In this document: positions 1 through 64,000 of the stretch, one piece after another
How the letters are laid out: each line of letters begins with the position of its first letter
Numbering within the stretch: the stretch's first letter is position 1
DNA from: a virus
Taxonomy: Duplodnaviria; Heunggongvirae; Uroviricota; Caudoviricetes
IMG/VR virus record: IMGVR_UViG_3300031758_000005
Length of the DNA stretch: 64,000 nucleotides
Reading direction: 5' to 3' (one strand)
The notes under the pieces: generated by a model
Told to the model about the DNA's origin: nothing
What the model saw: only the letters and a program-made list of their open reading frames with translations
Database searches by the model: none
Translations under genes and position numbers: made by a program

Positions 1-693
1 TACTTGAATTCTACTTTGTGGAAATGATACGTTTTCATAGAGTTTACGTTTAACAATGAAAAATTCTACTTCAATTGAATTGAGGGGCACATTAAACTTT
101 TTACTATAAACACTTTTATACAGGTGCAATTGCGCTAACTTAGTAGGATCTTCCTTCATATAACTGTTCCATCCGCTACTAGATGTCTTGAAATCAATGA
201 TTTTATAGTATTCTTTATTTTTTTCTTTTAATACCAAATCAATGAAACCAACGAACTCAACATTATTTTTAATGGGTATTTCTAGTGGAATTTCGATACC
301 AACCAATTCATAGTCTTTGGTAGAGAAGTATTTGAGTCTATTAGCAGATTTACAGAATGTATCTATAATATCATTACCATCAAAAATGAAGTCGGTAAAT
401 TCTTCTTCTTTTACATCTTTTACCTTTTTGATTTCCTCATTAAACTTATCTAAGAATAACTTCTTTACATCCAACGAGTCTGCAATGCCTACCCCTTCCT
501 TATATAAGGATGTAAGATAGGTTTGAAATGCATGATGAATGGCAGTTCCAAACGTGGTATTAATATTATCATCTTTAACACGAAGATTCTTAACATAATC
601 CAAATACCACTTTTGGGGACATTTTAGAAATGTAGAATATTGGCTAAAACTGACTCGTTTCTTTTTTATTTCTTTAATTTCTTCAGTTGACAT
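1..693 (-). CDS. PD-(D/E)XK (RecB/Cas4-like) exonuclease, runs off the window start
   Basis: Translated by hand from ATG 693: MSTEEIKEIKKKRVSFSQYSTFLKCPQKWYLDY...FGTAIH...GIEIPL...GFIDLVL...IIDFKTS...QLHLY. No stop before base 1, so it is absent from the ORF track. Confidence 0.8.
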   Translation of the reverse strand, partial: MSTEEIKEIKKKRVSFSQYSTFLKCPQKWYLDYVKNLRVKDDNINTTFGTAIHHAFQTYLTSLYKEGVGIADSLDVKKLFLDKFNEEIKKVKDVKEEEFTDFIFDGNDIIDTFCKSANRLKYFSTKDYELVGIEIPLEIPIKNNVEFVGFIDLVLKEKNKEYYKIIDFKTSSSGWNSYMKEDPTKLAQLHLYKSVYSKKFNVPLNSIEVEFFIVKRKLYENVSFPQSRIQV

Positions 694-699
694 TACATT

Positions 700-727
700 A
701 TCTTACACTATAATTTAAAATAGTCAA
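700..727 (-). promoter_or_regulatory. sigma70-type promoter (TTGACT-N16-TAAGAT)
   Basis: -35 at 727-722 and -10 at 705-700; the -10 ends 6 nt before ATG 693. Confidence 0.6.
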
Positions 728-744
728 CTTATAAAAACTATATA

Positions 745-1485
745 TTGTATATGAAAAAAATACTATTACTTCTATTAATGTCTCTAAATCTTGTCGCCAA
801 TGATCTGTATCTATATGACACAAATGAACAAATTGAAATAACCGAGGTTATTAACAATAAACTTAGTGTGTTAAACGCCCAAATTAATAATACCTTTACA
901 CTTACTAACAGTTTGAATATAAACACCCAAACCAATAGTACCGCTACATATGTGTTTCCATATAGAATTGCTATACACCAACGTGAAAGCACCAGTACAT
1001 ACTTCAATCAAACAAGTACTGAATATGATAATAATTTCAAATTGCCTGAGGTTGTTAAAGTAAAAGACGCAATGTTTAACTTTACGAGTAATGGTGAGTT
1101 ATACTGTGTCAGTGAAAGTGCTACTACAAATACAATTCTAACTTCTTTATGTTCGGTTGTATTCAATAAAACAAGTTTCTTTATAAAGTCAGGTGATAAA
1201 TATACACAGATATATGTTGTTGGTGGTAACGCAACTGTATTGGATAGTAAATCAAAGAAGAAGAAAGATTTAAAAGAGGGAGATTATTTGGTTGTTACTC
1301 CCCAAGTTATATTAAATGCTAGAGAAGCAACTGTTACCAAGATGGGCAACAGTTTCAGTATCAAAGAAGTAGAAGATGAAGAAAAAGATGCTCATAGCAA
1401 ATCTATTCAAACTTTGAAGGTAAAATTAGACAATACTTTATTTGTAAACTACGGACAAAATATTTTTGGTTTTAAATTAAAATGA
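745..1485 (+). CDS. Signal-peptide protein with possible FecR-like beta domain
   Basis: N-terminus MKKILLLLLMSLNLVA. The segment TSFFIKSGDKYTQIYVVGGNATV...LKEGDYLVV resembles FecR-family strands. Confidence 0.45.
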   Translation: MYMKKILLLLLMSLNLVANDLYLYDTNEQIEITEVINNKLSVLNAQINNTFTLTNSLNINTQTNSTATYVFPYRIAIHQRESTSTYFNQTSTEYDNNFKLPEVVKVKDAMFNFTSNGELYCVSESATTNTILTSLCSVVFNKTSFFIKSGDKYTQIYVVGGNATVLDSKSKKKKDLKEGDYLVVTPQVILNAREATVTKMGNSFSIKEVEDEEKDAHSKSIQTLKVKLDNTLFVNYGQNIFGFKLK

Positions 1486-1709
1486 AATTAGATCATCTAG
1501 AGTCTCTCACAGAAGACGAATTAGCAATGTTATGGTTCTGTATTAATAAAATTAATCCACCTGTGTTAAGCGGAGAAGAACTTGAACCGTGTTTATTCGT
1601 TTCAATTAAACATAAACGGTTGATGGATAGAATATTACAATGTGCGCAACACGTAAAAGAAGAACATCACGCAGTTTTCACTGGACTTGTTGCTAAATTG
1701 AAGGTATAG
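1482..1709 (+). CDS. Hypothetical protein
   Basis: 75-aa ORF overlapping the upstream stop and abutting the polymerase gene. Confidence 0.6.
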   Translation: MKLDHLESLTEDELAMLWFCINKINPPVLSGEELEPCLFVSIKHKRLMDRILQCAQHVKEEHHAVFTGLVAKLKV

Positions 1710-1716
1710 TGGTTGT

Positions 1717-4368
1717 ATGTATCAAAATATATTTGTTTCAAAGAAAGATAACATTATTCACTTGTGGGATGATAAAAAAGGATATGTAACGGTTCCGTAT
1801 CGTCCATATGCTTATCGAAAGCGTGAAGGTGGAATGTATCGTAGTATTTATGGAGACGAATTGGAAAAGGTATACAAATTCAATCCAAAAGACCCAAGTT
1901 TATTTGAAAGTGATGTTCCAGCAGAAACTCGCATCTTGATTGATGCTTACGAGAACAGTGACGAACCTTCTGAAGGACATCGTGTTGTATATCTTGACAT
2001 TGAGGTTAGTACCGAAGGTGGCTTTCCAAACGTAGAAGAAGCTGATAAAGAAATTACAGCTATTGCTATTTATGATAGTTGTACATCTAAATATACAGCT
2101 TTCATTTTGGATAAAGAACATAAGCTACAGGACTTCGTTAAAGAAAATGTAGAAGTACGTAGTTTTACAGATGAAGATAGTCTATTGATGCACTTTCTTA
2201 CCAAATGGGAAGAAATTCAACCTACTATTAGTACTGGTTGGAACAGTGATAACTTCGACATGCCGTATCTATTCCGTCGTATGAAAAATATCGTTGGTCC
2301 AAACAATGCAAAACGTTTGAGTCCAATTCAAGTTGCTTATATCAATGACTGGAATAAGAAAGTTATTGTAGCTGGGGTAACTCATTTGGATTATATGACT
2401 CTTTACAAGAAGCTTAATATTAAACAAGAAGCTAGTTATGCTCTTGGTGCTATTGGTAAAAAGATCGTGGGTATGGAAAAGATTGCCTATAAAGGTAGTT
2501 TGGATGATTTGTACAAAGCTGATATCAACAAGTATATTGAATATAACTTGAACGACGTACAAATCATTGTAGCACTAGAAAAGAAGTTACAGTTTATTGA
2601 ATTGGCAAGGGCTATTTGTCACAAAGGTCACGTTCCATATGAATGGTATGAAATGAGTTCTCGTTTCATTGAAGGTGCTATTCTTATGTATCTACGTCGT
2701 AAAGGACAAGTCGCTAAAAATAAATCATTGGATGGTCGTGATGAATATGAAACTCAAATGGAAGATAATGAACAAGGTTTTGAAGGTGCTTATGTTAAAG
2801 CTCCTACTCCCGGTCGTTATGATTGGGTCTTTGACTTGGACCTTACATCAATGTATCCGAATATCATCATCAGTCTTAACTTATCGCCTGAAACTAAAGT
2901 AGCAGTAATTAATAAGATTGAATATGATAATTCTTATGTAGAAGATCGTACCAAAGAAATTCGTGAGGATTATGAGAATCTAGGTGATAGTGCTCAAAAG
3001 AAGACTCCATTTGCTCAATATCTTGAACAACGATTGTACGCATTTAATGCTAGATTGTTTGCTCAAGACAAGATTGGCAAGTATCACGTTGGATCTACAG
3101 TTTATACCAATGATGAATTTAAACAATTGGTTGTCCAAAGCAATTTGAGTGTGGCTAGTAATGGTGTAATGTGTAAGAAAGACAAGACTGGGGTTATTCC
3201 AGAAATTCTAGTAAAGTGGTTCGATGAACGTAAAGATCTTCGTAAACTTGCTAAGAAGCATGCGGATTTAAAAGAATGGGAAAAATATGAATTTTATGAT
3301 GGTCGTCAAAAAGTACAAAAAGTATTACTTAATTCAATCTATGGTGTATTGGGTCTACCGATCTTTAGATTTTATGACAAGGATAATGCGAGCGCTGTTA
3401 CCATAACTGGTCAAGATATTATCAAATCTACTGGTAAAGCTATCAATGAGTGTTTCAAACGTTCATTGAATGAGAAAGAAGGAGATTGGGTTATCTATAC
3501 AGATACAGATAGTTGTTTTGCTAGTGCATTACCTATCATTAAAAAGAATATGCCTGATATCGATCTAAATGATGAAAAGGCAATGACTGAGGCTATTTTG
3601 AAAGTAACTGGCGATGTACAATCGTTTGTCAATAAGTTTTATGATGTAATGGCAAAACGTTACTTCAACATTGAGAAACATCGTTTTGATGCAAAACAAG
3701 AAGTTATTGCTAAGACCAGTTTCTGGTTGGCTAAGAAACGATATGCTCAGTTTATTATCAACAAAGCTGGTATTGAGTGTGATGAAATGGAAGTAAAGGG
3801 TATTGACGTAGTTCGTACCAGCTTTCCAATTCGATTTCGTAAGTTTATGCAAAAGTTCTTGGATGATATGTTACGTAAACTCCCAAAAGATCAAATTGAT
3901 GCTAGTATTCTTGAATTTAAAGATAAGATGTCTACTTATCCAGTTATTGAGATTGCAAAGAATACTAGTGTAAAGTTTAAGAGTCAAAATGGAGATAATG
4001 ATTATAATCCAAAGACCAGACATCCATTTCAGTTTATGGATGGTACTCCAGCACAAGCTAAAGCTGCTTTGGCTTATAATGATTTGTTGAAGACTTGGAA
4101 GTTAGACAAAGATGTACCTGAGATTTTCCACGGTCAAAAGATCAAGTGGGTATATCTAAAACAAAACCAATATGGTATTGAGGGTATTGCTATGAAAGCT
4201 GATGGTACTGATCCTGATCGTATTATGGAGTTCATTGAACAATATGTAGACAGAAATGCTATGTATGAACAAGAACTTAAAGGCAAGTTGTTAGACTTTT
4301 ATAATGTGTTGAATTGGAGTTATCCAAATGAAACAGATGTTAAATTAGAAGAGTTTTTTAGTTTTTAA
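1717..4368 (+). CDS. Family B DNA polymerase (T4 gp43-like)
   Basis: Exonuclease motifs DIEV, GWNSDNFDMPYL and YNLNDV; polymerase motifs DLTSMYPNII, KVLLNSIYG and YTDTDS. Confidence 0.98.
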   Translation: MYQNIFVSKKDNIIHLWDDKKGYVTVPYRPYAYRKREGGMYRSIYGDELEKVYKFNPKDPSLFESDVPAETRILIDAYENSDEPSEGHRVVYLDIEVSTEGGFPNVEEADKEITAIAIYDSCTSKYTAFILDKEHKLQDFVKENVEVRSFTDEDSLLMHFLTKWEEIQPTISTGWNSDNFDMPYLFRRMKNIVGPNNAKRLSPIQVAYINDWNKKVIVAGVTHLDYMTLYKKLNIKQEASYALGAIGKKIVGMEKIAYKGSLDDLYKADINKYIEYNLNDVQIIVALEKKLQFIELARAICHKGHVPYEWYEMSSRFIEGAILMYLRRKGQVAKNKSLDGRDEYETQMEDNEQGFEGAYVKAPTPGRYDWVFDLDLTSMYPNIIISLNLSPETKVAVINKIEYDNSYVEDRTKEIREDYENLGDSAQKKTPFAQYLEQRLYAFNARLFAQDKIGKYHVGSTVYTNDEFKQLVVQSNLSVASNGVMCKKDKTGVIPEILVKWFDERKDLRKLAKKHADLKEWEKYEFYDGRQKVQKVLLNSIYGVLGLPIFRFYDKDNASAVTITGQDIIKSTGKAINECFKRSLNEKEGDWVIYTDTDSCFASALPIIKKNMPDIDLNDEKAMTEAILKVTGDVQSFVNKFYDVMAKRYFNIEKHRFDAKQEVIAKTSFWLAKKRYAQFIINKAGIECDEMEVKGIDVVRTSFPIRFRKFMQKFLDDMLRKLPKDQIDASILEFKDKMSTYPVIEIAKNTSVKFKSQNGDNDYNPKTRHPFQFMDGTPAQAKAALAYNDLLKTWKLDKDVPEIFHGQKIKWVYLKQNQYGIEGIAMKADGTDPDRIMEFIEQYVDRNAMYEQELKGKLLDFYNVLNWSYPNETDVKLEEFFSF

Positions 4369-4374
4369 AAAGTT

Positions 4375-4782
4375 ATGAAAAAATATAGTGAGTTATTGAC
4401 TATTCCTGAAGAGGGATCGTCGTTAGAGTTGAAAACCAGTTATGATACAGTTATTGCTCGTAAATATGAACGTGTGGTAATTGGTCAACGGGGTCCATAT
4501 GTAGAATTTACACCCAATCAAATGCTGTGTGATAAACTGTTTATTCCTAAAAATCAATTATATAGACTAAGTGACCCAAAGGTTTACTATATTGAGTTTA
4601 GAACCAATGATAGTAGCAATGTGAAGGTATATTATCAAATGAGAACAGTCGCATATGCAGATTATAAAATTGGTTGCTTTTATGTATCACCAAGTGATTT
4701 ATACAGTGAGGGTATAAAGTGTCTTTCTGAAAAGAATCACAGCAATGAAAACGTGGGATTATTTTTTGAATTCAACAATTGA
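4375..4782 (+). CDS. Hypothetical protein
   Basis: 135-aa ORF between the polymerase and clamp genes. Confidence 0.65.
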   Translation: MKKYSELLTIPEEGSSLELKTSYDTVIARKYERVVIGQRGPYVEFTPNQMLCDKLFIPKNQLYRLSDPKVYYIEFRTNDSSNVKVYYQMRTVAYADYKIGCFYVSPSDLYSEGIKCLSEKNHSNENVGLFFEFNN

Positions 4783-4807
4783 CAAACAAATCGACATCGG
4801 TTAACAT
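4779..4807 (+). promoter_or_regulatory. sigma70-type promoter (TTGACA-N17-TAACAT)
   Basis: The -10 ends 8 nt before ATG 4816. Confidence 0.55.
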
Positions 4808-4815
4808 TATAGAGT

Positions 4816-5553
4816 ATGAAGAAACAAATATTAACTACATTTATCGACAAATATTCACTCAACGGTACCATTGAAAGTGTTAAATGGATCGTTGACAACA
4901 GCAACAAACAAATCAAAACAGCATCAATTAGTGATGATAAAAACGTTATCAGTTATGTTGTGATTAAAGATGACGCGGGGTTGACTGATTCTGAGATTGG
5001 CATCAATGACACTACCAAGCTAAAGAAGTTGTTGAATGTTCTAACAGAGGACGTTAACATCTCATATAACAAGCGTGAAGAGAAGATTGTTTCACTATCA
5101 TTGAACAGTGAAGGTACTGATGTACAGTACGTTACTGCTGATTTGACTGTGATTCCAAAGGTTCCAGATCTCAAAAAGTTGCCTCCGTTCAATTTAGAGA
5201 TTCCTCTTACGAAGGAGTTTGTTACTACATTCGTTAAAGCTAAGAGTGCTTTGAGTGATGTTGATACAATGACTTTTATCAAAGATAAAAAGGATAAGAT
5301 CAAGTTAACTATTGGATATAGCAGTGTTAATAGCAATCGTATTAATATCGATATCAAGCCAACAGAAGGTAAAGATACTCTTGGTAAGACTATTCACTTT
5401 AGTGCTAAGTATCTAAAAGAGATTTTGACTAGCAATAGTGATTGTGAAAATGCAGTATTGAAGATCAGTGATGCTGGTATTGCTCACGTTGAGTTTAATA
5501 ACGATCTATTCAATAGTTCTTATTATCTAATTGACATCAAGAGCGTAGATTAA
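4816..5553 (+). CDS. DNA polymerase sliding clamp (gp45-like)
   Basis: 245 aa, beta-rich, located between the polymerase and clamp loader. C-terminal FSAKYLKEIL...LKISDAGIAHVEF...SSYYL matches clamp-type patterns. Confidence 0.75.
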   Translation: MKKQILTTFIDKYSLNGTIESVKWIVDNSNKQIKTASISDDKNVISYVVIKDDAGLTDSEIGINDTTKLKKLLNVLTEDVNISYNKREEKIVSLSLNSEGTDVQYVTADLTVIPKVPDLKKLPPFNLEIPLTKEFVTTFVKAKSALSDVDTMTFIKDKKDKIKLTIGYSSVNSNRINIDIKPTEGKDTLGKTIHFSAKYLKEILTSNSDCENAVLKISDAGIAHVEFNNDLFNSSYYLIDIKSVD

Positions 5554-5561
5554 TACTAATT

Positions 5562-6518
5562 ATGAGTTTCTTTGTTGAAGAAAAGTCAGATAGTGTGGAA
5601 CAACATAGTCTTTGGGCTGAAAAATATCGTCCATCGAAACTAGACAATTATATCTGCTCTGACAGTATCAGAGCAGTTTTTCAAGATTTTATTAATAAGA
5701 AACACATTCCACATATACTTTTACACGGTGGTGCTGGAACTGGTAAGACTACATTGGCAAAAATTCTAACAAGTAACATTGAATGTGATGTTATGTATGT
5801 TAATGCTAGTGATAATACCAAGGTGGAGTTTATTCGTGAAACTATTAAGCCATTTGCAGCTTCAACTGGTTTCAATCCATTGAAAGTTGTTATTTTGGAT
5901 GAAGCTGACTTTTTGTCAGCTAGCAGTCAGGCATCTTTGCGTAACTTGATGGAGACTTATAGTAGTACTACCAGGTTCATTTTAACGTGTAATTATGTTG
6001 AAAAGATTATTGATCCGTTGTGTAGTCGTAGTCAGGTATTTAAACTTGAACCACCTTCATTAAAAGATGTAGCTGTACATATCAAGAATATTTTGGATAA
6101 AGAATCTATCAAGTATGAATTGGTGGATCTAAAGAAGATTGTTCAGGATTTTTATCCTGACGTTCGTAAGATCATCAATTTTATTCAACAGAGTTCTTCG
6201 GATGGTAAATTGAAGATCTTGCAAAGTCAAGGTGCTAGCTTTGATTTGAAGAACAAGTTAATTGACTTATTAAAGTCTGCTAAGACCAATGGCAAGTCAT
6301 TTAATGAAATTCGCCAATTGATTAATGATGCGGGTACCCGTAATTTTGAAGAACTTTATACAGAACTATATTCTAGGATTGACGAATATGCAGTTGGTAA
6401 AGAAACATTAATTATTATAGAAATCGCAGAATATGTATATCAGAGCAGTATGGTCGTAGACAAGGAAATTACGTTTATGGCATGTGTTGCTAAAATTATC
6501 AAATCAATTAATAAATAA
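5562..6518 (+). CDS. Clamp loader AAA+ subunit (RFC small subunit/gp44-like)
   Basis: LWAEKYRP, Walker A GGAGTGKTT, Walker B ILDEAD, FILTCN and an SRC-like motif CSRS. Confidence 0.92.
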   Translation: MSFFVEEKSDSVEQHSLWAEKYRPSKLDNYICSDSIRAVFQDFINKKHIPHILLHGGAGTGKTTLAKILTSNIECDVMYVNASDNTKVEFIRETIKPFAASTGFNPLKVVILDEADFLSASSQASLRNLMETYSSTTRFILTCNYVEKIIDPLCSRSQVFKLEPPSLKDVAVHIKNILDKESIKYELVDLKKIVQDFYPDVRKIINFIQQSSSDGKLKILQSQGASFDLKNKLIDLLKSAKTNGKSFNEIRQLINDAGTRNFEELYTELYSRIDEYAVGKETLIIIEIAEYVYQSSMVVDKEITFMACVAKIIKSINK

Positions 6519-6519
6519 T

Positions 6520-7521
6520 ATGTTTCAAAAAAGAGCTATAGTATTAGGCGCTGGTGGTTTTATAGGTGGACATTTGGTTAAAAAACTAAAAGAAGAGGGT
6601 TATTGGGTCCGTGGAGTTGATATCAAAAATAATGAATATCATAATTATGCCGACGAATTTATTTTAGGAGATTTAACCGATTCTAACATTGTAGAATCTG
6701 TAATTTCAGAAAACATCGATGAGGTGTATCAATTAGCGGCTGATATGGGTGGCGCTTTGTATATTTTTACAGGTCAGAATGATGCAAATGTAATGCATAA
6801 TTCTGCATTAATTAATCTTAATGTAGTACATCAATGTGTTAAGAAAAAGGTAAAGAAAGTATTTTATTCATCTAGTGCCTGTGTATATCCTGAATATAAT
6901 CAGATGGATCCGAACAATCCAAAATGTGCGGAAAAAGATGCTTATCCAGCTGAACCAGACAGTGAATATGGTTGGGAAAAATTATTTAGTGAAAGATTAT
7001 ATTTAGCCTATAATAGAAATTATAAGTTAGACGTTAGAATTGCTAGGTTTCACAATATATTTGGTCCATGCGGAACATATAAAGGTGGCAAAGAAAAAGC
7101 GCCTGCCGCTATGTGTCGCAAAGCGATTGAATCGGAAAACAATTCTACGTTTGAAGTATGGGGAGATGGATTGCAAACTCGTTCATTTCTTTATATAGAC
7201 GAATGTATAGAAGGTATTTTGAGACTTATGCGACAAGATAGTTTTATTGGACCCGTAAATATTGGGTCTGAACAGATGGTATCAATAAACGATTTAGCTC
7301 AAATGGCAATTAAATTGTCTGGTAAAAATCTTAAAATAAGTAATATTGCGGGAGAAGAATTTTATAAAAAATATGGTTTTAAATGTCCTACGGGTGTACG
7401 TGGTAGAAATTCAAACAATTGTTTATATAAAGAAAAAATGAATTGGTCACCTACGCAACCACTGGATATAGGTATAAAAAATACCTACGAATGGATTTAT
7501 AATCAAATTAAAAATTTTTAA
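6520..7521 (+). CDS. NAD-dependent epimerase, GDP-mannose 3,5-epimerase-like
   Basis: GAGGFIG, YSSSACVYP, YGWEK, GGKEKAPAAMCRK and WGDGLQTRSF. Start moved to ATG 6520, just after the clamp-loader stop. Confidence 0.88.
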   Translation: MFQKRAIVLGAGGFIGGHLVKKLKEEGYWVRGVDIKNNEYHNYADEFILGDLTDSNIVESVISENIDEVYQLAADMGGALYIFTGQNDANVMHNSALINLNVVHQCVKKKVKKVFYSSSACVYPEYNQMDPNNPKCAEKDAYPAEPDSEYGWEKLFSERLYLAYNRNYKLDVRIARFHNIFGPCGTYKGGKEKAPAAMCRKAIESENNSTFEVWGDGLQTRSFLYIDECIEGILRLMRQDSFIGPVNIGSEQMVSINDLAQMAIKLSGKNLKISNIAGEEFYKKYGFKCPTGVRGRNSNNCLYKEKMNWSPTQPLDIGIKNTYEWIYNQIKNF

Positions 7522-7523
7522 TT

Positions 7524-10232
7524 ATGTTTAAATTTAATAATTGGGATGTTGTTAGTAAAATTTCTATCGACAAATTAGCTTCGTTAATTATAACGGATAA
7601 GTCTGTAGATAACATTAATTCAGATAAATTATTGTATAATTACATACCTACAGATGTAAATTTTACGATATTGGATTTTGGTTGTGGTATTGGTAGAAAT
7701 ACACTTGATATTGCTAATAAATTTCCAAATGTAACTATTATTGGATATGACAATAGTTCAATGTTATCACGTGTTGAAGAATACTCTTTAAGGAGATATA
7801 ATAAAAAATTAGAAGAGTATAAAAATGTTCAACTTATTTCTGATTGGGCATTTATAAAAAATATAAAATTTGACTTTATATTTGCTACTTTAGTTTTTCA
7901 ACATATTAATGAGGACGATTTAACCGTTTATCTTAATGATATTAGAAATATGACCGATAAGTTGCTTGTGTCAGGACGCAGGTTTAATGATGAATCGGTA
8001 AATGGCATTTATAAAAATACTTGGGAAATTTTACAAAAAAACAATTATGTGCCTGTTTCTAATAAAAGAACTGACAATCAAGAGTTTAATGTATACGGAG
8101 ATCCAAATGACCATTTTTCTTGTTTATATATTGTAAATAAACCATCGAATTCTATAATAGATATAGATGATTCTGTGGAAATAGTTCTTGGTCGTGGATG
8201 GCATAATTTAGAAGGAACAGATGAATTGTGCTGGAGATGGACATCTGAATTGTTTTTTGTACAAATAAACAATTTTAATTACGATTTCATTTCGATTGAA
8301 TCTGCCAACTTACCATACGCAGCAACTGTAAAGTTTTATACAAAATATAAAGATAGTGATGATTACCAGTTGTTTACAACAGTTAGTGCTGAAAAAGATA
8401 AAAAGTTGTTTGTTAAGATTCCATTAAATAATGTAGTGGAAATAAGATGTGAATCTAGTACATTTACCCCAAGTGATATTGATCCAAAAAGTCAAGACAA
8501 TAGAAAATTGGGAATTAGAGTAAATGGATTTACGATGTGGAAAAATGAAGTATCAAACTTTATTGGTATGAACGCTATCTTTTATTATAAAGACGACATT
8601 TCATATAAAAAATTATCTTATATTGAAACTCACACAGATAAATTTTTTCAATTTCCAAAAGTCCAACATTCATCTAATTTAGATAATTATACAGTACTAT
8701 TAACGTGTCACGGAGATAGACTTTCATTTGGAAAAAAAGCTTATCAATCTATTATTGACGCTGGTATCACCAATATAGTAATAGTAGTGTCAGGATTTAA
8801 TTTTGAATATGTTAATTGGGCAAAACAGTTATCCAAAAAACATAAAGTAGTTATCATAGAAGATGAACGAAATAATAATTTATGTTGGATTGAAGGATTA
8901 AAAAATGTAACTACAAATTGGGTTACTATTCTTCACGATGATGACATCATCTTATCCGAAGTTAAAAATGCAGTAAATTTAATGAACGAAAATTGCGCAT
9001 TTGGAGTTTGGAAAGGATCGGTAGAAAATTTCATTACTAAAAAAACCGAGTTAAATTCAACTTTGGATATAGAGTTAAAAACTGGGGTGTACAAAGTAGA
9101 CGTAATAAAAGATTACATTATTAGACAGGGATATTCTTTATCGCCTATTCATGGAATTTTTCCAACTGATAAACTTCTTTCTTGTTTGATTGAATGGGAA
9201 CAAACTCACGGAAATGATAAATTTTTTTATGAACGTCCATCATTCGTTGTGGGAAACGATATATACATTTGGTCGCATTTTACTAAGAATTCAGATAATT
9301 TGTTCTTATTTTTTCAAGAAAAATGCGTTAAATGTATAAGTCACGATTCTAGCGCTACTCAAATTGATATTAACAGAAAAAAAATAGTTGATAGCAATTT
9401 TATAAAAATTTATTCTAAGGTAAAAAGTTTACATATTAAAAACAATTTAAAGGTCGGTATCATTTTTTATGTTCACCAAATGAACGATGGTATTAAAAAA
9501 TGTATTGATAATATAAATGATTATAAATTATCAAAATATAATATTCCATTTGTTGTGTATTCGGATAGCAATTTAGATGCTGTTAATTTTGTTAAATTTA
9601 ACAAAATGGAAGAAATGCAAGCTGGTTTATATAGAAAATGTGATAAATATGCATTCTGGGCATTTGTAGAAGGTATACGAATTGCTAAAGAAAAAGGTTG
9701 GGATTATTTCTTTTGTTACGAATGGGACTGTTTAATATCTAAGGATTATTGGTTTGATATATTATGGCAAGAACATTTAGCTTGGCCATATGAACCAATT
9801 ATTACAGGAACACCAGCAATTAGAATGCCTAAACTAGCAATAGGTAATTTTTTTCAAAGTATTCAAGATTATGTATACAACTATTCAAAAGAATGTAAAG
9901 TATCAATAAATATTGATCACGCTTCACCTATATCAATATATACAAATGGCGCACTTACATTTTATAATACAGAAAAAATGTGTGAGTTTTTTAATAAAGA
10001 ATTATACGGTACTATTTTAAATAAAAGCGAACACGTAGACGAAGTTGGTCCTTGGGATTTTGGTCTTGGAATTCGTATTTATAATAAACTTAAAGAAGAT
10101 TCTTTTAAAAGAGTAGGATGGTTGCCGTCGTCTTATTCAGGTTGTGGAGATTTTTGTTATAATGAAAAACAAAGATTGAATATGTTAGAAACCAATTTAA
10201 AAGTAATTATGCATCAATATAAATATATATAA
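7524..10232 (+). CDS. Multidomain glycan-modifying protein: class I SAM methyltransferase + accessory domain + glycosyltransferase-like domains
   Basis: LDFGCGIGRN (SAM binding); GRGWHNLEG..WRWT module; VTILHDDDIIL and CYEWDCLI (DxD-like motifs). Confidence 0.68.
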   Translation: MFKFNNWDVVSKISIDKLASLIITDKSVDNINSDKLLYNYIPTDVNFTILDFGCGIGRNTLDIANKFPNVTIIGYDNSSMLSRVEEYSLRRYNKKLEEYKNVQLISDWAFIKNIKFDFIFATLVFQHINEDDLTVYLNDIRNMTDKLLVSGRRFNDESVNGIYKNTWEILQKNNYVPVSNKRTDNQEFNVYGDPNDHFSCLYIVNKPSNSIIDIDDSVEIVLGRGWHNLEGTDELCWRWTSELFFVQINNFNYDFISIESANLPYAATVKFYTKYKDSDDYQLFTTVSAEKDKKLFVKIPLNNVVEIRCESSTFTPSDIDPKSQDNRKLGIRVNGFTMWKNEVSNFIGMNAIFYYKDDISYKKLSYIETHTDKFFQFPKVQHSSNLDNYTVLLTCHGDRLSFGKKAYQSIIDAGITNIVIVVSGFNFEYVNWAKQLSKKHKVVIIEDERNNNLCWIEGLKNVTTNWVTILHDDDIILSEVKNAVNLMNENCAFGVWKGSVENFITKKTELNSTLDIELKTGVYKVDVIKDYIIRQGYSLSPIHGIFPTDKLLSCLIEWEQTHGNDKFFYERPSFVVGNDIYIWSHFTKNSDNLFLFFQEKCVKCISHDSSATQIDINRKKIVDSNFIKIYSKVKSLHIKNNLKVGIIFYVHQMNDGIKKCIDNINDYKLSKYNIPFVVYSDSNLDAVNFVKFNKMEEMQAGLYRKCDKYAFWAFVEGIRIAKEKGWDYFFCYEWDCLISKDYWFDILWQEHLAWPYEPIITGTPAIRMPKLAIGNFFQSIQDYVYNYSKECKVSINIDHASPISIYTNGALTFYNTEKMCEFFNKELYGTILNKSEHVDEVGPWDFGLGIRIYNKLKEDSFKRVGWLPSSYSGCGDFCYNEKQRLNMLETNLKVIMHQYKYI

Positions 10233-10233
10233 T

Positions 10234-10842
10234 TCACACAATATATTTTTCTTTGAATTGTTCATTTACTAAATGTGGTTCATTTGAGTTCTCTATTGCA
10301 ATTAATAATTTTTCTCTATCACCATCTTTATCAGTCATAAACTTTATTATAGACAATACTTCTTCAATAGTATTGTCTTTTAAATGTTCATATATAACAA
10401 TTTTTGAATTGGGTATATATTTGAAAACCCATTTATTCAAAAAATGATTATAGAAAATTTTCTTTTCTTCAATCCAATCGTTATAGCGTCTATATTCTTG
10501 AAAGTTTATTAAATCCGTTGAACCCATTTCTTTTTTAAAATAATTATTATCTATGTTTTCCACTTCTAATTTATAGTAAGAGTTTAGACAATTTTCGGCA
10601 CCTCTTATTTGTATAAGATATTTTCTATCATTTTTAACTGGGGTGTATAAATGAATATCGTGATTTTTTTGTAAGTTCGTATTTTCATTTACATCAATCA
10701 TCAATTCCGGATTATTGTACATTTCGCAGTAATTAAGATCGTTTTTAAAATAATACTTTAATATTCTACTTAACCACGTGTGTCCACATCTAGGAAACGT
10801 AATACACTCAGTTACATATAATTCATTTACAATTCTTGTCAT
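10234..10842 (-). CDS. Sulfotransferase-domain protein
   Basis: N-terminal TFPRCGHTWL resembles the 5'-PAPS-binding TYPRSGTTW motif; also KNH..., LIQIR...NSYY and YEHLK. Confidence 0.62.
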   Translation of the reverse strand: MTRIVNELYVTECITFPRCGHTWLSRILKYYFKNDLNYCEMYNNPELMIDVNENTNLQKNHDIHLYTPVKNDRKYLIQIRGAENCLNSYYKLEVENIDNNYFKKEMGSTDLINFQEYRRYNDWIEEKKIFYNHFLNKWVFKYIPNSKIVIYEHLKDNTIEEVLSIIKFMTDKDGDREKLLIAIENSNEPHLVNEQFKEKYIV

Positions 10843-10936
10843 AACATCTTATATATATAATTTTAATATAAATCAATTCACTGTAAGTAAAAATATATTA
10901 CATATAAATCAATTAACACATTAATCTTTTTTGATA

Positions 10937-10944
10937 TATTTATA
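10937..10944 (+). promoter_or_regulatory. TATTTATA start-proximal motif (putative late promoter), representative copy
   Basis: 5 nt before ATG 10950. The same motif lies 3-6 nt before starts at 26140, 32789, 34897, 44627, 57283, 62490 (+) and 26072, 27704 (-). Confidence 0.6.
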
Positions 10945-10949
10945 AGTAT

Positions 10950-11483
10950 ATGTCTAAACTACAAGAATTGGGGGATCTCGGCGACAGAATGATGCAAGGT
11001 TTACCTTTCGCTCAAGGAGGAGCTGTTTCTGGTGCTTCTGATTTATCTACCTTTGCGAGTCCCGACGTATCTCAAGATCCAAATCATTTTGGCACACTGA
11101 CAGATAAAAGTAAAATTACAGTTAGTGCTAAAGATTCAATGTCAAAAGTAACTCCATTTGGTCCATATACTGGTCAAAATCCTAGAGATTATGTGGGAGA
11201 TGTTGAAAAAATCAAATACAAAGTAACTCCTGATGAAGTTATTATGGGTATTGATTATGAAATGAAGAAACTTGTGCTAAAAGATAAACAAGTGGCTAAA
11301 CAAAATGTTGTGAATAATCTAAAGAAAGATCCTCAATACTACAGTAAACTTCATATGTTGGATATAACAGATGAACCTGAAAAGATAGATGAAACAGATT
11401 ATCGTACCCCACAAGAAAAAGCTATAGCTGAAATAATGAGAAATTTGCACGAAGCAAAAAAACAACGTAGAAACTGGAACTAA
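10950..11483 (+). CDS. Putative virion protein with DUF5661-like module
   Basis: EVIMGIDYEMKK..AKQNVVNNLKKDPQYYSKL parallels the GIxIEMEH..DPKYYTKL module in ORF 11678. Confidence 0.55.
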   Translation: MSKLQELGDLGDRMMQGLPFAQGGAVSGASDLSTFASPDVSQDPNHFGTLTDKSKITVSAKDSMSKVTPFGPYTGQNPRDYVGDVEKIKYKVTPDEVIMGIDYEMKKLVLKDKQVAKQNVVNNLKKDPQYYSKLHMLDITDEPEKIDETDYRTPQEKAIAEIMRNLHEAKKQRRNWN

Positions 11484-11484
11484 T

Positions 11485-11685
11485 ATGGCTAACTTTGCTA
11501 AAGATAAACCCACATACCGTAAGGCCGATCCACTTCACAAAGGTTGGCACTATATTGGCGACGGCAGATTTCACGATCCAAGTGTTGGTAGCGATCCAAT
11601 GAGAGGTCGTAGATGGATGATTGATCCAGGAGCTGGTAGTGGTAAAAGCTTTTCAAAATTTCAACAAGGACTAAAGAATGATTAA
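11485..11685 (+). CDS. Hypothetical protein
   Basis: 66-aa ORF in a tightly packed operon. Confidence 0.6.
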   Translation: MANFAKDKPTYRKADPLHKGWHYIGDGRFHDPSVGSDPMRGRRWMIDPGAGSGKSFSKFQQGLKND

Positions 11686-12934
11686 TAATTTATTAAAATT
11701 ACCAGGAGGAGAAGGTGACAGTACACCACCAGATCAAGTTGATCCTACTCAACTAAGTACCGGTATACAAATTGAGATGGAACATACCAATGATGTAGAA
11801 ATTGCTAAAGAAATTGCTGTGGATCATTTAACCGAAGATCCTAAGTATTATACAAAATTAGTTAATGCTGGATTGGCTAAGGAATTTCAAGCAGGTACTA
11901 GTTCTGGATTTGGTGACCCCAATTCAAGTTTAAATGATCCAGCAAGAATTGGTATGGGTGGATTAAAAAAAGGAAATATGGGTGGATCTATTGGTGGTAC
12001 GTCAAATGGAGAAGTTGATGGAAGACGCAGTAAACCCATTGTAAATAAGACTATTGACATCGAATTGGAAGGTCAAACTTTTAATAGCTTAGAAGAAGCT
12101 TTATTGGACGAAAAGAAAAGAAGAAAGAAAGGCAAAGGTAAAAGAAAACCGAAGCCAACCAATCCTGCTTTATGGTCTAGAGCCAAATCCGCAGCAAGAT
12201 CTAAATTTGATGTTTATCCTTCAGCTTATGCTAATGGTTGGGCCGCTAAATGGTACAAGAGAAAAGGCGGCGGTTGGAGAATGAGTGAATCTTATCCAGC
12301 TCAAGCTATGGAAAGTCCATTTCCATCAGATGCAACAATGACTGGATCTGGTACAAATGGCAGTGGATATGATTTTGTCGGATATGCAGAAAGCAAACAA
12401 ACTATGAATAAACAACAACTAAAAGAAGCTATCAAAAAAATGATTCGTGAAATGGAACAAGATGATGTTAATGTAGATGCAGAAAAAGAATCTGTAACTA
12501 TTACATTGGATCGTGAACTTGCTCAAAAACTACACGATTTATTAATGACACAATTAACTCCTGCGGGAGAAGATGCAGAACAAACTCCAGCTGGACCAGA
12601 AGATGCAAATGCCGTAGTACCCGCTGAAGATGATGTGGAAGCTAAAGCTGATAATATGAGCAGCGATCAATTGCCAATTAAGGCTGGTGGCGAAAGTGGT
12701 GAATCTGTTGATGATGTTACATCCGACGAATCCGATTCAATGGATGAAGCTAAAAAACAATGGATACAAAAAGCCATTAGCAAACCAGGCGCTTTGAAGA
12801 AAGCGTTACACGTTCCAGCTGGAGAAAAGATTCCAGCTAAAAAATTAGCCGCAGCTGCAAAAAAAGGTGGAAAAATGGGCCAAAGAGCAAGATTGGCTAA
12901 AACACTTCGTAAGTTAAAAGAAAGTCTAGAATAA
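11678..12934 (+). CDS. Modular putative head/internal protein (DUF5661-like plus basic modules)
   Basis: GIQIEMEHTNDVEIAKEIAVDHLTEDPKYYTKL; basic modules KPTNPALWSRAK..YKRKGGGW and WIQKAISKPGAL..RARLAKTL. Confidence 0.65.
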   Translation: MINNLLKLPGGEGDSTPPDQVDPTQLSTGIQIEMEHTNDVEIAKEIAVDHLTEDPKYYTKLVNAGLAKEFQAGTSSGFGDPNSSLNDPARIGMGGLKKGNMGGSIGGTSNGEVDGRRSKPIVNKTIDIELEGQTFNSLEEALLDEKKRRKKGKGKRKPKPTNPALWSRAKSAARSKFDVYPSAYANGWAAKWYKRKGGGWRMSESYPAQAMESPFPSDATMTGSGTNGSGYDFVGYAESKQTMNKQQLKEAIKKMIREMEQDDVNVDAEKESVTITLDRELAQKLHDLLMTQLTPAGEDAEQTPAGPEDANAVVPAEDDVEAKADNMSSDQLPIKAGGESGESVDDVTSDESDSMDEAKKQWIQKAISKPGALKKALHVPAGEKIPAKKLAAAAKKGGKMGQRARLAKTLRKLKESLE

Positions 12935-12951
12935 TATTCAAATTAAGATCT

Positions 12952-14508
12952 ATGAACGAAACAGACAATTCAGCGTTAGCAAATTATAAAGCATTTCAAA
13001 AGTATAAAGATTATGCTTTAAAAATGATTTCAAAACTTGAAAAAATAAAAGCAATTGGAAAAGGTAAAATACCTACTGGCGACATTGTTACGCAAAGTTC
13101 TGTTGGGTCTGTTATTGTTGGTTTGGGTGATAGATTTCCAGAATTGACAACCAAATTAAAAGGTTTGTTAAAGCATTCGTTCAATCATAGTGATTTAGTT
13201 AAGTTACATCAAACAGGTAAAATAGATCTTAATAATTGGGAAGATCGATCTTTAAATGAAATTATGTCTGAAATAAATCGTATTAAACATCAAGTTAATA
13301 ATTTAAAGTCGGAAAACGCAGAAATGGCTCAAAGTGATGTTACTAAAATTATTGATTATAGTGAAAAACTACAATCGATGTTTGATGTAAATGATAACTT
13401 GGAAGATTGGGTAAAAGCCAAGTTAAATCACGCATGCGATTATGTGGCTACGGTACGTGATTATTTGAAGTTTTATCGGGATGAAAAAGAAGCTGGTACT
13501 TCTGACGATCAGATAGATGAAAAATGGACAAATAAGTATAAAAAGCGTATAAATTGTAACAACCCCAAAGGTTTTAGTCAAAAGGCACATTGTAAAGCTA
13601 GAAGACTAAGACAGATGGGTAAAAAGACAAAGAGTAAACCAGTAAAAGAAATATATGAAGCGGTTGTACGTCATATGTTAAAAGAATTCAATAGCAGTAT
13701 GGCTATGGGTGCTTTGAAACAACTTAACAGTGATGCTAAAGAATTGGAAACAATGTTACAACCAAACTCTGAGTTGGAGGATTGGGTAAAAGCTAAGTTA
13801 AACTTAGCCGGTGAATATTTGGATGATGTTTATCATCATCTAGACCATTTTGGTCCACAAGGCAGAAAGTTTGATGAAGTGAAAATTGCGCATAATCTTG
13901 AAGAAGGTTGGAAAGACTGGGTTGCTGCAGGAGCAATTGGATTGGGTGCAATGTCTGGAGATGTTGATGCGGCTAAAATAAAACCCGCAAATCAAGCTAC
14001 AGTAACTCAAAATGTTCAAAAACCTTCTCAGAATCAACCATACACAGTTGAAGATGTTATTGCTGCTACAATCGTAGACGAAGCTGGTGGAGAAAAGAAT
14101 GCTTACGAGGGTATGCAAGCTGTTTTAAATGTAATTATGAATCGTGTTAACGGAGACATTAGAAAAGCATCGATGCAATGTTTAAAACCATATCAATTTA
14201 GCGGATGGAATAAAGTTAATAAAAAAGATATCAATGATATTAAAAAATATATCGATTCAAAGAAGAGTCATACAAGATTTAAACTCGCACTCGATTTAGT
14301 TAATAAAGCAAAAAGTGGTTCTTTAAAAGACATTACTAAAGGTGCAAATCATTTTTTAAATGTAACCACACAACAACGATCCGGCGGTAAATTACCATCT
14401 TGGTATAGTAAAGATAAAGTTGTCGCTGATATAGGCAGACATCGGTTTCTTAAATTAGAATCGTTAAAGCCTCTCGGAGAATACTTTGGTTTTACAACTT
14501 ATTTCTAA
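12952..14508 (+). CDS. Modular virion protein with C-terminal SleB-like (Hydrolase_2) cell-wall hydrolase
   Basis: TIVDEAGGE (catalytic Glu), AVLNVIMNRV, PYQFSGWN, TKGANHF, IGRHRF. The upstream module LEDWVKAKLN is duplicated. Confidence 0.75.
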   Translation: MNETDNSALANYKAFQKYKDYALKMISKLEKIKAIGKGKIPTGDIVTQSSVGSVIVGLGDRFPELTTKLKGLLKHSFNHSDLVKLHQTGKIDLNNWEDRSLNEIMSEINRIKHQVNNLKSENAEMAQSDVTKIIDYSEKLQSMFDVNDNLEDWVKAKLNHACDYVATVRDYLKFYRDEKEAGTSDDQIDEKWTNKYKKRINCNNPKGFSQKAHCKARRLRQMGKKTKSKPVKEIYEAVVRHMLKEFNSSMAMGALKQLNSDAKELETMLQPNSELEDWVKAKLNLAGEYLDDVYHHLDHFGPQGRKFDEVKIAHNLEEGWKDWVAAGAIGLGAMSGDVDAAKIKPANQATVTQNVQKPSQNQPYTVEDVIAATIVDEAGGEKNAYEGMQAVLNVIMNRVNGDIRKASMQCLKPYQFSGWNKVNKKDINDIKKYIDSKKSHTRFKLALDLVNKAKSGSLKDITKGANHFLNVTTQQRSGGKLPSWYSKDKVVADIGRHRFLKLESLKPLGEYFGFTTYF

Positions 14509-14511
14509 GTT

Positions 14512-14847
14512 ATGAATGAATGGCCAACAGTACCAATGGGTAACTTACAAGCTATGATGGTAATGCGTCAACAGAGTGCGCCTGTATCATCTATTAATGC
14601 TTTTGACCCATATCAAGCTATGTTGAGACGTAAACAATCAAATACATCAGATGATAATGGTTATATTAATGCCGAAGTAGAACAGTATGATCCTAAAGAT
14701 ATAGAAGCATTGGAAGAGTTTTGTCAACAATATGGTATAATGGGATTTAACTTTGGTAAAATGAATCCTAAGTCAACATTACGAATGTTGAAGAATAAAA
14801 TGGGAATCGTAGAAAAAGTAAATAATAAAAAAATGTTACTTGACTAG
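14512..14847 (+). CDS. Hypothetical protein
   Basis: 111-aa ORF in the operon. Confidence 0.6.
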   Translation: MNEWPTVPMGNLQAMMVMRQQSAPVSSINAFDPYQAMLRRKQSNTSDDNGYINAEVEQYDPKDIEALEEFCQQYGIMGFNFGKMNPKSTLRMLKNKMGIVEKVNNKKMLLD

Positions 14848-14868
14848 TTTAAGATAGTTATTTTTGTT

Positions 14869-16257
14869 ATGGTAAAGTTAATTAATGCTAAAAACTCCCC
14901 TCTTAATCTTGAAGTTTTGGTTGATTCTGATATTGATAATGTACCAGCATTATTTTTGTGGGAGGATTATATTACAAAAATACCACAACACAGTGAAGTT
15001 ATAAAACTACACGCTAATTCTGGATATTATTCGGGATTAAATAAAGGTATAGATTTTTTCAAAAATGACATCATATTCAAAATAATAAGACTTGATACAT
15101 ACGAAGTAATATTTACACATCTTTTCAAAAATTTTAGTTTTATAAACGGAAAAAATGTTCTTTATATTTCCCAAAATAATTACAGTGGATATAGCTATTC
15201 TGCTAGAAATTATATATTTCAATTATTACAAAACGATTTTAAAGTTCATTGGATAAATAATTTATTTGGAACTTCTACATATAAACCGTGTAATGATGAG
15301 GAGTTGGAAGTTTTTAACTGCGAAAATAAATACGATCCTAATATAGTTTACGATTCGATAATAGTACATAACATCCCCAGTGGGTGGGACGATGTTGGAA
15401 AATATTTTAGAATTGCAAAAAAAGTGTACGGCCTTACAACCTGGGAAACAACACACTTACACGAAGATTGGGTGAAATTTATCAATTCTAGTGTTGTACA
15501 CGAAGTAATTGTGCCATCACATTTTAATAAAAAGACATTTACAGAAAGTGGTATTAATAAAAAGATTAATATATGGTATCACGATGTGTTTAGCTTTGTA
15601 AACAATAAAGATTTAAATGTATCCAACGTTTTAAATAAATTTTATTTATATCAAGACAACCGATATGTTCAATCAGATTCTTTTATTAAAACAATATTGG
15701 ATAATAATACCGTTTATTATAACATAAGTCAGTATAACGAACGAAAAAACCTGAATCAAGTTGTTTCTACTTTTTGTAAAAAATTCACAGCTGATGATAA
15801 TGTATGTTTGTTTATCAAAACATATTTCAAAGAATTTACCATTTCTCAAAAAGAAATGTTGAAGTATAAATTTGCAGAACTTCTCAATACGTATGATAAT
15901 ATCCCACCAATTATATTTTGCTTTGATGACTTAAATGACGATGAAATAAACTTAATACACGAATTTGGAGATGTTTATTTTACTCTAAATAGAGGTGAGG
16001 GGTTTGGTTTGTGTACATATACCGCTAAAAAGATTGGTAACAAAATCATATGCGGTAAATTTGGCGCAGAAAAAGAATTTTTGTCTATTACCGATTCATT
16101 AATAAATTACACATTAGAATCTCCATTTAATATGGAGGTGTATCATAATTGGTATAATGATGATAGACAAAAATGGGCAACATATAATGACAAAGACGTT
16201 TTGGATGTTTTACGGTACTATCCAAAAACCATCAAACAAAAATACAATTATAAATGA
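14869..16257 (+). CDS. GT-B (GT4-like) glycosyltransferase
   Basis: LTTWETT, NISQYNERKNL and DVYFTLNRGEGFGL motifs. Confidence 0.85.
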   Translation: MVKLINAKNSPLNLEVLVDSDIDNVPALFLWEDYITKIPQHSEVIKLHANSGYYSGLNKGIDFFKNDIIFKIIRLDTYEVIFTHLFKNFSFINGKNVLYISQNNYSGYSYSARNYIFQLLQNDFKVHWINNLFGTSTYKPCNDEELEVFNCENKYDPNIVYDSIIVHNIPSGWDDVGKYFRIAKKVYGLTTWETTHLHEDWVKFINSSVVHEVIVPSHFNKKTFTESGINKKINIWYHDVFSFVNNKDLNVSNVLNKFYLYQDNRYVQSDSFIKTILDNNTVYYNISQYNERKNLNQVVSTFCKKFTADDNVCLFIKTYFKEFTISQKEMLKYKFAELLNTYDNIPPIIFCFDDLNDDEINLIHEFGDVYFTLNRGEGFGLCTYTAKKIGNKIICGKFGAEKEFLSITDSLINYTLESPFNMEVYHNWYNDDRQKWATYNDKDVLDVLRYYPKTIKQKYNYK

Positions 16258-16280
16258 AAAAACCCCCTTTCGGGGGTTTT
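16257..16280. terminator. Bidirectional intrinsic terminator
   Basis: AAAAAACCCCC-TTTC-GGGGGTTTT between convergent genes. Confidence 0.8.
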
Positions 16281-16283
16281 GTT

Positions 16284-16544
16284 TTAAAGACTGAACTTTT
16301 GTTTTCTCAATTCGGATGGTAATAGTTCATCCAATGGTTCCAGACAGTTGACACAGTATGGTATATTAATTGGTACCAATGCGTCTTTATCTGTACCAGC
16401 TAGGATTTTACTTACTTTTCTAAACATAACACCGTTTTGAAAAACAGCGCCTTGACATTCAGTACATTGTACCGATTGTGTATCTTTCAATCCAAAATTA
16501 ACATTTGGGGTTTGATTCATTCCTTGTATTTTGTTATTAAACAT
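16284..16544 (-). CDS. Small CxxC...CxxC zinc-finger hypothetical protein
   Basis: QCTECQ and YCVNCL motifs. Confidence 0.6.
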   Translation of the reverse strand: MFNNKIQGMNQTPNVNFGLKDTQSVQCTECQGAVFQNGVMFRKVSKILAGTDKDALVPINIPYCVNCLEPLDELLPSELRKQKFSL

Positions 16545-16547
16545 AAT

Positions 16548-16946
16548 TTATATTCCTTTTCTTTTTTTGTAATCTTCTAACGCTGCGTTAAGTGCTTCGT
16601 GTGCTAATACCGAACAATGAATTTTTACTGGTGGTAAACCACCCAATGCTTCTACTATATTATCATTACTAAAGTTTTTTTCAAGTTCTTCTATTGTTCT
16701 ACCTTTTATTAATTCTGTAGCCATAGATGAAGCTGCTATAGCACTACCACAACCAAACGTCTTGAATCTAGCATCAATTACACGATTGGTTGTTTCATCT
16801 ATTTTGAGACTAATTTTCATTATGTCTCCACAAGCAGCTGCGCCAACTTCGCCAACAGCATCGGCTTCTTTTATATCACCCATATTACGTGGGTTTATAA
16901 AATGATCCATTACTGTTTCGTTATATAATGTATAGGATTCACTCAT
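16548..16946 (-). CDS. iscU: Fe-S cluster assembly scaffold IscU/NifU-N
   Basis: DHFINPRNMG, ACGDIM, FKTFGCGSAIAASS and LPPVKIHCSVLA; all three Cys ligands are present. Confidence 0.95.
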   Translation of the reverse strand: MSESYTLYNETVMDHFINPRNMGDIKEADAVGEVGAAACGDIMKISLKIDETTNRVIDARFKTFGCGSAIAASSMATELIKGRTIEELEKNFSNDNIVEALGGLPPVKIHCSVLAHEALNAALEDYKKRKGI

Positions 16947-18058
16947 AGTCCGATTTGTTTAAGATCGTTTTTAACCATCTTATCAACAAGTTGTTCAAAT
17001 GAAGTTTTTGGTTCCCACTTTAATTCGTTTCTAGCTTTGGTACTGTCTCCTAACAACAAATCCACTTCCGCTGGTCTATAAAATTTAGGATTGATCTTGA
17101 CTAATACAGAAGATACAGGTTCATATTTTATTGCATCTTGTGTAGTAATACTAAACTCAGCAGATTCAGCCTCTCCATGCCACCCACCATCAATATCAGC
17201 CGCTTTAAATGCATACCATACAAACTCAGCAATAGTATGTGTTTCATTGCTTGAAAGTACATATTCATTTGGTGTCTCTTGATTTAACATTTTCCAAATA
17301 CCATCAACAAAGTCCTCGGCATCACTCCAATCTCTTTTAGCTTTAACATTACCCAATTCAATTGGTTGAAACGATTTACCTTCAGATATTGCTTTTTTAA
17401 TTCTAGCTACCCCCTTGGTAATCTTACGGGTAACAAACTCTTCTCCTCTTCTGGTACCTTCGTGATTAAACAACAAACCTTGTACCGCATACAAATTGTA
17501 ACTTTCTCTATACACTTTAACCAGTTGTCTAGCAGCTGATTTGCTTGCTCCATATGGACTACGAGGTTTGGATGGATGATTTTCATCTTGCGGCACATAA
17601 GCGACGTTGCCATATTCTTCGGATGAACCAGCGTTATAGAATCTACAAGTTGGTTTATGTTGACGAATAGCTTCTAGGATGTGAATTACCCCAGTAGTAT
17701 TACATTCCCAAGTTTGAGCTGGAAAGTCCCAGCTACTACCAACAAATGTCTGTGCTGCCAAATTAATAAAGTACTCTGGTTTTAACTTTTCTACAATTTT
17801 GCTAATACTATGTGCATCACTCAAATCAAAGTTAACTAATTTAAATCTGGGGTTGTTTTCTAAGTGTCTAATGTTTTCGTGATTTTTGATACTTAGTCTT
17901 CTAGCACCCCCCACGATGAAATAGTCTGTGTTTTTCAACAGATAATCTACCATAAAGCTGCCATCTTGACCAGTCACACCTGTAACAAATGCAACTTTTT
18001 TGTTTTCCATAAACGGAACAACATCATTAATATTATATATTTCCATAAGATATTTCAT
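16943..18058 (-). CDS. gmd: GDP-mannose 4,6-dehydratase
   Basis: TGVTGQDGS, NLAAQTFVGSSW, PRSPYGASK, FNHE, GEEFVTRKI and RPAEVDLLLGD. Start at 18058 (ATGA overlap) or 18010. Confidence 0.95.
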   Translation of the reverse strand: MKYLMEIYNINDVVPFMENKKVAFVTGVTGQDGSFMVDYLLKNTDYFIVGGARRLSIKNHENIRHLENNPRFKLVNFDLSDAHSISKIVEKLKPEYFINLAAQTFVGSSWDFPAQTWECNTTGVIHILEAIRQHKPTCRFYNAGSSEEYGNVAYVPQDENHPSKPRSPYGASKSAARQLVKVYRESYNLYAVQGLLFNHEGTRRGEEFVTRKITKGVARIKKAISEGKSFQPIELGNVKAKRDWSDAEDFVDGIWKMLNQETPNEYVLSSNETHTIAEFVWYAFKAADIDGGWHGEAESAEFSITTQDAIKYEPVSSVLVKINPKFYRPAEVDLLLGDSTKARNELKWEPKTSFEQLVDKMVKNDLKQIGL

Positions 18059-18528
18059 TCAAAACCTGATTCTTCGTCTTCGTCCTCTTCATCTAAATAG
18101 TCTTCATCTTCTCTGTTATTAATATTATATTTTTCTTTAAAATCCGCAACATCATCATTTGTGATACTACAAAGAAAAAATACAGCTTGTATATACAATA
18201 TTATTTCTTCCTTTGTAAATTTATTCTTTTTGAAATATTCACTAATCTCATTTGATGCCGATGCTATTTTCTTTTGAACTGCTGGAGAAATTTTGATTTT
18301 AGGTGGCGCACCTTCTAATATTATTCCTGGTATATCATCAATTATTGAATCATCTATGTGATTATTTATAATATGTTTATACACTTCATCTTCAATTTTA
18401 TTTTCGGGTACACCATTTTTCAACAACTTATTTTTTATATTCTTTACTTTTGTGGGACTTACTTTTTTACATATATTGAATGATGATAGTATGCCATTTT
18501 GAGATAATAGATGATTTATATTATTCAT
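18055..18528 (-). CDS. Hypothetical protein with acidic tail
   Basis: 157-aa ORF coupled to gmd. Confidence 0.6.
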   Translation of the reverse strand: MNNINHLLSQNGILSSFNICKKVSPTKVKNIKNKLLKNGVPENKIEDEVYKHIINNHIDDSIIDDIPGIILEGAPPKIKISPAVQKKIASASNEISEYFKKNKFTKEEIILYIQAVFFLCSITNDDVADFKEKYNINNREDEDYLDEEDEDEESGFE

Positions 18529-18548
18529 TGTAATATTATGTATAGTTG

Positions 18549-19292
18549 TTAAAATCTCTGACGCAAAATCTTTTTACTATCTTGTAGTATATCAGGATCA
18601 AATATTTTTGGTCCTTTGCTGATATAACCTTTACCACTCGTAAATGTACAATTGTAACAAAGCAGTCTCATATTTTCTATTTTATGATTCTTGTTGTTAC
18701 CGTCTTCAAAATTTAACAATAATGGTAACTTACCATCAAGTATACGTCTTTCTCTAAATTCACACTGTTCACATTCTGCTTTTTTGATGCCTGATCTAAT
18801 CAACTTATCTTTTAGTCTATGTACTGGAAACTCAGGATGTTTACCATCCAATATATCATTAATAGGATATTTTCCTCTATATGGATTAATTGGACCACGC
18901 GGACGAGAAGTTTTTACAATAGGCCATCCTTTAGTTTTGTGTACGCCATATTTTTTAGCATACATTTTAAACGTAGGATAACTTACTCCCAAAAACTTTG
19001 CTGCTTTTCTAGCTGAAACAGTTCGTTCGATTGCTTCTAATATTTCAGATTCGGTAATTGGTTTTCTTTTTTTACCATCTGTAGGACGCTTTGGATAAAG
19101 CTGATCTGCATATTGGTTTTCTAAGTGGGGAATAGTAATGCCTTTTCCCTGCAATATTCTTATTTGTTCAATTTCAAGTTTTACGTCTTCTCCAATTTCA
19201 CTCAATGACAATAATTTCTCAACTTTAATTTTAAGGTCTTCAAGTTCTTTTAACTTTCGAGTTATTTCTTCGTTATCAAATATATTGTTCAT
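18549..19292 (-). CDS. HTH + degenerate HNH-fold protein
   Basis: HTH-like SARKAAKFLGVSYPTFKMY; CEQC...LLLNFEDGNNKNHKIENMRLLCYNC with the catalytic His positions replaced. Confidence 0.6.
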   Translation of the reverse strand: MNNIFDNEEITRKLKELEDLKIKVEKLLSLSEIGEDVKLEIEQIRILQGKGITIPHLENQYADQLYPKRPTDGKKRKPITESEILEAIERTVSARKAAKFLGVSYPTFKMYAKKYGVHKTKGWPIVKTSRPRGPINPYRGKYPINDILDGKHPEFPVHRLKDKLIRSGIKKAECEQCEFRERRILDGKLPLLLNFEDGNNKNHKIENMRLLCYNCTFTSGKGYISKGPKIFDPDILQDSKKILRQRF

Positions 19293-19627
19293 TAGTATTT
19301 AGATGATGATATTGGTTCTTTAGCTAAATCTATTTCAGTGCTATTGTAAAATACTCTACGTAGAGTTTCCGCTCTAAATGGAAATGATGCATTCAAAAGT
19401 ACTTTGTATGTATTTACTATTTTTTCTTTGCTATTTTTCCTTTTTAATGATTTAACAACCATTATAGGATTAACTAAAAAGTCATCGTCTTCTTTTAAAG
19501 TTTTAATTTTATCTTCAATGCATCGTGTACAAGCTTCTATATGAGGATCATCAAATATAGTTTCGTCAATTGATATCGTCATAGACCAGTTTGCGGATTT
19601 AACCAAGTAATTATTTTTATTTAACAT
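19292..19627 (-). CDS. Hypothetical protein
   Basis: 111-aa ORF in the operon. Confidence 0.6.
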   Translation of the reverse strand: MLNKNNYLVKSANWSMTISIDETIFDDPHIEACTRCIEDKIKTLKEDDDFLVNPIMVVKSLKRKNSKEKIVNTYKVLLNASFPFRAETLRRVFYNSTEIDLAKEPISSSKY

Positions 19628-21224
19628 AGTTCATATCTCCATCGTTAAGTAAATCCAAGTTAGCTAACTTTTGATTTACACTGTTACATACTTTTTCTTC
19701 GACTGTGCCTGACACAAACACAATCTTTTGTATACTTTTACTTTTTGCACTGTCACGCCATACTCTACCCGTTGCCTGTCTCATATTGACAGCCGAGTAA
19801 GATGGACTGATCAAAGCCAAACGAGGATACTTACCAGTAACATCGTGTAAACTCAAACCAGCACCACCAGCGGCGAGATTTATTAATATAACCCTTTGTT
19901 TATCTGCTTGAAAATCATCGATGTTTTGTTGACGAGCTTTTGCATATTTAGCTTCACCGTTAACAATACATTTAGTATTTAACCTTTGACTAAGTGCCTC
20001 AATAGTCTCTGAGAAGTTTAGAAATACAACAACACTCATATTGTTTTCTAGAGCTTCTTCCACCATTTCAACGAAAAGTGGAACTTTGATCATTTCTACT
20101 CTTTGTCTAGCTCTTAGTATTGCTGTAAGTTCACTACTCCTTTTATCTTTTTTTAGTAGTTTTTCGATCTTCAACAATTCAAGTTGCATTTCTTCGTATG
20201 CTGAATTGATTTTGTCTTGGTCTTCTTTTTCCATTTCATAACATTCAGCAATAATCTGACTTTCTGGGAAGTTAGGAATGGAATCGCGATTGAGACGAAT
20301 ACCTCTATTAACAAATATGTCATTGCTTAGTTTCTTTAGAGCATCCACATTACCACGAAATTCTAATCCAAATCTACCTCTAGTAACACCGTGTGCATAA
20401 GCCCATTCGTAATATTGTTTATTGTTCTTGAACAGTTGAATACATTGTCCTACTGTGCGTAGTTCAAGTGGATTGGTAGCCATAGTAGCACTACAAAACA
20501 ACATCTTGTAACCTTGTTTGAGAGCTGCCATACACATTTCACTATTCTTGGTCTTGGCATTCTTTAGTTTTTGTGCTTCGTCCCAAACGATTAAAGTATT
20601 TTTGGGAACTTTCCAGACGAATTCTTTACGGTGGGTATCTCTACGTTTTACATATGATGCAAACATATTATCCGATTTACCAGTACGTAGAGCTTCATAG
20701 TTGGTAATACCTACACATTTACCCCACATCTTAAAGTGATTTTTAATAACCCGTTTCCAACTTTCTTTAACCGCTTTAGGACATACAATCATAATGTCCA
20801 TATTCAATTCTCTAGCTACAGCTGTTGCTGTGTAAGTCTTGCCTATGCCTACGTCACTACCATCAACGGCAGCACCCCATTTTTTAATTGAAGATACTAT
20901 CTTACTTACCGCACCAACTTGCCAAGGACGCAATCCATCTGGAGTTTTGACTTCATATAAGGGTAGAGCTTCATCTACCTTTTGTTTGGGTTTTTTTGGA
21001 TCTTTGAATAATGTTGGATTATCATTGGTCTGTGTAAGAATCCAGTCTTGTTCTCTTTTAACGACTCCGTAACCTTTGCTTTTCAACATTAATTTATTTA
21101 CCTTCCAATAAGCAAAGAACTGATTGAGGTAAGATGGGGTAATTACCCATTCACGTTGAAACGTTACGTCTCCGTTTTTTTCTACTTGAACTGGATCAGA
21201 CCACTTGATATCCAAGTTAATCAT
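19617..21224 (-). CDS. Superfamily 2 (SNF2-like) helicase/ATPase
   Basis: DVGIGKT (motif I), VWDEAQ (II), SAT (III), AGGAGLSL (V) and QATGRVWR (VI). Confidence 0.9.
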   Translation of the reverse strand: MINLDIKWSDPVQVEKNGDVTFQREWVITPSYLNQFFAYWKVNKLMLKSKGYGVVKREQDWILTQTNDNPTLFKDPKKPKQKVDEALPLYEVKTPDGLRPWQVGAVSKIVSSIKKWGAAVDGSDVGIGKTYTATAVARELNMDIMIVCPKAVKESWKRVIKNHFKMWGKCVGITNYEALRTGKSDNMFASYVKRRDTHRKEFVWKVPKNTLIVWDEAQKLKNAKTKNSEMCMAALKQGYKMLFCSATMATNPLELRTVGQCIQLFKNNKQYYEWAYAHGVTRGRFGLEFRGNVDALKKLSNDIFVNRGIRLNRDSIPNFPESQIIAECYEMEKEDQDKINSAYEEMQLELLKIEKLLKKDKRSSELTAILRARQRVEMIKVPLFVEMVEEALENNMSVVVFLNFSETIEALSQRLNTKCIVNGEAKYAKARQQNIDDFQADKQRVILINLAAGGAGLSLHDVTGKYPRLALISPSYSAVNMRQATGRVWRDSAKSKSIQKIVFVSGTVEEKVCNSVNQKLANLDLLNDGDMNYVK

Positions 21225-21227
21225 AAA

Positions 21228-21527
21228 TCAATCACCCATTTCACTACGGTACTTGTTATTTCTAGCCAATTCGTGAATGTTGGTACGCACCAATCTACCA
21301 TCTTTCTTTAATGCGCCAACTTCAAAAGAATCACTCATCAAATTGGTAAAATTTATACCCTGTGGATCATCATAACCATGTCCAAGTTCAGACATATCAA
21401 ACATAAAGTCTTTACGACGTTTACCATTTTTCTTGATGCATAAATTTTCTAGGTAATTAACTACCTCATTTAGATCGTTAAATGTTACGACCTTATTTAT
21501 CGTTGTGTCTTTGATATAGTAACTCAT
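21228..21527 (-). CDS. Hypothetical protein
   Basis: 99-aa ORF preceded by a TTGAAA-N17-TAAACT promoter-like sequence. Confidence 0.6.
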   Translation of the reverse strand: MSYYIKDTTINKVVTFNDLNEVVNYLENLCIKKNGKRRKDFMFDMSELGHGYDDPQGINFTNLMSDSFEVGALKKDGRLVRTNIHELARNNKYRSEMGD

Positions 21528-21587
21528 ATATTTCTTATAGTTTACTATATAACTATCTAACTTTCAATACTATTTAATATTATAATC

Positions 21588-22175
21588 TTAGTTAGAAGAT
21601 ATAGGTACAGTTGAGTAAATATTACGTTCTGTTGAATTACGTATTGTTTCAAAATAATTAATCAAATGGTTGATTGTATGATCTGCGATGTTTTCCAACC
21701 AATCATCAGTTTTAAATTCTGTTGTACTTACTCCACCGTGTACTGGTTTTAAACGACCATTTTGAAATTCACCACGTAAAAAATTAATTAAATCTTTTTT
21801 AAGATTTTGTTTTTGTGAAATTACAAATATTTCACTTAATTCTTCTTTATAACTTACTCTTACAGGAGATTGTCCTTTGCCACCACTACCTTTTTCTCCT
21901 CTACCAGCTGATCTTTGTGCAGACTTCTTTCTCTTTACCCAATTAGCAATTGCTTTTTTACCACCTTTAGCTCTTAGTCTCGCAGCATACTTTTTACCTA
22001 AACAGGCACTGTAACTACTTCCTTGTTTAGCATCACCACATTTACCCGCTTTTTTGCCTGTACTATCATATCGATCCCACCCACCCCCACTGCTACTACC
22101 CACTGGTCCTTTACCAAACCACGCACGTAATCCACCTTTATAGGCTTCTAATAAGAATTTGTCGTATTGATTCAC
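21588..22175 (-). CDS. Basic Gly-rich putative head/internal protein
   Basis: The GTG at 22175, 3 nt after TATTTATT, gives MNQYDKFLLE-AYKGGLRAWF...; the ORF track starts 15 nt upstream. Confidence 0.55.
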   Translation of the reverse strand: MNQYDKFLLEAYKGGLRAWFGKGPVGSSSGGGWDRYDSTGKKAGKCGDAKQGSSYSACLGKKYAARLRAKGGKKAIANWVKRKKSAQRSAGRGEKGSGGKGQSPVRVSYKEELSEIFVISQKQNLKKDLINFLRGEFQNGRLKPVHGGVSTTEFKTDDWLENIADHTINHLINYFETIRNSTERNIYSTVPISSN

Positions 22176-22186
22176 AACAATAAATA

Positions 22187-22363
22187 TCAATTAGATTCGT
22201 TATTTTTATTAAAAATGTTACCTAAGTTTGTAAAGAATTTTTCTATTTTAGATTTGTTGACCTTTTTCTTTTTGGTTTCGGATAGGTAAAATTTGATTTC
22301 CGTTTCATCCAAAACCACTTCGTTTCCATTGATATTGACGGTGATGCTTTTGTTCTTTTTCAT
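22187..22363 (-). CDS. Small hypothetical protein (58 aa)
   Basis: Translated by hand: MKKNKSITVNINGNEVVLDETEIKFYLSETKKKK...NESN*. It fills the gap and is below the ORF-track cutoff. Confidence 0.55.
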   Translation of the reverse strand: MKKNKSITVNINGNEVVLDETEIKFYLSETKKKKVNKSKIEKFFTNLGNIFNKNNESN

Positions 22364-22434
22364 ACAGGCGCAAAAAAAATATATAATCGGTTAAGATTAT
22401 ATATTTGTATATTTTACAATTAGTTAATATTTGT

Positions 22435-23079
22435 TTAAACACCCATCAAAAAGTGTTCCCAATCTTTGTGTTTTGCTTCTTTAATCAAAGCTGACACTGG
22501 AATTGGTTGTGGAATACTAGGTTGTTTGATCAACTTCAAACCAGCTTCTGTATTCAACCTATTACCTTTTTTAGAATTGATATCCCGTGAACACAGTACC
22601 AGATTGGTCCAACTGTCTTCTCCACCTTTACTACGAGGTAGAATATGATCTACAGTAGCTGAGTGACGATCAATCTTCTTGCCTGTGTACTGACAGATAC
22701 CATTATCACGATTGTAAATTGCATCTTTGCTGGGTTTTCCCTTAAATGACTTTACAGGCATTTTGCTGAAATTAACAGCGATGATAACAGTTGGTACACG
22801 TACAGACATATGAGCTGAATTGATTACCAAGTCCCAGGAGCGAATAGGTAGTTTCAACCATTCGGTCCAACTTACGGGATTCATATTCTTGGGAGCAGAA
22901 AGATTTGGCTCTCCATTCTCAAGCAGCTCGTAGTCAATGTCTAATGCCAAACTAGAAGGCTTACCATCAACTTCAGAACCACAAAGATCAATAATTGCAT
23001 CTTTTACGGTTTTGAAACCAATTGGTTGCCAGTTCGAATTTAGGTTCAAACAGATCAATTTATTAGCTATTGTATTCAT
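22435..23079 (-). CDS. HNH endonuclease (McrA/HNH_5-like)
   Basis: IYNRDNGICQYTG..TVDHILPRSKGGEDSWTNLVLC..NSKKGN; N-terminal LNLNSNWQP; start after the promoter TTGACT-N16-TATAGT. Confidence 0.85.
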   Translation of the reverse strand: MNTIANKLICLNLNSNWQPIGFKTVKDAIIDLCGSEVDGKPSSLALDIDYELLENGEPNLSAPKNMNPVSWTEWLKLPIRSWDLVINSAHMSVRVPTVIIAVNFSKMPVKSFKGKPSKDAIYNRDNGICQYTGKKIDRHSATVDHILPRSKGGEDSWTNLVLCSRDINSKKGNRLNTEAGLKLIKQPSIPQPIPVSALIKEAKHKDWEHFLMGV

Positions 23080-23092
23080 AACTATATTATAA

Positions 23093-23425
23093 CTATACAC
23101 CTCTTTTTATAAAAGTCAACACATTTTCTTCGGGTTCTAAACTTTCATCTAGTCTTCCCTTGACCAATTCCAAGTCACATTTGAACCATTCATTTTTGAT
23201 TTCGGTAGCAAAATATCTTAACTTTTCAGCTATTTTCTTCTCCGCTTCATAACAATCTGGGTGTTGAACATAATATTCAATTTTATAGTTACGCAGTGGA
23301 GATGCTGTTTGATATGTACGTAATCTTGACTTTATATCATTAGTGACTCCCACTTTGTAATAACCAGGAAAGTTACAATTACTGATGATATATACGTATC
23401 CTTCTTTATCTCTAGACGATTTCAT
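23093..23425 (-). CDS. GIY-YIG (T5orf172/MUG113-like) protein
   Basis: GYVYII..YKVGVT..SRLRTYQT..EAEKKI..NEWF. Confidence 0.8.
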   Translation of the reverse strand: MKSSRDKEGYVYIISNCNFPGYYKVGVTNDIKSRLRTYQTASPLRNYKIEYYVQHPDCYEAEKKIAEKLRYFATEIKNEWFKCDLELVKGRLDESLEPEENVLTFIKRGV

Positions 23426-24011
23426 CAGCTAATCCGTATTTGATTGCGTCTTCTGCGTTCAAATAAATGTCACGTTTTAACAGTGTATTTAATTCGTCTT
23501 CAGTAAACTTTGTATGTTTCAAATATATGTCTTTGACAACTTTCATTATCAAATCCATATTTTGTTTTTCGTCATTGAAGTCTTCGTATGTACCTTCAAA
23601 CCAACTTCTTACTTGATGAATCAATAAGATAGTGTTTTTACGTATATAACGTTTGTGACAACTTACACTGATTAGTGTGCTAGCGCTTGCTACTAATCCT
23701 TCTGCATATGAATGTACAGGTACTTTGGATGCTTGAATTCTATCTACTATACTCAATGCACCAAATACTTCACCACCATCACTATTGATGTGTAATTTGA
23801 TGTGGGGAGTTTCTTGTAGATCAAATGTAATTTGTGCTATTAGTAGTTGTCTAGCTAGATCACTTAGAGTTTTGTTTACTACAAGTGCTGATTCTGTATT
23901 TACATCGTTGTAAAAGTATAACTCGTTGTTGTCAATGACAGATACGAATTTTTGTTTATCTTGAGATACATCGGATATATCATCATTATTGAGCGTTAGT
24001 TTTTTGGTCAT
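23412..24011 (-). CDS. clpP: ClpP-like serine protease
   Basis: LHINSDGGEV, GLVASAS (Ser), LLIHQ (His) and RDIYLNAEDAIKYGLADEI (Asp). Confidence 0.88.
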   Translation of the reverse strand: MTKKLTLNNDDISDVSQDKQKFVSVIDNNELYFYNDVNTESALVVNKTLSDLARQLLIAQITFDLQETPHIKLHINSDGGEVFGALSIVDRIQASKVPVHSYAEGLVASASTLISVSCHKRYIRKNTILLIHQVRSWFEGTYEDFNDEKQNMDLIMKVVKDIYLKHTKFTEDELNTLLKRDIYLNAEDAIKYGLADEIV

Positions 24012-24459
24012 ATGTTTTTAGTATTGTTCGTAACTCTTCGTCATCAACGAAGTTAAAATCATTTTTGTTTCTGGCTAAATCTTTGTGTAGTACTTGTACA
24101 AATCCATTGTGGTTATAACCAACATCCATAGTGGTGCCTGTTTGTTCACAAATATAACCTGATATAAATGTTGTATATTCAATTATTGATTCGGTGTGTT
24201 GATTTCCACCCTCATAATAAAATCTTAATGTGCCAAACTTTTGTTTTACTTGTTTAGCAACAATTTGTTTTACTGGCAGATAATGTTGTGGATTTGATTT
24301 TGCCATTTCATTTTGTTGAGTGATATACATTTCAAGATATCGACTCAACCACAACAAAAGTCTAAACCAACCATCATCGCAATCGAATGACAAATTATCC
24401 GGATACATTTCTGGGAACTTTTTCTTTAAATAACATTGTAACTCAATTTTCATTTTCAA
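23986..24459 (-). CDS. Conserved phage hypothetical protein
   Basis: CDDGWFRLL...QVKQKFGTLRFYY pattern. Confidence 0.65.
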   Translation of the reverse strand: MKMKIELQCYLKKKFPEMYPDNLSFDCDDGWFRLLLWLSRYLEMYITQQNEMAKSNPQHYLPVKQIVAKQVKQKFGTLRFYYEGGNQHTESIIEYTTFISGYICEQTGTTMDVGYNHNGFVQVLHKDLARNKNDFNFVDDEELRTILKTYDQKTNAQ

Positions 24460-24560
24460 TACATAGTTTGTTAATTATACTTTTCATCTGTCAAAATTTT
24501 TATATTTGTGTGCCGACTATATTTTAATATCCTTTGAATACACTGATATATTTATTAATA

Positions 24561-24758
24561 ATGTTCAGTAGTACTAAAAAGAGCGGATATGTAAATGGTA
24601 TAAAATTTGAAATAAAAGATGCCAGCACTATCCGTATCTGGAAACCTTCTGAGATTGCTTTTTATGATTTTAAAAATCGTTGTGATCTGACAGTTAAGTA
24701 TTTAATTGACGAAGGATTCTTTAATAAGACTAAATGTAAAGTTGAAGTAGTTACTTAG
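24561..24758 (+). CDS. Hypothetical protein
   Basis: ATG 24561 lies 4 nt after TATTTATT; the ORF track starts upstream at 24534. Confidence 0.55.
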   Translation: MFSSTKKSGYVNGIKFEIKDASTIRIWKPSEIAFYDFKNRCDLTVKYLIDEGFFNKTKCKVEVVT

Positions 24759-24761
24759 GTT

Positions 24762-25781
24762 ATGTCTAAAAATGTTATATTATTTTTAACCAGTCCCAAT
24801 TCAGTTAATAGATCAAAAATGTGTTTGAAGAATTTCAAACAACTTTTAAATTTGGGTTATGATATAATAACACTATCTACAACTGATTTTTTACCTTCTT
24901 ATATTGTGGAAAAGTCAAAACATCTGATTTATGACTATACTAGTCACAAATGTGATAAGAAGTTTTATTATAATTACTACAAAGCATCAGGTGGTGGTTA
25001 TTTTATGTATGATATAAATTCACATCATAAAGTAATGTTTTACCACGATACACATTTTCCATCTTTACTTCGTAATTATCGTTCATTGATAAGTTATGCT
25101 AATTGTCTTGGATATGATAATTATTTTTATATTGAAGACGATCATTATATTCATAACCACGATTTACAAAATGTAAGAAAATATTTTGAAAAATTAAGTG
25201 AATACGATCTAATTACTTTTTGTTTTCAAAGATTATTAACAAGCAACGAACAAGTATATTCAACATATTTCAATTTTGGCAAAGTTAACACAATGTTCGA
25301 TATTGTAAAAAATGCCGCTTATACCGAATACGAATATAAGAATAGTGACGTAGATACTTATGGTCAATTTTTTGAAACAGTTTTTACCAAGTTAGTTAAA
25401 AAATACAAATCGTCGGAATGTAATATATTAGAAGAAACTAGACACTTATCTGAAATTTTTAAGTATTCAGATTTAAATCAAGTATATTCTTATAGAAGTT
25501 TAATTGACGATGCTAGGTGTAATTTTATTTATGATATAATCAATAATAAACCCGTTTTTTATTATTCAAGTGTTTTATTGTCAGAACCTGTACGTCTGAA
25601 GATTTATGTAGGAAATATCTGTCACGAAGACACGATAGTTTATCCTGGATGCTGGTACTATTCGTATGTAGATTCAAATTTAATTGAAAATACAAAGATT
25701 GTAATAAATGACACATTGGTCAAAACTTTTGACGCATCACAAAATGCTATTTACAACGGAGAACTCTTTTTTAACTTTTAA
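24762..25781 (+). CDS. Putative glycosyltransferase-like protein
   Basis: 339 aa, Tyr/Asn-rich, with a GT-A-like YFYIEDDHYI motif; lies in a glycan-gene neighbourhood. Confidence 0.4.
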   Translation: MSKNVILFLTSPNSVNRSKMCLKNFKQLLNLGYDIITLSTTDFLPSYIVEKSKHLIYDYTSHKCDKKFYYNYYKASGGGYFMYDINSHHKVMFYHDTHFPSLLRNYRSLISYANCLGYDNYFYIEDDHYIHNHDLQNVRKYFEKLSEYDLITFCFQRLLTSNEQVYSTYFNFGKVNTMFDIVKNAAYTEYEYKNSDVDTYGQFFETVFTKLVKKYKSSECNILEETRHLSEIFKYSDLNQVYSYRSLIDDARCNFIYDIINNKPVFYYSSVLLSEPVRLKIYVGNICHEDTIVYPGCWYYSYVDSNLIENTKIVINDTLVKTFDASQNAIYNGELFFNF

Positions 25782-26072
25782 TATATCTTTATAAACTATT
25801 TGATCACAATTGTAAGTTTTGTTTACGTTAAACAACATTATTTCTTTATAATTGAATATTTCAAGATAAGTTAATATTACAGTCAAGTTATTTAAGCACG
25901 ATGTCATATCTTTGAAATAAAATATGTTTTCAATTTTACTATATATTGATTTGTTTGGGTTACTTATATCGGTTATAACAAATTGTTTGACATCATAAGT
26001 TAGTTTTTTTTGAATATCTTCTATGTAATTTTCTTCGTTGTCATTAAAGACAAAATATATAACTGCTTTCAT
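25737..26072 (-). CDS. Hypothetical protein
   Basis: 111-aa ORF; TATTTATA lies 4 nt before the ATG. Confidence 0.55.
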   Translation of the reverse strand: MKAVIYFVFNDNEENYIEDIQKKLTYDVKQFVITDISNPNKSIYSKIENIFYFKDMTSCLNNLTVILTYLEIFNYKEIMLFNVNKTYNCDQIVYKDILKVKKEFSVVNSIL

Positions 26073-26139
26073 TGAGTATAAATAATCGATTTATTTTTGT
26101 TTTGGTTATTTTATTATGAATATGATATTTATATCTATT

Positions 26140-26499
26140 ATGATAGTAACCAATCTTTTGACATTACATAACCAGTTAAAAATACATCATTGGCAAACTA
26201 AAAGCAATGCAGAACATCAAGCTTTGGGTGAAGCATACGACGAATTTTCTGGTTTAATCGATGAATTCATTGAAGTCTTTATGGGTAAATACGGAAGAAT
26301 TGAAAGTAGTAACGGATTTAAAATAGAATTAGAAAACTACAAAGATATATCTCCGACAGATTTTGCGGATAAATATGTTGACTATTTGGTAAACGAATTG
26401 CCAAAGTCTTTAGAAAAGTCTGATACTGATCTGTTTAATATCAGAGATGAAATGTTAGCGCAGTTAAACAAACTAAAGTATTTGTTAACACTATCATAA
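26140..26499 (+). CDS. Ferritin/Dps-like protein (DUF5856-type)
   Basis: QLKIHHWQT..EHQALGEAYD..DEFIEVFMG..IRDEML..KYLL four-helix pattern; start 6 nt after TATTTATA. Confidence 0.65.
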   Translation: MIVTNLLTLHNQLKIHHWQTKSNAEHQALGEAYDEFSGLIDEFIEVFMGKYGRIESSNGFKIELENYKDISPTDFADKYVDYLVNELPKSLEKSDTDLFNIRDEMLAQLNKLKYLLTLS

Positions 26500-26500
26500 T

Positions 26501-26953
26501 ATGCCATACGAATATCACGCTAAGGTTATAAATGTTGTAGATGGTGACACAATTGTTGTTGACATTGACTTGGGGTTCAATGTGGTACTATCTAATCAAA
26601 GTGTAAGATTATTGGGAGTTGATACCCCAGAAAGTCGCACCAGTGATAAAATTGAAAAGGTATTTGGATTAGCAAGCAAAGAATATGCTAAAGAATTTGT
26701 TGAGAATTGTAAAAAACAAATAATTTTACGCACTCACAAAAGCGATGATAGTGAAAAGTTTGGCAGACTGTTGGGTGAAATTATCAATCCTGAATCTAAA
26801 GAAGTGTTGAATGTTTCTCTCGTTGAAGAGGGTTTTGCTGTAAAATATCTTGGGGAAAACAAAGACAACGTAAAGAATCTTCATTTACAAAACCGCAAGC
26901 GTTTGATCGACTCGGGTAAAATAAAGATGTCTTATAAAGAAGCAGGACTCTAA
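26501..26953 (+). CDS. Thermonuclease (SNase-like)
   Basis: VVDGDTI..DLGF, VRLLGVDTPESR and KFGRLLG. Confidence 0.9.
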   Translation: MPYEYHAKVINVVDGDTIVVDIDLGFNVVLSNQSVRLLGVDTPESRTSDKIEKVFGLASKEYAKEFVENCKKQIILRTHKSDDSEKFGRLLGEIINPESKEVLNVSLVEEGFAVKYLGENKDNVKNLHLQNRKRLIDSGKIKMSYKEAGL

Positions 26954-26954
26954 T

Positions 26955-27323
26955 ATGGATAAATTGAGTAAATACACAATTCTTAAATTCATCAAATTTG
27001 TCAGCGATGAATTGACTTTAAATCGACCATTCAAAGTCAAGTTGGTAAAACAACGAGACGACGATTTAAGAACATATGCTTATTACAATCAAACAAATGG
27101 CGATGTTAAGGTCTATTGCAAAGATAGAGGTTTAGCCGATGTTTTACGTAGTATAGCGCACGAACTAATTCACCACCAACAAAATGAGACTGGTAAGTTA
27201 AATGAACCTACCCAAGACATAGGTGGCGAAATTGAAGATGAAGCAAATAGTGTAGCTGGTCAATTGGTAAAAAAGTTTGGATATGCAAATCCAAAATTGG
27301 CTATCTACAATAAGAATCTATGA
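26955..27323 (+). CDS. Zincin-like (HExxH) metalloprotein
   Basis: LRSIAHELIHHQQ...EDEANSVAG. Confidence 0.6.
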   Translation: MDKLSKYTILKFIKFVSDELTLNRPFKVKLVKQRDDDLRTYAYYNQTNGDVKVYCKDRGLADVLRSIAHELIHHQQNETGKLNEPTQDIGGEIEDEANSVAGQLVKKFGYANPKLAIYNKNL

Positions 27324-27704
27324 CTCCATAACAGAGTCAAAGAAACTAATATTGGCTCTGTCTGTTTTGTATACCTTTATATCGTCATCTTCCAAGTTGA
27401 AGTATTTGCGAGATCTTTTGTACATCTTTGTAGCTATACCTTTACGTCTATAAAGACGTTTGATATAAACCATAAACTCAAAGTATCCATTAACTCCCAT
27501 TTTTTTCTTTAGTCGTATAATGGACCACCCTACAATCTTACCATTGTCCTTGGCTAAAAACACTCTATTTGGTATTTTTTTATCTGGGGTACAACACTCA
27601 ACATACACCGAATAAATCGATCCAGAAGATATCAGCTTTCCACAACTCTTTTCTTCAAAGAGAGTTAAGTCCTTGGCTTCTTTAGAATAAATTCTAACGG
27701 GCAC
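27318..27704 (-). CDS. GNAT-family acetyltransferase
   Basis: Motif A VYIKRLYRRKGIATKM; GTG start 4 nt after TATTTATA. Confidence 0.7.
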   Translation of the reverse strand: MPVRIYSKEAKDLTLFEEKSCGKLISSGSIYSVYVECCTPDKKIPNRVFLAKDNGKIVGWSIIRLKKKMGVNGYFEFMVYIKRLYRRKGIATKMYKRSRKYFNLEDDDIKVYKTDRANISFFDSVMES

Positions 27705-27707
27705 ATA

Positions 27708-28664
27708 TTATAAATATGATTTAACCGTTTCCAAAATAGCAATATCAAATTTAGTTGTGTTAAATTGAGGAAACTCCATCTTGAAGTCACGATTGTCAAT
27801 GCTGTATCTACTATCGTGTCCTTTACGGTCTTCAACATATTTAAACCACTCCCAGTCTACTTCTATTCCAGTTATGGTACTATATACCTCTTTAATCACG
27901 TGTATAAGCTCATAGTTAGATAGTTCGTTGTCAGACCCTATCAAATACTGTTTTCCTATTTTACCATCTAATAGAACGCATATAAGTGCATTAACGTGGT
28001 CTTTGACATAGATCCAATCTCTTACATTCGACCCATTACCATATAAAGGTATGGTTTCTTTGTTGAGAAGTTTCTGAATACATACTGGAATCATCTTTTC
28101 GGTATATTGTCTGGACCCAAAGTTGTTGCTGCAATTGGTAATAATCGCTGGGAAATTATAAGTTTTGTTATAACTTCTAACCAGTAGATCGCTGGCAGCT
28201 TTAGTAGCTGAATATGGATTATTTGCTCTATAAGGACTGTCTGTAGTAAAAGATCCTTCTTTGTGATTCAATGATCCATACACTTCATCGGTGGATACGT
28301 GGATAAACTTCTTTATGTTTGTACCCTTAAGCATTTCTAACAGATTAAAAGTACCAATAATGTTTGTTTCAATAAATCTTTTTGGTCCCTTGATAGAGTT
28401 ATCCACGTGCGATTCTGCTGCAAAATGAATCACATAATCTAAATTTAATGAATCAATATATTTCTTTTGATCTGGAAAATAAGGCGCAGCAATGTTCATT
28501 GATAATCTGTGATATCTAGGATCTTTTTGAAAGGGAAGTTTTTTGTTTGCAGCATAAGTACCACAATCAATGTTATAAACCATAACAACATCATCCCTTT
28601 TTAGAATTTCTTCTATAAAGTGACTTCCAATAAATCCACATGCTCCTGTTACTAATATATTCAT
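27708..28664 (-). CDS. rmlB: dTDP-glucose 4,6-dehydratase
   Basis: VTGACGFIGS, HFAAESHVDNSI, VSTDEVYG, PYSATKA, CSNNFG and DRKGHDSRY; start at the ATGA overlap, 28664. Confidence 0.93.
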   Translation of the reverse strand: MNILVTGACGFIGSHFIEEILKRDDVVMVYNIDCGTYAANKKLPFQKDPRYHRLSMNIAAPYFPDQKKYIDSLNLDYVIHFAAESHVDNSIKGPKRFIETNIIGTFNLLEMLKGTNIKKFIHVSTDEVYGSLNHKEGSFTTDSPYRANNPYSATKAASDLLVRSYNKTYNFPAIITNCSNNFGSRQYTEKMIPVCIQKLLNKETIPLYGNGSNVRDWIYVKDHVNALICVLLDGKIGKQYLIGSDNELSNYELIHVIKEVYSTITGIEVDWEWFKYVEDRKGHDSRYSIDNRDFKMEFPQFNTTKFDIAILETVKSYL

Positions 28665-29527
28665 ATGGTCCAATTGTTAATGCAATAGTCAAAGGCTTCG
28701 TCTGCTGTTCTCATTTTGATTCCAGTTGACAATAATTTTTCGTTGCTCATCACACAATTTGATCGGGGTGTTTTGACTACATTTTTATAAAATTCATCTT
28801 CTTCCACAAATGTAAAGGTTTTGCCTTTTGCAATTGTATTCTTAAACTTTTCTACTACACCCTTGGTCGTGATATAACCACCATTGGTCACATTATATGT
28901 ACCATATGGAACTTCTTTGGTAATAGTTTGAATACAAGCACTTACAAATTCTTGTTTGTTGCTTACACTATTTTCAGCATCTAACAGTCTTTCATACTTT
29001 AATATTTTGCTTATATAATTTCTAGAATTATCAAACTCTTCAAATGGAATTCGTAATCTCCAAATATAGTGCTTTTCCCACTTCTTTACTACTTGTTCAC
29101 CTATTACTTTGGTACCACTGTAGAAACTACAGTTATTTTGCGCAAAACTAAAGTTTGGTACATCTTCTTCAGTAAAAGGATTGCCATCGGCTCTTTTACC
29201 TTCATATATACAACCACTGGAAACATGCGCTAAGGGTATATCATTTAACATACACCAATCAGTTAATATTTGCGGCCATACAATATTGCCGTGAATAGTA
29301 GCTTCTTTGTTTAATTCACATGCATCCACATTAGGTTTACCAGTATATCCCGCTGCATTTATTACAGCGCCTATGAGTGGGTATCCAGCTTCATCATACC
29401 ACTTTTCCAAATCTGCAAAAGTGGTTTTATGCGCATTTGGCCAAAGAAAAACAGGTAGCTTTAATTCAGCTAATTGCTTTTTGAATTCACTTCCAATATA
29501 ACCGATTGATCCGAATAATATAATCAT
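28661..29527 (-). CDS. NDP-4-keto-6-deoxyglucose 3,5-epimerase/4-reductase (RmlD-like, NRS/ER type)
   Basis: GSIGYIG, NAAGYTGKPNVDACE, SSGCIY, SFYSGTK, RLRIP and PRSNCV. Confidence 0.8.
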   Translation of the reverse strand: MIILFGSIGYIGSEFKKQLAELKLPVFLWPNAHKTTFADLEKWYDEAGYPLIGAVINAAGYTGKPNVDACELNKEATIHGNIVWPQILTDWCMLNDIPLAHVSSGCIYEGKRADGNPFTEEDVPNFSFAQNNCSFYSGTKVIGEQVVKKWEKHYIWRLRIPFEEFDNSRNYISKILKYERLLDAENSVSNKQEFVSACIQTITKEVPYGTYNVTNGGYITTKGVVEKFKNTIAKGKTFTFVEEDEFYKNVVKTPRSNCVMSNEKLLSTGIKMRTADEAFDYCINNWTI

Positions 29528-30366
29528 AATAATTTATTTAAATATTTTTTATACTCACTGTTTGGTAATTTTTCTATAAGCGCTTTAAGCTGCTCTTTGC
29601 TTATATATTTGCGCTTGTAGCACTCTTCTTCTATACATCCTATTTTAATTCCCTGTCTTGATTGAATAGCTTGTATATAAGCACTACTTTCAAATAATGT
29701 TTCAGCACTTCCAGCATCTAACCACGCTGTGCCTTTAGCAAATTTTACAGCAGTAAGCTGCGCTTTGTCAAGATATATTAAGTTCAAATCAGTTATTTCA
29801 ATTTCACCTCTGTTCGAAGGCTTAAGTGATTTAGCATACTGAACTACTCTTTTATCATAAAAATATAAGCCTGGTACCGCATAATTACTTTTGGGTTCAA
29901 CTGGTTTTTCTTCTATGCTTATTACGTTGTTTTCACTGTCAAATTCAATAACGCCATAAGCTCTAGGATCATTAACTTCATAACCAAAAATAATTGCACC
30001 TTCAAGTAAAGGCTTGACTCTGGGCATTCCGTGGAATATATTGTCTCCTAGTATAAGAGCAACATTATCGTCACCAATAAAGTCTTCGGCTATAATAAAA
30101 CTTTCAGCTATGCCTCTTGGCTTATATTGCACTTTATAAGTAAGCTTAACTCCCAATTGAGTGCCATCTCCAAATAGCTTTTCATAAGAAGGCAAATATT
30201 CAGGAGAAGAAATAATGCAAAAATCTTTAATACCACACGACAATAATGTGCAAAATGGATAATAAATCATTGGCTTGTCATAAACAGGCAACAATTGTTT
30301 ATTTATTGTACTGGTTAATGGATATAATCTACTACCGGTACCTCCAGCTAAAATAATCCCTTTCAT
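29524..30366 (-). CDS. rmlA: Glucose-1-phosphate thymidylyltransferase
   Basis: GIILAGGTGSRLYP, KQLLPVYDKPMIYY, LILGDNIF, EEKP-like IEEKP, SNRGEIEITD and WLDAG. Confidence 0.96.
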   Translation of the reverse strand: MKGIILAGGTGSRLYPLTSTINKQLLPVYDKPMIYYPFCTLLSCGIKDFCIISSPEYLPSYEKLFGDGTQLGVKLTYKVQYKPRGIAESFIIAEDFIGDDNVALILGDNIFHGMPRVKPLLEGAIIFGYEVNDPRAYGVIEFDSENNVISIEEKPVEPKSNYAVPGLYFYDKRVVQYAKSLKPSNRGEIEITDLNLIYLDKAQLTAVKFAKGTAWLDAGSAETLFESSAYIQAIQSRQGIKIGCIEEECYKRKYISKEQLKALIEKLPNSEYKKYLNKLL

Positions 30367-30407
30367 TATCTATATCTATTTTTTATATTTCGAAATAATT
30401 TTTTATA

Positions 30408-30437
30408 TTGACAAAGTTTGATAGTTAGATATAGAAT
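30408..30437 (+). promoter_or_regulatory. sigma70-type promoter (TTGACA-N18-TAGAAT)
   Basis: The -10 ends 6 nt before ATG 30444. Confidence 0.65.
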
Positions 30438-30443
30438 ACTACT

Positions 30444-30677
30444 ATGGAAACGGAACTAACAATTAAAGACAAAGTAATCAATCCAATCATTATTCAACAC
30501 GATGACTTGAAGTTTGATGGTAAAAACATCACTATTCCAAGGTATTACATTGATTCGTTGTGTGAATATATCAAGGATTACAAGACCGAAGGAGAATTAC
30601 AAGCTGATGTTGAAGACTATCAAGCATTTCGTAGTTTTCTATATGATGTTCAAGAATACAAGAATGGAGGTAATTAA
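30444..30677 (+). CDS. Hypothetical protein
   Basis: 77-aa ORF after the promoter. Confidence 0.6.
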   Translation: METELTIKDKVINPIIIQHDDLKFDGKNITIPRYYIDSLCEYIKDYKTEGELQADVEDYQAFRSFLYDVQEYKNGGN

Positions 30678-30680
30678 TTT

Positions 30681-31265
30681 ATGGGTATGTATGATGACAT
30701 AGTATGTAAATACCCTCTTCCTTTACCAGAAGATACTAAGGGATATATTCCTAATGGATTTCAAACCAAAGATTTGGACAATGCTTTGGATTGTTATGAA
30801 ATCCGTGAAGATGGCACACTATGGTTGCATGAATGTGAGCGAGAATATATTGAAGGCGATCCAAACGGTAAAACATTCTTTGAAAAGTATGGGATGGTAA
30901 AAGTAACCAAAGATTGGTGGACGCATGTAAAAACAACCACAACCATACATATGTATGATTATAACAATTATAATGATGGACCATATGACTATTGGGTTGA
31001 ATTTGAAATTGTATTTATTGACGGAGTTATTGACAAGATTAAACTAATTAAGTTTGAAGCTACTGATAACTCTAAAAGAAAAGAAGACTATAAACTTCAT
31101 ATTGAAGTACTTAAAAAGAACAAGGAGTTTGAATCTACTAATCTTTATAAATTAGTTATCAAACCATATAATAAAATTATTAGGTTTATCTGTAGATTGT
31201 TGTATTCTACTGGTTCATTTTTGATTGCTAATGTTTGGAAATTGGAACGTAAACTAATTATATGA
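30681..31265 (+). CDS. Conserved phage hypothetical protein
   Basis: MGMYDDIVC..FQTKDL..YEIREDGTL pattern. Confidence 0.65.
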   Translation: MGMYDDIVCKYPLPLPEDTKGYIPNGFQTKDLDNALDCYEIREDGTLWLHECEREYIEGDPNGKTFFEKYGMVKVTKDWWTHVKTTTTIHMYDYNNYNDGPYDYWVEFEIVFIDGVIDKIKLIKFEATDNSKRKEDYKLHIEVLKKNKEFESTNLYKLVIKPYNKIIRFICRLLYSTGSFLIANVWKLERKLII

Positions 31266-31507
31266 AAGATCAAGAATCAATATTTCTAATTTGTGATTGT
31301 TTTGAACACGGACTTCTTGTTGAAAAATTTAAAGATGAAGAAGAAGTATCTTTGAGCTTGTTTGAAAGAGGTCTTAGTGGTAGAATTCTGCCATGGCGAG
31401 AAAGACTAAGATGGTGTTGGCAAATATTACGACATGGTAAACCTTGGTCTGATTATATAATTCTAAATACAGAAAATCAAAAACAACTAAAAGATTTTTT
31501 AAAATGA
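31262..31507 (+). CDS. Hypothetical protein
   Basis: 81-aa ORF with ATGA overlap. Confidence 0.6.
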   Translation: MKDQESIFLICDCFEHGLLVEKFKDEEEVSLSLFERGLSGRILPWRERLRWCWQILRHGKPWSDYIILNTENQKQLKDFLK

Positions 31508-31779
31508 AATTTAAGAATTTTGAAGGTGTGGAGTACACTGTAAATTATAACAAACCGGCGTTATGGCACAATCGGCCGACATCTGGTTTGTGTGATAATC
31601 CTAATATTAAAAATCCACAAATTCATGTAGATCCAACGTTACTAACTCGTAGACAACTCAATGTATTGATTGAAGAAGTATTTCACGCACATTTGTATGA
31701 TTTACCAGAAAAGAAAGCTCGTAAATTTGCAGCTAATTTAGGCAAATTGATTTACAATAAATTTTTAAAAAATGAGTAA
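31504..31779 (+). CDS. Hypothetical protein (variant ExxH zincin-like motif)
   Basis: GLCD..IHVDP..LIEEVFHA. Confidence 0.55.
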   Translation: MKFKNFEGVEYTVNYNKPALWHNRPTSGLCDNPNIKNPQIHVDPTLLTRRQLNVLIEEVFHAHLYDLPEKKARKFAANLGKLIYNKFLKNE

Positions 31780-31930
31780 AATTATAAATTTGACGGTTGG
31801 ATTAATATTTGGTAGTATATTTGCAATAGCATTGATATTGGTGTTGATGATTTTCTTTGCGGTATTGATACCATTTTTCTTTTATTTCACACTAAAAGAA
31901 GTGCTTAAATATTTAACAAACACTAAATAA
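31772..31930 (+). CDS. Small membrane protein (52 aa)
   Basis: Translated by hand: MSKIINLTVGLIFGSIFAIALILVLMIFFAVLIPFFFYFTLKEVLKYLTNTK*. Confidence 0.5.
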   Translation: MSKIINLTVGLIFGSIFAIALILVLMIFFAVLIPFFFYFTLKEVLKYLTNTK

Positions 31931-31934
31931 ACAT

Positions 31935-32453
31935 ATGAAAACAGAAATAGACACAGTAAGTAAAAATATCATTCTTACTTACGCACGTAAAATCCGAAAT
32001 GTTCAAAAAGAACAAATCGATCCATATATTGGACTAATTGAGAATGAATTAATTACACTCTTTCCTGAGTTGAAAGATCGTGAAGATAATGCTTTAAACT
32101 GGGCATATGATATTATTAATGCCGAATCTAATACTGAAGTAGTAGAGACTCTAACCAGATTAGAAAAGATTATTACAAACGAACGAAAAGAAAAGTGGAT
32201 ATGCAATTATTGCGGTAAAAATACCTATAATGATGATGTTGAATATCTTTTTGGTACAAACCACATTGGATGTGCATTAGAAGAAGATATCAAAAATAGA
32301 GAACATTCAGATCCAGATTACATTCTTGATGCAAGACTCAGAAAAATCACTGAACTTGAAAGTGAACTGAGAAACACTAAACGAGAACTTGTTAATATGG
32401 AGTTAAGATTAGAGCATCTAAGATCGGACTATCCCCACGAACCAACTAACTAA
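31935..32453 (+). CDS. Hypothetical protein with CxxC and coiled coil
   Basis: 172-aa ORF; WICNYCG..HIGC. Confidence 0.6.
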   Translation: MKTEIDTVSKNIILTYARKIRNVQKEQIDPYIGLIENELITLFPELKDREDNALNWAYDIINAESNTEVVETLTRLEKIITNERKEKWICNYCGKNTYNDDVEYLFGTNHIGCALEEDIKNREHSDPDYILDARLRKITELESELRNTKRELVNMELRLEHLRSDYPHEPTN

Positions 32454-32460
32454 AACATCA

Positions 32461-32486
32461 AGCGTACCACTCGGTACGCTTTTTTT
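32461..32486 (+). terminator. Intrinsic terminator
   Basis: AGCGTACC-ACTC-GGTACGCT followed by a T-run. Confidence 0.8.
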
Positions 32487-32487
32487 A

Positions 32488-32516
32488 TTGACCACAACCA
32501 CATCATCGTGTATACT
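32488..32516 (+). promoter_or_regulatory. sigma70-type promoter (TTGACC-N17-TATACT)
   Basis: The -10 ends 8 nt before ATG 32525. Confidence 0.65.
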
Positions 32517-32524
32517 TTTTATAT

Positions 32525-32776
32525 ATGATCAAATGTGGTTGTGGAAACGAAATTCATCCTGAACGTTATGAACTTGGTTACAAGATTTGTTTGTCTTGTG
32601 GCGAAAACAGTGCTAAACGTAACCAAAAGTATGGTTATCTTCATTTTGGACACAAAACTGCTGGCAGCATTGTGATCACTTCAAAAAAAGCATTTGACAA
32701 TTACTCCAAAGTATCGTACCGTAAGGGAAAAGCCAGTAATATGGCATATGCTAGCCGTTTGAGCACTTCATTCTAA
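32525..32776 (+). CDS. C4 zinc-finger protein, DksA/TraR-finger-like
   Basis: KCGCGNEIHPERYELGYKICLSC resembles the CxxCGxxIxxxR..CxxC finger. Confidence 0.45.
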   Translation: MIKCGCGNEIHPERYELGYKICLSCGENSAKRNQKYGYLHFGHKTAGSIVITSKKAFDNYSKVSYRKGKASNMAYASRLSTSF

Positions 32777-32788
32777 TATTTATAATAT

Positions 32789-33040
32789 ATGACTGCATCA
32801 TTCTATAAAACAGTATATCAACGCAAGTTTGAAGAATTGCCACGTTGGAAAAAGCTGGCAATCGTAGAAGATAGTGAACGAAATAATTGGAGCGGTCTAC
32901 TCACTGAGTTTATTAAAGCTGTAATTGAAGAAGCTGAAAAAGAATACGCTAACTCCAAACCAAATGTAACAACCGTTCCAGTGGAACCAAAGAAAACTTT
33001 GGAAAATAAGGTCAAGAAGACTATTAAGAAAAAGATTTGA
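32789..33040 (+). CDS. Hypothetical protein
   Basis: 83-aa ORF; TATTTATA lies 4 nt upstream. Confidence 0.6.
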   Translation: MTASFYKTVYQRKFEELPRWKKLAIVEDSERNNWSGLLTEFIKAVIEEAEKEYANSKPNVTTVPVEPKKTLENKVKKTIKKKI

Positions 33041-33065
33041 CTTATTATAAACTACGTGGTATAGT
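33037..33065 (+). promoter_or_regulatory. sigma70-type promoter (TTGACT-N17-TATAGT, TG extension)
   Basis: The -10 ends 9 nt before ATG 33075. Confidence 0.65.
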
Positions 33066-33074
33066 AGTTTTGTT

Positions 33075-33617
33075 ATGAACGTTTTGGATCATCTGAAGAG
33101 CAAGACAGTGGACGATATTAAGTCTTACTGTAAAAATAGTTGTATCGAAGCAGGTGTTGCTATGATGCACGTTAATGGAGATTTTAATCTCTCCACTTTG
33201 GTACGCAATGCAAACTTCTTTGGCTTCAAAGAAGCCATGTATGTAGGCGGAAGCAAGCAGTGGGATCGTCGTGGTACTGTAGGAACACATCATTATACGG
33301 ATCTTAACCATATTAAGACTGAAGAAGATTTTGTTGCTTATGTAAATGATAACGGTTATACACTAATCGCTGTAGAAAACAACATTCCCAAGTATAGTGA
33401 TAAGACTGTATCTATTTTTAACCACTGGGTATTTACTGGTGTAGATAAGCCAATGTTTGTATTTGGCGAAGAAAAGGCTGGATTGAGTGATTATGTTCTT
33501 GATAACAGTGACTATATTGTTACTGTTCCAGCATATGGCAGTGTACGATCACTTAATGTGGGTACTACTAGTGGAATTGTAATGGGATTTTATCGCAACT
33601 ATATTGACAATAACTAA
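33075..33617 (+). CDS. SPOUT (SpoU/TrmH-family) RNA 2'-O-methyltransferase
   Basis: Motif 1 DFNLSTLVRNA, motif 2 VFGEEKAGL and motif 3 VRSLNVGTT. Confidence 0.9.
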   Translation: MNVLDHLKSKTVDDIKSYCKNSCIEAGVAMMHVNGDFNLSTLVRNANFFGFKEAMYVGGSKQWDRRGTVGTHHYTDLNHIKTEEDFVAYVNDNGYTLIAVENNIPKYSDKTVSIFNHWVFTGVDKPMFVFGEEKAGLSDYVLDNSDYIVTVPAYGSVRSLNVGTTSGIVMGFYRNYIDNN

Positions 33618-33626
33618 AATAATAAT

Positions 33627-33836
33627 ATGAGTACAAAATACGTTACGGACGGTAAAAGCACACGAATTGGATATGTAAAGGATAGTGGCAGCGTAATTTA
33701 CGCACACGGTCCCAATGGTGAGAACGTTGGTTATTACCAAAAAAGCACTGACACTACGTTTGACCGCAATGGCAAGCGTTATGGCTTTGGCGATTTGACC
33801 AATGCTCTGGTTTTTGAGGCTGCTCGAAAGAATTAA
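33627..33836 (+). CDS. Hypothetical protein
   Basis: 69-aa ORF. Confidence 0.6.
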   Translation: MSTKYVTDGKSTRIGYVKDSGSVIYAHGPNGENVGYYQKSTDTTFDRNGKRYGFGDLTNALVFEAARKN

Positions 33837-33846
33837 AAAAAGAACG

Positions 33847-33874
33847 TTGACATTTTCTAAAAGCGTGGTAAGAT
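33847..33874 (+). promoter_or_regulatory. sigma70-type promoter (TTGACA-N16-TAAGAT, TGG extension)
   Basis: Shares GTGGTAAGATAAA with the tRNA-array promoters. Confidence 0.65.
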
Positions 33875-33913
33875 AAATTTGTAGTCGGTTAACATTAACA
33901 AAAAACAAAAAAT

Positions 33914-34183
33914 ATGAACAAGACAGGCCGTAAGGCAACCGCAGTAAACGAAATCACTGATCGCAATTTCACCATTGTTGATCTGATCAACATCAACACT
34001 AACGTTAAGGCTCCTACAATTCGGATGCACGTTAAGCGTAGTGTAACCGCTGGACGATACAAGATCAGTGGTTCACAGAAGACTGGTAAGCGTGGTAAGC
34101 CAAGTATCGTATATACATACGACACAACTCCCACTGTTGCCACAACCACCACTGCTGAACCTACTCAGACTTCTGCAAATTAA
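33914..34183 (+). CDS. Hypothetical basic protein
   Basis: 89-aa ORF after the promoter. Confidence 0.6.
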   Translation: MNKTGRKATAVNEITDRNFTIVDLININTNVKAPTIRMHVKRSVTAGRYKISGSQKTGKRGKPSIVYTYDTTPTVATTTTAEPTQTSAN

Positions 34184-34260
34184 ACGGTATTAAGAATTGG
34201 GGTTAATAAAAAAAGCTTGTTAATCCCTTTTCTTAAACTATTTATTTTTAAAAGTAGTAT

Positions 34261-34416
34261 ATGGGAAAGTCATTCAAAGATCGTCGTTCACGCAACGAAG
34301 GAAATTGGCGCAACAAATCAAATAAAAAGGTTAACAAGAAGTGGCAAGCCACTGACGTAAAACCATCACGTTACAATTCAAAATATGAAGACGAAGACAA
34401 CTCAAACAGTTATTAA
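34261..34416 (+). CDS. Small basic hypothetical protein (51 aa)
   Basis: Translated by hand: MGKSFKDRRSRNEGNWRNKSNKKVNKKWQATDVKPSRYNSKYEDEDNSNSY*. Confidence 0.5.
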   Translation: MGKSFKDRRSRNEGNWRNKSNKKVNKKWQATDVKPSRYNSKYEDEDNSNSY

Positions 34417-34567
34417 CAATCTCAAATCAAAAATCGCAGAACGAAAGTTGCATCTAACAGATCTATACGCAGAATATTATTATAAGGCTGCTATTAAGCA
34501 GACAGTAGATGAAAAGATTGGCACTGAACCAAATCGTGATCTACTACGTTACGTCGAGGGAAAGTAA
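34385..34567 (+). CDS. Hypothetical protein
   Basis: 60-aa ORF. Confidence 0.5.
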   Translation: MKTKTTQTVINNLKSKIAERKLHLTDLYAEYYYKAAIKQTVDEKIGTEPNRDLLRYVEGK

Positions 34568-34591
34568 ACTAAATATTTAAATAAAGGTTAT

Positions 34592-34879
34592 ATGAAAGAC
34601 ACTACACTCAAGCAGTTGGTACGTGACCGCAAGGGTCAACCCCGTGGTATGGTTGTTGCCACAGTAATTGATGGCGCCATCCGATTTGGTTGGAGTCACA
34701 CCAATACAAAAGCAGGTGATCGTTTTGATAAGTGCAAGGCACTCACTATTGCTCTAGGTCGAGCTGAAAATGGTTGGGGTCCAAAAACAAATGTACCTGT
34801 TTCTACAGCCAAGATTCTAAATAAGATGATTGATCGATCCGTTCGCTATTACAAGAATGTTCCCGTCTACGGTATTTAA
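34592..34879 (+). CDS. Hypothetical protein
   Basis: 95-aa ORF; GWS..DRFDK..LTIALGRA. Confidence 0.6.
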   Translation: MKDTTLKQLVRDRKGQPRGMVVATVIDGAIRFGWSHTNTKAGDRFDKCKALTIALGRAENGWGPKTNVPVSTAKILNKMIDRSVRYYKNVPVYGI

Positions 34880-34896
34880 TTCAACTATTTATAAAA

Positions 34897-35229
34897 ATGA
34901 ACAAGTACATTACCGATAATTTCACCGGGTCAATTGACGATCTACTAAATCATTGTTCCAATCTAGATACATCAAAAGTAGAAGAACAAGTCAAAGCTGA
35001 AGAAAAAGAAGCCTGTATTCAAGTAATTATGAAAGAACTTGAATGTGATGAAGCTGAAGCTGAAGTCATTTATAATGAAATTGCTTTGGCAGAAGTTAAA
35101 GAAACAGTTGACAAGATGGTAGCAGAGGGTCTATTATATGTATCTGGTCACAACGAAGATGGCGAACCACTGTTTCAGCTAACTGAACTTGGTAAAGCTG
35201 TTCGTAACGAACTGGGCGACGGTAAGTAA
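34897..35229 (+). CDS. Hypothetical acidic protein
   Basis: 110-aa ORF; TATTTATA lies 3 nt upstream. Confidence 0.6.
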   Translation: MNKYITDNFTGSIDDLLNHCSNLDTSKVEEQVKAEEKEACIQVIMKELECDEAEAEVIYNEIALAEVKETVDKMVAEGLLYVSGHNEDGEPLFQLTELGKAVRNELGDGK

Positions 35230-35241
35230 TTATACCATAAT

Positions 35242-35322
35242 GCTCCGGTACTGGCGGGGTCTTCTAAGCCCTAAGTGCATAAATGGATGAAAATGGGGGT
35301 TCAAGTCCCTCCCGGAGCGCCA
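35242..35322 (+). tRNA. D-arm-less tRNA-like RNA, anticodon UCU (Arg)
   Basis: Acceptor GCTCCGG/CCGGAGC, G73, CCA; 7-nt linker TACTGGC in place of the D arm; GGGGT-CT TCT AA-GCCCT; 22-nt extra region; T arm GGGGG-TTCAAGT-CCCTC. Confidence 0.6.
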
Positions 35323-35324
35323 TT

Positions 35325-36050
35325 TTAATAAAGCCTATCTATTAAATTCCATCCATATTTTTTATACATATGTAAATTTTCTCGTTTGGTCAATTTAGTA
35401 ATACCGTTCTTTTCAATAATAATTTTCTTTGTATCGGAATTATAAAGATGTTTATCGGCACACGTAGTTGTACAGTATTTGTGAACAGAAGTTCTAGGTA
35501 AAAATATTTTTTTACAACGAATACATTCTGTTTCTTTTGAATCGAATTTTGGAAGGAAATACTTATCCCAGTTAATAACCCTACCAGAAACCCATCCATT
35601 AGGAACTTTGTTTGGATAAAATTTATTGCTTAATTTTAATTCTACATTGTGATACCATTTTTTTCCATAACCACTATTAGATGTGCCGGATTGATGTTGT
35701 GATTGAATTTTACTGAATTCGATTTTTAATTTTTGATAAATTCTATTATTTATTTTGTATTCTCTAAGTTGATTTTCGCTTTTATACCAAGCCATTGAAG
35801 CAAACGCTTTCCACATTTTCTTATATTCTACGGAAGAAGATGGAAATACAGAAGTTAATAAAAGGTGACATATATAATGTTCTCTAGCAGTCAGTTCAAC
35901 TAAATTCGATGAACAATTTAACCCACCTAAACACTTTGGAATTATATGATGTGTTTCTGTATATTGGTTTAAAACCGGATTGTTTAAACGATGATGTATT
36001 ATACGATAATACCAATTTTTATATTTATTATTTTGATCTTCTAATGTCAT
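35325..36050 (-). CDS. Free-standing HNH homing endonuclease
   Basis: ETHHIIPKCLGG..NLVELTAREHYICHLLL; GKKWYHN..GWVSGR module; C-terminal CxxC..CxxxC; inserted antisense in the tRNA region. Confidence 0.85.
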   Translation of the reverse strand: MTLEDQNNKYKNWYYRIIHHRLNNPVLNQYTETHHIIPKCLGGLNCSSNLVELTAREHYICHLLLTSVFPSSSVEYKKMWKAFASMAWYKSENQLREYKINNRIYQKLKIEFSKIQSQHQSGTSNSGYGKKWYHNVELKLSNKFYPNKVPNGWVSGRVINWDKYFLPKFDSKETECIRCKKIFLPRTSVHKYCTTTCADKHLYNSDTKKIIIEKNGITKLTKRENLHMYKKYGWNLIDRLY

Positions 36051-36167
36051 AATAAAAGTTATTTACTTATAAGTATAACTTAGAAGTTTAAAAAATAATC
36101 TTTTTGGTAATTTTACGAATATTTGTATATATTTATAATTTACCTCAAAACTTCTTGAAAAAAGAAG

Positions 36168-36224
36168 TTGATCTTTGAAAACTTAGTGGTAAGATAAAGA
36201 AGTAGTAAGTATTTGTTCTTTCAG
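36168..36224 (+). promoter_or_regulatory. Stable-RNA promoter unit 1 with boxA-like motif
   Basis: TTGATC-N16-TAAGAT; 25-bp repeat GTGGTAAGATAAAGAAGTAGTAAGT (36186-36210); GTTCTTT at 36215. Confidence 0.65.
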
Positions 36225-36304
36225 CGTGGTGGGAGAAGCACTCCTCTAGAACATCTTTGTATGGTGGAACTGCCTTGGCCTTTAACCAAAGGGGGTCACC
36301 GACG
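36225..36304 (+). ncRNA. Candidate ~80-nt structured RNA
   Basis: Closing stem CGT-GGTG/CACC-G-ACG; hairpins GGAG/CTCC and CCTTGG/CCAA-A-GG; lies directly after a promoter and boxA. Confidence 0.35.
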
Positions 36305-36322
36305 AAAGAATAAAATACTTAG

Positions 36323-36381
36323 TTGACAAAACAAAAAATTGTGGTAAGATAAAAAAGTAGTAAGTAATAGTTCTTTAACAA
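36323..36381 (+). promoter_or_regulatory. Stable-RNA promoter unit 2 with boxA-like motif
   Basis: TTGACA-N16-TAAGAT; repeat GTGGTAAGATAAAAAAGTAGTAAGT (36341-36365); GTTCTTTAACAA at 36370. Confidence 0.75.
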
Positions 36382-36389
36382 ATTTTAAT

Positions 36390-36466
36390 GGCCTTGTAGC
36401 TCAGTTGGTAGTAGCAGAAGCCTTTTAAGCTTTTGGTCGTGGGTTCGAGTCCCACCGGGGCCACCA
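36390..36466 (+). tRNA. tRNA-Lys(UUU)
   Basis: GGCCTTG/CGGGGCC, A-CCA; GAAGC-CT TTT AA-GCTTT; T loop TTCGAGT. Confidence 0.95.
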
Positions 36467-36470
36467 TTTT

Positions 36471-36684
36471 AACTGGTAATAAACGAAGTAAATCATATAT
36501 TGTGGGACAACTACACTTTTAAGTATCGTGATTGATTACGAAAGCATTTTTTCCGTGTAGAATTTGACTTTCATCATTAAACATATTAAATGATTAACCC
36601 AAACACAACTGTGTGCTGTGCTGAAAAATGTCCGCTACACAGCGATGCTTACGTAGATAAGTAACTCAATGAATATTACCAGTT
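36471..36684 (+). ncRNA. Candidate 214-nt multibranched structured RNA
   Basis: Perfect 11-bp terminal stem AACTGGTAATA/TATTACCAGTT; inner stems CTACAC/GTGTAG, TCGTGA/TTACGA, ATCATT/AATGAT, CTGTGT/ACACAG and GCTTA/TAAGT. Confidence 0.6.
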
Positions 36685-36692
36685 CATTTAAC

Positions 36693-36768
36693 GGAGTCAT
36701 CGTCTAACGGTTTAGGATAATTCCCTTTCACGGAATAGATCAGAGTTCGATTCTCTGTGGCTCTACCA
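36693..36768 (+). tRNA. tRNA-Glu(UUC)
   Basis: GGAGTCA/TGGCTCT, A-CCA; ATTCC-CT TTC AC-GGAAT; T loop TTCGATT. Confidence 0.93.
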
Positions 36769-36775
36769 TTTGATG

Positions 36776-36933
36776 TTTGGTTGTATAGCTAAGAAAAACA
36801 ACTTGGTGGAGGGTATATAACCAAAATGCCCCTAGAGTTGGAAGTTCTCTTAAAAAACTTCTTGGTTGCGGGGTTAGCGCATGGTATACTCTGTTTGTTG
36901 GGTGGATAGAGTATTCAATAGATACACCCAACA
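36776..36933 (+). ncRNA. Candidate 158-nt structured RNA ending in an H-type pseudoknot
   Basis: 12-bp stem 36776-87/36814-25; GCCCC/GGGGT enclosing GAAGTT/AACTTC; crossing stems ATACTCT/AGAGTAT and TGTTGGGTG/CACCCAACA. Confidence 0.6.
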
Positions 36934-43858: not shown

Positions 43859-43900
43859 TTATTATATTTATTTCTATAATAACAATTTAAATTCACTATT

Positions 43901-44389
43901 ATGACCAAAGAAGATCTAAAACAACTAATTCAAGAAGTCTACGAAGAAGAAATGGCAGAAACCAAGAAAAAAGGTGCTGCTAAGGAAGAACCAAAGAAAG
44001 AAGCTCCTAAAGCTCCTAAAGCACCTGTGAAGAAAGCTGCTGAAGCTCCAAAAGCAGAAGATCCAAGCAAGATTACCAAGTCATTTGTCAAGACAATTGA
44101 CAAACACGGTGATAAGAACAAATTTGCTGGTGACAAGGGTGATGCTGAATTATTTGGTAAAATCAAGAAAATTCTTACTCCATATGTTGGCAGAAGATTA
44201 GAAGAAGCTGATATTGATAAGATGATGGGAGAAATGGAATGTGATGAATGTTACGAAGAAGGTGCAAAACCTGATTTCTTAGATTTAGATAAAGATGGTA
44301 ATAAGAAAGAACCAATGAAGAAAGCAGCAATGGATGCTAAGACCAGTAAAAAGTTAAAAGAAATTATAGAAAAAGCAAAAAACATTTAA
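43901..44389 (+). CDS. Putative head/internal protein (K/E/A-rich)
   Basis: MTKEDLKQLIQE N-terminus; KPDFLDLDKDGNKKEPMKKAA module. Confidence 0.6.
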   Translation: MTKEDLKQLIQEVYEEEMAETKKKGAAKEEPKKEAPKAPKAPVKKAAEAPKAEDPSKITKSFVKTIDKHGDKNKFAGDKGDAELFGKIKKILTPYVGRRLEEADIDKMMGEMECDECYEEGAKPDFLDLDKDGNKKEPMKKAAMDAKTSKKLKEIIEKAKNI

Positions 44390-44396
44390 ATTATTT

Positions 44397-44423
44397 AACC
44401 CGTCGTAAATGACGGGTTTTTTT
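44397..44423 (+). terminator. Intrinsic terminator
   Basis: AACCCGTCG-TAAA-TGACGGGTT followed by a T-run. Confidence 0.85.
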
Positions 44424-44438
44424 GTGTAATAAAATAAT

Positions 44439-44612
44439 ATGAAAACTCCGTGTAAAAGAATCTGTGTGGTTGTGGATGCTAAACTATGTGAAGGATGTGG
44501 TCGTACTTGGGAAGAGTTGCGAGAGTGGTCATTTTATAGTGATAAACAACGTGATGAGATAATGGAACGGTTAAAACACTTTAAAAGTAAGCATAAGAGT
44601 AGATTTGATTAA
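44439..44612 (+). CDS. DUF1289-like Cys-rich (predicted Fe-S) protein, 57 aa
   Basis: Translated by hand: MKTPCKRICVVVDAKLCEGCGRTWEELREWSFYSDKQRDEIMERL...; below the ORF-track cutoff. Confidence 0.75.
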   Translation: MKTPCKRICVVVDAKLCEGCGRTWEELREWSFYSDKQRDEIMERLKHFKSKHKSRFD

Positions 44613-44626
44613 TATTTATAACTACT

Positions 44627-46111
44627 ATGAAGCTATTTAGAGACTTACTGTTAGAAAATCCAGATACTGTATATTATAAGAAAAAGACATATAGTTATCG
44701 TAGCCCAGCGAACAAATGTGCTTTTCTTGTATATAAAGATGAAAAGAGTGGTAAAAATGCTATATTTGGATATAGTCTTGTTAAAAAAGAATTTTATTGT
44801 GATGACCCCGAAGTTTTAAAGGATGTAGACGAACTATCCAAACAGCCAAGTCTCAAATTGGATACAAGTATGAATTCTGATAATCAGCTTGATTATTGGG
44901 GACAAAGAGCAATAACTAACTTAAAGAACAGTAATAGTGGGGGAGGTCATTTAGATATAGAAAATCTTTTAAAAGGTATAGGTAGATTTGGTATTTATGC
45001 TGATCCACTTTTGAAGGGTAGAATATTTGAGGTAGATGATGCTAAAGATGTGGTTGATGATTCTCATTTAAAGATTGAAACTACAATACCAAGTGGCAAA
45101 GGTATTATTGTAACATTCTGGGATTCTAAAAGAGATAGAATAATTAAGTATAAAGATCAATATGATAAGGTTATAGAGTTCAATGGATATGACCCCAAAG
45201 AATGTTTGTATGAACCAAGTATGAATTTTTATACATATGATAACTTTTACAACGATGGTCCATCAATATCGGAAAAACCTTCACGAACTACCACTTCAAA
45301 TACTACTGATACTACTTCTAGGAACTTACAAACTGGAGGTAATCCAGTCAGTTTCAAAGTGGGTGATAATGTGAAAGTTAGAGGAATGAAGACTTCTGGA
45401 GTGGTTGTATCTATTGCCGGAGATAAAATTACTATAAGAATAACGGATACAGATGTTGAAGGTGTTAGTGTTGGTTCTGAAAAAACGTTTTCTTCTTGGT
45501 TTTTGGAACCTGTTGTCATTAATAATACAGAATTTAAAGTGGGTGATAAAGTAAAATACAAAGGTTATGACACATATGGTGAAATAAAATTTATTGATGG
45601 AAATACTATTATTGTTAAAATAAATCAGTCTGATATTCCTCTTATGCCTGTAGGTGTAAGTTTTAGTTTTCCGCCATCTGCTTTGGAACTTGATAAAAGA
45701 ACTCAAGGTGAGACGATTGAGAAAGTAGTTGATGATAAGACTCAAGAGTTTGTTGAAAAACGAGGTAAACTACATTCAACGGGTGCTACATTTACTCCAA
45801 CGGAAAAACAAAATTTAGAAAAAGAAGTAGATAGTTTGGAAATTGAAATCAAGATACTAAACGATCTATTGAATGCTGGTATAAAAAACTATACAGATAA
45901 TGTAAAAGATGTGGTTGCTAAATCTATTCAACGCAAACTACACGCCATGTCAAAAGAAAAACAAGATAGATATAGTTTGATAGCCCAAGCTGAAAAGCAA
46001 TATGGTATGCCTATTGCACAAATAAGACAAAAGTATAGAAATGTGCCATTGGATCAATTGGTTAAGAAAGAATCGTTATATAAGAAACTATTAAAGGCAT
46101 TAAGAGGATGA
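44627..46111 (+). CDS. Putative virion protein with two SH3/KOW-like barrels
   Basis: MKLFRDLLLE N-terminus; repeats FKVGDNVKV..GVVVSI and FKVGDKVKY..GEIKFI. Confidence 0.6.
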   Translation: MKLFRDLLLENPDTVYYKKKTYSYRSPANKCAFLVYKDEKSGKNAIFGYSLVKKEFYCDDPEVLKDVDELSKQPSLKLDTSMNSDNQLDYWGQRAITNLKNSNSGGGHLDIENLLKGIGRFGIYADPLLKGRIFEVDDAKDVVDDSHLKIETTIPSGKGIIVTFWDSKRDRIIKYKDQYDKVIEFNGYDPKECLYEPSMNFYTYDNFYNDGPSISEKPSRTTTSNTTDTTSRNLQTGGNPVSFKVGDNVKVRGMKTSGVVVSIAGDKITIRITDTDVEGVSVGSEKTFSSWFLEPVVINNTEFKVGDKVKYKGYDTYGEIKFIDGNTIIVKINQSDIPLMPVGVSFSFPPSALELDKRTQGETIEKVVDDKTQEFVEKRGKLHSTGATFTPTEKQNLEKEVDSLEIEIKILNDLLNAGIKNYTDNVKDVVAKSIQRKLHAMSKEKQDRYSLIAQAEKQYGMPIAQIRQKYRNVPLDQLVKKESLYKKLLKALRG

Positions 46112-47124
46112 AAACAAAGAAATTACGCATTTTCGATTTGGATGATACACTTTTTGAAACTGAAGCTAAAGTTATTGTTACTTCATCGAATGGTACTAGT
46201 AGAGAAATTACCCCAGCTGAATATGCTGTATACGAACCACAACCAGGCGATAAGTTTGATTTTAGTCAATTTCAAACACTTATCAACCCAACACTAATTC
46301 GTTCAATTGGTAAACGATTTTATAAGATAGTTACATCTTCGAATGGTGATCGTAAGACGGTGATATTGACGGCTAGAGGTTCTGAAGCAGCCCCACACAT
46401 AAGAGATATAATTAGAAAGTACTTTAGAGTGGATATTGAAGTGATTACTCTTGGTACTGGCGATCCTATGGCTAAAGCTAATTGGATATTGAACAAAATA
46501 CAAAATGAGAGTTACAATGATATATTCTTTGTGGATGATAGCAGCAAGAATATATTGGCTACCTATAGAACTATTAGTAACTTACCTATTAAGTATAAGT
46601 TAGTTGATATTACTACCCCACGTAAATATGAGGGTAACAATCTTCCAACTACCAATAGTTTAACTGAGATGTTAAAGAATGTGGTTGATAAAGAAAGACT
46701 TAAAAAGGCTTATAAGTTTTTTGTTAACAAGTTAAGTTTACCCAGTGGAAAAATCAAGTTAGAGTTTGGTAGTTTAGAAGATGATGTGCAAGGTAAGGTA
46801 AAAGTGGAGGGTGATGGAAAGCCATATAAAGTGAAGAAATATACAATTATTATGAGAACAAACAGTCCTCATAGCAGTGATGATCAAATCAAGACATTGG
46901 CGCACGAGTGTTGGCACATTAAGCAAGTGGAAGATGGTAAATTAAATACATTTGATAATAGTTGGGAAGGTAAAGTATATCCTAGATACAAAGACAATGA
47001 TCCAAAAGAAAAGACTTTGCCTTGGGAAGTTGATGCTAGAGCAAATGCTGAAGAGTTGTATTTGGATTATAACAGATATGCTAGAGAAACAGGCGCTGCT
47101 AAAAAGATTATAAAGATTAAATAA
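46108..47124 (+). CDS. HAD-superfamily phosphatase fused to a zincin (HExxH) domain
   Basis: IFDLDDTL, ILTARG, K..WI and FFVDDS; C-terminal LAHECWHIKQ..PWEVDA. Confidence 0.7.
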   Translation: MKTKKLRIFDLDDTLFETEAKVIVTSSNGTSREITPAEYAVYEPQPGDKFDFSQFQTLINPTLIRSIGKRFYKIVTSSNGDRKTVILTARGSEAAPHIRDIIRKYFRVDIEVITLGTGDPMAKANWILNKIQNESYNDIFFVDDSSKNILATYRTISNLPIKYKLVDITTPRKYEGNNLPTTNSLTEMLKNVVDKERLKKAYKFFVNKLSLPSGKIKLEFGSLEDDVQGKVKVEGDGKPYKVKKYTIIMRTNSPHSSDDQIKTLAHECWHIKQVEDGKLNTFDNSWEGKVYPRYKDNDPKEKTLPWEVDARANAEELYLDYNRYARETGAAKKIIKIK

Positions 47125-47125
47125 T

Positions 47126-48325
47126 ATGTTAATCGACTCACCACTTGTTAAAGATGGAGTAATGTCTGGGTCCAGTATATTTACGGGATCGATAAATATA
47201 AGACCCAGCGATTTGACTATACAGTCAAATGCTGTATATCTAACTTTAGATAATAATACAGGTAAAATAGGAAAATCACCTGTTATATCAACAACCACAA
47301 GTGGCACATCCGGCACTGCTGGAACTGCGGGTACAGCAGGTACTAGTGCTACAGCCGGTACAAGCGGTTTGACTGGATATCCAGGTAGTAGTGGTACTAG
47401 TGGTGTTGGATCTACATTATATACTGGTAGCACTTATCCTATTACTGCAAGTTGGGCAATTACAGCTAGTTATGCATTGAATGCGAATGCTGGTGGTACT
47501 CAGTTATATACTGCCAGTACATATCCTATCACTGCGAGTTGGGCGGTAAGTTCTAGTTATGCTTTATATGCACTGAGTGGTGGTACTCAATTATTTACGG
47601 GTAGCACTTATCCAATAACTGCAAGTTGGGCTTTATATGCGATAAGTGGCGGTACAAAGTTATTTACTGGCAGTACTTATCCTATAACTTCCAGTTGGGG
47701 TATTACTGCTAGTTATGCTTTGAATAGTGGTACTAGTACCGCTGTATTGTTTACTTCTTCATTTTTTAAAGGTGAGGTTTTATCTAAAATAACTTGTTCT
47801 GCTTATTATTCGTATTATCATTTAAGTACCCAAAATGATTTAAATATAAGACTTACTGGTAGCAAAATTCCCTCTGCTTTTTCTATAAGATTAGTAAATA
47901 GTGGCAGTATCAGTCATCGTGTAAGATTATCTCCATATAATACTATTGAATGGGCTGGTGTTGCTAGTGGATTTGATAATACTGGGTCCATATTGATGGC
48001 GGGTAATCAAGAATTATTTTTCTCATTCATTTTTTATGATAACGCTGCTATTGGTAGACCTGTAAGTAAATCTATAGCATTTATAACTGATTTAAAAACA
48101 CCTGGTTTACAAAACAAAACTACAGCTCAGAATTTGTATATATTGGGTGAAGGTTTATCAGGAATGGTATCTGGTAGCATAAATGATCCAAATACATACA
48201 TATTTACAGCTGATGGAGGTGGTACTGAACCATCTGCGGCTGGATTAACCAGCAAAGCTTTTTGGGGGTGGATGCCAGTTTATGTAGAAGGATATGGTAG
48301 AAAATTCTTACCTCTATATGAATAA
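47126..48325 (+). CDS. Tail-fibre-like protein
   Basis: GTSGT/GTA repeats and four T(G/A)STYPIT(A/S)SW linkers. Confidence 0.65.
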   Translation: MLIDSPLVKDGVMSGSSIFTGSINIRPSDLTIQSNAVYLTLDNNTGKIGKSPVISTTTSGTSGTAGTAGTAGTSATAGTSGLTGYPGSSGTSGVGSTLYTGSTYPITASWAITASYALNANAGGTQLYTASTYPITASWAVSSSYALYALSGGTQLFTGSTYPITASWALYAISGGTKLFTGSTYPITSSWGITASYALNSGTSTAVLFTSSFFKGEVLSKITCSAYYSYYHLSTQNDLNIRLTGSKIPSAFSIRLVNSGSISHRVRLSPYNTIEWAGVASGFDNTGSILMAGNQELFFSFIFYDNAAIGRPVSKSIAFITDLKTPGLQNKTTAQNLYILGEGLSGMVSGSINDPNTYIFTADGGGTEPSAAGLTSKAFWGWMPVYVEGYGRKFLPLYE

Positions 48326-48373
48326 ATAAATATTAAGTATATCTTCTTTCTATTTATAACTATAACATTATCT

Positions 48374-50449
48374 ATGACAAACACACGTGTAGAAAAAGAA
48401 CAAACAGTAACATTACACAGAACGGTAAAAGGTTTTTATAAAGCCTCTGTAATGGGCGTTGATGAAAACAATCAGGTCAGCGAACAATTTTCAACAGGTT
48501 GGAAACCCAACACAATTTTAAACACTGGTTTGGACAAAATTGCTTATATGCCATGGGCACAAGTGTTTCAATTTTGTTTGGTTGGTGATTATCCATATGG
48601 TCCAACTGACACATTGACTGCTTCTTTTAGTGAAAAGATGTTGAAAAGACCAAGAAAAATCAACGCTTTTTATCTAACTGGCGAAAATAACTGTGGTCAT
48701 AAAGTTTCTGGTAGTCTGGTCAGATTATACAGAACATTCGATTTTTACAAAGAATTAGATAATACCACATACACTGAAGTTGGTTTCAAAGAAACACCTG
48801 CTGCAACTACATTGTTTAGCAAAATTCGTTTGGATCCACCAATTACTTTGCACGCTGGTCAATATCTTCGTGTAAACTACGAATTGCGTGTAAATATGAG
48901 TCCATTCAGCAGCAGTGTGGGTGGTAGAATTCCAGCTCAATATCCTTCTTTTACTGGTTGGACAACTGGTTCACTAGACAGAGAAGCAATTCAAAAGATC
49001 GGTTTGTGTGGCATTGATAGTGGTAGTGGTTTGGCAATTCCAATTGATGAAGGTGGTTTTTGTAACGAACCATTTGCTCCTGGCCAAATAAGCTTTGGAC
49101 CTGGCTTTGGTTTCGTAAATAGATATTATAACGGATCTAATGTAAACTATGTTCCTACAGGTTCATTTTTCCCAGCTGTAAGTTATGAACCAAATCCATT
49201 CAAAGCAGTTGGTCCGCTTCAAGAATTTTTTGCGAATTATCAAAATCCATATCAATTTTTGGATTTGGGTATATCTGCTAGTTTGAGTGTTAACAACGGT
49301 AGATACAGTGGAAGTTATTGTATTCCAAATATAGCCGCATACAAACCAAGAAATTATTTTACCAGTGATTTATTTTATCAACTATCAGAAATATTTTCTA
49401 ACTTGTATACCAGTTATGGTACAAATTGGGCAGTTGATCCTCCAGGCGCTGGTGGTAGTGGACAAGGTGATACTACAGAAACTGAAGGAACTTATTACGT
49501 TAGTCAACAAAATACTGATAATCCCAACACCGGTCAGTGGGGATTCAAAACTGGCGTAACAATTGCAGACACAGCTGTATACTATAGTTCAAATAGATTT
49601 ACAAAATTAGATAATTTGTGGACTCCATATTCTAAATTGGCTACACTAACTAGCGTACCTGGTGCAACACCTACGTTAAGTACCAACAACAACAATACCA
49701 ATTTGTTTAATGATTTCTTTTACGATCCATCTATGCAAAATAGTGGAAGTTTGAGCTTTCCAAAATTTCCAAGTAGATTGATGGTGCCAGGAGGCAGAGG
49801 TACAGGATCCAAATATGAAATAGAAGAAAGTCCCGCTACACAACAAACAGTTGATGGTAAAAAGATGATAGCTGGTGATGGTATTATAGACAAGAAAATA
49901 CCAAATTATTTCGTTTATTGGGATGATTGGAATCCATATCAAACCACCGCTTCATTAGCAAATATGCCATTGTGGGTAAGACGCACAGGTTGGACAGGTA
50001 CACCTTCTCCAACAAGTGGACGTAAAGTTGGTACAAACTATTATGTACGTGGAAGCAGTTGTTTTCTATCAACATTTAGTGGATCTGCTACATCTTCGTT
50101 TAATGCACGTGATAGATCTAGAAATTCAACCACCAAGATATTTTCAGTTGAATTGCCAATGTATTTGAATCCATATACTCAAAGTACTTATACAAGAGAC
50201 AAAGTGGTTATTTTTAGCAATGGTGTTGCTAATAATGAAGATATTCCAACTTTATATAGACCAGATCCAGCTGTTGCTCCGTTGTGGAGAACAATTGGTG
50301 TGGGTCCAACCAGTATTAACTTGACACCTGAGGCGATGAATGATGCGGCTAAGAACAATGGTTATGTGTATGTATTGCAAAATGGACAAACCAAGAGCAA
50401 AGATTATTCATTGAAGATGGTGTTTAGATACACTTGGGGTAGAGGTTAA
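48374..50449 (+). CDS. Putative tail/baseplate structural protein
   Basis: NTILNTGLD..YTEVGF..LFSKI..ITL..YLRVNYEL pattern; located in the structural cluster. Confidence 0.55.
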   Translation: MTNTRVEKEQTVTLHRTVKGFYKASVMGVDENNQVSEQFSTGWKPNTILNTGLDKIAYMPWAQVFQFCLVGDYPYGPTDTLTASFSEKMLKRPRKINAFYLTGENNCGHKVSGSLVRLYRTFDFYKELDNTTYTEVGFKETPAATTLFSKIRLDPPITLHAGQYLRVNYELRVNMSPFSSSVGGRIPAQYPSFTGWTTGSLDREAIQKIGLCGIDSGSGLAIPIDEGGFCNEPFAPGQISFGPGFGFVNRYYNGSNVNYVPTGSFFPAVSYEPNPFKAVGPLQEFFANYQNPYQFLDLGISASLSVNNGRYSGSYCIPNIAAYKPRNYFTSDLFYQLSEIFSNLYTSYGTNWAVDPPGAGGSGQGDTTETEGTYYVSQQNTDNPNTGQWGFKTGVTIADTAVYYSSNRFTKLDNLWTPYSKLATLTSVPGATPTLSTNNNNTNLFNDFFYDPSMQNSGSLSFPKFPSRLMVPGGRGTGSKYEIEESPATQQTVDGKKMIAGDGIIDKKIPNYFVYWDDWNPYQTTASLANMPLWVRRTGWTGTPSPTSGRKVGTNYYVRGSSCFLSTFSGSATSSFNARDRSRNSTTKIFSVELPMYLNPYTQSTYTRDKVVIFSNGVANNEDIPTLYRPDPAVAPLWRTIGVGPTSINLTPEAMNDAAKNNGYVYVLQNGQTKSKDYSLKMVFRYTWGRG

Positions 50450-50466
50450 TTATAAAATAACTTGTT

Positions 50467-50688
50467 ATGGCATATATTTTAGTAAATACAGGATCTATTG
50501 CTAATAGTGATACTGCTGATACTATCAGAGAAGGTTTTCATAAAGTAAACAGTAACTTTATTAGTTTAAATACCAGCGGCATCACCAGTTCAATTAACTT
50601 GGCTGGTGCTGCTGGAGGTAGCAGTGGATTGTATTTACCAATTGTTATAAATGGTACCACGTATAAAATACTATTAAACAATAATTGA
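50467..50688 (+). CDS. Small protein with T4 gp9/gp10-like N-terminal motif
   Basis: VNTGSIANSDTADTIREGFHKVNSNF. Confidence 0.6.
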   Translation: MAYILVNTGSIANSDTADTIREGFHKVNSNFISLNTSGITSSINLAGAAGGSSGLYLPIVINGTTYKILLNNN

Positions 50689-50726
50689 ATAGATTATTGG
50701 TGGTACTATTTATATGTTAGTAAATT

Positions 50727-53700
50727 ATGTCCATCAAGAAGTTAGATTTATTAAGAATTATAACCAGCTCAAATTATCTTTATAATTTTAGCTCCAGTTA
50801 TTCTAACAAAGCATTAACTGCAAGTTATGCTTTAAATGCTAGCGGTGGTGGCGGTGGTACATCAGGTACAAGTGGAGCTGGAGGCAGTAGTGGAACAAGT
50901 GGAACTGGATCTCCTGGCACAAGTGGTACGTCCGGCTCTTCTGGTGAATCCGGCACATCTGGTACAAGTGGTAGTAGTGGTACTTCTGGTAACTCTGGTT
51001 CAAGTGGATCAAGTGGATCAAGTGGATCAAGTGGTGTAAATGGCGATAATGGCACTAGCGGAACATCTGCAACTGCTGGAAGTAGTGGTACAAGTGGCGT
51101 AGGATCGCCTGGTACATCGGGTTCATCAGGTGAATCTGGCACATCAGGTAGTAGTGGTTCAAGTGCTACTGCGGGTAGTAGTGGCACAAGTGGTGTAGGT
51201 TCTCCAGGCACTAGTGGTAGTAGTGGAGCTTCAGGCACATCAGGTAGTAGCGGTAACAGTGGAACAAGTGGAAGTAGCGGAACAAGTGTATCTGTGTCTG
51301 GTACAACAAATAGATTGGTTAAATTTACCAGTGCTTCTACAATTGGCAATACATCAACTGTACACGAAAGTGGATCTGCATTTTTAGGAGTGGGTGTATC
51401 ATCAAGTTTAGTATCAAGATTGCAAGTTTACCGCAGCGGAAGTAATTCAAGTGTACTTAAAGTGGATGGTGGAAGTGGTACATTATTCGAAGTTACCGAT
51501 AATCTAAGCGGTAGTTTATTTAGCGTAAACACCATAGCAGGTTTTCCAATACTAGAAGTATTTAGCAACAATAGGATGGTTGCTGGGGCTTATGGTACAA
51601 ATGCTTTAGTAGTAAGTGCCAGTAGCGTTGGTATCGGTATTGCCACACCAAGTACCAAACTACACATTCAGGGTAATGTAAGTGGTAGCCAATTTACATC
51701 AAGCAGAAGAAACGCAGTTGGATTTTCTGGTACTGCAAGTTATGCGAGACGAGCTTTGACTGCGAGTTTTGCTTTGAATGCAAGTAGTGTGGGTATTATG
51801 AGAACTGGCAGTAGATATCCTATAACTGCAAGTAGAGCAATTACCGCAAGTTATGCTTTGGCTAGTGCTGGTGGTGGCGGAGGCAGTGGTACTATATCAA
51901 GTGGTATAGTTAATAGAATACCTAAATACACAGGTACAACTACTGTTGGTCAATCATTTACTCCTATTTTTGAAAGTGGATCTGCTTTTGTTGGTGTTGG
52001 ACCTATTTCTACCAGTTTGGTATCAAGACTACAAGTTTTCCGCAGTGGAAGTAATGCTAGTGTGCTTAAAGTAGATGGTGGAAGCGGTACATTGTTTGAA
52101 GTCACTGATAATCTAAGCGGTAGTTTATTTAGTGTAAATACTATTGCTGGTTTTCCAATACTGGAAGTATTTAGCAACAATAGGATAGTTGCTGGCGCTT
52201 ATGGTACAAATGCTTTGGTTGTAAGTGCTAGTAGCGTTGGCATTGGCATTGCTACTCCAAGTGCCAAACTACATATTCAAGGTAATATAAGCGGTAGTCA
52301 ATTTACCAGTAGTAGACGAAATGCAGTTGGGTTCTTTGGTACCAGTAGTTTTTCAAGAAGAGCATTGACCGCAAGTTTTGCATTAAATGCTGGTGGAGGT
52401 GGTACCACATTAAGAACAGGTAGTACATATCCAATTACAAGTAGTTTTTCCCGAAGAGCTATTACAGCAAGTTATGCATTGACTAGTGCAGGTGGAGGAG
52501 GAAGTGGTACTGTATCTTCAGGTGTTGTAAATAGATTGGCCAAATATACAGGCGCAACTACAGTGGGAAGTTCGGCTATAGTATATGAAAGTGGAAGTGC
52601 TTTTATTGGTATAGGTGTAACAAGCAGTTTGGTATCTAGTTTACAGGTTTACCGCAGCGGAAGTAATGCTAGTGTACTCAAGGTAGATGGCGGTAGTGGC
52701 ACACTATTTGAAGTTACTGATAATTTAAGTGGTAGTTTGTTTAACGTCAATGATATTACTGGTTTACCTATATTTGAAGTGTTTAGTAACAACAGAATTG
52801 TTGCTGGTAAATATGCTGCAAATGATTTGGTGGTCAGTGGTAGCAGAGTTGGTATGGGTACAGCTACACCCCAAGCAAAGTTGCACGTTGTGGGTAACAT
52901 AAGTGGTAGTCAATTTACTAGTAGCAGAAGAAATGCTATAGGTTTCTCTGGCACTGCAAGTTATGCAAGAAGAGCATTGACTGCAAGTTATGCATTGAAT
53001 GCAAGTGGAGGTGGTGGAAGTACATTACGAACTGGCAGTACATATCCAATTACTGCTAGTAAAACATCTGCAATTGCAGCGGGTGTTACTAATAGATTTG
53101 TTAAGTATACAAATGCTTCTGCTGTTAATAGTTCAACTATGCTGTATGAGAGTGGAAGTGCTTTTATTGGCATAGGTATAACAAGCAGTTTGGTATCTAG
53201 TTTACAAGTATATCGTAGTGGTAGCAATGCTAGTGTGTTGAAGGTGGATGGTGGAAGTGGTACATTGTTTGAAGTCACTGATAATTTGAGTGGTAGCTTA
53301 TTCAATGTAAATGATATTACAGGATTACCTATATTTGAGGTATTTAGCAACAACAGAATTGTGGCGGGTAAATATGCTGCAAATGATTTGGTTGTTAGTG
53401 GCAGTAGAGTGGGTATTGGTGTGGCTACACCACGTGCTAAACTACACATACAAGGAAATATAAGTGGAAGTCAATTTACTAGTAGCAGAACAAATGCAGT
53501 TGGGTTCTTTGGTACTGCTAGTTATGCAAGAAGAGCATTATCAGCCAGTTATGTACTTGGAGGAGCTGCTGGATCAAGTGGCACTAGTGGTGCAAGTGGT
53601 ACATCAGGTAGTTCGGGTACTAGTGGAACATCAGGATCAAGTGGAACTTCAGGTAGTTCTGGAACAAGTGGAAGCAGTGGAACAAGTGGAGTTGGATCTC

Positions 53701-54875
53701 CTGGTAGCAGTGGAACCAGTGGTACCAGTTCTACCCCAGCGTTATCGTTGGCGCAAACATTTGTATTAACTGCATCTGTGAGTCAATTTCAATTGACACA
53801 AAGCGTGGCAAACAAGGATCAAATATTGGTAATATTGGATGGGTTGGTTCAATCCAGATCAGGTAGTTATACAGTTTCAGGATCCACTTTGACTTTGACA
53901 GAAAATGCGCTTTCAGGTTCAAATGTTGATATCAGATATTTTGGTGGTGGTTCTTCTATTAGTAGCAGTTTTTCAAGAAGAGCATTGACCGCGAGTTATT
54001 TGTTGCCTGCTTCAAACAACACAACCAAAGCTATATTTGGTTATGGTTATACTGGTGTAAATTTATCTATGACAAATTTGGTGAGCAACACAGGTGTGGT
54101 TGCAAACGATGTAACAGGAGTTGGTACTGCTAGGTCTAACTTAGCAGCTGCTGGATATAGCAGTGATAAATCTATATTTGGTTATGGTACTACTGGTGCA
54201 GTTGTATCTATGACAAATTTGGTGAGCAACACAGGTGTGGTTGCTACTGACACAACTGGCGTAGGTACTGCTAGAGAAGTATTAGCAGCTGCTAGATATG
54301 GTACAGATAAAGCTATATTTGGTTATGGTTATACTAGTGCTGCTGTATCTATGACTAATTTGGTAAGTAACACAGGCGTGGTTGCAACCGACACAACAGG
54401 TGTTGGCACGGCTAGATGGTCTTTAGCTGCTGTTGGATATGGAACTGATAAAGCTATATTTGGATATGGTACTACTGGTACAAATGTATCTATGACAAAT
54501 TTAGTGAGCAACACAGGTGTAGTTGCTACTGACACAACAGGAGTTGGTACTGCTAGAAGAATTTTAGCAGCTGCTGGATATGGAACTGATAAGGCTATAT
54601 TTGGTTATGGTTATACAAGTACACAAGTATCTATTACAAATTTAGTAAGCAACGCAGGTGTAGTTGCTACTGACACAACAGGAGTAGGTACTGCAAGATA
54701 TTCTTTAGCTGCTGCCGGATATGGAACTGATAAGGCTATATTTGGATATGGTTTTACTAGTACAAATGTATCAATGGTTAATTTGGTATCAAACGTTGGA
54801 GTAGTTGCAAATGATACAACTGGTATAGGTACCGCTAGAGAGCGTTTAGCTGCTGCTGGATATTCGACGACATAA
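50727..54875 (+). CDS. Long modular tail fibre/adhesin with Gly-X-Ser repeats, four ~145-aa repeats and a six-blade Kelch-like C-terminus
   Basis: 1382 aa; repeats visible in the translation; VGIGIATP..KLHI fibre motifs. Confidence 0.8.
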   Translation: MSIKKLDLLRIITSSNYLYNFSSSYSNKALTASYALNASGGGGGTSGTSGAGGSSGTSGTGSPGTSGTSGSSGESGTSGTSGSSGTSGNSGSSGSSGSSGSSGVNGDNGTSGTSATAGSSGTSGVGSPGTSGSSGESGTSGSSGSSATAGSSGTSGVGSPGTSGSSGASGTSGSSGNSGTSGSSGTSVSVSGTTNRLVKFTSASTIGNTSTVHESGSAFLGVGVSSSLVSRLQVYRSGSNSSVLKVDGGSGTLFEVTDNLSGSLFSVNTIAGFPILEVFSNNRMVAGAYGTNALVVSASSVGIGIATPSTKLHIQGNVSGSQFTSSRRNAVGFSGTASYARRALTASFALNASSVGIMRTGSRYPITASRAITASYALASAGGGGGSGTISSGIVNRIPKYTGTTTVGQSFTPIFESGSAFVGVGPISTSLVSRLQVFRSGSNASVLKVDGGSGTLFEVTDNLSGSLFSVNTIAGFPILEVFSNNRIVAGAYGTNALVVSASSVGIGIATPSAKLHIQGNISGSQFTSSRRNAVGFFGTSSFSRRALTASFALNAGGGGTTLRTGSTYPITSSFSRRAITASYALTSAGGGGSGTVSSGVVNRLAKYTGATTVGSSAIVYESGSAFIGIGVTSSLVSSLQVYRSGSNASVLKVDGGSGTLFEVTDNLSGSLFNVNDITGLPIFEVFSNNRIVAGKYAANDLVVSGSRVGMGTATPQAKLHVVGNISGSQFTSSRRNAIGFSGTASYARRALTASYALNASGGGGSTLRTGSTYPITASKTSAIAAGVTNRFVKYTNASAVNSSTMLYESGSAFIGIGITSSLVSSLQVYRSGSNASVLKVDGGSGTLFEVTDNLSGSLFNVNDITGLPIFEVFSNNRIVAGKYAANDLVVSGSRVGIGVATPRAKLHIQGNISGSQFTSSRTNAVGFFGTASYARRALSASYVLGGAAGSSGTSGASGTSGSSGTSGTSGSSGTSGSSGTSGSSGTSGVGSPGSSGTSGTSSTPALSLAQTFVLTASVSQFQLTQSVANKDQILVILDGLVQSRSGSYTVSGSTLTLTENALSGSNVDIRYFGGGSSISSSFSRRALTASYLLPASNNTTKAIFGYGYTGVNLSMTNLVSNTGVVANDVTGVGTARSNLAAAGYSSDKSIFGYGTTGAVVSMTNLVSNTGVVATDTTGVGTAREVLAAARYGTDKAIFGYGYTSAAVSMTNLVSNTGVVATDTTGVGTARWSLAAVGYGTDKAIFGYGTTGTNVSMTNLVSNTGVVATDTTGVGTARRILAAAGYGTDKAIFGYGYTSTQVSITNLVSNAGVVATDTTGVGTARYSLAAAGYGTDKAIFGYGFTSTNVSMVNLVSNVGVVANDTTGIGTARERLAAAGYSTT
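50856..51287 (+). repeat. Coding Gly-X-Ser triplet (collagen-like) repeat
   Basis: (GTS/GSS)n, including TCAAGTGGA x3 at 51000; shorter tracts at about 53562-53729, 62621-62750 and 47300-47410. Confidence 0.85.
51366..53540 (+). repeat. Four internal ~430-bp coding repeats
   Basis: Copies start at 51366, 51972, 52588 and 53148 (ESGSAF..LKVDGGSGTLFEVTDNLSGSLF); copies 1/2 and 3/4 are pairwise closer. Confidence 0.85.
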
Positions 54876-54888
54876 AATATAAAATAAT

Positions 54889-57240
54889 ATGCCATTTACA
54901 AGATTACGACAATCAATGATTAAGCCAAATGGATCTATAACAGGATCATTAAGTGGCACTAGTAGTTATTCAAGAAGAACATTGACCGCGAGTTATGCTT
55001 TGAATGCAAGTGGAGGTTCAATTAGTTATATTACAGGTTCGCCTGTGGTTGGACAATATATTGTTGTGAGTGGTAGTAATACAACTCAGTATGCATTAAT
55101 ACAAAACGTAACTAATCCAGAACATTTGTTAGTATCTGTAAATGGCGTTGTACAAAATTATAGTTCAAGTTATACAGTTACTGGTTCTACACTTAATTTT
55201 TATCAACCATATGATGACGGTGATGAAATTGATGTAAGATTCTTAAATGGTGGTACTACCGTACAAACAGGTAGCATTGCGAAACAAACAGTTTGGACCA
55301 ATGTAACTTCAGGTAGTACAAATACTATAACTGGACTAAGCTTAAGTAGCAACAAGTGGGATGTAAGCGTGGTAGAAGAATGGGATGCTGCGACACTTGA
55401 TCAGTACTACAATAGTTGTAGCTTGTTGTGTCATTTTGACAGTATAAATTCTGCGGGAAGATTTATTGATAATAGCAGAAATAATTTTGCGATTACATCA
55501 AGTGGTGGAGCAGGATTGAGCACATCACAATATAAATTTGGTGGGGCTAGTGCTTATTTTGATGGAAGTGGTGATTACTTAACAACACCTTTGTCGTCAA
55601 ATCTTCAATTTGGCACTGGAGATTTTACCATAGAATGTTGGAATTATATGATTGCTAGAATCAATAGTTTTCCGACAATATTTTCTAATTACAACAGTTA
55701 TACAGTCGGCGCATTATCTTTATTCGCAGGTCATAGTTCAGGAACAACTACGTCATATCAAGTTGCAATAAATGGCGCTGCGTTCCCTACTATTCAAGGT
55801 GGAACAATTGAGTATAATACCTGGGTACATTTAGCAGTAGTTCGTAACAGTGGTACAATTAAATTATATGTGAATGGTACAAGTGTTGGTACTCCGTATA
55901 GTACCGCTGTAACATTAAATGGAGTAGGATCACTTTTTTATATAGGAACAACTGGCGATAATATAGCTGCAGGTTATATTAATGGTTATATAGATGAATT
56001 TAGAATTACCAAAGGTGTTGCAAGATATACCAGTAATTTTACACCGCCTTCTGCACCATTTCCAAATTCACGTAATCAAGTGCTTACAAGGTATGTGGGT
56101 TTGGTGGGTGGTATAGATGATAAATATGTGGATTATGGTGTACAGAAGTTAAGCAACAGTTCGCTTAAATTGACAAGGCTTACATATCCAAATCAACCTA
56201 TAGTTGGTAGCGGATCATTGAGTGGCAGTGTAAGCAGAGTATATGTAAATGTATTGGATTATGATAATGTTTCAATATCTGGCAGTATAAGTAATGCTGT
56301 TACTGCTAGTTTTGCTTTAAATTCAGCAACTAGCAGGGTTGCATTATCAGCTAGTTACTTAATACCCACTTCAAATAACACAACCAAAGCTATATTTGGT
56401 TATGGTTATAATGGCAGTGTAGCTGTATCTATGACCAATTTAGTTAGTAATACAGGCGTAGTTGCAAATGATACAACAGGTGTAGGTACCGTTAGGTATC
56501 AATTAGCCGCTGCTGGATATGGAACTGATAAAGCTATATTTGGTTATGGTTATGCGACTTCTGTATATGTATCTATGACCAATTTAGTTAATAACACAGG
56601 TGTTGTATCTACAGATACAACAGGTGTAGGTACTGCTAGAGAAGCATTAGCTGCGGCTGGATATGGCACTGATAAAGCTATATTTGGTTATGGTACTACT
56701 GGTACAAATGTATCTATGACTAATTTGGTAAGTAATACTGGAGTGGTTTCAACAGATACAACTGGCGTAGGTAGTGCTAGAAGCAATTTGGCAGCAGCTG
56801 GATATGGAACTGATAAAGCTATATTTGGTTATGGTTATACAATCGCAAATGTATCTATGACCAATTTGGTAAGTAATACTGGCGTGGTTTCAACAGATAC
56901 AACTGGTGTAGGTACTGCTAGAAGAGATCTACGTGCAGCTAGATATGGAAATGATAAAGCTATTTTTGGTTATGGTTTAACCAGTGTAAATGTATCTATA
57001 ACTAATTTGGTATCAAACGTTGGAGTGGTTGCAACTGACACAACTGGTGTTGGCACCAATAGAATACAATTAGCTGCTGCTGGATATGGTGTTGATAAAG
57101 CTATATTTGGTTATGGTTATACTACTGCAGAAGTTTCTATGGTTAATTTAGTAAGTAATACAGGTGTAGTTGCGAATGACACAACGGGAATTGGTACTGC
57201 TAGAAGACTTTTAGCTGCATCTGGATATAGTACCAGTTAA
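54889..57240 (+). CDS. Tail fibre/adhesin with LamG (concanavalin A-like) domain and six-blade Kelch-like C-terminus
   Basis: FDGSGDYL, DFTIECW, WVHLAVVR, GYIDEFRITKGVARY; six KAIFGYG repeats. Confidence 0.82.
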   Translation: MPFTRLRQSMIKPNGSITGSLSGTSSYSRRTLTASYALNASGGSISYITGSPVVGQYIVVSGSNTTQYALIQNVTNPEHLLVSVNGVVQNYSSSYTVTGSTLNFYQPYDDGDEIDVRFLNGGTTVQTGSIAKQTVWTNVTSGSTNTITGLSLSSNKWDVSVVEEWDAATLDQYYNSCSLLCHFDSINSAGRFIDNSRNNFAITSSGGAGLSTSQYKFGGASAYFDGSGDYLTTPLSSNLQFGTGDFTIECWNYMIARINSFPTIFSNYNSYTVGALSLFAGHSSGTTTSYQVAINGAAFPTIQGGTIEYNTWVHLAVVRNSGTIKLYVNGTSVGTPYSTAVTLNGVGSLFYIGTTGDNIAAGYINGYIDEFRITKGVARYTSNFTPPSAPFPNSRNQVLTRYVGLVGGIDDKYVDYGVQKLSNSSLKLTRLTYPNQPIVGSGSLSGSVSRVYVNVLDYDNVSISGSISNAVTASFALNSATSRVALSASYLIPTSNNTTKAIFGYGYNGSVAVSMTNLVSNTGVVANDTTGVGTVRYQLAAAGYGTDKAIFGYGYATSVYVSMTNLVNNTGVVSTDTTGVGTAREALAAAGYGTDKAIFGYGTTGTNVSMTNLVSNTGVVSTDTTGVGSARSNLAAAGYGTDKAIFGYGYTIANVSMTNLVSNTGVVSTDTTGVGTARRDLRAARYGNDKAIFGYGLTSVNVSITNLVSNVGVVATDTTGVGTNRIQLAAAGYGVDKAIFGYGYTTAEVSMVNLVSNTGVVANDTTGIGTARRLLAASGYSTS

Positions 57241-57282
57241 AAATGAATGTGGTAATAAAACGACATTAACTATTTATAAAGT

Positions 57283-59364
57283 ATGCCTGCATTAGGAAAA
57301 ACAAAAGTATCACCCAGTTTAATTTCAACAGGATCATTATTTCTTGGTACATCCAGTTACGCTGTTACCGCTTCATTCGCTTTGAATTCAAGTGGAGGTG
57401 GTGGCGGAGGATCAGTTCAAACAGGCAGTATTGCGAAACAAACAGTTTGGACCAATGTAACCTCAGGCAGCACAAACACAATAACCAGCTTAAATTTGAG
57501 TAGCAACAAATGGGATGTAAGCGTGGTGGAAGAATGGGATGCTGCAACATTGGATCAATATTATAATAGCTGTAGCTTGTTGTGTCATTTTGATAGTTTG
57601 AATCCTTCTGGAAGATTTATTGATAATAGCAGAAACAATTTTAAGATAACATCAAGTGGTGATGCTAAATTAAGCACCTCGCAATATAAATTTGGTGGAG
57701 CAAGTGCTTATTTTGATGGTACAATTGATTATTTGTTAATACCCGATAACAATGCATTTGAATTGGGTAGTTCAGATTTTACATTAGAATCGTTTGTTTA
57801 TTTTGTAACACTGCCATCTTCTAATGGATATTACTCAACTATAATATCAAAATGGTCATCAAGCAATAATTCTTATTTTATTTATTTATATAATAATGCT
57901 GGAACTTATCAATTATATTTAACTTATTCAACTAACGGAACGTCTAACACAAATTTAGGTGTAAATTGGACTCCGAATGTTGGTCAGTGGTATCACATTG
58001 CATGTGTAAGAAGTTCTACAAATGTATATTTCTGGGTCAACGGCGTTCAACAAGGCGCAACACAATCTATTTCTGGAACATTATATAATGGCACGGCACC
58101 TCTAGAAATAGGAGCAAATATATTGGGATCATCAAATACAGTTTTAAATGGATATTTAGATGAATTAAGAATAACAAAAGGTGTAGCAAGATATACCGCT
58201 AATTTTACACCTCCTTCCGCGCCATTTCCAAATTCAAGAAATCAAGTGCTTACAAGGTATGTGGGTTTGGTTGGTGGCATTGATGATAAGTATGTGGATT
58301 ATGGTGTTGAGAAGTTAAGCAACAGTTCGCTTAAATTGACACGATTAACTTATCCAAATCAACCGTTAATTGGCAGTGGATCATTGAGTGGCAGTGTAAG
58401 CAGAGTGTATGTAAATGTATTGGATTATACTAATGTGAGTGTAACCAGCAGTTATGCTAGAAATTCTTTGTCAGCAAGTTATTTAATACCCACTTCAAAT
58501 AATACAACCAAAGCTATATTTGGATATGGTTATACTAGTGCAAATGTATCTATGACGAACTTGGTAAATAACACAGGCGTTGTTGCAACGGATACAACTG
58601 GCGTAGGTAGTGCTAGAAGCAATTTGGCAGCAGCTGGATATGGAACTGATAAAGCTATATTTGGTTATGGTTATACTACAGGAAATGTGTCATTAACAAA
58701 TTTGGTAAGTAATACTGGCGTAGTTGCTACAGATACAACAGGCATAGGTACTGATAGAAGATCATTAGCAGCTTCTACCTATGGAAATGATAAAGCTATA
58801 TTTGGATATGGTTATACCACAGGAGTTGTATCTATAGTTAATTTGGTATCTAATACTGGTGTAGTTGCTACAGATACAACAGGCATAGGTACCGCTAGAT
58901 ATAGTCCCGCAGCTGCTAGATATGGTGGTGATAAAGCTATATTCGGATATGGTACTACTGGTGCAAATGTATCTATAGTTAATTTGGTATCTAATATTGG
59001 TGTAGTTGCAAATGATACTACAGGAATTGGTACTGCTAGAGAATCACTATCGGCTGCGGGATATGGAGGTGATAAAGCTATATTTGGATATGGTTATACC
59101 ACAGGAGTTGTATCTATGACAAATTTGGTAAATAATACTGGGGTAGTTGCAAATGATGTAACAGGTGTTGGTACCGCTAGATGGCAGTTAGCTGCTGCGG
59201 GATATGGTGGTGATAAAGCTATATTCGGATATGGTTATAATAGTAGCAATGCTGTTGTATCTATTACAAATTTAGTAAGCAGCACGGGTGTAGTTGCGAC
59301 TGATACAACGGGTGTAGGCACTGCTAGAAGAATTTTAGCAGCTGCAGGTTATTCGACAACATAA
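57283..59364 (+). CDS. Paralogous tail fibre/adhesin with LamG domain and six-blade Kelch-like C-terminus
   Basis: DFTLESF, WYHIACVR, GYLDELRITKGVARY; six KAIFGYG repeats; TATTTATA 4 nt upstream. Confidence 0.82.
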   Translation: MPALGKTKVSPSLISTGSLFLGTSSYAVTASFALNSSGGGGGGSVQTGSIAKQTVWTNVTSGSTNTITSLNLSSNKWDVSVVEEWDAATLDQYYNSCSLLCHFDSLNPSGRFIDNSRNNFKITSSGDAKLSTSQYKFGGASAYFDGTIDYLLIPDNNAFELGSSDFTLESFVYFVTLPSSNGYYSTIISKWSSSNNSYFIYLYNNAGTYQLYLTYSTNGTSNTNLGVNWTPNVGQWYHIACVRSSTNVYFWVNGVQQGATQSISGTLYNGTAPLEIGANILGSSNTVLNGYLDELRITKGVARYTANFTPPSAPFPNSRNQVLTRYVGLVGGIDDKYVDYGVEKLSNSSLKLTRLTYPNQPLIGSGSLSGSVSRVYVNVLDYTNVSVTSSYARNSLSASYLIPTSNNTTKAIFGYGYTSANVSMTNLVNNTGVVATDTTGVGSARSNLAAAGYGTDKAIFGYGYTTGNVSLTNLVSNTGVVATDTTGIGTDRRSLAASTYGNDKAIFGYGYTTGVVSIVNLVSNTGVVATDTTGIGTARYSPAAARYGGDKAIFGYGTTGANVSIVNLVSNIGVVANDTTGIGTARESLSAAGYGGDKAIFGYGYTTGVVSMTNLVNNTGVVANDVTGVGTARWQLAAAGYGGDKAIFGYGYNSSNAVVSITNLVSSTGVVATDTTGVGTARRILAAAGYSTT

Positions 59365-59386
59365 ACAATATATATTAAACAAACAT

Positions 59387-59995
59387 ATGGCATCAAATCT
59401 AAATTCTGAATTTAATTATCGTTATCAAGTTATAGGTAGTACCCCGTGGGAAAAGTTAAAAACATTAAAAGGTTTTCTTGTGGGTAGAAAAAGAGCAGCT
59501 GTTTTGGAACAAGTAGCTGATTTAAAATATAAAGCCAAATTATCTGAACTAAAACATCTAAAAGAATTACCAGCATTACCGCACGTAATTTTAAACTTAG
59601 AAGCAGAAATATTAGAACTTGAATCACATCTTGATGATCAAAAACATGCATTTGAATTAAACCGACAAGAAATAAAGATTTTAGAAAATCTAATAACAGA
59701 ACTATATACAATAGTTGAACCCACCAGAATACCTGGTTATACAGATGACCAAATGTTTGAAGCCAATGCTAATAACGAATTTACTGTAACAATCGGACGG
59801 GAAATACAAGCAGAAATTATTGCCAATGGCAGACCATCCCCAGCCAAATTGTTAAACGCAATGAGCAATCCACAAACACTTGAATCATTGAAACTTGTGG
59901 GGTTAGTACCAAAAGAAACACTTTTATTGGAACAAAAAGATATTGTTGATGCATTGAAGTTAAACAACATAAACGAACCAAAACTAATACAATAA
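59387..59995 (+). CDS. Hypothetical coiled-coil protein
   Basis: 202-aa ORF within the fibre cluster. Confidence 0.6.
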   Translation: MASNLNSEFNYRYQVIGSTPWEKLKTLKGFLVGRKRAAVLEQVADLKYKAKLSELKHLKELPALPHVILNLEAEILELESHLDDQKHAFELNRQEIKILENLITELYTIVEPTRIPGYTDDQMFEANANNEFTVTIGREIQAEIIANGRPSPAKLLNAMSNPQTLESLKLVGLVPKETLLLEQKDIVDALKLNNINEPKLIQ

Positions 59996-59996
59996 T

Positions 59997-60374
59997 ATGA
60001 AACTTTATATATTACCAGCTACAAACTTTGAATCTTTGTTTGGAAGTCCAATGGAAAGAAAACAAGTTGATGATGTTGTAATCATTGCGCAAACACCAGA
60101 TTGTTCCAGTTTCTTGGTATTATCCAAAACAAATTATACAGCTTTGGAACCATTTGTCAGTTATGATGGATTTGATTTTACATATTGTCAACAATGGGGA
60201 TTAACAATAAATGAAGAAGTGGTTGTAAGAACCATATCTGACCTAAGAAAAAATGCATATCCACCAATGGCAAATTATTTGGATGCTATTGTGAAAAATG
60301 ATAATGAAGCACTGCAAACATATCTTGATGCGTGTCTTGCAGTAAAAGAAAAATACACTAAATTAGAATCTTGA
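59997..60374 (+). CDS. Putative tail-fibre assembly chaperone
   Basis: C-terminal LRKNAYPPMANYLDAIVK..CLAVKEKYTK resembles the R..YP..QLD..AVK.KYPK chaperone motif. Confidence 0.5.
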   Translation: MKLYILPATNFESLFGSPMERKQVDDVVIIAQTPDCSSFLVLSKTNYTALEPFVSYDGFDFTYCQQWGLTINEEVVVRTISDLRKNAYPPMANYLDAIVKNDNEALQTYLDACLAVKEKYTKLES

Positions 60375-60378
60375 ATTT

Positions 60379-61110
60379 ATGTATTACGGACCAAAGATTG
60401 TAACAAGTGGATTAGTATTGTGTTTGGATGCGGCTAATAAACGTAGTTATCCTGGCACTGGTACCACTTGGACAGATTTGAGTGGTAATAGTAATAATGG
60501 TACACTAATAAACGGTCCTACTTTTAACGCGGGTAATCAAGGTGGTATAGTGTTCGATGGTACCAATGATTATATATCTATTGGTAGTCAGAATATAGTT
60601 GGAACTGGTACGTCTCCATTCTCTGTGGAATTATGTATATATAATACTAAAAATTGGGGTGTTGGACAATATACGATGCCTTTTAGGGTTAAACAAGATA
60701 GTGAATTTTTTGTTACATTGTACAATCCATCAGGAACTTTATTAAGTACTCCGATTTTCAGAGGATACTACACTCAGTGGGCTACACCAGTTACCCAATC
60801 TGATTTTGTGAATAAATGGATATTTTTGAATTATGTATATAATGGCGGAGATAAAAGTACGGCAACATCATATGTTTCATATTTAAATGGGGTTCAACTC
60901 CCAACGGGAACTATAAACAATGGACCAGCCAACGGTGGGTTGGCATCTAATTGTAATATTATCGGCGTAGATGGAGATAATGGATGTAATAGTATTAATA
61001 GTGGATTACTGCAAGGTAAAATAAGTTTGTATAAATTGTACAACAGAGCATTAAGTGCAGCTGAAGTATTGCAAAATTATAACGCAACTAAAAGTAGATT
61101 TGGATTATAA
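60379..61110 (+). CDS. LamG-domain virion protein
   Basis: GLVLCLDAAN..SYPG.GTTWTDLSG..FDGTNDY..YNRALS..QNYNA. Confidence 0.8.
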   Translation: MYYGPKIVTSGLVLCLDAANKRSYPGTGTTWTDLSGNSNNGTLINGPTFNAGNQGGIVFDGTNDYISIGSQNIVGTGTSPFSVELCIYNTKNWGVGQYTMPFRVKQDSEFFVTLYNPSGTLLSTPIFRGYYTQWATPVTQSDFVNKWIFLNYVYNGGDKSTATSYVSYLNGVQLPTGTINNGPANGGLASNCNIIGVDGDNGCNSINSGLLQGKISLYKLYNRALSAAEVLQNYNATKSRFGL

Positions 61111-61119
61111 TTATAGTAT

Positions 61120-61779
61120 ATGGCAGGTAAAAGTGGACCAGATATTGTTGAAAATGGATTGGTATTGTGTTTGGATGCGGCTAATAAACTTAGCTATCGT
61201 GGCACAGGCACAACGTGGACTGATTTGAGTGGTAATAACAATACGAGTACACTAATAAACGGTCCTACATTTAGTACGGCTAATTTGGGTAGTATCGTAT
61301 TTGATGGTACCGATGATTATGTAAATTGTGGTAATGGTGCCTCTCTGAAATTAACTTCAGGAACAGTAACTGTGTGGATGAAGACTACTTCTACAGCTGT
61401 AGCTTATCAAGGTATAGTGGTTAAGGCACTCAACTACGGAATATATAATTATGGTGGTAATTTACTTCTTTACGATTGGGGTGCAGACACTAATAGAAAT
61501 TCGGGTATATCTATTTCTGATGGAAATTGGAGATTTATTACATTAAATTTTGCTAGTAATTCAGCAAACAACGCAAAGGTATATATAAACGGTGTATTAG
61601 TATATACCACAACGATGTATAAAACTAGTGATGATTACAGTTTAGGTATTTCTACAGGCAGTAGTGGATCTCAACTTTTTCCAGGCACTATTGGCAGTGT
61701 ACAAATATACAACAGAGAATTAACTGCAACTGAAATATTACAAAATTATAACGCAACTAAAAGTAGATTTGGAAGATAA
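61120..61779 (+). CDS. LamG-domain virion protein (paralogue)
   Basis: Same N- and C-terminal frame as 60379, with a divergent core. Confidence 0.8.
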   Translation: MAGKSGPDIVENGLVLCLDAANKLSYRGTGTTWTDLSGNNNTSTLINGPTFSTANLGSIVFDGTDDYVNCGNGASLKLTSGTVTVWMKTTSTAVAYQGIVVKALNYGIYNYGGNLLLYDWGADTNRNSGISISDGNWRFITLNFASNSANNAKVYINGVLVYTTTMYKTSDDYSLGISTGSSGSQLFPGTIGSVQIYNRELTATEILQNYNATKSRFGR

Positions 61780-61790
61780 TTATACTGTAT

Positions 61791-62444
61791 ATGGGTATAT
61801 CTAGAGGACCAAAAATTGTATCAAGCGGATTAGTATTGTGTTTGGATGCGGCTAATAAAGTGAGTTATCCTGGCAGTGGTACCACTTGGACAGATTTAAG
61901 CGGTAATAACAATACAGGTACTCTTACAAATGGTCCTACATTTAGCGCTGGTAATCAAGGTAGTATAGTTTTTGATGGTACCAATGATTATGTAAATATA
62001 AGTTCATTAATAACTGGAAATCAATCTTTTTCTTGGGGTGCTTGGATTAATCCCACTGCAACAGGAACGCCTGTGCTTTTTGGAAATGTTTCTACTGGAT
62101 TAGCAATGCTTTCGTATTGGGACTCTGCCAATAATAAAGTGAGAGTTGGTACTTATGGTAATGATAGATTAACATCAGGAACTGCAATTCCACCTTCTAC
62201 TTGGGGATATACTTTTTGGACTTGGAATGGAACTACGTTAACTTCATATACAAATGGAATTGCAGACGGAACGGCGACTGGATTTTCATTTAATATTTCA
62301 AGTTTATATACAACTATAGGCAATGCTGTAAATAGTCAATATTTTAATGGTCGTATATCACAAACTTTAGTTTACAACAGAGCATTAAGTGCAACTGAAG
62401 TATTGCAAAATTATAATGCTGTAAAAGGTAGATTTGGAAGATAA
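61791..62444 (+). CDS. LamG-domain virion protein (paralogue)
   Basis: Same N- and C-terminal frame as 60379, with a divergent core. Confidence 0.8.
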   Translation: MGISRGPKIVSSGLVLCLDAANKVSYPGSGTTWTDLSGNNNTGTLTNGPTFSAGNQGSIVFDGTNDYVNISSLITGNQSFSWGAWINPTATGTPVLFGNVSTGLAMLSYWDSANNKVRVGTYGNDRLTSGTAIPPSTWGYTFWTWNGTTLTSYTNGIADGTATGFSFNISSLYTTIGNAVNSQYFNGRISQTLVYNRALSATEVLQNYNAVKGRFGR

Positions 62445-62489
62445 ATATCTTAATTTGATGAATGTGTATAATTATGATATTTATATGAT

Positions 62490-64000
62490 ATGTTGACGTT
62501 AACAAAGGTATTACCAGCATTAATTTCAAGTGGTAGCTTTACTGGTTCATTTTATGGTACCAGCAGTTATTCAAAAAGAGCATTAACCGCAAGTTATGCT
62601 TTGAATGCGAGTGGCGGTAGTGGAACCAGTGGAACCAGTGGTGCAACAGGCACAAGTGGTACCAGCGGTAATAGTGGAACCAGTGGCACAAGTGGTAACA
62701 GTGGTACTAATGGTACAAGCGGAAATAGTGGAAGTAGTGGAACAAGTGGTGGAGGAGCTTCATTAAATACAGGTAGTACTTATCCTATTACAAGCAGTTG
62801 GTCAAGAAAAGCAGTTACTGCTAGTTATTTAAATATTATAAGTCAATCTTTAATACCAGCTAAAAATAACACATATAGTTTGGGTAATCCTACTAATAAA
62901 TGGAAAGATATATATGTAAGTACCGCGAGTATTTATTTTGATAACTATCCACTTACAGTTAATGTCACAAATAATATACCGAGACTCAATTTCTTCAGTA
63001 GTAGCATAGTAACAGTACCAATAGGTTCAAATACAAACACAGCCAGTTATGCGCTTAAAGCATTAACAGCTAGTTATGTGTCTGGTGGTGGTTCCGGTAC
63101 ATCAGGAACAAGTGGTACAAGTATCACTGCAAGTTTGCAAACAGGCAGTATTGCTAAACAAACCGTATTATACAATGTGGTCTCAGGCAGTCAAAACGTA
63201 ATCACTGGGTTGAATTTGAGCGGAAATAAGTGGGGTGTAGATATCAAAGAAGAATGGGACTATGCGGTTGTACCAGGCGATCAATATTATAATAATGTAA
63301 ATTTATTATTACGTCTCACCGGAAGCAACGGAAGTACAACATTTGTTGACAATAGTTCATCGCCGAAAACGATGACTGCTAATGGTAATGCTCAAATTAG
63401 TACGGCGCAAACTAAATTTAGTGGGGGTAGTCTTTATTTAGATGGTAATGGTGATTATCTTACTACACCAAATACAACTTCGTTGTTATTAGGTACAAAT
63501 GATTTTACTATAGAGTGTTTCTTATATTTGACGCAAAATGGTACCACAGCTGTAGGTGAAACATATGCACCATTAATACTATTAGGAAATTATTTTGCGG
63601 AAAATTCAAACAGTAGAGTTTTTTATTCATTTATATATAACGTACAAGCTGGAAATAAATTAAGTTTTTCAACAAAAGGTGGAAATAGTTTTGGGCAGCC
63701 CGATTATTATGGTGTTTCAAGTAATGCTATTAATATTCCATTGAATACTTGGGTACACGTTGCGGTGACCAGAACTTCAAATCAAATTAAATTTTGGTAT
63801 AATGGATCGCTTGTAGGAACAGATAGCTCTGTATCTTGGAATTCAATTAATTTAAATGTTACTCCTGGTGCTAATAATAACTTGTATATCGGAAGACAGA
63901 GTGGATTCAGCTCAGTTGATGGTGCTCTATGGCATTTTCCTGGGTATTTGTCGAATATTAGAATTACAAACGGTGTGGCTAGATACACTGGCAATTTTAC
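62490..64000 (+). CDS. Tail fibre/adhesin with Gly-X-Ser repeats and LamG domain, runs off the window end
   Basis: Translated by hand from ATG 62490 (4 nt after TATTTATA): MLTLTKVLPALISSGSF..TASYALNASGGSGTS..QTGSIAKQT..DFTIEC..WVHVAVTR..IRITNGVARY; no stop in the window. Confidence 0.8.
   Translation, partial: MLTLTKVLPALISSGSFTGSFYGTSSYSKRALTASYALNASGGSGTSGTSGATGTSGTSGNSGTSGTSGNSGTNGTSGNSGSSGTSGGGASLNTGSTYPITSSWSRKAVTASYLNIISQSLIPAKNNTYSLGNPTNKWKDIYVSTASIYFDNYPLTVNVTNNIPRLNFFSSSIVTVPIGSNTNTASYALKALTASYVSGGGSGTSGTSGTSITASLQTGSIAKQTVLYNVVSGSQNVITGLNLSGNKWGVDIKEEWDYAVVPGDQYYNNVNLLLRLTGSNGSTTFVDNSSSPKTMTANGNAQISTAQTKFSGGSLYLDGNGDYLTTPNTTSLLLGTNDFTIECFLYLTQNGTTAVGETYAPLILLGNYFAENSNSRVFYSFIYNVQAGNKLSFSTKGGNSFGQPDYYGVSSNAINIPLNTWVHVAVTRTSNQIKFWYNGSLVGTDSSVSWNSINLNVTPGANNNLYIGRQSGFSSVDGALWHFPGYLSNIRITNGVARYTGNF

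Follow-up and report, generated by a model that had tools for sequence, protein, structure and literature searches.

A stem-closed 214-nt RNA element between two phage tRNA genes: filled and empty alleles, joined RNA ends and a possible mobile cassette

Small RNAs in phage tRNA clusters have been known since T4 RNAC/RNAD, without a handle on their origin or role. The same question is raised by a non-coding, AT-rich, stem-closed element of 214 nt (36471-36684, + strand) that lies between a tRNA-Lys and a tRNA-Glu gene in a phage genome segment of 64,000 nt (the window). Is this element a dedicated RNA gene, a mobile insert or mere filler? The locus offers natural filled and empty alleles, a neighbouring homing endonuclease that possibly drives spread, and RNA-defined ends that suggest circularisation. 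A preliminary description, made from the letters of the window alone, had regarded the element as a discrete, processed and multibranched non-coding RNA, for example a protein decoy or an anti-defence RNA.

The window is AT-rich (GC about 33%). The nearest match of its family-B DNA polymerase is that of Microcystis phage Mel-JY01 (42% amino acid identity), and its structural genes are T4-like and cyanophage-like. Window-like DNA is present in more than 10 lake and freshwater metagenome runs.

The tRNA/RNA array and the element within it

tRNAs and non-tRNA RNAs alternate in an array at 36100-39150, which is served by repeated sigma-70-type promoters and broken by two free-standing endonuclease ORFs (35325-36050 on the - strand and 37200-37979 on the + strand). 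A promoter scan places one such promoter (TTGACA, 16 nt, TG-n-TAAGAT) at 36323-36350 on the + strand, ahead of tRNA-Lys, the element and tRNA-Glu; this promoter repeat occurs a second time at 38408-38435. The upstream neighbour of the element, tRNA-Lys(UUU) with an encoded CCA (36390-36466, + strand), is called by ARAGORN and scores 64.2 bits with the Rfam tRNA model. The downstream neighbour, tRNA-Glu(UUC) (36693-36768, + strand), is also called by ARAGORN.

Several other members of the array deserve description. A structured RNA of about 98 nt at 36213-36310, with its own promoter (TTGATC, 16 nt, TAAGAT at about 36165-36192), is kept in all seven lineages and has no Rfam match. Its changes are apparently compensatory (GCGTGG..CCGACG versus GCACGG..CCAACA; CCTTGG/CCAAGG versus CCTCGG/CCGAGG). 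The stretch directly 3' of tRNA-Glu (36771-36876) gives a sub-threshold match to wcaG (RF01761, 30.2 bits versus a gathering threshold of 42, E = 0.0086) and is kept in relatives. Farther downstream, an RNA of about 164 nt (36963-37126) has ends that pair like an acceptor stem (AGCTGG...CCAGCT) and a 3' terminus, ACCATTT, like that of true tRNAs. It is called a tRNA by neither ARAGORN nor Rfam, and an RNA contig of run X15 jumps from 36939 to 37101, so some variants are without it. A tRNA-Arg(UCU)-like gene at 35242-35319 combines a reduced D region with a long variable region (31 bits with the Rfam tRNA model, no ARAGORN call); at its position a normal tRNA-Arg(UCU) is found in L020, L021 and L038, and the odd form in L025 and L031. 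A UAU anticodon and a long extra arm characterise two further tRNAs of 93-94 nt (38097-38190 and 38958-39050), which recur in all relatives. The manA and wcaG RNAs were first associated with gene classes such as sugar-nucleotide genes. The window encodes a GDP-mannose 4,6-dehydratase, epimerases, an RmlD-like gene and a nucleotidyl transferase, and a SpoU-family RNA methylase gene lies just upstream of the RNA array (6484-7521, 16943-18058, 27708-30366 and 33075-33617 for these genes together).

A leader motif, GTTCTTTAAC or AATTTAA, stands ahead of nearly every RNA gene of the array (36368-36377, 36948-36957, 38455-38464, 38559-38568 and others). The hexamer TTTAAC is about 3-fold enriched there, with 7 occurrences in 3.1 kb (2.3 per kb versus 0.8 per kb in the window). 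The leader motif with TTTAAC may be a boxA-like or processing signal, or a signal for the joining of cassettes.

The element is closed by the arms AACTGGTAATA (36471-36481, the same in all variants) and TATTACCAGTT (36674-36684), both on the + strand. The arms are fully complementary, and the perfect 11-bp terminal stem of the preliminary description is real. Its placement between the two tRNA genes also holds: the stem begins at the fifth nt after the CCA of tRNA-Lys and stops 8 nt before tRNA-Glu. Among dinucleotide-preserving shuffles of the 226-nt spacer, a perfect terminal stem of at least 11 bp arose in 2 of 20,000 (P ~1e-4). The core of the stem is a 9-bp inverted repeat, CTGGTAATA (36473-36481) with TATTACCAG, which reaches 11 bp with flanking AA/TT. 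The element has no ORF, as described earlier; the longest stop-to-stop frames are of 20-36 aa, and no frame is conserved. A small peptide of 24 aa from the sole internal ATG frame (36590-36664) was rejected as a candidate product, its frame being cut to 15 codons in the relatives' variant.

The element has no match at the gathering thresholds of Rfam 15, whose families include group I introns, hammerhead, twister, YrlA, HEARO, manA and wcaG; this supports the earlier proposal. At E <= 10 the sole Rfam overlap is HPnc0260 on the minus strand (30 bits versus a gathering threshold of 59, E = 3.7), and neither a group I intron nor any other ribozyme matches the element at that limit. A blastn search (word 11) of 36100-37200 against 50,697 phage records returned matches to tRNA segments only. 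Two tRNA-related candidates were discarded. A tRNA-like or permuted-tRNA reading failed, with ARAGORN on the doubled circle returning nothing and the T-loop and hammerhead core motifs absent. Mimicry of the tRNA-Lys anticodon loop by CTTTTAAG (36515-36522) was dropped because its central base, position 51, varies between A, T and G.

The interior of the multibranched fold fared less well than its closing stem. All five inner helices that had been named are present (36511-16/36555-60, 36526-31/36536-41, 36573-78/36589-94, 36609-14/36637-42 and 36647-51/36658-62). Forcing all of them together gives -40.0 kcal/mol versus -44.2 kcal/mol for the minimum free energy fold, a cost of 4-7 kcal/mol. Folding is modestly better than in shuffles, with a borderline z-score of -2.0 and 7 of 200 shuffles equally good; the minus strand of the element folds slightly better (z = -3.0). 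A terminator-like hairpin on that strand (36632-36645) was considered and set aside, as it is destroyed in the L029 variant. Covariation was not found: the three near-identical variants differ at 12 sites, with 0 double compensatory changes. Seven or eight of the 12 variable sites are unpaired in single-sequence predictions. The other four or five fall in predicted pairs, where most changes are to or from G-U and at least one breaks a pair (147/171, U-A to C-A). The predicted pairing probability of the variable sites is lower (0.40 versus 0.59, one-sided P = 0.03). Support for the fold beyond the closing stem is weak.

The modest z-score and the lack of covariation are compatible with a neutral leftover. 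According to this account, the element is filler of a single origin, for example through illegitimate recombination between TTTAAC leaders; its stem spares the folding of the neighbouring tRNAs, and the joints seen in RNA data (described below) are library or assembly artefacts of an abundant processing by-product. A perfect 11-bp stem exactly at the borders, expected by chance at P ~1e-4, argues against it.

Filled and empty alleles of the tRNA-Lys/tRNA-Glu junction

Relatives of the window were retrieved from IMG/VR by way of a neighbouring structural protein and a SpoU-type methylase gene. Seven of these contigs, from five lineages (L020; L021-23; L025; L031; L038), have an empty site that reads CCA-(T/A)TTTAAC-GG between tRNA-Lys and tRNA-Glu. 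The filled lineages are three: the window, four mutually identical IMG/VR contigs (L026-29) and one JGI metagenome contig (L042). Homologues of the element therefore exist, always at the same Lys-Glu site and always 214 nt long. The closest relative, L020, has a backbone that is 94% identical to that of the window, and the 370 nt to the left of the site are 96.5% identical. Both of its flanking tRNAs are those of the window, 219 nt are missing, and the site reads CCATTTTAACGG.

Because of a 6-nt repeat, the extra 219 nt of the window can be placed on the + strand at 36474-36692 or, equivalently, at 36468-36686. The left direct repeat TTTAAC (36468-36473, + strand) is, in the alignments, the sole spacer sequence at the empty site of the relatives. 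The right one (36687-36692, + strand) extends to the RNase P cleavage site of tRNA-Glu. The L029-type site reads CCAT[TTTAA][CTGGTAATA...TATTACCAG][TTTAA]CGG, with a single repeat at empty sites. The window variant has 4 nt, TTCA at 36683-36686 on the + strand (= CATT at 36685-88), that are missing in L029 and L042, and its 11-bp stem is kept. The insertion thus amounts to 215-219 bp in a 7-nt Lys-Glu spacer. Filled sites have TTTAA(C) on both sides of the insert and empty sites have it once; TTTAAC is also the recurrent leader motif of the array. Within the element, the window differs from L029 at 12 positions and from L042 at 10, and L029 differs from L042 at 3; identity among the three variants is 94-99%. 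Exact filled and empty alleles are found among close relatives, in more than one flanking background. The element is a precise presence/absence polymorphism, and it is dispensable because the closest relative is without it.

Such a polymorphism recalls a miniature inverted-repeat transposable element (MITE). In that case the element would be a non-autonomous transposon with 9-bp terminal inverted repeats (CTGGTAATA/TATTACCAG), moved by a transposase in trans and flanked by a duplicated 5-bp TTTAA target, and its RNA would be a mere passenger of the tRNA transcript. Terminal inverted repeats, by which MITEs are recognised, are present (9 bp). The L029-type filled site compared with the empty CCATTTTAACGG fits this account, as do the exact presence/absence boundaries, the size (210 bp) and the absence of coding capacity. 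However, all copies found occupy one site. The 64-kb window and some 650 kb of related loci contain no second copy, nor did an nhmmer profile of the three variants find a distant one there. An exact 27-mer of the element's 5' end has no match in IMG/VR because the relatives differ at position 24, and two internal 18-mers recovered from IMG/VR only the 4 known contigs and 2 chance matches. Scans for the inverted-repeat pattern gave 3 matches in GTDB genomes, all with unrelated interiors and hence due to chance, and in JGI metagenomes one true copy (L042) and two chance matches in coding DNA. The pattern scans of IMG/VR, GTDB and JGI metagenomes thus returned same-site copies or chance matches only; neither several loci nor a parent element with a transposase was found there, and no transposase or longer element with these ends was seen. 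The recurrence of TTTAAC as a leader motif of the array also speaks against this account. In addition, the RNA junctions described below are unlike a transposon circle with a single target-length spacer, and they occur in libraries alongside those of a neighbouring RNA that is not mobile. Transposition of this kind is improbable.

Comparison of the copies with their surroundings bears on how the element came to its site. Between the window and L029, identity is 93.5-94.4% in the element, 96% in tRNA-Lys, 86% in the endonuclease gene, 83% in the upstream promoter/RNA region, 80% in orf34897 and 68% in tRNA-Glu. Neighbouring non-coding DNA is 74-90% identical and has indels, whereas the element variants are free of indels. 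Three types of tRNA-Glu allele stand beside the element: the L020 type in the window, an own type in L029 and the L025 type in L042. The L020 and L025 types also occur with empty sites, so that two of the three types are known both filled and empty. Both D-loop types of tRNA-Lys likewise occur filled and empty. On its left and right alike, the insert is sharply bounded in several flanking backgrounds. This suggests a site-specific process, either targeted insertion or homing-type repair of a break at the junction, since ordinary homologous exchange would rarely give such borders. An identity of 94-99% beside differing tRNA alleles points to site-specific spread between genomes rather than vertical descent. 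That the copies are more conserved than their surroundings, in several backgrounds of flanking alleles, is difficult to reconcile with a neutral leftover.

The high similarity of the copies can be explained equally well by purifying selection on a functional RNA. The element would then be a dedicated gene for a stable, trans-acting non-coding RNA similar to T4 RNAC/RNAD or to manA/wcaG, and an optional module of a mosaic RNA operon. It would be long-lived owing to its stem and its circularisation, its loops would be bound by a partner (a protein, or a factor of host RNA repair or defence), and its patchy distribution would result from cassette shuffling with selection in some hosts. The three variants are exactly 214 nt long and indel-free, at 94-99% identity versus 74-90% in neighbouring non-coding DNA. 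Their variable sites are less paired (0.40 vs 0.59, P = 0.03), and the changes in consensus pairs remain pairable. The array also holds conserved non-tRNA RNAs (36213-36310, the wcaG-like stretch of 30 bits and a manA-like RNA at 38570-38869), and RNA of the element is seen in libraries from three studies, with window-like DNA in more than 10 freshwater runs. On the other hand, the closest relative and five of the eight lineages are without the element, and the similarity could also be due to recent spread. The folding z-score is only -2.0, covariation is absent, no distant homologue occurs at the other loci searched, and CTTTTAAG, with its likeness to the anticodon loop of tRNA-Lys, has A, T or G at its centre. 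A dedicated RNA gene is possible but doubtful.

A second gene shares the distribution of the element. The ORF at 35325-36050 on the - strand is a free-standing HNH homing-endonuclease gene (motif HHIIPK..GG..N..EH..H; PHROG 655, E 3.9e-36) that lies 420 nt upstream of the element. Among lineages whose contigs span this region, the window and L026-29 have both (85% amino acid identity of the endonuclease), and both are missing in L020, L021-23, L025, L031 and L038. Across seven lineages, two have both and five have neither. The endonuclease gene is itself an exact indel that is found only in lineages also carrying the 214-nt element, and a protein search of IMG/VR returned no carriers beyond the same 4 contigs. 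Within 1.4 kb, the window and L020 differ by exactly two indels, the HNH gene and the element. In the window, the 370 nt between the two resemble L020 (96.5%) rather than L029, and a conversion tract common to both indels is not apparent. A link between endonuclease and element is suggested by this co-occurrence, at two versus five lineages. A homologue of the second endonuclease of the array (37200-37979) is found in L024 and L030, after a divergent tRNA-Glu-like gene.

Phage endonucleases of the free-standing kind cleave DNA hundreds of bp away from the genes that encode them and drive co-conversion, and they are able to mobilise endonuclease-less introns in trans (PMC2988022). SegB of T4 acts in this way within the T4 tRNA cluster (PMC2330249). 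Homing itself does not create the TTTAAC duplication, which weighs against homing at this site; TTTAAC also recurs in the leaders of the array. An origin as a selfish or mobile insert appears at least as likely as a dedicated function because the insert is an indel flanked by direct repeats, is absent in the closest relatives and co-occurs with an endonuclease gene.

RNA of the element and its joined ends

Metatranscriptome contigs of four runs (X15, X16, X17 and X19) from three studies were aligned to 35200-39300, and interpretation of the array was restricted to the parts with RNA cover. The two endonuclease genes have a depth of about zero, compared with 10-230 across 36296-36980 and a maximum of 3,430 within 38625-38761. 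Since the endonuclease genes have about zero depth and the array has high depth, the signal is RNA and not contaminating phage DNA. The contigs are unstranded; the element is assigned to the + strand because the promoter and the two tRNAs lie on it.

Linear precursors are represented by contigs of X15 (36357-36694) and X16 (36444-36694), which run through the element into an L042-type tRNA-Glu. The X15 contigs (2 records) start at 36357, which is the predicted transcription start, 7 nt after the -10 hexamer. Stable RNAs of phage tRNA clusters are non-coding, co-oriented and co-transcribed with tRNAs, and the element shares all three properties.

Other contigs are circularly permuted. One from X17 (lake, 2025) is 251 nt long and one from X19 (river, 2018) 249 nt. 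Their lengths equal the unit length + 30 (k-1) and their start points are arbitrary, and this combination is what an isolated cycle in an assembly graph produces. The X19 unit of 219 nt defines a head-to-tail RNA species at 36468-36686 on the + strand; the X17 unit of 221 nt consists of 36468-36684 plus TAAC. At the X17 junction, ...CCAGTT-TAAC|TTTAAC-TGG..., the whole spacer is retained, from the second nt after CCA to the nt before G1 of tRNA-Glu. The X19 junction, ...CCAGTTCA|TTTAACTGG..., is ambiguous over 6 nt (microhomology), and X19 also has a minor variant. The junctions observed thus read CCAG-TTTAAC-TTTAAC-TGG and CCAG-TTCATTTAAC-TGG, and each of the three junction types, in two studies, has 36468 as its 5' partner. 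Depth in the RNA data is 8-36 for the element and 8-18 for the junction contigs. No head-to-tail junction of the element was found in X15 or X16, so that two of the four runs, from two studies, have one. It was not found in IMG/VR DNA contigs either, only 4 of which hold the element.

The earlier proposal of a discrete processed RNA is supported by these contigs, which begin and end exactly at the borders of the element and are joined 3' to 5' in two studies. A discrete RNA is made from the element; it begins at U36468, terminates at 36686-36692 and occurs with its two ends joined. As judged from the assembled contigs, the end-joined RNA is probably circular. The share of joined molecules is not derivable from such contigs, which are assemblies and not reads. 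Reverse-transcriptase template switching or ligation in vitro could also be the source of the junctions. Their occurrence in two of four runs only, one of them within a 6-nt microhomology, would suit a neutral leftover with artefactual joints. However, the joining point 36468 is shared by two studies and three junction variants, and at a contig depth of 8-18 rare template switches are unlikely to assemble. Taken with the stem and the conservation of the copies, a neutral leftover is improbable.

Another RNA of the array behaves similarly. A stem-closed, manA-like RNA of about 295 nt (38570-38869; RF01745 weak, 14 bits) lies between tRNA-Leu(UAA) and a tRNA-Gly-like gene. It has paired ends and a flanking direct repeat, ATTTAA, and is kept in all relatives. 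Its depth is 3,430 in X15, and X17 and X19 contain joints from 38862/3 to 38570/2, with +T and +TG variants (1-2 nt). No head-to-tail joint of the spacer RNAs at 36213-36310 and 36771-36940 is among those listed.

A possible mobile RNA cassette and its known counterparts

The reading that we favour, at somewhat less than an even chance, treats the element as an accessory RNA cassette of homing-like mobility that is cut from its transcript by tRNA processing and whose stem-clamped ends are ligated. Transcription from the promoter at 36323-36350 gives a tRNA-Lys-element-tRNA-Glu precursor, which is seen in the linear RNA contigs and is assigned to the + strand. The tRNA-maturing enzymes would then release the element: a cut 1 nt after the CCA of tRNA-Lys would give the 5' end U36468, and RNase P cleavage before G1 of tRNA-Glu, with or without 3' trimming, would give the 3' end at 36686-36692. 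The 11-bp stem would clamp both RNA ends together, and an RNA ligase acting on the stem-held 5'-P and 3'-OH ends could close the circle. Pfam and PHROG scans of 34 ORFs of the window found no RNA ligase or RtcB. The insert may be tolerated, in the manner of an intron, because tRNA processing strips it from the RNA.

At the DNA level, the cassette would spread by homing-type gene conversion at the Lys/Glu junction, presumably linked to the HNH endonuclease 420 nt upstream. The insert would split the target of this enzyme and thereby protect its carrier. Under homing, cleavage would be expected at or close to CCATTTTAAC|GG and confined to the empty allele. The element RNA may have a sequence-specific role in trans, for which there is no support yet. 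As for the suggested role as a protein decoy or anti-defence RNA, nothing speaks for or against it.

In its fullest form, the proposal would make the element a phage circular RNA that is also a mobile element, brought into a tRNA spacer by endonuclease-driven homing, excised by the tRNA processing of the cell and ligated into a stable circle. This complete combination is rather unlikely to hold in all its parts. It would be, in effect, an "intron without a ribozyme", cut out by tRNA-processing enzymes instead of self-splicing, and phage tRNA operons would then be a nursery for circular RNAs. If the favoured cassette reading is true, tRNA processing and an end-clamping stem would offer bacteria and phages a simple natural way to make circular RNA, and non-coding inserts could spread like introns without being ribozymes. 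If the junctions are technical, a widespread group of freshwater phages still has, in the element, an RNA cassette that is optional and moves laterally.

The mycobacteriophage elements MPME1/2 are ultra-small phage mobile elements. The element resembles these and MITEs in its short terminal inverted repeats, short flanking repeat, size class (about 0.2-0.4 kb) and exact insertion polymorphism. Unlike them, it occupies a single site in all data and has no coding capacity, transposase or multi-copy family.

RNAC and RNAD of T4 (stable RNA species 1 and 2) are RNAs of the tRNA cluster (PMC3014915, PMC9697503, PMC2330249). Like the element, they are small non-coding RNAs that are co-transcribed with the phage tRNA genes among which they lie, are present or absent among related phages, and share their cluster with a homing endonuclease gene (segB in T4). 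The element differs from them in having no sequence match to them, in its greater length (214 nt) and in being an exact insertion with direct repeats. It is also joined head to tail in RNA data, whereas two reviews on RNAC/RNAD mention no circular forms.

The manA and wcaG RNA motifs of cyanophages (RF01745, RF01761) provide a second comparison (PMC2864571). The manA-like RNA at 38570-38869 is, like the element, closed by a stem, located between tRNAs, flanked by a 6-nt repeat (ATTTAA) and represented by joined contigs in the same runs. In contrast to this RNA, the element is optional, whereas the manA-like RNA is kept in all relatives, and the two have no sequence or Rfam similarity. The manA-like RNA is also far more abundant (depth up to 3,430 vs 8-36).

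Collaborative homing in trans is known from T4, in which mobE mobilises the endonuclease-less nrdB group I intron (PMC2988022). The element shares with such introns an exact presence/absence pattern, a neighbouring free-standing endonuclease (the HNH gene), varied flanking backgrounds and removal at the RNA level, so that the flanking genes still work. It differs from group I introns in that it matches no ribozyme in Rfam (E <= 10) and lies between two genes, not within one. Its removal would also use tRNA-processing enzymes.

Circles are formed from tRNA introns in archaea and eukaryotes, and RNA ligase-dependent circular small RNAs have been described (PMC9014305, PMC4344496). As with tRNA-intron circles, the element would be freed by tRNA-maturation cuts and its paired ends would be ligated. 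In contrast to them, it is an inter-tRNA spacer of a bacterial virus, and its predicted ends are 5'-P and 3'-OH, not those left by a splicing endonuclease.

What the first reader, a model, noticed from the sequence alone, without database searches (positions are those of the whole stretch)
36776..36933. 158-nt RNA ending in a clean H-type pseudoknot
Seen: a 12-bp stem (36776-87/36814-25) capped by GCTAAG/CTTGGT, and a second domain GCCCC/GGGGT enclosing GAAGTT/AACTTC. Two perfect crossing helices follow: ATACTCT(36886-92)/AGAGTAT(36908-14) and TGTTGGGTG(36896-904)/CACCCAACA(36925-33), with loops of 3, 3 and 10 nt. A 16-bp perfect pseudoknot in non-coding DNA is unlikely by chance. Inference: an exonuclease-blocking 3' cap, a ligand/protein-binding element or a ribozyme. 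The topology does not fit HDV-like ribozymes.
Basis: seen in the sequence. Interest (0 to 1): 0.7.

Follow-up and report, generated by a model that had tools for sequence, protein, structure and literature searches.

The report
Pseudoknot-capped wcaG-like RNA in phage tRNA operon
This is a real, conserved folded RNA of about 165 bases lying between two tRNA genes of an uncultured lake phage: its front part resembles the orphan 'wcaG' RNA of marine cyanophages, its end is a pseudoknot supported by compensating mutations, and its function is still unknown.

Summary
About 100 related phage contigs (67 distinct sequences) keep them through compensatory changes: S1 is 97.6% paired and S2 94.7%, and several relatives have entirely different helix sequences. 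The pseudoknot is therefore real.

That region instead folds as three short hairpins in the order and with the flanking motifs of the wcaG RNA (RF01761). It scores 30.2 bits, below the 42-bit cut-off. A model built from this clade hits a marine cyanophage wcaG locus in return.

The element nearly always lies between tRNA-Glu and the next tRNA, on the same strand, and ends in the same A-UUU trailer as the tRNAs. Canonical wcaG RNAs carry a plain hairpin plus U-run at that position, often just before a tRNA.

My best reading is a stable non-coding RNA cut out of the tRNA operon transcript, with the pseudoknot as its 3' structural cap. A read-through attenuator is the main rival. It is a new variant of a known orphan RNA class. 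This scan had already noted look-alikes on other genomes.

The parts
36693..36768 (+). tRNA-Glu(UUC), the upstream neighbour. Its ACCA-UUU trailer runs straight into the element.
   Evidence: ARAGORN and Rfam. It is the upstream neighbour in most of the related loci.
36775..36803 (+). GUUU followed by hairpin P1 (36779-84 / 36798-803), with an A-rich 3' side of the loop.
   Evidence: Aligned to wcaG P1. Four of 6 pairs change on both sides and 91.9% of cells pair.
36804..36810 (+). Invariant junction UGGUGGA.
   Evidence: Invariant in 60 homologues. It matches the wcaG consensus UGGUGCGGA.
36811..36831 (+). Hairpin P2 (36811-15 / 36827-31), closed by GGG/CCC.
   Evidence: 92.2% of cells pair and the inner pairs covary (AU to GC; UG, UA, CG). 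The distant relative L228 has a longer compensated P2.
36832..36839 (+). Conserved junction CUAGAGUU.
   Evidence: Nearly invariant. It is kept even in relatives that lack P1 and P2.
36840..36862 (+). Hairpin P3 (36840-45 / 36857-62), loop UCUCUUAAAAA.
   Evidence: Aligned to wcaG P3. 95.6% of cells pair, with little variation.
36863..36885 (+). Conserved single-stranded linker UGGUUGCGGGGUUAGC..UGGU.
   Evidence: Invariant, but most of it was fixed by my search pattern. Variants GGGC, AUGAGUC and CUAGUAC turned up with another pattern.
36886..36892 (+). Pseudoknot helix S1, 5' strand.
36893..36896 (+). Loop L1 (GUU plus U36896, which pairs with A36933 in only part of the family).
36897..36904 (+). 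Pseudoknot helix S2, 5' strand.
36905..36907 (+). Loop L2 (GAU; the G is nearly invariant).
36908..36914 (+). Pseudoknot helix S1, 3' strand.
   Evidence: 97.6% of cells pair. Three of 7 pairs change on both sides (UA/CG 28 against 25; UA to GC 7 times; UA to CG twice).
36915..36924 (+). Loop L3. It starts with the conserved UCAAUA and is A-rich.
   Evidence: UCAAUA is kept even where both helices are rewritten (L153, L233).
36925..36932 (+). Pseudoknot helix S2, 3' strand.
   Evidence: 94.7% of cells pair and 6 of 9 pairs change on both sides. The S2 hairpin alone has -13.2 kcal/mol.
36933..36941 (+). 3' tail AUAA plus UUUUU. This is the same A-UUU trailer that follows every tRNA of the island.
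   Evidence: AUUU is invariant in 67 sequences. Trailers compared.
36948..36959 (+). boxA-like leader GTTCTTTATAAA of the next unit. It marks the downstream boundary.
   Evidence: Seven matches in the window against 2.3 expected, four of them on the + strand of the island. It is present after the pseudoknot in relatives.

Best explanation
The stretch 36771 to about 36941 encodes one non-coding RNA of about 165 nt. It is transcribed as part of the phage's tRNA operon and released from the precursor by the nucleases that mature the flanking tRNAs.

It has two parts. The first is one or more wcaG-type units (GUUU, a 6-bp hairpin, then UGGYG): P1-P2 are an optional unit, and P3 plus a conserved linker form the core. 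The second is a 3' H-type pseudoknot (S1 7 bp, S2 8-9 bp). This pseudoknot takes the place of the plain GC hairpin found after marine wcaG RNAs.

The pseudoknot gives the RNA a compact, acceptor-like helical end. There, 3' trimming would stop in the A-UUU trailer, so the RNA is protected from 3'-to-5' exonucleases.

Shown: the fold, its conservation, its genomic position, and its presence in RNA libraries. Inferred: the processing, the protective role, and any trans-acting role. The variable unit number and the invariant unpaired motifs suggest a platform that binds a protein, a tRNA end or a ligand.
For: - Fold: both helices covary. S1 is 97.6% paired and S2 94.7%, 9 pairs change on both sides, 0 of 500 shuffles reach the observed values, and the slid controls are far lower.
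- Rewritten helices: relatives carry different but still complementary helices. L233 has ATCCTAAT/ATTAGGAT and CCGACTG/CAGTCGG. L153 has CCGAT/ATCGG and CCGGGTG/CATCCGG. L037, L161 and L150 are similar cases.
- 5' domain: P1-P3 are 93.3% paired with a covariation score of 0.293 against 0.114 in shuffles. The Rfam wcaG model aligns over its full length at 30.2 bits. In return, clade model R1 hits S-IOM18 at E 2.8e-5.
- Context: in the related loci the element nearly always lies on the same strand, 5-10 nt after tRNA-Glu, and often within roughly 25-40 nt of the next tRNA. That leaves little or no room for a separate promoter.
- Trailer: its 3' trailer is the same A-UUU that follows all 11 tRNA and tRNA-like genes of the island.
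- Modularity: there are 0, 1 or 2 P1-P2 units before the same core.
- Position of the 3' domain: marine wcaG RNAs carry a simple hairpin plus U-run at that place, followed within 1-30 nt by a tRNA in 3 of 5 loci. A distant relative (L228) has nested GC hairpins there. The 3' domain is therefore interchangeable, as expected of a terminal structural cap.
- RNA libraries: short contigs from lake RNA libraries of two studies cover 36763-36965. One 563-nt contig runs from 36829 through the pseudoknot into the next tRNA.
- Precedent: T4 has two small stable RNAs (rnaC, rnaD) placed in the same way in its tRNA array.
Against: - No read ends are available. The RNA data are assembled contigs, which cannot show 5' or 3' ends or rule out DNA carry-over.
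- The conserved loop nucleotides (L3 UCAAUA, the L2 G, the linker) point to more than a passive roadblock.
- The U-run after a -13 kcal/mol hairpin would also fit a terminator.
- No partner or ligand is known for any wcaG-type RNA.
- The linker's invariance is partly an artefact of the search pattern.
Confidence: 0.45

Rival explanations
1. Cis-acting attenuator or riboswitch. The wcaG-type domain senses a ligand or factor. The S2 hairpin plus U-run (pre-organised by S1) acts as a conditional intrinsic terminator that sets read-through into the downstream tRNA-like genes and the ORF at 37200.
For: - wcaG was proposed as a riboswitch candidate (PMC2864571).
- Canonical wcaG RNAs are followed by a hairpin plus U-run and then a tRNA or gene with no room for a promoter.
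- Here S2 has -13.2 kcal/mol and is followed after 3-4 nt by UUUUU, and AUUU is invariant.
- boxA-like motifs in the island would fit a system of termination and antitermination.
Against: - I found no conserved alternative (anti-terminator) pairing. The GCGGGGU/ACUCUGU helix of the MFE fold and the pairing of S1a with the AGAGU junction both fail in L161, L153 and L233.
- S1 and S2 are compatible with each other, not competing.
- The U-run shrinks to 3 in several clades.
- The 20-nt loop lies outside usual terminator geometry, and the scan did not call it.
- The same UUU follows every tRNA.
Confidence: 0.25
2. tRNA-end mimic or tRNA-binding RNA. The stacked S1/S2 helix with a 3' overhang and a T-loop-like UUCAA in L3 imitates an acceptor/T arm. 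In addition, or instead, the repeated UGGU motifs pair with the ACCA ends of tRNAs, as the T-box bulge does. The RNA would then act as a decoy or sensor for tRNA-processing or tRNA-targeting enzymes.
For: - It is embedded among tRNAs and has the same trailer as the tRNAs.
- Some relatives end in N-CCA-A (L129, L175, L206, L233).
- UUCAAUA is conserved.
- UGGU occurs after P1, after P3 and before S1.
- All tRNAs of the island end in ACCA.
Against: - The window's own tail is AUAA and the commonest tail is ACAA, not CCA.
- The strand topology differs from a tRNA T arm.
- There is no covariation that could test UGGU:ACCA pairing.
- Neither the tRNA model nor the tmRNA model matches.
Confidence: 0.1
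3. Self-cleaving ribozyme that helps to cut the operon transcript.
For: Pseudoknots are common in small ribozymes, and the element sits at a processing junction.
Against: - No match to any ribozyme family at E up to 10.
- The conserved nucleotides do not resemble any catalytic core I know of.
- The tRNA-style trailers suggest ordinary nuclease processing.
Confidence: 0.03
4. No RNA function: chance complementarity, or a small protein coded on the minus strand (ORF 36740-36934, 64 aa).
For: Perfect 7+8-bp crossing helices are not rare by chance, and an open frame exists.
Against: - Compensatory changes in both helices.
- Single-base insertions and deletions among homologues would break any reading frame.
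- Conservation is far above that of the flanking spacers.
Confidence: 0.01

Closest known systems
wcaG RNA motif (Rfam RF01761; Weinberg et al. 2010, PMC2864571)
   Same: - Three short hairpins in the same order.
- GUUU before P1 and P3, and UGGYG after them.
- GGG/CCC in P2, and A-rich 3' sides of the loops.
- Carried by T4-like phages of aquatic bacteria.
- Followed by a stable 3' structure and a U-run.
- Often next to tRNA genes.
   Different: - It scores 27.7-35.2 bits, below the 42-bit cut-off.
- The linker after P3 is UUGGUUGCGGGGUUAGC rather than GUGGCGUGCAUG.
- The 3' structure is a covarying H-type pseudoknot rather than a simple hairpin.
- It lies inside a tRNA operon of uncultured lake phages rather than in a 5' UTR of sugar or high-light genes.
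- The P1-P2 unit can be absent or doubled.
Phage T4 small stable RNAs rnaC (species 1) and rnaD (species 2)
   Same: Small structured RNAs of unknown function, placed on the same strand a few bases from tRNAs inside a phage tRNA array (annotation). That they are cut from the tRNA precursor is my recollection of the literature, not tested here.
   Different: No sequence or structure similarity. T4 rnaC ends in a recognisable T-arm-like hairpin, not a pseudoknot.
GOLLD and ROOL large RNAs of phages
   Same: Conserved structured RNAs of unknown function next to tRNA genes in phages from lakes. A relative of this phage (L037) carries GOLLD about 2.3 kb upstream of its copy of the element.
   Different: They are many times larger, there is no similarity, and the window itself has no GOLLD.
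3'-terminal protective or tRNA-like pseudoknots (for example the pseudoknotted acceptor arms of plant-virus tRNA-like structures)
   Same: An H-type pseudoknot at the 3' end of an RNA that presents a helix end with a short overhang.
   Different: No CCA in most copies, different strand topology, bacterial phage context. This resemblance is from memory only and was not tested.

Membership tests
wcaG RNA (RF01761) | Score at or above Rfam's gathering threshold (42 bits) | tested here: not met
   30.2 bits in the window (E 0.0077 over 4.5 kb). Relatives score 35.2 (L037) and 27.7 (L206).
wcaG RNA (RF01761) | Three hairpins P1, P2, P3 in series, supported by covariation | tested here: met
   93.3% of cells pair. 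P1 has 4 of 6 pairs changed on both sides. 0 of 500 shuffles reach the covariation score.
wcaG RNA (RF01761) | Conserved unpaired motifs: GUUU 5' of P1/P3, UGGUG(CG)GA after P1, UGGYG after P3 | tested here: met
   Full-length alignment to the model. The motifs are invariant in 60 homologues. The clade model hits the S-IOM18 wcaG locus at E 2.8e-5.
wcaG RNA (RF01761) | Located in the 5' UTR of exopolysaccharide or high-light genes of marine cyanophages | tested here: not met
   Here it lies between tRNA-Glu and tRNA-like genes of an uncultured lake phage. However, 3 of 5 canonical loci also lie just upstream of a tRNA.
H-type pseudoknot | Two helices in which the loop of the first pairs with sequence 3' of it, each supported independently | tested here: met
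   S1 is 97.6% paired and S2 94.7%, with 3 and 6 pairs changed on both sides. Helices are rewritten in L153 and L233.
H-type pseudoknot | Loop lengths able to span the grooves (L1 3-4 nt over 8-9 bp, L3 10 nt over 7 bp) | not testable with these tools
   Plausible from general knowledge of pseudoknot geometry. No 3D modelling of RNA was available.
Intrinsic terminator | GC-rich hairpin with a short loop, followed immediately by a U-tract | tested here: inconclusive
   S2 has -13.2 kcal/mol, but it has a 20-nt loop and a 3-4 nt spacer before UUUUU. The scan did not call it. The U-run is only 3 long in some relatives.
T4 rnaC/rnaD-type stable RNAs | Small RNA gene inside a phage tRNA array, on the same strand, within a few bases of a tRNA | tested here: met
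T4 rnaC/rnaD-type stable RNAs | Sequence or structure homology to rnaC or rnaD | tested here: not met
   No hit of model R1 on T4 70908-71171, and the folds differ.
Known self-cleaving ribozymes (HDV-like, twister, pistol, hammerhead and others in Rfam) | Match to the family's covariance model | tested here: not met
   None at E up to 10.
tRNA-like structure | Acceptor-like helix ending in N-CCA | tested here: not met
   The tail is AUAA in the window and ACAA in most relatives. CCA occurs only in some.

The most novel reading that the evidence does not exclude
wcaG-type RNAs, this pseudoknotted form included, may not be 5'-UTR riboswitches for sugar genes at all. They may be modular stable RNAs of phage tRNA operons, built from a variable number of 'GUUU-hairpin-UGGU' units. 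The UGGU motifs would capture the ACCA ends of tRNAs (as the T-box bulge does) or would sequester a host factor. The 3' pseudoknot with its T-loop-like UUCAA would imitate a tRNA acceptor/T arm. On this reading the phage would be sensing or buffering the tRNA pool, or decoying tRNA-targeting defences.
Probability: 0.1. Interest if true: 0.85.

Novelty: new variant of a known kind. Interest (0 to 1): 0.55.

Why it matters
wcaG has been an orphan riboswitch candidate since 2010 and no function is known for it. This clade makes three points.

- **Modular architecture.** The repeat unit can be present in 0, 1 or 2 copies ahead of a constant core, and the 3' structure is exchangeable.
- **Link to tRNA operons.** The class is tied to phage tRNA operons more than to sugar-metabolism genes.
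- **A large, diverse alignment.** About 100 contigs and 67 distinct sequences carry a covariation-supported pseudoknot, which suits structural and biochemical work.

The element also adds a well-supported member to the poorly understood set of stable RNAs that large phages place among their tRNA genes (T4 rnaC/rnaD, GOLLD, ROOL).

Tried and rejected
Rejected by covariation.
No support. Relatives without the CCCC strand keep GCGGGG.
- **MFE helix GCGGGGU/ACUCUGU as an anti-pseudoknot.** It breaks in L161, L153 and L233.
- **S1a pairing with the AGAGU(AU) junction at 36834-38.** The junction does not covary with S1a, whereas S1b does.
- **P2-loop AACCAA with linker UUGGUU (36819-24/36862-67).** The pairing is lost in the roughly 10 sequences whose loop reads TAGGAAACTACG, and it is absent from canonical wcaG.
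- **Minus-strand ORF 36740-36934.** 1-nt indels among the homologues rule it out.
- **Ribozyme, tmRNA and other Rfam families.** No match.
- **Homology to T4 rnaC/rnaD.** None.
- **Nearest isolate by polymerase, Microcystis phage Mel-JY01 (42% aa).** It has no copy; the best hit has E 0.99.
- **Isolate phage records.** Only the tRNA parts match. Megablast of 20 kb found nothing.
- **One genome per prokaryote species.** The 19-nt core pattern was not found.
- **The window's own genome.** Not held.
- **First 14-nt pattern scan.** Mostly chance hits. Two chance hits of the 19-nt scan (L137, L169) were excluded.
- **RNA-library contigs.** Parts of the stretch without cover (for example 37048-37300 in X3, X5 and X10) are not used as evidence. 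Contigs give no ends, so neither processing nor termination could be tested.

Full report
**Observation.**
The two crossing helices are exactly as described. S1 is 36886-92 with 36908-14. S2 is 36896-904 with 36925-33. The loops are 3, 3 and 10 nt. On one sequence alone this is not compelling. In 40 simulated 64-kb sequences of the same composition, perfect 7+8-bp crossing helices with comparable loops appeared 0.7 times per sequence (14 of 40 had at least one). The window itself has a second, AT-rich instance at 10390-10443. A nested-only fold of 36769-36945 scores z = -2.3 against shuffles.

**Homologues.**
- The ORF at 37200-37979 led to three IMG/VR contigs with the same upstream region.
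- Pattern scans of IMG/VR and of the metagenome collection then gave about 100 contigs with the element. They comprise 67 distinct sequences of the P3-to-U-run part.
- Two 19-mer hits were chance and were dropped.
- No isolate phage record carries it, nor does any of the prokaryote genomes scanned.
- One carrier contig is a 296-kb phage genome rated complete, with a single copy.
- The nearest isolate by DNA polymerase is Microcystis phage Mel-JY01 at 42% identity, and it lacks the element.

**The pseudoknot is real.** The counts on alignment A2 are:

| Helix | Cells paired | Pairs changed on both sides | Examples |
|---|---|---|---|
| S1 | 97.6% | 3 of 7 | UA/CG 28 against 25; UA to GC 7 times; UA to CG twice |
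| S2 | 94.7% | 6 of 9 | – |

- None of 500 column shuffles reaches any of the observed measures. Sliding the 3' partners by 1-3 columns drops pairing to 33-55%.
- The outermost S2 pair (36896/36933) is unpaired in 25 of 67 sequences, so S2 is effectively 8 bp.
- Individual relatives rewrite the helices completely and stay complementary. L233 has ATCCTAAT/ATTAGGAT and CCGACTG/CAGTCGG. L153 has CCGAT/ATCGG and CCGGGTG/CATCCGG. L037 has ATCGTCTG/CAGACGAT. L150 and L161 change both helices.
- Unpaired positions are also constrained. UCAAUA at the start of L3 survives even in L153 and L233. The first base of L2 and the UGGUA before S1 are nearly invariant.
- The linker UUGGUUGCGGGGUUAG is invariant too, but my pattern required it. 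A scan anchored elsewhere found GGGC, AUGAGUC and CUAGUAC variants.

**The 5' part is a wcaG-type RNA, not a 12-bp stem.**
- A permissive Rfam scan aligned 36771-36876 to the whole wcaG model (RF01761) at 30.2 bits. That is E 0.0077 over 4.5 kb, below the 42-bit cut-off. Relatives score 27.7-35.2 bits.
- On 60 distinct sequences (A3) the wcaG-type fold is 93.3% paired. The fold is P1 36779-84/36798-803, P2 36811-15/36827-31 and P3 36840-45/36857-62. P1 changes on both sides at 4 of 6 pairs, and the covariation score is 0.293 against 0.114 in shuffles.
- A covariance model of this clade (R1) hits the S-IOM18 cyanophage at E 2.8e-5 in a 71-kb search. The hit lies on a GUUU-hairpin-UGGUGGAG unit just upstream of, and overlapping, the canonical wcaG.
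- The shared building block is therefore a repeat unit: GUUU, a 6-bp hairpin with an A-rich 3' loop side, then UGGYG.
- The number of units varies. L002, L123 and L209 have only the core (junction UAGAGU, P3, linker, pseudoknot) directly after tRNA-Glu. The window has one extra P1-P2 unit. L037 has two. L001 has an insert of about 80 nt.

**Context.**
- The window's island (35242-39149) holds 8-9 tRNA genes on the + strand.
- In nearly all related loci the element starts 5-10 nt after tRNA-Glu(UUC). The next tRNA, usually Met(CAU), follows on the same strand, often within roughly 25-40 nt of S2.
- Every tRNA of the island ends in ACCA followed by UUU or AAUUU. The pseudoknot is followed by AUAAUUUUU.
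- A boxA-like GTTCTTTATAAA follows at 36948. The same motif precedes several tRNAs.
- Canonical wcaG RNAs of five marine Synechococcus phages are followed by a simple GC hairpin and a U-run. A tRNA then follows within 1-30 nt in S-IOM18, S-CAM1 and S-RSM4, and a gene follows in S-SM2 and S-H38. None of them has a pseudoknot there.
- A distant relative (L228) has nested GC hairpins at that position.

**Expression.**
Lake-water RNA libraries from two studies contain short contigs (61-161 nt) that cover 36763-36965. One 563-nt contig runs from 36829 through the pseudoknot into the next tRNA of a relative. Contigs cannot show ends or exclude DNA carry-over, so this shows only that the sequence is present in RNA libraries.

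**Mechanism.**
- I favour (0.45) a stable RNA excised from the tRNA operon precursor, with the pseudoknot as its 3' structural cap. The reasons are its place as one unit of the array, its tRNA-like trailer, the lack of room for a promoter before the next tRNA, and the interchangeability of the 3' domain across the wider family. The T4 precedent also fits: rnaC and rnaD sit in the same way in the T4 tRNA array, although they are not homologous.
- The main rival (0.25) is a conditional terminator. S2 has -13.2 kcal/mol and is followed by a U-run. However, I found no conserved competing helix, S1 and S2 are compatible rather than competing, the loop is 20 nt, and the U-run is short in several clades.
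- A tRNA-end mimic or tRNA-binding role (0.1) is suggested by the UGGU motifs, the UUCAA in L3 and the CCA-like tails of some relatives. The window's own tail is AUAA, which argues against it.
- A ribozyme (0.03) and chance or coding explanations (0.01) have essentially no support.

**Comparison and novelty.**
The element works like, and is probably related to, wcaG RNAs, but it fails Rfam's threshold. It differs in its linker, in its pseudoknotted 3' domain and in its setting inside a tRNA operon of lake phages. I rate it a new variant of a known orphan class.

Earlier notes of this scan had already flagged look-alikes on other genomes. One was a pseudoknot between tRNA-Glu and tRNA-Met, another was tandem modules, and a third was an acceptor-like pseudoknot. 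None of the lines shown to me mentioned wcaG.

Noticed in passing
window 36467-36692: The 225-nt spacer between tRNA-Lys and tRNA-Glu has no ORF and folds to -44.7 kcal/mol with a long closing stem. The same RNA-library contigs cover it (36444-36694). It may be another structured RNA of the operon.
   Followed up: partly
window 36971-37044 and 37052-37125: Two cloverleaf-like elements with CAU anticodon loops and ACCA-UUU ends. ARAGORN and the Rfam tRNA model both miss them. Relatives have an ordinary tRNA-Met(CAU) at this place.
   Followed up: partly
window 36370, 36948, 37999, 38559 (+ strand): boxA-like GTTCTTTAACAA-type motifs precede tRNA units. There are 7 matches in the window against 2.3 expected. 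They resemble, from my memory of the literature, the boxA antitermination motif of rRNA operons.
   Followed up: partly
window 35108-35137, 36323-36350, 38408-38435: Repeated strong promoter-like sites (TTGACA, 16-18 nt, then TAAGAT or TATTAT) ahead of tRNA groups.
   Followed up: no
window 38565-38775: Very weak full-length alignment to manA RNA (RF01745, 14.2 bits, E 2.6) in a spacer between tRNAs. manA is the other cyanophage orphan motif described together with wcaG.
   Followed up: no
window 38097-38190 and 38958-39050: Two tRNA-Ile(UAU) calls that are 94 and 93 nt long, unusually long for tRNA-Ile.
   Followed up: no
L037 1359-1821; L175 3176-3369: A relative carries a GOLLD RNA (212 bits) with an embedded tRNA in the same tRNA island. 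Another relative carries a group I intron (67.8 bits).
   Followed up: no
L223 637-700 (Synechococcus phage S-IOM18): An extra GUUU-hairpin-UGGUGGAG unit lies just upstream of the canonical wcaG match, so that locus has three tandem units.
   Followed up: partly
L228 about 6450-6700: A distant relative after a tRNA. It has a P1 with a GAAA loop, UGGUGGAGGG, a long compensated P2 and a P3-like hairpin. Nested GC hairpins plus AAUUUU stand in place of the pseudoknot.
   Followed up: partly
window 10390-10443: A second perfect 7+9-bp crossing-helix pattern, in AT-rich sequence inside an ORF on the minus strand. It is probably chance.
   Followed up: no
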